Source: Planctomycetota bacterium
GTDB taxonomy: Bacteria; Planctomycetota; MHYJ01; WSZJ01
Reading direction: 5' to 3'
DNA length: 30,714 bases
NCBI GenBank assembly: GCA_038060895.1
Contig: JBBTCT010000039.1
Coordinates: forward strand, 1-30,714
The notes under the pieces are model-generated. The model was not told where the DNA came from. It worked only from the letters and a program-made list of their open reading frames with translations, and did no database searches. Below are positions 1 through 30,714 of the stretch, one piece after another. Position 1 is the stretch's first letter. Each line of letters starts with the position of its first letter. The position numbers and the translations under genes are program-made.

Positions 1-728
1 ACGTCCTTCTGCGTGTACCCGCCGTGCACGCCCAGCGTGTGCAGCTCGAGCAGCTCGCGGCCGTAGTTCTCGTTCGGCTTGTCGGTCGCGCTGGCCTTGC
101 GGTTCTCGCGCCCGTCGAGGTAGACGAGCATCGCCGGCGACGTCGCCGACGCCTTCACCATGTCGCGGAATTTTCCGAGCGCGTTTTTGCGGATCGTCTC
201 GCGGTCGTCGGGCGACTTCAGCCAGGCGCAGTCGGCCTTGCCGATGTGAATATTGAAGTGGTCCGTCCAGAACTCGACCATGACCTCGAAGAGCTGGCGC
301 TTCGAGTAGACGGCCTTGAGCAAGGTGAAGCGCGTGAGCTCGTTTTCGACGACCGGCTTCTTGAACTCGTACATTTCGCCGGCGGGAAGGTGAGTCGTCT
401 CGAATCCGCGGGTCCGCAGGGAGCAGGCGAGGTCGTCGATCGATTCCGGCTTCAGCTGTTCGTCGATCCAGCCTTCGATCCCGAGCTTGTCAACGCGTTC
501 CAGATCACCGGGCCAGGGGCCGAACGCCGCGCGATGGAGCAGGTGCATGCGGTCGTCGGTGGCGGCCGCGGCAGCGAGAGCGAAATGATTGGGAACGCCG
601 GCGTCGAGGAACCAGTCGCCGAATTTCGCGCGGAGCTTTTCGCACCCCGTGGAAAGAAGGGTGGAAGCGGCGATTCCGGTCTTCACGAAATCGCGGCGGT
701 TCAGTCCCCGGTATGGTGTGCGCATCAT
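1..728 (-). CDS. DUF1800-family protein with twin-arginine (Tat) signal; partial, runs off the left edge (not in the ORF track)
   Basis: Manual translation from ATG at 728: MMRTPYRGLNRRDFVKTG...HLLHRAAFGPWPGD...RQLFEVMVEFWTDHFNI...SPAMLVYLDG...PNENYGRELLELHTLGVHGGYTQKD; these motifs are characteristic of DUF1800. Confidence 0.9.
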   Translation of the reverse strand, partial: MMRTPYRGLNRRDFVKTGIAASTLLSTGCEKLRAKFGDWFLDAGVPNHFALAAAAATDDRMHLLHRAAFGPWPGDLERVDKLGIEGWIDEQLKPESIDDLACSLRTRGFETTHLPAGEMYEFKKPVVENELTRFTLLKAVYSKRQLFEVMVEFWTDHFNIHIGKADCAWLKSPDDRETIRKNALGKFRDMVKASATSPAMLVYLDGRENRKASATDKPNENYGRELLELHTLGVHGGYTQKD

Positions 729-733
729 CGGTG

Positions 734-1366
734 TTACCGGTGCATCACTTCTTCGGGGCCCACCGCCGCGAAGGCGGACTGCGGAGCAGGCGCCGACGGC
801 GCCGCAAACGACGCGAGCGGGGCGGAAGCGGCGGCCGCGGCGATCCGTGCGGCGACGTCCTGGACCGGAAGCGGAGCGGCCTGTTGCGGCGCGAACGACG
901 GAAGCAGCGCGAGCGCCGAAGCGCCCATGCCCATGACGAGCGCGATCGGGTAGATGAGCAGCCATCCGACGACCGGGAAGAGGCAAGCCATCTCGAGGAT
1001 GACCGAGCCGCGCACGATCGCGCGCCACGGCCGGTCCTTGTCCACGGGGCTCGCCGTCGCATGCCCGATCCGCGCTGCGATTCCGGACATGCCGGACAGC
1101 GCTGCCCAGGCGCCGCCCATCGCGACGATGGCCGACAGGAATTTCAGCGCGGCATTTCCCTGCCCCAGCAGGGCCGCGAATCCCATTACTACCCCCATCA
1201 CGATCAGACCGACAAAAAAGGTCGCGATCGGGTTCCGCGAAACGCGCATTTCCGCCTTCCGGGCGAACCCGGGGAAGAAGACTCCGTATATAAGCGCGAT
1301 GCACGGCATCGCAAGAAGCGCCGCCAGGACGGTGGCAACGATGGAGGCAACGTCGGACATGATCAT
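734..1366 (-). CDS. Integral membrane protein (4-5 TM helices, Ala/Pro-rich tail), probably co-transcribed with the DUF1800 gene
   Basis: 210-aa ORF with several hydrophobic segments; AAGGAG RBS upstream; stop lies 5 nt before the DUF1800 start. Confidence 0.8.
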   Translation of the reverse strand: MIMSDVASIVATVLAALLAMPCIALIYGVFFPGFARKAEMRVSRNPIATFFVGLIVMGVVMGFAALLGQGNAALKFLSAIVAMGGAWAALSGMSGIAARIGHATASPVDKDRPWRAIVRGSVILEMACLFPVVGWLLIYPIALVMGMGASALALLPSFAPQQAAPLPVQDVAARIAAAAASAPLASFAAPSAPAPQSAFAAVGPEEVMHR

Positions 1367-1458
1367 GGCTGGGTCTCCTTTAGCTGCGTTCGTTAGACAG
1401 TCCTACACCCGGTTCTAAGCCGGGGTTTCGAGTTTCCTGAAATTTACGACGATTACCG

Positions 1459-2196
1459 ATGGGGCAGCCCCTGAAGACCACCGCGTCCATTTGCCAGCCC
1501 AGTCCCAGGGCCACGAACACGCTGTTGGTCCAGCGTTCCCTTGCATTCCTGCTCATCGCGGGAATGGTCACTCTTCGGGCTGCGCAAATGGCATGGCACC
1601 GGTCGTTTCAGCAACACCAGAGAGCGCAGATTGAAGGCAACGAGCCCCCACGTCTCTCCGCAGAGGAAATCCCGGTTGGCGTGATCAGAACGGCGGCCCT
1701 GCAACCGAATCCGCTTGAGGAATTACCCTTTCAACTGGCCCTGCGCTCCGACCACGACATTGACGATTCACCTGGGAGCCGCATCTGCCAACGCCGAGCC
1801 GACGCCATTCGCCTTGCTGAGGCCGCTGTTCAACTCGTCAAGCGAGGGCAGTCGGCGCGCGCTCTTCAAGGATCCAACCTCTTCACGGGAATCGGGGGAC
1901 GATTCGCGCTCGCGTGCATCCACGAGGCAACCGCCAACATCGAACGCATGCGGGATGCGCTCGACTCGGCCATCCTGCTCGACCCCGGCTTTCCTGAGCC
2001 GCGACGCATGCGCGCAGCTCTTCGCCGCAGAGAAGAAGATTTCCCTGGCGCAGTGGAGGACTACAGTGTGTTTCTGCGAGCGTGCCCGGACGATCTCGAT
2101 GCCCGGGAAGCGTGCTTCGAACCGCGCTCGCGCAATCGGCACCAGTCAGCGATGGGCGCCTCCGACTGCAACGGACGCTGCTTCGGTTGCAGGTAA
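1459..2196 (+). CDS. TPR-like protein with N-terminal hydrophobic segment; start uncertain, possibly degenerate
   Basis: TPR-like helices (ALDSAILLDPGFPEPRRMRAALRRREEDFPGAVEDYSVFLRACPDD); hydrophobic SLAFLLIAGMVTL; C-terminus looks non-canonical. Confidence 0.5.
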   Translation: MGQPLKTTASICQPSPRATNTLLVQRSLAFLLIAGMVTLRAAQMAWHRSFQQHQRAQIEGNEPPRLSAEEIPVGVIRTAALQPNPLEELPFQLALRSDHDIDDSPGSRICQRRADAIRLAEAAVQLVKRGQSARALQGSNLFTGIGGRFALACIHEATANIERMRDALDSAILLDPGFPEPRRMRAALRRREEDFPGAVEDYSVFLRACPDDLDAREACFEPRSRNRHQSAMGASDCNGRCFGCR

Positions 2197-2253
2197 GATA
2201 GGTCCGCTGCAGCCGTCCGGTCATCCCTCCAACCCGCCTGCCTCGAGGTCCCC

Positions 2254-4026
2254 ATGAACAAGGCTCTGCTCCTGGCCGCATCCTGCACTGCACTCGCGTT
2301 CGGGTCTGGCACCGCCGCGACATTTCTATTCCGTGCGAAACCTGCGGAGGGCGCGAAGCCACTTGAATTACCGAAGTCGTTCAGGGGCGAACGGTTCGAA
2401 GTCGCCGACGCCGCCGGAAAGGTGCGGGCCTGGATGGGATCCGCGGCGGACGGCTCGCCGCAGGTCGGGGTCGCCGATGCCGAAGGGCGGCCGCGCGCAA
2501 TGCTGACGGTTGATGCGAAGGGCGCTCCGGTCGTGGAACTCCGGGACGCCGCAGGAGCGGCGCTGGCCACCGTCGCCGTGGACGACACGGGAGCATCCGT
2601 GACTCTTCGCACTCCGTCCGGCAAGCAGGCGATGGCGATGCACGCTTCGAAAGACGGCGCAGCTTCGCTTTCGCTCGGTTCCGGAAAGTCGCCGTCCGCT
2701 GCGCTTGCCGCCGATTCCGCCGGCGACGCTTCACTCACTTTCTCCGGCGCAGACGGTGCCCCGAGAGCGTCGTTGGCACCCGGCGCCGGCGGTTACGCCC
2801 TCGAGTTGCGGGACGACGCGGGCGTGCGGCGCACGGAAGTCGGCGCGAAGGGCGTGACCGCCCCGCAGGTCGTCGTGCGCGACGCAGAGGGGCAGGCCCG
2901 TGCGCGGCTTTCGATCGACAAGGAGCGCGGGGCGGCGCTCACTCTCTCGGACGAAACGGGAAAGACGCGCGCCGGTCTCGAGGCGACGGTCGAGCGCGGC
3001 GGAGCCTTGAAGATCTCCGATGCGGCGGGCACGACTCGCGCATCGCTGACCGCTCGACCGGACGGCGTCCCGGTTCTCGAGCTGACAGAGGCCGGCGGCG
3101 TGCCCGTGGTCTCGATGTCCGTGCGCGACGACGGAACCGGCAGCTTCGCCCTCATGGACGCAAAGACCCGCCTGATCCGCGCGTGGCTCGATACCAGCAC
3201 CACGGGCGAAACCGCGCTCGCCTTCTATGACACCACCGGCAAGCTGCGCCAGGTGACCGGAATCGACAATGTGTCCATCCCCTACCTGAAGCTCCTGACG
3301 GCCGAAGAGAAAATCCGCGTCTGTCTCTACGCCGAGGAAGGCAAGACCGCGGCGCTTGACTTCCGTAACGCCGAGAACCAGACGCTCCTGTCCCTTCTGA
3401 CGGGCGGCGACCACAGGCCCGTCCTGGCCATGCGCGACTCAAAACTGAACGACCGCGTCTGGCTCGGAGTGAGCTCGGAGGACTGGACACTCTTCAATCT
3501 CGCCGACAACGAGGGACACTCGCGCGTCCTGCAGGGAATCCGCCCGGACTCCAGCCCCTACATCGGTTTCTCCGACGCGGCCGGCAAGTCCCGCTTCTTC
3601 CTGGACACCGATTCAGCGGGGCGGCCCTCGATGGCGATGTACGACTCGGCGGGAACCACGCGCATCACCATGTATCTCTCCACCGACAGCGAATCCAGCC
3701 AGCTCCGCTTCAATGATCCTTCCGGCAACGAACGCATCTGGCTTGGCTATGACAACCTCGGCGGAATCGCCATGAACTTCTTCGATCCGTCGAAACGCAC
3801 GCGCATGAGCCTCGGGACGTCCAAGGAGGGATCTCCGTTCCAGGGCTTCCACGACACGGTGCGCGCACGCCTCAGTTTCGCGCTGACGCCGGAAGGGCTT
3901 CCGGTCGCGCACGCCACGGATTCGAACGGGAAGGACCGGCTGCAGTTCGGGCTCACGGAAGCGGGGGTGGGGAAGGTCAACGTGCTGGACGGGAACGACC
4001 AGGTCATCTGGAGCAGTGGGCCCTGA
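2254..4026 (+). CDS. Exported 590-aa tandem-repeat protein (~23 copies of a ~23-aa beta-hairpin-like unit)
   Basis: Signal/anchor MNKALLLAASCTALAFG; repeat pattern R-x-x-(L/M)-x5-G-x-P-x-(L/F)-x-(L/F)-x-D-x-x-G; ends QVIWSSGP; GAGG RBS. Confidence 0.85.
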   Translation: MNKALLLAASCTALAFGSGTAATFLFRAKPAEGAKPLELPKSFRGERFEVADAAGKVRAWMGSAADGSPQVGVADAEGRPRAMLTVDAKGAPVVELRDAAGAALATVAVDDTGASVTLRTPSGKQAMAMHASKDGAASLSLGSGKSPSAALAADSAGDASLTFSGADGAPRASLAPGAGGYALELRDDAGVRRTEVGAKGVTAPQVVVRDAEGQARARLSIDKERGAALTLSDETGKTRAGLEATVERGGALKISDAAGTTRASLTARPDGVPVLELTEAGGVPVVSMSVRDDGTGSFALMDAKTRLIRAWLDTSTTGETALAFYDTTGKLRQVTGIDNVSIPYLKLLTAEEKIRVCLYAEEGKTAALDFRNAENQTLLSLLTGGDHRPVLAMRDSKLNDRVWLGVSSEDWTLFNLADNEGHSRVLQGIRPDSSPYIGFSDAAGKSRFFLDTDSAGRPSMAMYDSAGTTRITMYLSTDSESSQLRFNDPSGNERIWLGYDNLGGIAMNFFDPSKRTRMSLGTSKEGSPFQGFHDTVRARLSFALTPEGLPVAHATDSNGKDRLQFGLTEAGVGKVNVLDGNDQVIWSSGP

Positions 4027-4176
4027 GTAGCGCCACGTTGATTCTGTGCCATCCAGCCGCGGCGAATTTCGGCGGCCTGCAAGGAGGAGAGCAGAACGGA
4101 GCTCCCGTGAGGATCGACGACGACGCGGGACGTCGAAAGGCGAGGGACGAATGGCGCAGAATCAACGTGGAGTTAC
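4027..4176. mobile_element. MITE-like element, ~150 bp, with 26-bp imperfect terminal inverted repeats
   Basis: GTAGCGCCACGTTGATTCTGTGCCAT (4027-4052) vs ATGGCGCAGAATCAACGTGGAGTTAC (4151-4176): 23/26 complementary; TA at 4028-4029 and 4174-4175 may be a target duplication. Confidence 0.6.
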
Positions 4177-5325
4177 CTGGGTTCTGCGCGAGGCCCTGGC
4201 AAGAATGACGCCCTGTGCACCGATGGCAGCAAGCACGAGCCCCGCGGCGAACAGGTAGCCCGCCGGGGCGAATCCCGTGCGGTGCTGGAGGAATCCCGCC
4301 GCCATCGGGATCGCGAAGTTCGAGGCCCCGATGACCGCTTCGTGGATCCCCGCCCTTTCGCCGCGCTTCTCGTCGGAATGGACGGAGTAGTAGATGGAAG
4401 CGGAGTAAGCGACGCCGAGGCTCATGCCGGCGGCGGCGGCGGCGGCGAGGGCGACGGGGAGAGGGGCGCCCCAGCCGATGACGGCGAGGGCGGCGGCGCC
4501 TGCGGTCTGCCAGGCGAGGAAGACGCCGGGGCGGTAGCGCCAGCCGGAGAAGCGGCCGAAGTACCAGAAGGCGAAGGTCTGGGATAGGAACAGGGCGGCG
4601 AGGACGTTGTTGTAGTGGGACGTGGGGCGGCCGAGGCTGACGACGCGTTCTTCGTAGAGGAAGTTGAGCGTGGCGCCGAGGCCGTACGCGGCGAAATTTG
4701 CGAGCCAGGCGGCCTTGAGGTAGGCGGCGCGAACGGCGGCCGGCGGGCCGTCGTGGGCGACGAGTGGAGCGGCGACGGCGCGGTGGCGGGCTGGGCGTCC
4801 GGGGACGATGAAAGCGAGGGCGAACGAGAGGATGCCGCATGCCGCGAGCGCGTGAAGACCAAGGTGGTGCCAGGCGTAGCCGCCGACGAAGAACCCGAGC
4901 GTTTTCCCGATGCTCCATGACAGGGAGAACGTGCCGAGGTTTTTCTCGAGGTCCTCGGGCGCCGATTCATCGCCGACGAGGGCCTGGAGCCCGGGCCAGA
5001 TGAGCGCGTTCGAGAATCCGCCGATCGGGGAGACGATGTAGATCCAGGACAGCGTTTTCGCGCGCCAGGCGAGCAGGCAGAAGACCGCGAATCCCACGAG
5101 TCCGATGCGGGCAAGTGTCGTGCGTGAAACCCGGTCGGAGAGCCTTCCTGCCGCCCAGCTCGTCACCACGTACGCAAGTCCACCGACCACGGGGAGAAAC
5201 CCCAGCTCGGCCGGGGTCGCCTGGGCCTTGACCATCGCCCAGACGGGAATCACGCTCCACGCGACGAACAGGGAGAGATCCTGCCCGAGGGCGACGGCGA
5301 GCGTGCGCGGCGACAGTCGGCTCAT
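4162..5325 (-). CDS. MFS transporter
   Basis: 387 aa, ~12 hydrophobic segments, motif A-like GRLSDRVSR between TM2 and TM3. Confidence 0.9.
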   Translation of the reverse strand: MSRLSPRTLAVALGQDLSLFVAWSVIPVWAMVKAQATPAELGFLPVVGGLAYVVTSWAAGRLSDRVSRTTLARIGLVGFAVFCLLAWRAKTLSWIYIVSPIGGFSNALIWPGLQALVGDESAPEDLEKNLGTFSLSWSIGKTLGFFVGGYAWHHLGLHALAACGILSFALAFIVPGRPARHRAVAAPLVAHDGPPAAVRAAYLKAAWLANFAAYGLGATLNFLYEERVVSLGRPTSHYNNVLAALFLSQTFAFWYFGRFSGWRYRPGVFLAWQTAGAAALAVIGWGAPLPVALAAAAAAGMSLGVAYSASIYYSVHSDEKRGERAGIHEAVIGASNFAIPMAAGFLQHRTGFAPAGYLFAAGLVLAAIGAQGVILARASRRTQVTPR

Positions 5326-5349
5326 GTACGAGAATCCCGGGTTTCGCCA

Positions 5350-5395
5350 AAACGAATACGGCGGCCGCGGGCAATTCCGCCCCGGGGCCGCCGTA
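5350..5395 (-). terminator. Probable intrinsic terminator downstream of the NYN gene
   Basis: TACGGCGGCC (5357-5366)/GGCCGCCGTA (5386-5395) stem, followed on the minus strand by UUCGUUUU. Confidence 0.55.
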
Positions 5396-5459
5396 AATTT
5401 CGAGTCACTCCCGCACGAACAACGGTCGTTCCTACCCCCTGCCGACTACCTCCTGCGAA

Positions 5460-6308
5460 CTACACTTTCATCTTCACCGCCTGAATCCCGTCGTCCGTCA
5501 GGTAGATCTCGATCTTCTGCTCCTCGACCAGCCGGTCGATGATCCGCCTCCGGAGATCCGGAATCTCGGCGAGCTTTTCGCTGCGCCAGCGCGTCACAAA
5601 GAAGTGCACGCCGACATACCCGCCAGGCATCGCGGCCTGCGCGCGCTTGATCTCTTCGATGCACGCCTGCATGTGCACTTCGGGATCGTTCGAGAGCGGC
5701 GCAATCGGCACCGCCGCCGACGGCGGAAGCCCGAACGGCGCCAGCCCGTCCCCCGCACCGCGCGCGAAGTCCTGGAGGCCTTCCGACAGATTCAGGTGGT
5801 CAAACGCCGCGCGCCGGATCCGCGCCGAGAGGCCGGATGATCCCCAGCTCCCGACGTAGACCTGCTTCCCCAGCGCCCGCACGCCTTCGACCGCCGGCAC
5901 GAGGTCCGCGTCGCCCGAAATCAGCACCGCGATGTCGAACGCCCCGACCGCCGCGAGCCGAAGCATGTCCGCCACCATCGTCGTGTCCACCTCCTTCTCC
6001 TGCGAGAACTTCGACTGCGTCCCGCAGCTCGGACACGTGGTCGTCCGGATTTTCTGTGCGAAGCGCTGCACGAAGAACCCGGGCTGCATCGTGAGCATGT
6101 CCAGGAAGTTGTCGAGCTTCTCCTGGCCGGGGGACCGCGGAAGCGTGTCGTCCACTCCCGTGTAGTAATACGCCCCCCACAGGTGCGACCCGCCGACCGC
6201 CCTCACGATCCACTGTGAAAGCTTCCGGAAGTCAATATCCCTGCCGGCGGTCTGGTCCTTCCAGCCGGCATAAAAGTTCTTACCGTCGAAGAAGAGAACA
6301 ACGCGCAT
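5460..6308 (-). CDS. NYN domain (LabA/DUF88, PIN-like) putative ribonuclease with CxxC insert and small C-terminal helical domain
   Basis: Start reassigned to ATG at 6308 (MRVVLFFDGKNFY); acidic motifs DGKN, QEKEVD, SGDADLVPAVE; CPSC insert. Confidence 0.9.
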   Translation of the reverse strand: MRVVLFFDGKNFYAGWKDQTAGRDIDFRKLSQWIVRAVGGSHLWGAYYYTGVDDTLPRSPGQEKLDNFLDMLTMQPGFFVQRFAQKIRTTTCPSCGTQSKFSQEKEVDTTMVADMLRLAAVGAFDIAVLISGDADLVPAVEGVRALGKQVYVGSWGSSGLSARIRRAAFDHLNLSEGLQDFARGAGDGLAPFGLPPSAAVPIAPLSNDPEVHMQACIEEIKRAQAAMPGGYVGVHFFVTRWRSEKLAEIPDLRRRIIDRLVEEQKIEIYLTDDGIQAVKMKV

Positions 6309-6489
6309 GAGTCTGTCCCCGATATTTTGACCAGTAGAGTCCCCCGGCCCCTGCCGGGAGGAGGGCGAGTATTGCAGGGAGCCGGAAAACTTCAAGCCAC
6401 GATTTTTCTGATTATTAAGGTGAGCTCGCGGTGAGCCCCAGGCGCGTCCGGGTGGAGTAGAATCCCCCCACATCCTCCGGAGAACAGGT

Positions 6490-7158
6490 ATGACAAGGCT
6501 CCCCCGCCACATCGCCTGGCCCGCCGCCGCCGCCCTCGTCGCCGCCGCGGCATTCGCATGGAAACCGCTCGCCAACGCCGCGGAACGCCGCGAGCGCCCC
6601 GCACCGATGCTGGTTGCGGATACCGGAAGCGTCACCGGCAAAGCAACGTTCAGCGCGGCACGCCCGAAGCAGCCGATCATTGTGTGGCTCGAGCGCGAAG
6701 GAGGCGAGGTCAAGGGCACGATCCCGGAGCCACTTCACATCGGACAGAAAGGCGCCCAGTTCAACCCGTCGTTCGAAGTCGTCGTGGTCGGGCAGAAAGT
6801 CATCTTTAACAACGACGAGGACAAGGAAATCGACCACAACGTTTACACCCTCGGCGCGGAAAAGACGGACCTCAATATTTTCTCGAAGGGCGTCAGCGTG
6901 ACGCACGAGTTCAAGAACATTGGCGAAGTTTCCCTCTACTGCAGCGTGCACAAGCTCATGGACGGCAAGCTCTTCGTCGCCCCCAGCACCGCGTACGCGT
7001 ACCTCGCCGACGACGGCAGTTTTTCCATCCCGGGCGTGTCGCCGGGAAACTACACGCTCAAGACCTACCAGAAGGCGAAGCGCTTCCGCGACGTCGAGGT
7101 GAAGATCACCGTGAATGCCGGAGAGGCAACGAAGGTTGCCGTGGAGCTGAAGCGATGA
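6490..7158 (+). CDS. Exported cupredoxin-like / carboxypeptidase-regulatory-like domain protein with intact type-1 Cu ligands
   Basis: Signal peptide; IGQKGAQFNP, HNVY, YCSVHKLM (C-x2-H-x2-M), DGSFSIPGVSPGNYTL; GGAGA RBS. Confidence 0.85.
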   Translation: MTRLPRHIAWPAAAALVAAAAFAWKPLANAAERRERPAPMLVADTGSVTGKATFSAARPKQPIIVWLEREGGEVKGTIPEPLHIGQKGAQFNPSFEVVVVGQKVIFNNDEDKEIDHNVYTLGAEKTDLNIFSKGVSVTHEFKNIGEVSLYCSVHKLMDGKLFVAPSTAYAYLADDGSFSIPGVSPGNYTLKTYQKAKRFRDVEVKITVNAGEATKVAVELKR

Positions 7159-7889
7159 CGATGCGAACAGCTGTGCTGGCTCTCGCAGTTCTCATCGCGG
7201 GCTGCGGCGGGCCCGAGTACCCGCAGCCGAAGCCGGACCGGGCGCAGCTTATCGTGAAGCTGGCCGCCCGGGCCAAGGAGGGGGTGAAGGGGCCGAGGGG
7301 CGACACGGGCGACCCGTATTCGAGCTCGGGGATGAGCCCCGAGCGGTCGAAGAACTACCAGCGCGTGGACTACGACGACCTGGCGGACATTGCCGTGATC
7401 CTGAAAGGCTCCTCGCTCGGCGACGGCGGCCCGGCCCCGACCGCCGCCCGGCTGACGATCGGCCCCGACGGGCCGGACCACAGGCTGGTGCTGCTGGGCC
7501 CGAAGAAGCACACGCAGTTGACGCTTCGCAACGAATTGAAGCGCTCAATGACCCTCGGCTGCATGGGCCAGAGCGGCGACGGTTTCGTAGCGACGGTCGC
7601 ACCGGGCAAGGAGGGCGTCGTGACGCTTTCGGACCCGGGCGTTTACGAGCTGAACTGCGACGAAGACGAGTGCCTTCTGGTCACGATCGTCGTCGCGCCG
7701 ACGACGTGGGCGGCGCTCGGGAAATCGGGCGACGAAATCTTTTTCGATGGCGTTGCGCCAGGCGAACTCGACGTTGTGATCCAGGCGCCGCGCCTTCCCG
7801 ACATCGTCCGGCGCGTGTCGGCGACGGCGGGCGCCCGCGCGACCGTGGACGCCGAGATCTCGGTGAACCAGATGGAGCGTACGAAGTGA
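7155..7889 (+). CDS. Lipoprotein, divergent paralog of the upstream cupredoxin/carboxypeptidase-regulatory protein
   Basis: ATGA overlap with the upstream gene; lipobox LIAGC; PGVYELNC and FDGVAPGELDV segments parallel the upstream protein. Confidence 0.75.
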   Translation: MTMRTAVLALAVLIAGCGGPEYPQPKPDRAQLIVKLAARAKEGVKGPRGDTGDPYSSSGMSPERSKNYQRVDYDDLADIAVILKGSSLGDGGPAPTAARLTIGPDGPDHRLVLLGPKKHTQLTLRNELKRSMTLGCMGQSGDGFVATVAPGKEGVVTLSDPGVYELNCDEDECLLVTIVVAPTTWAALGKSGDEIFFDGVAPGELDVVIQAPRLPDIVRRVSATAGARATVDAEISVNQMERTK

Positions 7890-7914
7890 GTCTGTTCTTC
7901 GCGAAGGCGCTTCC

Positions 7915-10050
7915 GTGAGCCTCCGCTACAAGGCGCTGGCGGCCGTTCTGCTTCTTGTGACCGCGGTCACGGGAAGCGTGCTCTGGTTCGTGAAACAGCG
8001 CGTAGAGTCGAACACCGCCGAGGACATCCGGAACGACCTCGCGGTGGACGGATTGCGCCTCAAGGAAAAGCTGCATTCCGAGGCCGACACGGCGCGGGCG
8101 GCGATCGGACCGACCATCCAGGAAATGCATCTGGAGAAGTACAAGGGAATGGACGGCGGCATCAAGCAGAACCTGGACGCCGACGTGCTTGGCTGGGTCA
8201 AGCAGTCCCACGCCGACTTCGCCGTCGCTGCCCTGGACCGGATCTTTGCGGAGGACGGCAAGGCCAAGGCACTCCACAAAGAGAAGGACTGGTGGATCGT
8301 GGCGTGCGGCACCGGCAAGCCGGAACCGGACCCTGTCCTCGAGGCGCGAATCGCGTCAACGCCGTCGGTCAACGACCTGGTGGGCCGCACCATCGCCCGC
8401 ATCCGCACGGTGACCGAGGTCATCGTCGTCGGCGACGAGTTGTGCCTGGCCGTCGCGGTGCCGCTTTTCGGAGAGTCCACGACAAGCCAGAAGTTCTTCG
8501 CCGCCGAGGAAAACCTGGAGCGCCGTCCCGGACCGAAGGCCGCGGAAGAAATGAAGGATTTCCAGGAAAACTGGCCTGTCTACGGATGCGCCATGACCCT
8601 GACAGTTCTCAGCGACAGCTGGACCCTGCGGAATCGCCTCCGCAAGCCGGAATCCGCGACCGTCGAGAGAACGAAGGCGGAGGAGGCTCGCCTCAGCAAT
8701 GTGATTTACCAGGTGCTCTACACCGGCACGCGGGCAACGTCAACTTCGCTGCCTCAGTCGGGCGTCGCGCTGGAAGCGTTGAATGCGGCCCGCGCGGGAG
8801 GAGCTGAACGATTCAGCGTGCCGCTCGAGATTTCCGGGCGGCGTGAGACCTACATCGGGCTCGCGCTGAGTTTCGACGACCGCGCGTTCTCCTGGGACCG
8901 GCCCGGGTTCCTCGCCATGAAAGCGATCGACCCGGAGCTCGGACCACTTCACGACCTCCTGGTGGCCATGACCTCGTTCGGCGCCATCTTCGCCATCCTT
9001 GGCGCCGCGCTGGCTTACGGGGCCGCCTGGCTCGTCATCCGCCGCCTCCGGACGCTTCAGGTGGCCACCGAAAAAGTCCGCGCGGGAGACTTCCAGGTCA
9101 CCGTCCCGGTGGACAGCCGCGACGAGGTCGGCACGCTGGCCGTGGCGTTCAACAACATGATCAAGGGGCTTCAGGCGCTCGGGCTGTACACGGACAGCGT
9201 GCTGGCGCGAAGCGTCCTGGACAACCCGGAGCTGCTGGGGAACAAGGCGGCGCGGCACGAGGGGACGGTAATGTTCACCGACATCCGGAATTTCACGGGG
9301 ATCACGGAGTCGATGGACGCGAGCGCGCTGACGGCGCAGCTGAACGAGTACTTCAGCGCAATCGGCGAGCACGTAAAAAAGGAAGGCGGCTACCTCGACA
9401 AGTTCATCGGCGACGCAGTCATGGCCTTCTGGGGCGCGCCGTTCCTCTCGACACAGGACCACGCCGCCCGCGCCTGCCGCGCCGCCATGCACTGCATGCG
9501 CGCGGCGTCCGAATTGCGGCGCCAGTGGGAAAAAGAAGGCAAGCCGCTTTTCTTCCAGAGGATCGGGGTCGCGACGGGCGAAGTCGTCGTGGGGAACATC
9601 GGAAGCGCGACCAAGAAGAACTTCACGGTCATCGGCGACAGTGTGAACCTGGCGAATCGCCTCGAGGGCGCCAGCAAGGTGTACGGGACGGAAATCCTGC
9701 TCGACGAACGGACCGTCGAGCTGGCCGGAAACGCGATCCTGGTGCGCGAAATAGACGAAATCGTGGTGCGCGGGAAACAGCAGCCAGTGCGCGTGTTCGA
9801 GCTGGTCGGTCTGGCCGCCGAGACGTCCACACGGGCGAAGCGCCTCATGGACGGCTATGGTGCGGCATTGAAACGGTACCGGGCCGGGGACTTCGAAAGT
9901 GCGAAGGCCACCCTGGTCGAATTGCGCAAGTCGGACCCGGAGGACGGCCCTTCGAAGTGGCTGCTGGGCCGGTGCGAAGAAGTGCTGTCCGGCAAGTCCG
10001 TCCCGACGCCGCTTCAGATCACCAAGTCGTACGGTCCCCTGAAGCCGTAG
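7915..10050 (+). CDS. Membrane class III adenylate cyclase (2 TM, extracytoplasmic sensor, HAMP, cyclase domain, C-terminal helical tail)
   Basis: HAMP (RDEVGTLAVAFNNM); MFTDIRNFT, DKFIGDAVMAFWGAP, GEVVVGNIGS, FTVIGDSVNLANRLE; Lys and Thr specificity residues indicate an ATP-specific class IIIb type. Confidence 0.93.
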   Translation: MSLRYKALAAVLLLVTAVTGSVLWFVKQRVESNTAEDIRNDLAVDGLRLKEKLHSEADTARAAIGPTIQEMHLEKYKGMDGGIKQNLDADVLGWVKQSHADFAVAALDRIFAEDGKAKALHKEKDWWIVACGTGKPEPDPVLEARIASTPSVNDLVGRTIARIRTVTEVIVVGDELCLAVAVPLFGESTTSQKFFAAEENLERRPGPKAAEEMKDFQENWPVYGCAMTLTVLSDSWTLRNRLRKPESATVERTKAEEARLSNVIYQVLYTGTRATSTSLPQSGVALEALNAARAGGAERFSVPLEISGRRETYIGLALSFDDRAFSWDRPGFLAMKAIDPELGPLHDLLVAMTSFGAIFAILGAALAYGAAWLVIRRLRTLQVATEKVRAGDFQVTVPVDSRDEVGTLAVAFNNMIKGLQALGLYTDSVLARSVLDNPELLGNKAARHEGTVMFTDIRNFTGITESMDASALTAQLNEYFSAIGEHVKKEGGYLDKFIGDAVMAFWGAPFLSTQDHAARACRAAMHCMRAASELRRQWEKEGKPLFFQRIGVATGEVVVGNIGSATKKNFTVIGDSVNLANRLEGASKVYGTEILLDERTVELAGNAILVREIDEIVVRGKQQPVRVFELVGLAAETSTRAKRLMDGYGAALKRYRAGDFESAKATLVELRKSDPEDGPSKWLLGRCEEVLSGKSVPTPLQITKSYGPLKP

Positions 10051-10061
10051 AATTCGCGCCC

Positions 10062-10655
10062 ATGCCCACACATATCCTTGGCGTCTGCGGCTCGATCTCG
10101 TCGGACTCCCGTACACGCAAGCTGCTCGGCATCGCGCTCGACGCCTCGATTGCGGCGGGGGCGGAGACACGGTTGCTTGATCTGCGGGATACGGTTCTTC
10201 CGATCATGGACCCGGAGAGCAAGGAGCAGGCCTCGCTCCCTGCCGTGAAGCTCGTGAAGGAAAGCGCGGCGTGGGCCGACGGGTTCGTGCTCGCGACGCC
10301 GGAATATCACGGGAACCAATCGGGCGCGCTGAAAAACTGGTTCGACTTCCTCTACCACGAGCTCTCCGGGAAAGTCGGTGCCGTAATGGCGCAGACGGGC
10401 GGCGGGACGGGTGACATGTCGATCGTCAGCGCGAAGAATGCTTTCAACTGGTGCCACGGCTTCACGCTTCCCTTCCATGCCGCGGCCAACAACTCGCAGT
10501 GGAAGGGCGATGAGCTCGACCCCAAGGTGCAGGACCGCGTCGTCCGGCTGGGACGGGACGTCGTGCGTTACGCGGAAGCAATCGGCAAGGCCTGGCGTGA
10601 GGCGAAGGCGCTGGGCAAAGTGCCGGAAGCGGGATTCGCAGGCTTCCACACGTAA
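10062..10655 (+). CDS. NADPH-dependent FMN reductase family flavoprotein
   Basis: Start at ATG 10062: MPTHILGVCGSISSDSRT...ADGFVLATPEYHGNQSGALKNWFD. Confidence 0.92.
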   Translation: MPTHILGVCGSISSDSRTRKLLGIALDASIAAGAETRLLDLRDTVLPIMDPESKEQASLPAVKLVKESAAWADGFVLATPEYHGNQSGALKNWFDFLYHELSGKVGAVMAQTGGGTGDMSIVSAKNAFNWCHGFTLPFHAAANNSQWKGDELDPKVQDRVVRLGRDVVRYAEAIGKAWREAKALGKVPEAGFAGFHT

Positions 10656-10708
10656 CCGCCGCTTCAAGAAAAACGGGCCGCCGCTCTTCGCGAAAGCCCG
10701 TGTCCATT

Positions 10709-10740
10709 CCTGCCCGCTCGCCCGCCTGCCCGCTCGCCCG
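10709..10740. repeat. Perfect 16-bp tandem repeat (x2) between convergent genes
   Basis: CCTGCCCGCTCGCCCG at 10709-10724 and 10725-10740. Confidence 0.8.
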
Positions 10741-10747
10741 CCGCTTC

Positions 10748-11455
10748 TTACGGTAGCCTCTTCCCCACCGCATCCCAGTCCACGACGCTCCACCACGCGG
10801 TCACGTAATCGGCGCGCTTGTTCTGGTACTTGAGGTAGTAGGCGTGCTCCCAGACGTCGAGTCCGAGGATCGGCGTGGCGCCGGCCGCGAGCGGCGAATC
10901 CTGGTTGGGGAGCGACGTGATCTCGAGTTTCCCGTCCTTCGCGATCAGCCAGGCCCAGCCGCTTCCGAAGTGCTTCGTCGCCTTTTCGCTGAAGGAGGTC
11001 TTGAAGGCGTCGAATGAGGTGAAGGCGCCTTTGATGGCGTCTCCCAGCTTGCCGCCGGGCTCGCCGCCGCCGCCCTTCTTCATGGAGGTCCAGAAGATCG
11101 AGTGGTTGTGGTGTCCTCCGCCGTGGTTGCGGACGGCGGTCTGGATGTCCGCTGGGAGGGTGGACTGAGCCTTGAGGAGGTCTTCGAGCGACTTCTTCGC
11201 GTGCTCGGTCCCGGCGACGGCCTTGTTGAGATTGGTCACGTAGGCCATGTGGTGCTTGTCGTGGTGGATCGCCATGGTTTCCTTGTCAATCGCCGGCTCG
11301 AGCGCGTCGTTGGCGTAGGGCAGCGCGGGGAGCGTGAAGGCGTCGGCGGGCTTGTCCTCGCCGAACGACAGGGACGGGCGGATGAGACCGGCGACGGCGA
11401 CGGCCCCGGCGGCGGTCAGGAAGCCACGGCGGGTGAAGATCGGACTGTCGTTCAT
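10748..11455 (-). CDS. sodA: Fe/Mn superoxide dismutase, Mn-type signature, with Tat signal peptide
   Basis: Start ATG 11455 with AGGAG RBS; TRRGFL Tat motif; [36 protein letters not shown]. Confidence 0.93.
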
Positions 11456-11507
11456 GCAGCGTCTCCTGGAAGAAGAGGAATCGGGACCCGGTCGAGGCCG
11501 GGGCGGG

Positions 11508-11516
11508 ATTGTAACA
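11508..11516 (-). promoter_or_regulatory. Extended -10 element upstream of sodA
   Basis: Minus-strand TGTTACAAT (TGn + TACAAT) about 53 nt upstream of the start codon. Confidence 0.5.
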
Positions 11517-11520
11517 GCCA

Positions 11521-11544
11521 TTCGACTCGCTTCGCTCGCTCAGG
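11521..11544. repeat. REP-like short element containing the GCGAAGC mini-hairpin
   Basis: TTCGACTCGCTTCGCTCGCTCAGG; the minus strand reads CTGAGCGA-GCGAAGC-GAGTCGAA. Confidence 0.5.
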
Positions 11545-11669
11545 CCGGAGGCCGATCCGCCCGAATTCCACCCGCCGGAATGGCAGCCGGACCGTCCGGG
11601 AAGGCGGTCAGGTGTCCTCCTCCGGGGCCAGCCGCCGCGGGCGTTGCCCCGGGAATTCGGCAAATGCGC

Positions 11670-11700
11670 GGAATACGCTTTGCGTAGTCACTGTTACCAT
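11670..11700 (+). promoter_or_regulatory. Candidate ECF (SigR/SigH-type) promoter overlapping an extended sigma70 -10
   Basis: GGAAT (11670-11674), exactly 18 nt, then GTT (11693-11695); TGTTACCAT at 11692-11700. Confidence 0.55.
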
Positions 11701-11724
11701 TCTTGCGAGGCTTGGGAGGCACGT

Positions 11725-12285
11725 GTGAATCGGGCAGACAAGATTGCCTTCGAGAAAATTGCGTTCGAACACCTCGACCGGCTTCACGGGACAGCGCTCA
11801 AGCTGACCCGGAATTCCGCCGAGGCGGATGACCTCGTCCAGGAGACCTACACCCGCGCCTTTCAGCACTTCGAACAGTTCGAACAAGGCACGAACTTCAA
11901 GGCCTGGATCTTCCGGATCCTCGTCAACACGTACATCAACGGTTACCGGCGCAAGGGACGCGCTCCGGCGCTCGTCGATTTCTCCGAGATGGAGCCGGTC
12001 TACGAGGAAGCGGTTCAGGACACGTCGTTCCTGAACCAGCCCGTGGACAGGCTGTACGAGCGGCTGGATGACGAGGTAAAGCACGCGCTGGAAAAGCTCC
12101 CGGAGGAGTACCGGGTGGTCCTGCTGCTGGCGTCGGTCGAAGGGTTCTCGTACGAGGAGATCGCAAAGATGGTGAGCATTCCGATCGGAACGGTCATGAG
12201 CCGCCTGTTCCGTGCGAGGGCGCTGATGAGGCGCAATCTCGTGGATTACGCGAAAGAACACGGGCTGGAGGAGAAGTCGAAATGA
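11725..12285 (+). CDS. ECF sigma-70 factor (SigR/SigH/RpoE-like)
   Basis: GTG start at 11725 after GGGAGG; EADDLVQETYTRAF, GTNFKAWIFRILVNTYIN, EGFSYEEIAKMVSIPIGTVMSRLFRAR. Confidence 0.95.
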   Translation: MNRADKIAFEKIAFEHLDRLHGTALKLTRNSAEADDLVQETYTRAFQHFEQFEQGTNFKAWIFRILVNTYINGYRRKGRAPALVDFSEMEPVYEEAVQDTSFLNQPVDRLYERLDDEVKHALEKLPEEYRVVLLLASVEGFSYEEIAKMVSIPIGTVMSRLFRARALMRRNLVDYAKEHGLEEKSK

Positions 12286-13082
12286 ATTGCCCCGAAGTCC
12301 GCAAGATCGTGTACCTGTTCGTGGACGGCGCGCTGGATCCGCGGGCCAACGTCGATGTGCTGGCGCACCTGAACATGTGCCCGCCTTGCAACGAGCGCTT
12401 CTCAGACGCGAAGAAGTTCGAGGATTTCCTGAAGGAGAGGCTGCGCCCGCAACCGGCGCCGCCGGCCGTCCGGGCGCGGATCGACGCACGGCTCTCGGAA
12501 ATGACGGCGCCGTGGCCGCTTCGACTCGCTGGCGGACTCAGACGGCGGCCGCTGATTTCGATGACGGGCGTGGCAGCGCTCCTGGTCTTCTCGTTCCTGG
12601 GCCTGCGCGGCTTCGGGAGCCTCACGACCTGTCCGTACGTCCGGGACACCGTGAAGTTCACCAAGGACATTCAGGCGAACAGGGTCGAACATCTCCCGCC
12701 CGACGGACCCGGTCGCGAGGAGGAAAGAAAGTACCCGACGCCCTTCGTCGACGGATTTGCCTCCGTGAAGAACGGCGATTACCTCACACAGGTCGGGCCG
12801 GCGTTCCAGACCGCGGTTGCCAGGGCCTACCGGATGGACCATTGCGCCGAAGACAAGACCTGCGTGGTCCTGTACTTCATCAGCGCCCCCAGCCTCCCCT
12901 TCGGCGAGCACAACTGCGTCGTCATCCGCGGGAAAAAGTACTGCGTCTGGGAGCACGACGGGTGCCGGATTGTGACCTGGAAGAACGAGAAACTCGGTCT
13001 CTACTGCATGGCCGTCTGCCAGGTGACAGAGATGGATCACGATGCTCTCGTGAATTTCGCAAACATCGCCTCGACCCAGTGA
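12282..13082 (+). CDS. Membrane anti-sigma factor: zf-HC2 (ZAS) domain, one TM helix, Cys-rich extracytoplasmic domain
   Basis: ATGA overlap with the sigma gene; MNCPEV...DGAL...HLNMCPPC; TM GVAALLVFSFLGL; 8 Cys after the TM. Confidence 0.9.
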   Translation: MNCPEVRKIVYLFVDGALDPRANVDVLAHLNMCPPCNERFSDAKKFEDFLKERLRPQPAPPAVRARIDARLSEMTAPWPLRLAGGLRRRPLISMTGVAALLVFSFLGLRGFGSLTTCPYVRDTVKFTKDIQANRVEHLPPDGPGREEERKYPTPFVDGFASVKNGDYLTQVGPAFQTAVARAYRMDHCAEDKTCVVLYFISAPSLPFGEHNCVVIRGKKYCVWEHDGCRIVTWKNEKLGLYCMAVCQVTEMDHDALVNFANIASTQ

Positions 13083-13100
13083 ATCTTCAGCGGGGACACC

Positions 13101-13541
13101 ATGACACGAATCGGAAAGGCATTGTTCTTCCTGGGCAGTCTCTTTCCGCTCGCGGCATGTGAGAACGGCGCCGGCGGCGCCGGGCACGTGGCGAAGTCCG
13201 GCTGGCTGAGCGATCTGGAGGAGGCGAAGAAGGAAGCGAAAGCCTCGAACAAGCCGATCCTGATCGATTTTGGCGCGGAGTGGTGAGGCGGCTGCAGGGT
13301 CCTCGACGGCCAGTTGGCCGATGCGACGCTGGCGGAGACGCTGAAGGGATTCGTGCTGCTGCACGTGGACCTGACGAAGCCTGCCGAGGGCTCGCCTGCC
13401 GCGAACGCGGCGGACAAGTACGGAGTGAAGTACCTGCCGGACCTGCGCATCCTGTCTGCGGACGGGACGGTGAAGGCGACCGTCGAGTCGCGTGATGCGA
13501 AGGACCTGCTCAAGGAGCTGGGCGAGGCCCTGAAGAAGTAG
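13101..13541 (+). CDS. Thioredoxin-fold lipoprotein with selenocysteine (U62, WUGGC motif), 146 aa
   Basis: Lipobox LAAC; WLSDLEEAKKEAKASNKPILIDFGAEW-TGA(13284-13286)-GGC-GGC-TGC; the same frame continues to KYGVKYLP (cis-Pro loop) and TAG at 13539-13541. Confidence 0.88.
13287..13325 (+). promoter_or_regulatory. Candidate bacterial SECIS element
   Basis: CGGCC(13307-13311)-AGTT-GGCCG(13316-13320) hairpin; apical loop starts 25 nt after the UGA and has G at loop position 2. Confidence 0.7.
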
Positions 13542-13551
13542 AATTGCGCCG

Positions 13552-14958
13552 ATGATCCGTGTCGCCGCGCTTTGCCTGCTCGCCTTGGCCGCCTCGCAAG
13601 GGCGCGCGGAGATTACGGCCGCCGCGTCCTCCATCGACATCTCCCCCGACCCCGCCAGGTCCGCCGTCTGGCTCGCGGGGTTCAGCATGAATCGCCGGGC
13701 TACAGGTGTGCACGACCCGATCCGGTCGCGGGCGATCCTCGTCTCCGACGGTAAGACGCGCGTCGCGATTGTCGTGCTGGATCTCGTCGGGTTCATGCGG
13801 CCCCACGTCGAGAAGGTGCGGGCGAAAATCGGCGATGTGGCGGACTACGTGCTCGTAGCGAGCACGCATAACCATGAAGGCCCCGACGCGATGGGAATCT
13901 GGGGACGGACGCCCTTCGAGAGCGGAATCGACCCGGCCTGGATGGCCACGACCATCGATGCGATCGCGGCGCAGGTTGGCGCGCTCGCCTCCGCGTTGCG
14001 GCCCGTCACCCTCCGCGCGGCGCAGGTCGAAGGCCCGGTTAAGGAGTTCGTCCGGGACTCACGCGACCCGGCCATCATCGACAACACGCTGTCCGCTCTT
14101 CAGCTCGTAGGCGCGGACGGCACGACGGTGGCGACCCTCGCGAACTGGGCCTGCCACCCCGAGATCCTCTGGAGCGGAAACACACTTCTTACCGCGGACT
14201 ACCCGGGTTACCTCTGCTCCCGGCTCGAAGAACGGCTCGGGGGGACCGCCCTGTTCGTCAGCGGCGCGATCGGCGGCATGATGACGCCGGACCCGCGTCG
14301 AGATGAAAAAGGCGAGAAGCTGCGGACGTTCGCCGAAGCCGAGCGGGTCGGTCGCGGCATCGCCGATCGCGCGGTGGACGCCCTCGCGAAAGTGGAACTG
14401 TCCAGGGACCCCGCCCTCTCCATCCGCACCCGGGAACTGCTGCTCCCCTGCACCAACCCGCGCTTCCACGTCGCGATGGCGCTCAAACTCCTGTCGCGCG
14501 AGATCTTTGATGCGGAAGGAAAGCCCTTCGAGGGGCGGATCAGCCCGAAGAAAACTCCGTGGGTGCGGACCGAAATCGGCGTCCTCACGCTCGGCCCGGT
14601 TCAGGCCGCGCTTGTCCCCGGCGAGCTCTTCCCCGAACTCGCCGTCGGCGGGTTCGACGGGACGAAGGCGTTCGGCGCGGAGATCGTGAAGAAAGACAAC
14701 CCAAACCCGCCACGGATCGCCGAAGCGCCGAAAGGTCCGTTCCTTCGGGATCTTCTCGACGCGCCCGTCGAGATGATCGTCGGCCTGGCCAACGACGAGC
14801 TCGGGTACATTCTCCCGGAGTACGACTTCCAGGTGAACGAGAAGAGCGCGACGCTGGAGCCGCACCCGCCCGGGGATCACTACGAGGAGACCAATTCGCT
14901 GGGGAAGGAAACGGCGAAGCGGGTCATGGACGCGTTCACCGAACTCCTGAAGAAGTAG
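13552..14958 (+). CDS. Exported neutral/alkaline ceramidase-like amidohydrolase
   Basis: Signal peptide; VWLAGF...GVHDPIRSRA, STHNHEGPD, NWACHPE, ADYPG, GLANDELGYI, HYEETNSLG. Confidence 0.82.
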   Translation: MIRVAALCLLALAASQGRAEITAAASSIDISPDPARSAVWLAGFSMNRRATGVHDPIRSRAILVSDGKTRVAIVVLDLVGFMRPHVEKVRAKIGDVADYVLVASTHNHEGPDAMGIWGRTPFESGIDPAWMATTIDAIAAQVGALASALRPVTLRAAQVEGPVKEFVRDSRDPAIIDNTLSALQLVGADGTTVATLANWACHPEILWSGNTLLTADYPGYLCSRLEERLGGTALFVSGAIGGMMTPDPRRDEKGEKLRTFAEAERVGRGIADRAVDALAKVELSRDPALSIRTRELLLPCTNPRFHVAMALKLLSREIFDAEGKPFEGRISPKKTPWVRTEIGVLTLGPVQAALVPGELFPELAVGGFDGTKAFGAEIVKKDNPNPPRIAEAPKGPFLRDLLDAPVEMIVGLANDELGYILPEYDFQVNEKSATLEPHPPGDHYEETNSLGKETAKRVMDAFTELLKK

Positions 14959-14987
14959 AGAAGCAGCAGATTCCTTAACATACGCCC

Positions 14988-15806
14988 ATGAAACTCCTCC
15001 TCCCCTCCCTGCTCCTTTCCATCGCCGCGTTCGCGGAAGAACCGGCCGCCGACATCGCTCCGATCCTGGAGAAGATCCGCAAAGGTTCTCCGGCCGAATG
15101 CGTGGAAGCGATCGGGAAGCTCACGCCGGGCAAGGAAGAACGCGCGGCGAAACCGATGGCGGTCCGGCTGATCACCGAGGCCGACGCCCAGGCGCGTGCC
15201 GTGATTCGCGAAGCGTTGGGCGCCTACAAGGGCATGGTGCTCGTGCAGGCGATGAAGACAGGCCTCGAGACCAAGGGCGTGACCGACGACTACCGCCAGA
15301 TTGCGATCGAGCTGCTGGCCCCGGAGAAGAGCGAGGCGGCGGTGGCGCTCGTGGTGAAGATCGCGTTCGCAAGCGAGATGAAAGCGATGCGCGAGTCGGG
15401 ACAGAAGGCGCTGGTCGCCTACGAGGACCTGTCCATCAAGCCGACGCTGCCCTACCTCAAGGCGGGCGACCAGAAGATCGCGAGCGAAGCGGTGGCGACG
15501 ATGAAGTCGATCGGGACGGAGGCGGTCGGGAAGGCGCTCATCCTTTTCATCCCCGACGGCGGCGAGAAGGAAATCCTGCGCATCGTGGGCATCACGAACA
15601 AGACACGCGACCAGGTCGCCAAGGCGCTGATCGACATGGGCGACAAGGCGGTCCCGGGACTGCTGACCGGCCTCGACAGCCCGCTCTACGTCCGTTGGTC
15701 CGGCTGGTGCCTCCAGCAGATGACCGGCGAGACCTACGCGACGACGGACCGCGCCGCGTGGGCCGCGTGGTGGAAGCGACGCCAGGCCGAGAACTCGGGC
15801 CGCTGA
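14988..15806 (+). CDS. Exported HEAT-repeat protein
   Basis: Signal peptide; repeated helical ALxxxG..AVxxL units; C-terminal LQQMTGE...WAAWW motif typical of planctomycete HEAT proteins. Confidence 0.8.
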   Translation: MKLLLPSLLLSIAAFAEEPAADIAPILEKIRKGSPAECVEAIGKLTPGKEERAAKPMAVRLITEADAQARAVIREALGAYKGMVLVQAMKTGLETKGVTDDYRQIAIELLAPEKSEAAVALVVKIAFASEMKAMRESGQKALVAYEDLSIKPTLPYLKAGDQKIASEAVATMKSIGTEAVGKALILFIPDGGEKEILRIVGITNKTRDQVAKALIDMGDKAVPGLLTGLDSPLYVRWSGWCLQQMTGETYATTDRAAWAAWWKRRQAENSGR

Positions 15807-15819
15807 GCGCGCGAAACGG

Positions 15820-17820
15820 CTACATCTTCCCTTCGGCGGCGCTCGCCCTGTTCTGCACCTCGTTGTCGGAAGAAAACTTCGTCTTGATCGGCCCAATCGC
15901 GGGCTTGAGTTTCGGTTCCTTGAAGCCGGGAAGCGCGTCCAGAATGATCAGCGCGGCCTTCTTGCGCGTGAGCTCCGGGTCATAGCCGCTGCTGAACTTC
16001 GGCAGGTCGGTCGCGAGGAGGATCTTCTTGATCGCGATCGTTTCCACAAGTCCCGCGACGCGGGGTTCGGCAAGCGCGGCCATGGCGGCGACATACGAAG
16101 CGTTGGCAGCCTGGTAATCCTCCCACGGCTGGATGTCGAGTTTCTTCAGGTCCTTATCGAACTCTTTGCCGAGAGTTTCCAGGGCCGCGGCGATCGACAA
16201 GGCATCCTTCTTTTCGCCCGCCGTCGCGAGCGCGTCGGCCGCGGCCTTGCGGACCTGCAGGGACTTGTCGGAAAGCGCGCGCGCGAGGCTGCCGGCCGCC
16301 GAGGCCTCCTTGAACGCGCCCAGCACGCGCGCCGACTGGATGCGGGCATCCTCGTTCGACGACGGGGTGAGGAGCGTCTTCGATAGCGTCTGGATGACCG
16401 ACTTGTCCTTCATCTCGATCAGCTTGTTGGCCGCCTTCACGCCGCGCGTCCCGCCGAGATCGATCGCCGCGCAGAGCGACGCCACGTCGTTCCCGCCCTT
16501 CCCCGCCGGCTCGTTCGGGAAATACAGCAGCTCGTCGGGCCAGAGCGGCTCCGCGAAACTCGATCGTGTCCCGTGAACCGGCTCGGGCCCCTTCGCTCCC
16601 TTTTTCATCAGGTGATGCCGCTTGAAGTACGCGAGCGTGTCGTCGATGACTTCGCGGGGCCAGCCGTGCTTGGCGTCCCGGTACTCCGTGTAGATGAAAT
16701 CGGCCTTCTGCTTCTGCAGCACCTGCGCCGCGCCCCGGTCGTCGCCGTGGCCGACCTGCGGATCGTCCTCGGAGTGGTAGATGTACATCCCGCAGCCGTT
16801 CTGGTGCGCCTTCAGCGCGTTCCCTCCGCCGCTTCCCGCCGCAGGCGCGAACGCCGCCCACCGATCGGAGTACGCCGGCCCGAAGTACCACGTTCCCATG
16901 CCGCCGCGCGAGTGGCCGATGACGTAGATGCGGTTCATGTCCACGTTGTAGAAGAGCTGCGCCTCCGCGATGAACGAGAGCACGTAGTCGTCGGGGTGAC
17001 CCGTCCAGGGAAGCGGCTCGGCCGTCGGGCACAGGACGATGCAGCCCCATTTCGGGGAATCGACCGTGAAGTGCTTGATGAAGTCCTTGCCGTTGCCGAC
17101 GCCGCCGAGGCCGTTCACGGAGCCGTGGAGGCCTATGAGCAGCGGGTAGGCGCGGTGCGGGTCGTAGTCGTCGGGGACCCAGATGGAGTACTTGCCGCTC
17201 GATTTCTTCGTGTTGTAGGAGAGGCGGACGTCTTCCTGCAGACCCTTGGACTGCTGAAGCGACCGTGCGACGCGGTCGAAGTAGTGCTTCGGCAGCGTCA
17301 CGCCGTACGTCGTCTTCCATCCTTCATAGGTCGTCTTGCGCATCGCGTCGTCGAGCGCGGCATAGTCCGCGATCTTCGGCCTCAGCTCGCTGTTCGAAAT
17401 CGGGCTGGCCTTGAGCAGCTTGTCCACTTCAGCGCCGAGCAGCCCGCGCGCTTCCGCGTCGGACGGGTTTTTGGCGAGCACCTGAAGCGCTTCTTCCCTT
17501 GCCTCGACGTCAAGCTTGTTGGCGACGCAGAATTTCAACAGCGTCGCGTGGTCCGGCCGGGCCGTGTTCGCCTTTTCCCAGTATTCGCGCAGCGGGTCGG
17601 GAGGCGTGAGGACGACCTGCTGGACCTGGGACTTGTCGAACTTCTTCACGCCGAAGGTCATCGCGGGGAGCGAAGAATTGAACGTGTTGATCACGACCTC
17701 AGTGTCCGTGTTCGTGATGACCTTTCCCTCGATGACGGTGCGGTCGCGGAGGGTGACGGTGTCTGCGACGGCGGCGAGGGAGAAAGAGGCAAAGAGAGAG
17801 GCGAGGCAGAAGCGGCGCAT
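15820..17820 (-). CDS. Exported alpha/beta-hydrolase (esterase/peptidase-like) with C-terminal HEAT repeats
   Basis: Start ATG 17820; signal peptide then ADTVTLRDRTVIEGKV; YPLLIGLHG, RIYVIGHSRGG (GxSxG), DDPQV, KHGW; HEAT repeats after ~residue 450. Confidence 0.88.
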   Translation of the reverse strand: MRRFCLASLFASFSLAAVADTVTLRDRTVIEGKVITNTDTEVVINTFNSSLPAMTFGVKKFDKSQVQQVVLTPPDPLREYWEKANTARPDHATLLKFCVANKLDVEAREEALQVLAKNPSDAEARGLLGAEVDKLLKASPISNSELRPKIADYAALDDAMRKTTYEGWKTTYGVTLPKHYFDRVARSLQQSKGLQEDVRLSYNTKKSSGKYSIWVPDDYDPHRAYPLLIGLHGSVNGLGGVGNGKDFIKHFTVDSPKWGCIVLCPTAEPLPWTGHPDDYVLSFIAEAQLFYNVDMNRIYVIGHSRGGMGTWYFGPAYSDRWAAFAPAAGSGGGNALKAHQNGCGMYIYHSEDDPQVGHGDDRGAAQVLQKQKADFIYTEYRDAKHGWPREVIDDTLAYFKRHHLMKKGAKGPEPVHGTRSSFAEPLWPDELLYFPNEPAGKGGNDVASLCAAIDLGGTRGVKAANKLIEMKDKSVIQTLSKTLLTPSSNEDARIQSARVLGAFKEASAAGSLARALSDKSLQVRKAAADALATAGEKKDALSIAAALETLGKEFDKDLKKLDIQPWEDYQAANASYVAAMAALAEPRVAGLVETIAIKKILLATDLPKFSSGYDPELTRKKAALIILDALPGFKEPKLKPAIGPIKTKFSSDNEVQNRASAAEGKM

Positions 17821-17892
17821 GGGTCGGGCCTCAAGAGGAAGGGGAAGGACATGGTGGGAGAAAAGGGCCGAATTATCAATTCTCAACGGGGT

Positions 17893-17977
17893 GAAATGGA
17901 CGGGGCCGGAGGGAGTGGAGGCCCCCCGGCCCGGGTTACTGCACGGGGGCCGTCCGAGCCCCCGCTACGTCCATTTC
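17893..17977 (-). ncRNA. Candidate 85-nt three-way-junction structured RNA or repeat element
   Basis: 10-bp closing stem GAAATGGACG/CGTCCATTTC enclosing an 11-bp hairpin (17903-17932; G.U pair on the minus strand) and a 7-bp hairpin (17944-17964). Confidence 0.45.
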
Positions 17978-17982
17978 CGTCC

Positions 17983-19497
17983 CTAAGCCATCCCCAGAAT
18001 TTTCAGAGCGGCCAGCACGATGAACGCGGCGCCGAAGAGCTTTGCGGCGAATCCGACGAGCGCGGTCATGAGGGCCTGCAGGACGTCGATGTCGTAGACC
18101 TTCATGAGGGCGAAGAGCTGGAGGCCGAGGCCGTAGAAGAGCAGGCCGACCTGGAGCCACATCTGGAGCTTGAGCGGCGTCAGCAGGGAGAGGAACTGCA
18201 GGAAGTTGCTGAAGCCGGTGAGGTAGGCCATGGTCACGAGCATCAGCGTGAATCCGCCGCCGCCCCCGAGGAGGCGAGCCGCGAACGTGAAGATGGCGGC
18301 GGAAATCAGGAGGCCGATGACGTTTCCGGCGATGGCGGCGACGGTCCCCGCGGTGCCGAGCGCTGCGCTGACGAGGCCGTGTTTCGGGGAATTGTCCGCC
18401 ACGGGCAGCCCGTGCGCCCTGGCCGCTTCGGCAATGGCCGTCGTGCGGTCGTCGACGACGAGTTGCCCCCAGCCCGGAAGGTGCGACCAGGTGATGTGGA
18501 CGTTGCAACGCGAGCAGTTCAGGTCCCCGGCCTGGGTCCCGGGGCGGCAGGTGATCGAGAAGGCAAACGAGGAACCGCCCTGCCGTGTCGCCGGCAGCTG
18601 CACGACGTACTCCCCTTCCTTCGTCCCGGTCTTCATATCGTGCCACTCATTTCCGGGAGGATTGCCGTGCGACGACGTCCTGCCGAGCTTCGCCTTGCCG
18701 ATCGCGGGCCTCGAACGGTCGGGCTCCATCACCAACATGCGGACCATGAAGGGCTTCCCGGCCTCAACCGGCCCGACCGGCTCGATCACCTTGAGCGAAA
18801 GCGGTTCGCCCCATTCCGTGAGCCCCTGGGCTCCGAGCTTCACGTCCATCCACTCCTGGGGAACGTGATGCTCCACGTTCTGCAGCCGCTCGATCTGCTC
18901 GATCTGGTTCTGGACTTCCGCGTTGCGGTCCGGGCGCGCCGCGAACGCCGCGGCGAGACCGACGGCCACGAATGAAGCGGCGTAGAAGATGACTCCCTTG
19001 GCGAGCATGTCCTGGCGGGAGAAAATCGCGCCGAAAAGTTCCAGGGTCTGAAGCGGTTTCAGGAGAACTCCGAGCGTCATCTTCCAGAATCCCATCGACT
19101 CCGCTTCTTCGGAATCGTTGCGGACGATGGCTCGCCTGGGACGGAACGGTTCATCGGGCGAGCCCATGCCAAGCGGCTGGCCCGTGACGAGATTGAAGCC
19201 GCAGGCGATGCAAACGACGACGTCGGGCTCGTACTGCGTACCGCATTTCGGGCACGGGGGGACCGATTTCGTGTGGGAACGCTCCGCGGATTCGCCTTCC
19301 ACTTCAAGGGGTGCGGGCTCGGAAGAGAATTTTTCGAAGAGGCCCGCGAACGCATCGCCGTTTCCGTTTGCGGAAGCGAGGGCGGTGGACGGGACGCGGA
19401 CGGTGGCGGCGCAGCGGGGGCATTTTCCGGTGGCGCCGGCCTTGGAGTCGGGAACGCGGAGGGTGTGGCCGCAGGAACACGAGAACGCGATGGGCAT
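17983..19497 (-). CDS. Zinc-finger + Yip1-like membrane protein with an inserted extracytoplasmic beta domain
   Basis: CSCG...CPRC and CPKC...CIACG fingers; VLLKPLQTL at the start of a Yip1-like region; one TM, ~170-aa soluble insert, then four further TMs. Confidence 0.8.
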   Translation of the reverse strand: MPIAFSCSCGHTLRVPDSKAGATGKCPRCAATVRVPSTALASANGNGDAFAGLFEKFSSEPAPLEVEGESAERSHTKSVPPCPKCGTQYEPDVVVCIACGFNLVTGQPLGMGSPDEPFRPRRAIVRNDSEEAESMGFWKMTLGVLLKPLQTLELFGAIFSRQDMLAKGVIFYAASFVAVGLAAAFAARPDRNAEVQNQIEQIERLQNVEHHVPQEWMDVKLGAQGLTEWGEPLSLKVIEPVGPVEAGKPFMVRMLVMEPDRSRPAIGKAKLGRTSSHGNPPGNEWHDMKTGTKEGEYVVQLPATRQGGSSFAFSITCRPGTQAGDLNCSRCNVHITWSHLPGWGQLVVDDRTTAIAEAARAHGLPVADNSPKHGLVSAALGTAGTVAAIAGNVIGLLISAAIFTFAARLLGGGGGFTLMLVTMAYLTGFSNFLQFLSLLTPLKLQMWLQVGLLFYGLGLQLFALMKVYDIDVLQALMTALVGFAAKLFGAAFIVLAALKILGMA

Positions 19498-19545
19498 GGG
19501 GGAGTCTCTCCACTGGGACGATTTTTTGTACTACGGACATAAGTA

Positions 19546-19573
19546 AGTGTATGACATTAAAGCGAAGTGTCAA
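19546..19573 (-). promoter_or_regulatory. Sigma70 promoter for the zinc-finger/Yip1 gene
   Basis: Minus strand TTGACA-N16-TACACT in an AT-rich intergenic region. Confidence 0.7.
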
Positions 19574-19679
19574 TGGGAGGCGCCGAATTTATGTGATCGG
19601 ATAAATCACTCGTAAAGCATTCGGCACAATGGTTTTATGGCAGCACCACGAACGCGATCGAAGCTGTATGACGAAAATT

Positions 19680-21155
19680 CTACCGCACGCGCCCGTCCGC
19701 CACCGCGATGCGCTTCGCAACGGCGACCCCCGACTGAAGCGCCCCCTCCATGTACCCCACGAACCCGGGACACGCATGCTCCCCCGCAAACTGGACTCTC
19801 CCCACCCCGTCCCTCAGCCGCGGACTGACCGTCGTCACTTCTCCCGGCGCAGGAAACGCGTAGCCCGCTCCCGTCCAGACATCGGCCGGCCAGTCCATGA
19901 ACAGGTATTTTTTGAAGTGCTTCTCGAACTCCGGCCAGAGCGCGCCCAGTTCTTTCGCGTACTTCTCGCCGCGACCCGCAGCGCCAAACGCCCGACACAG
20001 TTCTGCGGCGGGTCCACCTGAGTAGGCCGCCAGACAGGCGCCCTCGCCCTTCTCCTGCCCGTCCGTGGCATTCCACGTTTCGCTGATCGCGCCGTCCGTG
20101 AGCGCGTCGGGCGACTGTCCCGCGGCACGCCAGAACGCCGCGTCGAGCACCGCGAGATACTTCACGTTGACGCCCATCTGCGGATTCAGCGCGGAAGGCA
20201 GAGCCGGCTCGAAAGCGATCTTCTTCCACACGCTCGGCGCGACCGCCACGACCACCCAGTCGGCCTCAATCCTCGTCAAGTCCTCGAGTTTCACGACCAC
20301 GCCACCCTCAGTCGATTCCACGCGCACCGCCGGCACGCCGAAGCGCACCCGGCCGGAGCCGATCGCATCCGCGAGCTTCTGCGCCAGCTGCTGGTTTCCC
20401 CCGCTGCAGCGGAAGACCTCGCTGTCGGTCCAGTACTTCTCCAGCCCGCCGCCCTTGATCATGGCCAGGTTTCCGAGCCAGCTCTGCTTCTCGACCGCCA
20501 CGCCGTTGTCCCCTGCGAGCTGCCTCCGCAATTCGCGCTTCGCCGCGGCTCCAGCCGCCAGCGCATCGATTGCCTCGCCGGTGGTGCGCGCGTCTAGCTC
20601 CGCCGCCCCCGGCGTCAGCCACGGCGACTCCGCGTCCACCGGCCGGGCCTGCTCGTCAATGGCCGGAAGCGCTTCCTCGAACTCCGCCCACAGCGCCTCC
20701 TGTTCCTCAGCGGTGAGGAGTTTTCCCTCGAAGCGCACGGGCGCGAGTCCTTCTTCCTCCGTGACGTCGAGCATCTCGAGCCCGAACTTCTTCGCGTACG
20801 ACATCCAGACCACGTGGTTCGACCCGATGAGTTCGCCGCCTGCTTCGATGTTCTTTCCCTGCACCAGGTCGCGCCGGCTCAGCACCCGCCCTCCAGCACG
20901 TTCCTTTGCCTCGACCACGGTCACGTCGTACCCCGCGGCTGCCAGCTCGTAAGCGCACGACAGTCCCGCGAACCCGGCGCCGATCACGCAGATGCGGGGC
21001 GCCCCGCTACCGTCCGCGCGGCCGGGACCGTCCGAGCACGCCGACAGCAGGAGCCCGGCGGCCGAGGCCATCGAGGCCTTGAGCGCTTCGCGACGCGTGA
21101 AGTGCGCCTGGGGATGCAGGCGGTCGTGCAGGCGGGCGACGAGGCTGCGTGACAT
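19680..21155 (-). CDS. Flavin monoamine oxidase family protein, Tat lipoprotein
   Basis: TRREALK plus LLSAC lipobox; IGAGFAGL, EAKERAGGR, EAGGELI, FAGEH...GYMEGALQSG. Confidence 0.92.
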   Translation of the reverse strand: MSRSLVARLHDRLHPQAHFTRREALKASMASAAGLLLSACSDGPGRADGSGAPRICVIGAGFAGLSCAYELAAAGYDVTVVEAKERAGGRVLSRRDLVQGKNIEAGGELIGSNHVVWMSYAKKFGLEMLDVTEEEGLAPVRFEGKLLTAEEQEALWAEFEEALPAIDEQARPVDAESPWLTPGAAELDARTTGEAIDALAAGAAAKRELRRQLAGDNGVAVEKQSWLGNLAMIKGGGLEKYWTDSEVFRCSGGNQQLAQKLADAIGSGRVRFGVPAVRVESTEGGVVVKLEDLTRIEADWVVVAVAPSVWKKIAFEPALPSALNPQMGVNVKYLAVLDAAFWRAAGQSPDALTDGAISETWNATDGQEKGEGACLAAYSGGPAAELCRAFGAAGRGEKYAKELGALWPEFEKHFKKYLFMDWPADVWTGAGYAFPAPGEVTTVSPRLRDGVGRVQFAGEHACPGFVGYMEGALQSGVAVAKRIAVADGRVR

Positions 21156-21159
21156 GGGA

Positions 21160-22869
21160 TTACTCCACTGTGAACCACTGGGCTTCCACCCTGCGGTTCT
21201 TCTCCGCTTCCGGCCCGGCGGGTTCGTCCCAGCCGCGGCCGACCGTTTCGAGCCTGGCAGCGTCGCAGGCCATCGTTTCGACCAGGGCGCGCTTGATTTC
21301 CGCCGCCCGGTTTTTCGACAGCTCCATCGCCTTGAGCGCCATCTGCCGGACGAACGTTTCCCCGCCCTGCTTGCGGAACTCCTCGATCATGGCGTTGTCG
21401 ACGTGCCCACGCAGGAGGATCGTCGAGCCGGGGCTGACGCGAAGGAGATCGCGAAGGGACTCGAGGTGATTGGTGTTTTCGATTTTCGACATGTCGAGCT
21501 TCGCGGAGTTCGGCTCGAAATAGAAGCGGACGTCCTTGCTGAGAAGAGGGTCGCCTTCGACGGAGGAAGGCGCGGTGGAGCGGATGGGCGCGATCGCGAT
21601 CTTCTGGTCCTTGAAAAGTCCTTCGGACTGGAAGGCCTTGAGCGCGGTGAGGTCGAGGAAGCGGTCGCCGTCGACGGGGCTGCGGATGAGGGCGGGGCCG
21701 TACGCGTAGATGGAGGAGGAATAGATGCCGCCGAAGCTGCCGGCGGCGTCGATCTGGCCCGAAAAGAAGGCGAGATTTTCCGGAAGGTTTGAAAAGTGGA
21801 TCTTCGCCATCTCGGCGGTCGCCTTTTCGCGCGTCCACTTGAACGCGCCAGCGACCACGTCGAGCGCCGAGTTCGGCGTATCGCGCACGATCCGGTTTCC
21901 CTCGAGAAGTCCGAGCGCGAGCCCCCGGAGCATCTCGGGATGCTGCTGCGCAAACCCCCGGTTGACGACGAGCACGTCCGCAATGATGAGCAGGTTGCGG
22001 TTCGTGGCCATCACGTGCGCCTTGCCGCCGCTCTGCTGCGCGACTTCGGTCGTCTTCGGCGCCCAGGTGACGCACCCCGCGAGGCGCGAGCGGCCGGCCT
22101 TGAGTTCCGACAGGAACACATCGCCGGCGGCGAAGGCATCCTCGCAATAAACCAGGTTCAGGGAGTCGGAGTCCGGCGCTTCCTGCAGACTGCCCAGCAT
22201 CTTCACCGGCATCCCGGCTTCTTGCGCGAGGTAACGGATGAAGAAGTCCGCCTCCGTGAACTGCGCCGTCGCCAGGGTCCGGCCGCGGAGTTGGTTGACC
22301 CGCTTGATCTCGCTTCGCACCACCACGCCGTCGGCGCCGCGCGAGTACCCGATCTGCGCCGGAACCGTGACCTCGAATTGCCGCCCGTAAACCGCCAGAA
22401 CGTCGGCGGTCGTGGCGGAAGCGGCGAGCCGCCCGGAGTTGAGCGCGTTCCAGGATTCCGCTTCGCTGAGCGTGATCTTCAGGCGGAACCCGTGCTTTTT
22501 CGCGAAGACCGAGTCCGCGGAGGGTGCGAGCCCGCCGTTGGCGGCAATGAGGCCTGCGTAACCGGCGTATTCGCTGAGTTCGATTTCGACGATGCCGTCC
22601 TTAGGCTGGTAGGCCGCGGCCGGGGCGAGTTTCGGAATGACGGTCTGCGTTTCCGCCATGCAGTCGGGGACGGGGGCGTCGAGGCCCACGGGTTCGGGAG
22701 GAGACCACGAGACCCGCCCGTGGGATCCAGGGACGGGACCCTGGCCAGCCTCCGGGTTGGAAGCGTTCCGCTTCGACAGCCAGAACGCGGAACCTCCGAG
22801 GGCACAGAAGACGGCGGCGACGACGAGAATTTTACCGAGGGGCGTGAGGTGCTGCGAAGACTGGTCCAT
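21160..22869 (-). CDS. Membrane-anchored substrate-binding protein (NMT1/THI5/TauA-like) fused to a C-terminal OmpA-like peptidoglycan-binding domain
   Basis: N-terminal TM; GYSRGADGVV, IADVLVV (SBP); FEPNSAKL, LRGHVDN, KNRAAEIK, GRGWDEP, NRRVE (OmpA-like). Confidence 0.88.
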   Translation of the reverse strand: MDQSSQHLTPLGKILVVAAVFCALGGSAFWLSKRNASNPEAGQGPVPGSHGRVSWSPPEPVGLDAPVPDCMAETQTVIPKLAPAAAYQPKDGIVEIELSEYAGYAGLIAANGGLAPSADSVFAKKHGFRLKITLSEAESWNALNSGRLAASATTADVLAVYGRQFEVTVPAQIGYSRGADGVVVRSEIKRVNQLRGRTLATAQFTEADFFIRYLAQEAGMPVKMLGSLQEAPDSDSLNLVYCEDAFAAGDVFLSELKAGRSRLAGCVTWAPKTTEVAQQSGGKAHVMATNRNLLIIADVLVVNRGFAQQHPEMLRGLALGLLEGNRIVRDTPNSALDVVAGAFKWTREKATAEMAKIHFSNLPENLAFFSGQIDAAGSFGGIYSSSIYAYGPALIRSPVDGDRFLDLTALKAFQSEGLFKDQKIAIAPIRSTAPSSVEGDPLLSKDVRFYFEPNSAKLDMSKIENTNHLESLRDLLRVSPGSTILLRGHVDNAMIEEFRKQGGETFVRQMALKAMELSKNRAAEIKRALVETMACDAARLETVGRGWDEPAGPEAEKNRRVEAQWFTVE

Positions 22870-23226
22870 CAAAGGGGTCCCGTGAAGGGGCGACTCACCG
22901 CCCTGTGTCGTGGGAGATAATACGAAATTCTGGCACAGGAAAAAGTGCGACCGATGTTTTTATTTCAAATGAAGTGCGCCGAAACCCTGATTGACCCGAT
23001 GGGGTCGCCGTCTCCGTTTCCATCCCTTTCATCCGCGACCCCGAACGTCCCGTGTCGCGAATGAAAACGGATACTGCGGGATTTCACCGGGCTGGAAGCG
23101 CAAACCATTGCGCAGAAAGAAGTTGCGGTCAGAGGAATAATCCGCGTTTCCCTGAAACTCCCGGCCCTCCAAAGGGTTCATAATCCCACGACAAAGCTCT
23201 TCACATTGCCCCCAGAGAGGCTGCCC

Positions 23227-24939
23227 ATGAACCGAACAACGCTCTTCGCCCTCTCCAGCGCGACCGCCCTTGCCGCTTTCATCGCGCTCTCCTGGCCCCA
23301 GACCACCACTGCGGAGCCGAAGAAACCCGCCACCAACGCCCCGAAGGCGAAGAAGGGCTCCCAGGAAACGGAGGTCGCTTCCCAGCTCGACGCCCTCATC
23401 TCGGCCGAGTGGGCGAAGCAGAAGCTCGAGGCCTCCGATCTCTCCGAGGATTCGGAGTTCCTTCGCCGCGCGACGCTCGACATCACCGGTCAGATTCCCA
23501 CGGCCGACGACGCGCGCGCATTCCTGATGAACAACGATCCCGACAAGCGCCGCAAGAAGATCGACGAGCTGCTCGAGTCACCTCTGTACGCGGAGCACTG
23601 GTCGTTCACGTGGTCGCAGCGTCTCCTGGCCGGCTCGAAGCTCCTCCAGGTCGCCGGCGATCGCGGGGGTGCCTACAAGCAGTGGTTCCGCGAGTCCTTT
23701 GCCTCGAACATGCCGTACAACAAGTTCGTCCATTCCATCGTCTCCGCCGAGGGCGACTCCGACAGCAACGGCGCCACGGCGTGGCTCGTCTCCCTCCAGG
23801 ACGCCGGCGAAGCCGGCATGGCCGCCAGCGCTTCCCGTAACTTCCTCGGCGTCCAGATCCAGTGCGCGCAGTGCCACGACTCGAAAGTGAGCGACTGGAA
23901 GATGCCCGACTTCTGGGGCATGGCCGCGTTCTTCGCGCGGACGAGGGTCCGCCGCATCATCGACCCGGAGACGAAGATGCCGAAGGGCGCCTTCGAGATC
24001 ATCGACATGCCACGCGGCGAAGTCGCGATCCCGGAGACGAGTCCCCCGCAGGTCGTCGACCCGCGCTTCCTCGAAGGAAAGCCGATCCCGCGCGTCGGGG
24101 GCACGCCGAAGAGCAAGGAGTTCAAGAACCCGAAGAATCCCGAGCGCACTTTCATCGGCGGCCCGGCGGACGGTGTCGAGCGGCGCAAGGATTTCGCCAC
24201 GTGGCTGACTGCCGACGACAACAAGTGGTTCGGCAAGGCCGCCACGAACTGGTACTGGGGACACTTCCTCGGCGCCGGTTTCGTCGAGCCCCTGGACGAC
24301 TTCGACATCACGAATCCGCCGTCGAACCCGGCCGCGCTGGACTACCTCACTGCGGACTTCAAGGCGAACGGGTACGACCTGAAGCGCATGATCCGGGTGA
24401 TCTGCAACACGAAGGCCTATCAGCTGTCGAGCAAGCCGTCCGCGACGAATGCGAAGGATGACCGCTACTACTCGCACGGGAAGCTCGAGCACCTGACGCC
24501 CGACCAGATGTTCTACTCGCTCATGGGCGTCACGGGCATCGAGAACTCCCTCGCCCGCGGCATGGACCGCGACCGCGTCGAGATGCTCAAGCAGCGCTTC
24601 CTCGCCGGCTTTGTCTTCCTATTCGGCAACGACGAAGGCGAGTCCGGGGACGCGTTCAACGGCACGATCCCGCAGGCACTGCTGTTCATGAACAACCCGC
24701 AGATCCAGGCAGGCCTGAAGGTCGGCCCTTCCACCACGCTCGGGAAGATTCTGCAGAAGTACGAGGCCGTGGATGCGCGCCTGGACGAGATGTATCTGTC
24801 GGCGCTCGGGCGCTTCCCGACGGACACGGAGAAGAAATACTTCACGAGCGTGATCAACAAGTACCAGAACTCGAAGCTGATCTACGAAGACGTGTACTGG
24901 GCACTCGTCAACAGCTCGGAGTTCCAATTCAATCATTGA
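23227..24939 (+). CDS. DUF1549/DUF1553 (PSD1) planctomycete-type protein
   Basis: Signal peptide; EFLRRATLDITGQIPT, MPYNKFV, FLGVQIQCAQCHD, NPPSNPAALDYL, IPQALLFMN, WALVNSSEFQFNH. Confidence 0.93.
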   Translation: MNRTTLFALSSATALAAFIALSWPQTTTAEPKKPATNAPKAKKGSQETEVASQLDALISAEWAKQKLEASDLSEDSEFLRRATLDITGQIPTADDARAFLMNNDPDKRRKKIDELLESPLYAEHWSFTWSQRLLAGSKLLQVAGDRGGAYKQWFRESFASNMPYNKFVHSIVSAEGDSDSNGATAWLVSLQDAGEAGMAASASRNFLGVQIQCAQCHDSKVSDWKMPDFWGMAAFFARTRVRRIIDPETKMPKGAFEIIDMPRGEVAIPETSPPQVVDPRFLEGKPIPRVGGTPKSKEFKNPKNPERTFIGGPADGVERRKDFATWLTADDNKWFGKAATNWYWGHFLGAGFVEPLDDFDITNPPSNPAALDYLTADFKANGYDLKRMIRVICNTKAYQLSSKPSATNAKDDRYYSHGKLEHLTPDQMFYSLMGVTGIENSLARGMDRDRVEMLKQRFLAGFVFLFGNDEGESGDAFNGTIPQALLFMNNPQIQAGLKVGPSTTLGKILQKYEAVDARLDEMYLSALGRFPTDTEKKYFTSVINKYQNSKLIYEDVYWALVNSSEFQFNH

Positions 24940-25008
24940 TTCGCCGCAGCGCCGCAGGCGCGAAGGCGAATCAATGACCCGCCGAAGCCCCGAAGGGGCG
25001 AAGGAGGG
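24933..25008. repeat. Two tandem REP-like hairpins with GNA triloops and GNA/GAA internal loops
   Basis: TCATTGATTCGCC-GCA-GCGCC-GCA-GGCGC-GAA-GGCGAATCAATGA (24933-24977), then CCCGCC-GAA-GCCCC-GAA-GGGGC-GAA-GGAGGG (24978-25008). Confidence 0.7.
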
Positions 25009-25056
25009 CCACCTGTAATCAACCGTACGTAACCCAGGAGCAAGGAGTACCGGATC

Positions 25057-26460
25057 ATGGACCCCCGCAACTGCGACTGTGACGACCAGAAACCCGAGAT
25101 CGTCACAGGCCCGATTCACCGCCGCGACTTCTTCAAGCTCGGCGTCGGAGGCGCGCTCTCTCTGGCGCTCGCCAGCCGCATGACCTCGAGCCTCTTCGCC
25201 GACGACAAGAAGCCGGTGAAGGGGAATGAGAAGTACGACAAGCCGCCGACGCAGGTTTCGCCGAAGGCCAAGAGCGTGATCCTGCTGTGGATGGACGGCG
25301 GGCCGAGCCAGATGGACACATGGGACCCGAAGGCGGGAGTGAACGGCGGGTCGCTGAAGCGGATCAAGACGAAGATCGACGGGTGCGAGTTCACGGAGCC
25401 GATGGCGCCGCTTGCGGAGGTCAGCGACAAGCTGGCGATCATCCGGTCGATGACGTCGCGCGAGGGGAACCACCAGCGGGCGCGGTACTACCTGCACACG
25501 GGGTACCCTCCCACGGGGACGCTGAAGCACCCGAGCATGGGCGCCGTCGCGGCGCTGAAGAAGCAGAATGCGGAGCTCGACCTCCCGCATTTCGTGTCGG
25601 TCAACAACCCGTCCTTCGGTGCGGGCTTCCTCGGAGTCTCATACGGGCCGTTCGTGGTGCAGGATCCGTCACGGCCGCCGGACAATGTCGCGTACGCCGC
25701 GGGGATCGACGCGGAGCGTTTCGACCGGCGCATGAAGCTGCTCGAAAAGGTCGACGGGGCCTTCGCGGCGTCGCGCGGCGGCGTCATGACCGAGGGCAAG
25801 GACGCGATCTACGAAAAGAGCGTCAAGATGATGAGGTCGCCGCTACTCAAGGCGTTCGACATCAGCGAGGAAGGCGAGAGCGTGAGGAAGGCGTACGGGA
25901 TCGACGACGGCCAGGGCATCGGCAGCAAGAACGGCGGCGCGGCGAAGCAGGGGCAGCGCGGCGACAAGTTCGGCGCGGGCGCGCTGATGGCGCGGCGGCT
26001 CGTTGAGGTGGGCGTGCCGTTCGTCGAGTGCACGCTGGGCGGATGGGACACGCACCAGGACAACTTCAACCGCGTCGCGGGCCTCGCGGGCTCGCTCGCT
26101 CCGGCGTACGCGGCGCTCATCAAGGACCTTGAGGACCGGCACCTTCTCGACTCGACCCTCGTCCTCTGCATGGGCGAGTTCGGCCGCACGCCCCGCATCA
26201 ACGGCAACGACGGGCGCGACCATTTCCCCGGTTGCTTCTCCGTGGCAATGGCGGGCGGCGGCGTGAAGGGCGGCCAGGTGATCGGCGCGACGGCAGACGA
26301 CGGGATGACGGTTGCGAACAATCCGTGGACCGTGCCGGACCTCATCGCGACGGTCTGCACGGCGATGGGGATCGACCACACGGAGTGGTTCCAGACGCCG
26401 GTCGGGCGGCCGATCCAGATTTCGAATAAAGGCAAGCTCATCGAAGGGTTGCTGGCGTAG
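25057..26460 (+). CDS. DUF1501 domain protein with Tat signal
   Basis: HRRDFFKLG; AKSVILLWMDGGPSQMDTWDPK, ARRLVEVGVPFVE, GWDTH, GEFGRTPRIN, GRDHF. Confidence 0.95.
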   Translation: MDPRNCDCDDQKPEIVTGPIHRRDFFKLGVGGALSLALASRMTSSLFADDKKPVKGNEKYDKPPTQVSPKAKSVILLWMDGGPSQMDTWDPKAGVNGGSLKRIKTKIDGCEFTEPMAPLAEVSDKLAIIRSMTSREGNHQRARYYLHTGYPPTGTLKHPSMGAVAALKKQNAELDLPHFVSVNNPSFGAGFLGVSYGPFVVQDPSRPPDNVAYAAGIDAERFDRRMKLLEKVDGAFAASRGGVMTEGKDAIYEKSVKMMRSPLLKAFDISEEGESVRKAYGIDDGQGIGSKNGGAAKQGQRGDKFGAGALMARRLVEVGVPFVECTLGGWDTHQDNFNRVAGLAGSLAPAYAALIKDLEDRHLLDSTLVLCMGEFGRTPRINGNDGRDHFPGCFSVAMAGGGVKGGQVIGATADDGMTVANNPWTVPDLIATVCTAMGIDHTEWFQTPVGRPIQISNKGKLIEGLLA

Positions 26461-26502
26461 CCAGTTGGTAGTTGGTAGCAGGTAGGAAATGCGAAACGAC
26501 AC

Positions 26503-26529
26503 CAGCCGCGGGAAACCGCGGCTGTTTTT
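26503..26529 (+). terminator. Intrinsic terminator
   Basis: CAGCCGCGG-GAAA-CCGCGGCTG followed by TTTTT. Confidence 0.9.
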
Positions 26530-26613
26530 GTCGCTCAGCCCGGGAAGCTCAGATCTGCAGCTCTATGACGCGGGTAGGATCAGGCGACTACTTGATTAGC
26601 CGGAGGAAAGCTA

Positions 26614-26883
26614 ATGGGCTCACCCTTCTAGAAGGAGATCCCTGCGCTATCTGTACGAAGCCGCCTTCCATCGACCAGGTCATTCTCAGTTTCCTTGCAT
26701 CAGACTCGATCCACCATTCTCACACTGCCCGTTTACGTGGCGCCCCTATCGGACATTCTGCGCTCCCAGGGACTTGCAGGAAGACCGAAGGACCGGCTTT
26801 TCCTCGCGACATGCAAGGACGCGCTGGACCAGCTCCTGGGGCAGGACGTCTCAAAGAAGAAGCGCGCACGGAAGAAGAAGTAG
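26614..26883 (+). pseudogene. Probable remnant of a nucleotidyltransferase-family gene (C-terminal part only)
   Basis: LPVYVAPLSDILRSQGLAGRPKDRLFL resembles the xASLxDIIRSKxAAGRPKD C-terminal motif; the in-frame ATG at 26614 (after GGAGG) is followed by TAG at codon 6; locally lower GC. Confidence 0.5.
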
Positions 26884-26903
26884 GACGCGCCTATAATCCC
26901 TTC

Positions 26904-28847
26904 GTGCGCCGCACCCACCTCGCAATCTTTGGAAGCGTCCTCGCCGCTGCGGCCGGGCTTGCGTTTCTTGCGGCGCGGTCGCTCGGCGCGCAGCGGGTGA
27001 TGATCGAGCAGGCCTCGGCGGAAAACGCGCGACGCGCGGCGGTCGTGGCGGCCGGCGAATGGCGCGTTCGGCTCGATGAGGTCACTGTTCCCTTTCTAAA
27101 CACCATTCCGAAGTCGGGTTCCTCCTTGCAGCTTGCCATCGAGCTATCGGCCCTCGAGGAACGCCCCGAAGCCGCAGCGGCGTTTGCGCTCGACCGGAAC
27201 GGCCGGATGACATGGCCGCCACCGCCGGCCGCGGCGCGCGCGTTCATCGAAGTGCTTCCCGGCGACCAGGCGGCGAGGGATGCGCTGGCACGCGGGTTTC
27301 GCGCGGAGTTCACTTCAAAGGACGGGCACCAGGCGCTCCGCGAATACGCCGAGGCCGGCGCGGCCGGGTTCGGGCAGACGGTGCGCGTGGAGGCGAAGCT
27401 GCAGGAAGCGGCGCTGGCTGCGAAGGTGGAGCTGCCGGCGCGCGCCATCTCGGCGTACACCGAGGCGCTCGCGATGGGGCGCTTCACGGAACCTGAGCGC
27501 GTCGTCTCCTCGTGGCTCGAGCGGGCGCGGCTGCGCCTTGCGGCCGATCCCGACGGAGCGGAGACCGACGTGCTTCAACTCGCCGAATCCGTCTTCGGCG
27601 ACGATTCGGGCCGCTACGGCACGGCGCTCCCCGCCGCGAGAACGAAAGTCGCCGCGGCGCTGGCGAGCTGGCCCTTCACGGCTCCGGGGCGGCAACGGTG
27701 GGGAACGCTGGAGGTTCGCGCTGCGCGGGAGAAGGCGGCGGCGGAAACGCGGGAACGTGCGGCCGGGCTCGTGGCTGCACTCGTGCGCCAGAGGAATCCG
27801 CCGGCGTACGCGGCCCTCGACGGCGGGTTCCTGGCGGCGTGGCAGATGCGGCCCGGCGGGGCGTGCGCGGGTGTGGTACTGCGCGCGGCGAAGCTCTCCT
27901 TGCCCAACCACTCCGGCGCGCTTATGGCCTCGGACGGCGCCTGGACCCTGGGCGTGGAGCCCGGAGGAGCGTCCGCAGCCATTCCCGGCGCCGAAGGACT
28001 CGCCGTCGCGCTTCCCCCGTCGAACGAGGGCTCGGCTTCCGTCCAGCGGCAGCGCCTCCTTTACATCGCCGGTCTGGCCGTACTCATGGCCGCGCTGGCG
28101 GCGGGATTGTGGATGTCGTTCCGGGCCGTGCGCCGCGAAGCCGCGCTGGCGCGATTGAAGAGCGATTTCGTCTCGCAGGTGTCGCACGAATTGAAGACGC
28201 CCCTGGCCCTGGTGAGAATGTACGCGGAGACGCTGGACGCCGGGAAGATCACCGACGACGCGCAGAAGAAGGAGTACATGCAGGTGATCCTGCGCGAGTC
28301 CGAGCGGCTGTCGGCCATGATCGAGAAGATCCTGGATTTCGCGAAGCTGGAGCGCGGGGAAAAGACGTTCGACCGGCGTTCAGGCGACCTTGTTGCGGCG
28401 GCGCAGGAAGCGGCGGGAGCGTTCGCGAAGCAGGCTGGGGTCGCCGTAAAGGTAGAAGCGGGGCGGCCGGTCCGGGCCGAGTTCGACAAGGACGGGCTCG
28501 GGCTGGCGCTTCGCAACCTGCTTGAGAACGCCGTGAAGTACAGCGAAGGGGCGCCGGACATCACGGTGAAGGTCGCGGAGCGGAACGGGACCGCGCTGGT
28601 GATGGTGGAGGACCGCGGGATCGGAGTCCCGGCGGACGACCGCGAGCGGGTGTTCGAGAGGTTTTACCGGGCCGCGGATTCCCGCGCGACCAAGGTCAAA
28701 GGGACAGGCCTCGGCCTCGCTCTCGTCGCCCGCGTCATGGAAGGCCACGGCGGCGCCGCGCGCTGCGAACCCCGACAGGGCGGCGGCAGCCGCTTCGTCC
28801 TCGAATTCCCCCGGAGAACCGATGCCACAAACCATCCTGGTCGTTGA
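26904..28847 (+). CDS. Membrane sensor histidine kinase (HisKA + HATPase) with a TPR-like extracytoplasmic domain
   Basis: GTG start at 26904; two TMs; VSHELKTPL, NLLENAVKYS, DRGIG, FERFYR, GTGLGLALV. Confidence 0.93.
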   Translation: MRRTHLAIFGSVLAAAAGLAFLAARSLGAQRVMIEQASAENARRAAVVAAGEWRVRLDEVTVPFLNTIPKSGSSLQLAIELSALEERPEAAAAFALDRNGRMTWPPPPAAARAFIEVLPGDQAARDALARGFRAEFTSKDGHQALREYAEAGAAGFGQTVRVEAKLQEAALAAKVELPARAISAYTEALAMGRFTEPERVVSSWLERARLRLAADPDGAETDVLQLAESVFGDDSGRYGTALPAARTKVAAALASWPFTAPGRQRWGTLEVRAAREKAAAETRERAAGLVAALVRQRNPPAYAALDGGFLAAWQMRPGGACAGVVLRAAKLSLPNHSGALMASDGAWTLGVEPGGASAAIPGAEGLAVALPPSNEGSASVQRQRLLYIAGLAVLMAALAAGLWMSFRAVRREAALARLKSDFVSQVSHELKTPLALVRMYAETLDAGKITDDAQKKEYMQVILRESERLSAMIEKILDFAKLERGEKTFDRRSGDLVAAAQEAAGAFAKQAGVAVKVEAGRPVRAEFDKDGLGLALRNLLENAVKYSEGAPDITVKVAERNGTALVMVEDRGIGVPADDRERVFERFYRAADSRATKVKGTGLGLALVARVMEGHGGAARCEPRQGGGSRFVLEFPRRTDATNHPGR

Positions 28848-29511
28848 GGACGAGCCGGACATCCTGCGCGGGCTCCGCGACAATCTCTCGTACGAGGGGT
28901 GGCGGGTGCTGACGGCGGCGGACGGGGAGAAGGGGCTCGCGCTGGCGCTGAAGGAAAAGCCGGACCTGGTGATTCTCGACTGGATGTTGCCGGGGATGGA
29001 CGGGCTGGCGGTGTGCCGGGAGCTGCGGGCGCGGGGGGCGATGGTGCCGGTCGTGTTTCTGACGGCGCGCGGACAGGAAGTCGATCGCGTGCTGGGGCTG
29101 GAGATGGGCGCGGACGATTACGTGACGAAGCCGTTCAGCGTGCGGGAGCTGATGGCGCGGGTGAAGGCGATTCTGCGAAGAGCGGCCGGGATGGCCGCGA
29201 GGCCGGCGAAGTTCGCGCTTGGAGATCTGGAGGTGGACGCGGATGCGTTCACGGCGAAGCGGGGGAAAAAGGCGATCGAGCTCGGGCGGTACGAGGCGGA
29301 GATTCTGAGGTTGCTGTGGCAGCGGAAGGGGCAGGTGGTGGCGAGGAACGACATCCTGAATGAAGTCTGGGGGGTGGACGCGTACCCGACGGACCGGACG
29401 GTGGATAACTACATTGTGAAGTTGAGGCAGAAGATCGAGAAGGACCCGAAGAATCCGAAGTTGCTTATAACCGTGCACGGGGCGGGGTACAAAGTGGTGG
29501 AGCCGGGGTAG
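28822..29511 (+). CDS. OmpR/PhoB-family response regulator
   Basis: ILVVEDE, LDWMLPGMDG, GADDYVTKPF, RTVDNYIVKLRQKIE, TVHGAGYK. Confidence 0.97.
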   Translation: MPQTILVVEDEPDILRGLRDNLSYEGWRVLTAADGEKGLALALKEKPDLVILDWMLPGMDGLAVCRELRARGAMVPVVFLTARGQEVDRVLGLEMGADDYVTKPFSVRELMARVKAILRRAAGMAARPAKFALGDLEVDADAFTAKRGKKAIELGRYEAEILRLLWQRKGQVVARNDILNEVWGVDAYPTDRTVDNYIVKLRQKIEKDPKNPKLLITVHGAGYKVVEPG

Positions 29512-29522
29512 GAAGACGAAGA

Positions 29523-29576
29523 CAACTCCAAATCCCAAAACTACTCGAACGAGGGTCGTTTTGGAATTTGGAGTTG
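29523..29576. repeat. 19-bp inverted repeat (terminator-like) continuing into TTGG(A/G)G hexamer repeats
   Basis: CAACTCCAAATCCCAAAAC (29523-29541) / GTTTTGGAATTTGGAGTTG (29558-29576), one mismatch. Confidence 0.7.
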
Positions 29577-29622
29577 GGGTTGGAGTTGGGATTTGCCTTT
29601 GTCCGTCCGCAATCATCTGCGA

Positions 29623-29658
29623 TGACAACTCTCTACATCTCCTGACCTCCCCGTGACA
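29623..29658 (+). promoter_or_regulatory. Candidate OmpR/PhoB-type operator (four phased direct repeats)
   Basis: TGACA 29623, CTACA 29633, TGACC 29643, TGACA 29654; spacing 10/10/11 bp. Confidence 0.5.
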
Positions 29659-29732
29659 CCCCCTTCCCCGGCATGTCGTATGTTTCTGCGCGTCGGGGGG
29701 AACACCCACACGCACTCAACCAAGGAGGTCCG

Positions 29733-30671
29733 ATGAAACCGCTCGCACTCGCCGCAGCTCTTCTCGCCGCTCTTTTCTCCCTCCCCGCCCGCGCCGAGGA
29801 CGGCGCCGCGGAGGATTACCAGAAGGCGCTCGACAAGGAGAACACCGACCGCGACCTGAACGGCGCGATGGAGATCTACAAGTCCATTCTGAAAAAGCAC
29901 AAGGACGAGGAGGAGATCGCGGCGAAGGCTCAGTTCCGCCTTGCCGAGTGCTGGGAGAAGCTGGCCGTGCCGCGGGAAGCGAAGGAAGCGTACGAAGCCG
30001 TCGTCCGCGACTACCCCGGGCAGGTCGCGCTGGTGGACAAGGCGAAAGAAAAGCTCGCGGCGATGGCGGGAACGCCGGTCCAGAAGAACCCGGAGGACAT
30101 CGTCGCGCGGAAGCTCGAGACCACGAAGATCGACCTCGATTTCACGGACTCGACGCTGTACGACATCCTCGACTTCCTTCAGGAATTCGCGCGGGTGAAC
30201 ATCCTCGTCGATCCCGCCGCCGCGGAACTCGCGGAAAAGAAGTTCACGTTCGCGGTCAAGGACCTCGCGCTGAACAAGGTGCTCGCGCTCCTCGCCGATT
30301 CCACTCACCTCTCCTTCGTCAACCGGAAGGGCATTCTGCTCTGGAGCACGCCGGAGAGGATCGCCGCCCTTCAGCAGAATCCGGCCATCCAGGCCGGTGA
30401 AGACGCAGCGGAAGACGACAAGAAGGTCTCCCGGTCCCTCGAATCGATCAAGATCAGCCTGAATTTCACACAGACACCCGTGGACGAGACGATGTCGTTC
30501 ATCCGCGAAGTCACCCAGCTCAATGTCATCGTCGACGACAGCTGCAAACAGAAGACGGTCACGCTGAAACTGGACGAAACGACCCTCCGGGATGCTCTCG
30601 AGTTGATCGCGTTCGGATCGGGTCTCGACATCAAGATTTCGAACGGGGCCCTGGTGGTGAAGGCGAAGTAG
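29733..30671 (+). CDS. Exported protein with a TPR-like N-terminus and two STN/secretin-N-like domains
   Basis: AAGGAGG RBS; signal peptide; AKAQFRLAECWEKL...YEAVVRDYP; two repeats (KIDLDFTDSTLYDILDFL...VNILVD and KISLNFTQTPVDETMSFI...LNVIVD). Confidence 0.85.
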   Translation: MKPLALAAALLAALFSLPARAEDGAAEDYQKALDKENTDRDLNGAMEIYKSILKKHKDEEEIAAKAQFRLAECWEKLAVPREAKEAYEAVVRDYPGQVALVDKAKEKLAAMAGTPVQKNPEDIVARKLETTKIDLDFTDSTLYDILDFLQEFARVNILVDPAAAELAEKKFTFAVKDLALNKVLALLADSTHLSFVNRKGILLWSTPERIAALQQNPAIQAGEDAAEDDKKVSRSLESIKISLNFTQTPVDETMSFIREVTQLNVIVDDSCKQKTVTLKLDETTLRDALELIAFGSGLDIKISNGALVVKAK

Positions 30672-30714
30672 CGGAGTCGATCCGGCACGACAGACGCGGG
30701 CGGGGGGCGGGGGG

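Follow-up and report, generated by a model that had tools for sequence, protein, structure and literature searches.

A TGA-interrupted frame in a planctomycetal ECF sigma operon: evidence for a probable lipid-anchored UxxC selenoprotein of the thioredoxin fold

Introduction

Is the TGA that divides two short open reading frames in a contig of a Planctomycetota bacterium a stop codon, or does it specify the catalytic residue of a single protein? The question concerns positions 13101..13541 (+) of the window, by which we mean the whole 30,714-nt stretch of DNA that was analysed. ORFs 13101..13286 and 13314..13541 (+) belong to one frame, their starts 213 nt apart. The sole interruption of this frame is the TGA at 13284-13286, which comes after DFGAEW and before GGC GGC TGC. 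An earlier note on this DNA had read the interrupted motif as W-U-G-G-C (U, selenocysteine, Sec) in a protein that standard gene callers would split or truncate, and its description of one frame broken only by this TGA matches the sequence exactly. ORF calling with table 11 returns the gene, here called trxU, as two ORFs. A near-length protein search of public databases found 2 proteins, one of which is an 84-aa fragment of a relative that starts just past the motif, a truncation of the kind that the note had foreseen.

The source genome comprises 47 contigs and 5.42 Mb, is 86.5% complete and has a G+C content of 65.8%. By run labels the lineage is one of groundwater, a reading of habitat that leaves out the small-share runs X5-X15; the DNA itself may come from runs X1 and X2.

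Results

The TGA lies within a conserved frame

Read through the TGA, trxU (13101..13541, +) has 146 codons followed by a TAG stop at 13539-13541. Its 146-aa product has U as residue 62 and LAAC as residues 17-20, as the earlier note had it. The UGA (13284..13286, +) would encode the first position of a U-G-G-C redox motif, and the candidate resolving cysteine, Cys65, is encoded by TGC at 13293..13295 (+). Contigs X3 (12873-13373) and X4 (12984-13431), which come from two runs of a different study, carry the same TGA and show 0 differences over it, so the TGA is not an assembly error.

A six-frame search of 41 related genomes, the source genome included, gave a match in 41/41. The best match in each of the seven congeners (7/7; 46-82% identity) has exactly one in-frame TGA, at the homologous codon, and TGA also occupies the position-62 codon in 11/12 more distant loci. 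In all, TGA was found in 19/20 loci (L020-L039), the exception being L037, which has Cys. We then compared the aligned codon at 90 distinct homologous sites: 23 are TGA, 66 are TGT or TGC, and 1 is misaligned. The 23 TGA sites are the 19 loci just described plus four paralogues from the source genome. The 66 Cys sites include 63 loci from other phyla, which came from a related-locus search that back-translated U as Cys, so that only Cys-type relatives could be found and the search is silent on Sec forms elsewhere. An even sample of 121 genomes from the phylum contained 42 with a match at E <= 1e-8; among the 58 matches listed, 13 have one TGA, 44 have none and 1 has a TAG. Homologues with TGA and homologues with Cys at position 62 were both found, the UGA aligning with Cys, and TGA-bearing homologues elsewhere are conserved on both sides of the UGA. 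As read from the alignments, the distribution is that of a classic Cys/Sec pair.

Downstream of the TGA, the 8 genus sequences align over 84 codons with 1 gap column and no stop. Nei-Gojobori dN/dS over these 84 codons ranged from 0.16 to 0.86 and was below 1 in 28/28 pairs. Over the 27 upstream codons, a short and noisy stretch, dN/dS was below 1 in 26/28 pairs and above 1 in 2/28. The TGA is therefore not a strain-specific lesion in a decaying gene: it is present in 7/7 congeners, and the frame beyond it is under purifying selection. It should also be noted that TGA serves as an ordinary stop nearby, ending the sigma and anti-sigma genes and, in 3 congeners, trxU itself. Because TGA terminates genes in this genome and its congeners, a reassigned genetic code is excluded. 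We regard it as nearly certain that the catalytic residue of TrxU is a UGA-encoded selenocysteine.

A SECIS-like hairpin follows the TGA and covaries among relatives

A hairpin at 13304..13323 (+) lies just past the TGA. Its stem pairs 13307-13311 (C13307-C13311) with 13316-13320 (G13316-G13320) around an AGUU loop (AGTT in the DNA, 13312-13315), with two extra flanking pairs (13304-5/13322-3), and 25 nt separate the A of the TGA from the loop. The 5-bp stem and 4-nt loop, which has G second, have an energy of -9.4 kcal/mol as computed by a custom script. In the consensus bacterial SECIS (bSECIS; the bSECISearch model, as quoted in the legend of Fig. 2 in PMC13188914), the loop measures 3-9 nt and the upper stem 4-16 bp, the minimum free energy is -7.5 kcal/mol or better, one of the first two loop positions is G, and 16-37 nt separate the UGA from the loop. 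The trxU hairpin falls within every one of these limits. Relative to that consensus it is minimal, with a core stem of 5 bp.

Taken alone, the hairpin is not better than chance: an equally good one arose in 33/100 shuffles of this 72% G+C stretch, and the single-sequence fold of the 71 nt at 13275-13345 gave z = +0.79, which is uninformative in G+C-rich DNA. The weight of the hairpin therefore rests on comparison with relatives. We surveyed every homologue for its best perfect-stem hairpin within 42 nt past the codon, using a threshold of -7.5 kcal/mol. Hairpins at or below this threshold, 19-25 nt past the UGA, were present in 21/23 Sec genes, compared to 2/66 Cys genes at the same place. Under the perfect-stem rule the two Sec genes without a qualifying hairpin were L034, which has none, and L030, which reaches only -5.7 kcal/mol. 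When the survey was limited to sequences with G+C of at least 0.6, the counts were 17/18 for Sec and 1/28 for Cys (one-sided Mann-Whitney, p = 2e-7, a value that overstates the case because the sequences are kin and not independent). The hairpins of the Sec genes have 17 different stem sequences, and their loop centres lie 23.5-30 nt past the U of the UGA. The loop is AGUU within the genus and AGGU, GGGC or G-U-N in relatives.

Covariation was measured in 10 distant relatives that align without gaps (A3), a number to which the column-wise analysis is limited because the register of the stem differs between subgroups. Within the 7-bp helix, 78.6% of cells are paired, and in 4/7 pairs both partners vary. 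As read from A3, several compensatory substitutions fall at synonymous third positions. Only 1-3 of 500 shuffles reached the observed pairing or covariation, and slid controls gave 29-67%. In three of the ten A3 sequences the stem is offset by 1.5 nt, and this second register was not significant when scored across all 10 sequences. A MAFFT alignment of 15 sequences (A1) was left out of the pair counts, as a 3-nt gap in it throws the hairpins out of register. No SECIS family was detected by Rfam, either at the gathering threshold over the whole window or at E up to 10 over 13260-13380, where a chance snoRNA match (E = 6.1) was the only hit. Both the quoted constraints and the covariation agree with the SECIS-like hairpin that the earlier note had drawn, with its loop 25 nt downstream.

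TrxU has a thioredoxin fold with probable Sec62 at the catalytic position

Two Pfam families match the read-through product across the TGA: Thioredoxin_7 (PF13899), at 53.7 bits (cut-off 27, E 2.3e-14), and Thioredoxin (PF00085), at 49.1 bits (cut-off 23.5, E 5.9e-13). An AlphaFold2 model of W35-K146 (13203..13538, +), built with 46 aligned sequences, had a mean pLDDT of 90.4 and a pTM of 0.81. Strands and helices follow the thioredoxin order in the model, and U62 stands immediately before helix alpha-1 (29-38 of the model). The only invariant columns in the alignment of the 46 sequences (A2) are U62/Cys, Cys65 and Pro113, which are C28, C31 and P79 of the modelled fragment. Pro113 is encoded by CCG at 13437..13439 (+), and its position in the fold suggests the role of the cis-proline of thioredoxins. 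The top Foldseek matches, with TM-scores of 0.7-0.8, were ERp19 (1sen), a Xylella disulfide isomerase (3fk8), cDsbD (2fwf) and many thioredoxins. In a sequence search of the PDB, '...lidfgaewcggc' of TrxU aligned with '...lvdfwaewcgpc' of thioredoxin. By profile score, by a CxxC-type motif at the N-terminus of helix 1 and by its cis-Pro, the protein belongs to the Thioredoxin_7 type of thioredoxin-fold domain.

Judged from sequence and model, the surroundings of the active site, including a buried Asp, are those of a thioredoxin-type reductase. Since D55...W61-U62-G-G-C65 together with cis-Pro113 copies thioredoxin (DF-AEW-C-G-P-C), reduction is the most likely chemistry, and we somewhat favour the reductase direction for TrxU.

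The genome encodes selenocysteine and lipoprotein machinery and a putative electron supply

selA, selB, selC and selD are all present in the source genome. The tRNA-Sec scores 71.7 bits and is confirmed by ARAGORN, with anticodon TCA. SelA scores 541 bits, SelB 344 bits (in one 670-codon frame) and SelD 364 bits, the selD gene having one in-frame TGA of its own. All four are above their curated cut-offs.

The lipoprotein consensus [LVI][ASTVI][GAS]C ends the signal peptide of bacterial lipoproteins. The N-terminus of TrxU begins MTRIGK, continues with a hydrophobic core and then has L-A-A-C20; we read a lipoprotein signal peptide (residues 1-19) and a lipobox, L17-A-A-C20, at 13101..13160 (+), the Cys20 codon being 13158-13160. 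The lipobox is kept in 8/8 genus orthologues, one of which has A at position -3, and both lspA (92.8 bits) and lgt (149 bits) are in the genome. More distant relatives have ordinary signal peptides instead of a lipobox. This agrees with the extracytoplasmic lipoprotein of the earlier note, and it is very likely that TrxU is lipidated. In addition, a CcdA/DsbD membrane module (DsbD_TM) is encoded at G000:C14:123686-124321 and is followed directly by three more thioredoxin-like domains. With this module encoded, reducing power could reach the envelope.

The two short ORFs are one real gene, encoding a thioredoxin-like redox enzyme that is very probably membrane-anchored.

trxU is part of a conserved ECF sigma operon

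The first gene of the operon encodes an ECF sigma factor (11644..12285, +; Pfam Sigma70_r2, r4_2 and ECF). It is followed by a gene for a transmembrane anti-sigma factor of the zf-HC2 (ZAS) type (12282..13082, +; Pfam zf-HC2), which shares 4 nt with the end of the sigma gene and has TGA as its stop. The trxU ATG lies 18 nt past this stop, and 10 nt downstream of trxU begins a gene for an exported protein similar to neutral/alkaline ceramidases (13552..14958, +; Pfam Ceramidase_alk, 33.8 bits). No terminator-like sites were found between the operon genes on the + strand. On the other side of the sigma gene, a divergent Fe/Mn superoxide dismutase (SOD; 10748..11521, -; Pfam Sod_Fe_N and Sod_Fe_C) has an N-terminal RRGFL that resembles a twin-arginine signal. 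All seven congeners (7/7) have sigma, anti-sigma and trxU in this order, the ceramidase-like gene lies downstream of trxU in 6/7, and the SOD adjoins the operon in 4/5 congeners searched. Distant UxxC relatives have no ECF sigma/anti-sigma neighbourhood. Judged from this setting, trxU is probably expressed in a response of the envelope to oxidative stress. RNA libraries contributed a single contig, X11 (13970-14142), which falls within the downstream gene; it gives no cover of trxU and is not proof of transcription.

In the anti-sigma alignment (A4), the cytoplasmic H29-x3-C33-x2-C36 is invariant and there is one membrane span. In the extracytoplasmic domain, four Cys are invariant and another four are mostly conserved. 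As the anti-sigma stop (TGA, 13080-13082) is in frame with the trxU ATG, a read-through fusion of the two genes was also considered; we discarded it, since in L021, the closest relative, the two genes lie in different frames.

Thioredoxin-like domains in the source genome

An HMM built from 88 aligned domains was run over all six frames of the genome, translated with TGA as a sense codon. The search recovered 36 thioredoxin-like domains: 20 with UxxC, 2 with UxxU, 2 with one U outside the searched pattern and 12 with CxxC. Seventeen UxxC matches have E <= 2e-5. TGA is present in or beside the redox motif in approximately 22/36 domains, and for 6/36 an ECF-sigma-like gene is no more than 3 kb away, compared to approximately 3% expected for a random point. 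Such a repertoire would mean that this groundwater lineage invests heavily in exported selenoproteins.

Discussion

Two readings of the locus dispense with selenocysteine. The TGA could be a true stop, leaving either a pseudogene made by a nonsense mutation or two small genes, 13101..13286 and 13314..13541. This is what table 11 yields, and the 84-aa database fragment that begins past the motif is of the same form, but a TGA at one codon in 8/8 genus species and in more distant relatives is not what a stop predicts. Nor are the purifying selection on the 84 downstream codons in 28/28 pairs, without a frame-breaking indel, or the single thioredoxin fold that spans the TGA, neither half being a domain alone. 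We consider a true stop extremely improbable. Alternatively, the UGA could be read through without Sec, by near-cognate suppression (inserting Trp, Cys or Arg) or under a reassigned code. Conservation of the frame is compatible with this reading, as it shows only read-through as such. The two upstream genes and the trxU genes of 3 congeners that end in TGA argue against reassignment, however, and the residue found opposite the codon in homologues is the catalytic Cys and neither Trp nor Gly. Furthermore, the SECIS-type hairpin accompanies the TGA forms and not the Cys forms, and the Sec machinery of the genome is complete, which leaves non-Sec read-through highly unlikely. Comparison shows a UGA that is conserved, is read as sense and stands for the catalytic residue of a thioredoxin fold, with a hairpin behind it that is conserved and covaries, and with the Sec machinery in the same genome. 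Each of the checks proposed in the earlier note that was carried out favoured its reading.

The alternatives for function keep the selenocysteine. TrxU could be an oxidase or isomerase of the DsbA/DsbC kind, or a peroxidase. Speaking for such roles are the extracytoplasmic location, the unusual G-G dipeptide, the ready reaction of Sec with peroxides, and an H2O2-making periplasmic SOD encoded next door. Against them, the active site is set in the same surroundings as that of thioredoxin (D-F-x-A-E-W-[C/U]-G-x-C), structure comparison places TrxU closest to cDsbD, ERp19 and thioredoxins rather than DsbA, and the genome contains a CcdA/DsbD conduit; we judge this group of activities rather unlikely. 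A signalling role is also conceivable, in which TrxU would act on the Cys-rich extracytoplasmic domain of the anti-sigma factor and so set the activity of the ECF sigma. The gene order kept in 7/7 congeners, the four invariant and four mostly kept periplasmic Cys of the anti-sigma factor, and the frequency of thioredoxin-like domains near ECF-sigma-like genes all speak for it. On the other hand, a gene that follows an ECF sigma gene is usually no more than a member of that sigma's regulon, and the distant UxxC relatives do without the sigma/anti-sigma neighbourhood, so that we give signalling only a small chance. The more specific proposal that TrxU is the dedicated redox partner of the upstream ZAS anti-sigma factor, reducing (or not) disulfides among its extracytoplasmic Cys, seems to us a little more doubtful still. 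If it were true, the redox state of the envelope, and perhaps the supply of selenium, would be coupled to an ECF sigma switch, and the operon would be a selenoprotein-gated signalling module, not one that carries a repair enzyme. The recurring links in this genome between ECF sigma genes and thioredoxin-like genes, mostly UxxC, would then be a family of such switches.

The overall best explanation, and in our estimation a very probable one, is that trxU encodes a 146-residue Sec lipoprotein that serves as an envelope reductase in an ECF sigma stress operon. Under this explanation, trxU would be expressed under the ECF sigma in a response to oxidative stress of the envelope. During translation, the hairpin at 13304-13323 would act as a bacterial SECIS within the coding region, recruiting SelB-GTP-Sec-tRNA(Sec) so that the UGA at 13284-13286 is read as Sec62 instead of as a stop. 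After export, the TrxU precursor would receive its lipid on Cys20 from Lgt and be cleaved by LspA, and a Gly/Ala-rich linker of approximately 14 residues would tether the thioredoxin-fold domain to the membrane on its extracytoplasmic side. The Sec62 selenolate may then attack a disulfide or other oxidised sulfur in an envelope protein, with Cys65 resolving the mixed selenenyl-sulfide. The resulting Se-S bond could be re-reduced by electrons that cross the membrane via the CcdA/DsbD-type protein.

In terms of annotation, a locus that standard callers break in two or cut short becomes the gene of a full thioredoxin-fold selenoenzyme. Its conserved pairing with an ECF sigma and anti-sigma factor is a testable lead on what exported selenoproteins do.

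Comparison with known selenoproteins

According to PMC13188914 and PMC9312934, the majority of prokaryotic selenoproteins combine a thioredoxin-like fold and a redox motif, and exported UxxC proteins of this fold are a known class. Sec-containing thioredoxin (Trx, PF00085, UxxC) is among the experimentally characterised selenoproteins listed in PMC13188914. TrxU shares with it the fold, Sec in first place in UxxC, the W-U-G-x-C context and a putative SECIS in the coding region, and passes PF00085. Unlike Sec-containing thioredoxin, TrxU is predicted to be an exported lipoprotein and is encoded in an ECF sigma operon; it also scores higher on Thioredoxin_7 and has G-G, not G-P, between U and C.

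Similarity to the PF13098 and NF041057 selenoproteins lies in the extracytoplasmic thioredoxin-fold oxidoreductase with UxxC. TrxU scores 21.3 bits against Pfam Thioredoxin_2 (PF13098, the 'thiol:disulfide interchange protein' family), below the cut-off of 27, and the DsbG-like (seleno)protein family NF041057 is absent from the 11 NCBIfam families that match at E <= 0.01. The NCBIfam matches are all sub-threshold and at the level of the domain, two of them being to the selenoprotein families TsoB and Trx7/PDZ. For TsoB (NF045694, rhodanese/DsbD fusion-like) the score is 43.6 bits, from the Trx domain only, where at least 805 is needed. The Trx7/PDZ (seleno)protein (NF041199/pfam13899; PMC13188914 and PMC9312934) is a CxxU protein of approximately 390 aa with a PDZ domain. 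It has the same Pfam domain, Thioredoxin_7, as TrxU, but its Sec is second in the motif, whereas TrxU is UxxC, single-domain, 146 aa long and devoid of a PDZ domain; its match to NF041199 is confined to residues 34-89 and scores 37 bits, where at least 300 is required.

The accessible text of PMC13188914 does not contain the string PF13899, and Thioredoxin_7 occurs once in that of PMC9312934, for the CxxU PDZ protein. The CxxU Trx7/PDZ form is the only Thioredoxin_7-type selenoprotein found in the available text of these two papers. Planctomycetota are mentioned in neither of them, nor in the BSepDB paper, as far as the accessible texts go, and a literature search on Planctomycetota and selenoproteins found, at the level of listed records, no paper focused on the subject.

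Among solved structures, the nearest folds are cDsbD (2fwf/1uc7) and ERp19/TXNDC12 (1sen), with TM-scores of 0.77-0.78. These too are Thioredoxin_7-type domains with an extracytoplasmic or ER location. They differ from TrxU in being Cys enzymes, with approximately 21-22% identity, and cDsbD belongs to a membrane protein of three domains. Because TrxU fails NF041199, NF045694, PF13098 and NF041057 and passes only PF13899 and PF00085, it is placed within the general class. It is best described as an exported UxxC thioredoxin-fold selenoprotein of known class, perhaps of an unlisted subfamily, relatives of which may sit in supplementary tables or in the BSepDB database. With it, the catalogue would gain a UxxC, single-domain, lipid-anchored form of Thioredoxin_7.

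Thioredoxin-like domains and the selenocysteine machinery

An HMM of trxU-type domains, run on the six-frame translation of the genome holding the window (G000) with TGA read through, matched 36 thioredoxin-like domains. UxxC is found in 20 of these and UxxU in 2; 2 more have one U, and 12 are CxxC. From sequence, exported selenoproteins look abundant in G000. Domains whose redox motif opens with a TGA codon form a large family that is spread over the genome, with examples at C35:20498, C1:199053, C12:200116, C4:13223, C5:109482, C2:62251, C42:31101, and C34:94853.

A UxxC paralogue on the minus strand (C4:12906-13307) has the motif ...SDD-U-GAC and its own lipobox-like N-terminus. It lies ~230 nt from the tRNA-Sec gene (C4:13533-13624) and ~12 kb from selA (C4:24942-26297). 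Since selD (C2:48628-49548, minus strand) contains one in-frame TGA, it probably encodes SelD as a selenoprotein. At C14:123686-125700, a CcdA/DsbD transmembrane module is directly followed by three thioredoxin-like domains with the motifs UTNC, CGPC, and UHAC; this cluster likely represents a reductive pathway that includes selenoproteins.

Genes surrounding trxU

Upstream of trxU, window 12282-13082 (plus strand) encodes a membrane-spanning anti-sigma factor. Its cytoplasmic ZAS motif is H29-x3-C33-x2-C36. Its periplasmic domain, which has four invariant and four mostly conserved cysteines, was covered by no family in a Pfam search. The trxU start shares a frame with the anti-sigma stop TGA (13080-13082), 18 nt on (window 13080-13103). 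However, the two genes are in different frames in L021, the locus of the closest relative, so the shared frame is probably a coincidence.

Genome-wide, an ECF-sigma-like gene is located within 3 kb of 6/36 thioredoxin-like domains (the window's own locus and five others), compared to ~3% expected for random points. Among the five others, four loci in G000 are C12:197697-200116, C34:92601-94853, C7:231030-231881, and C5:100706-102139.

The window also encodes an Fe/Mn superoxide dismutase (SOD; 10748-11521, minus strand). Its long N-terminal extension carries a twin-arginine-like RRGFL signal, suggesting that the enzyme is periplasmic. The SOD is retained next to the operon in four of five congeners, each of which has a second, shorter SOD elsewhere in its genome.

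Truncated gene call in a relative

P0002, a public-database protein from a relative, has 84 aa and comes from a 555-nt contig. Its gene call begins immediately past the U-x-x-C site, showing that trxU-family genes are truncated by gene callers.
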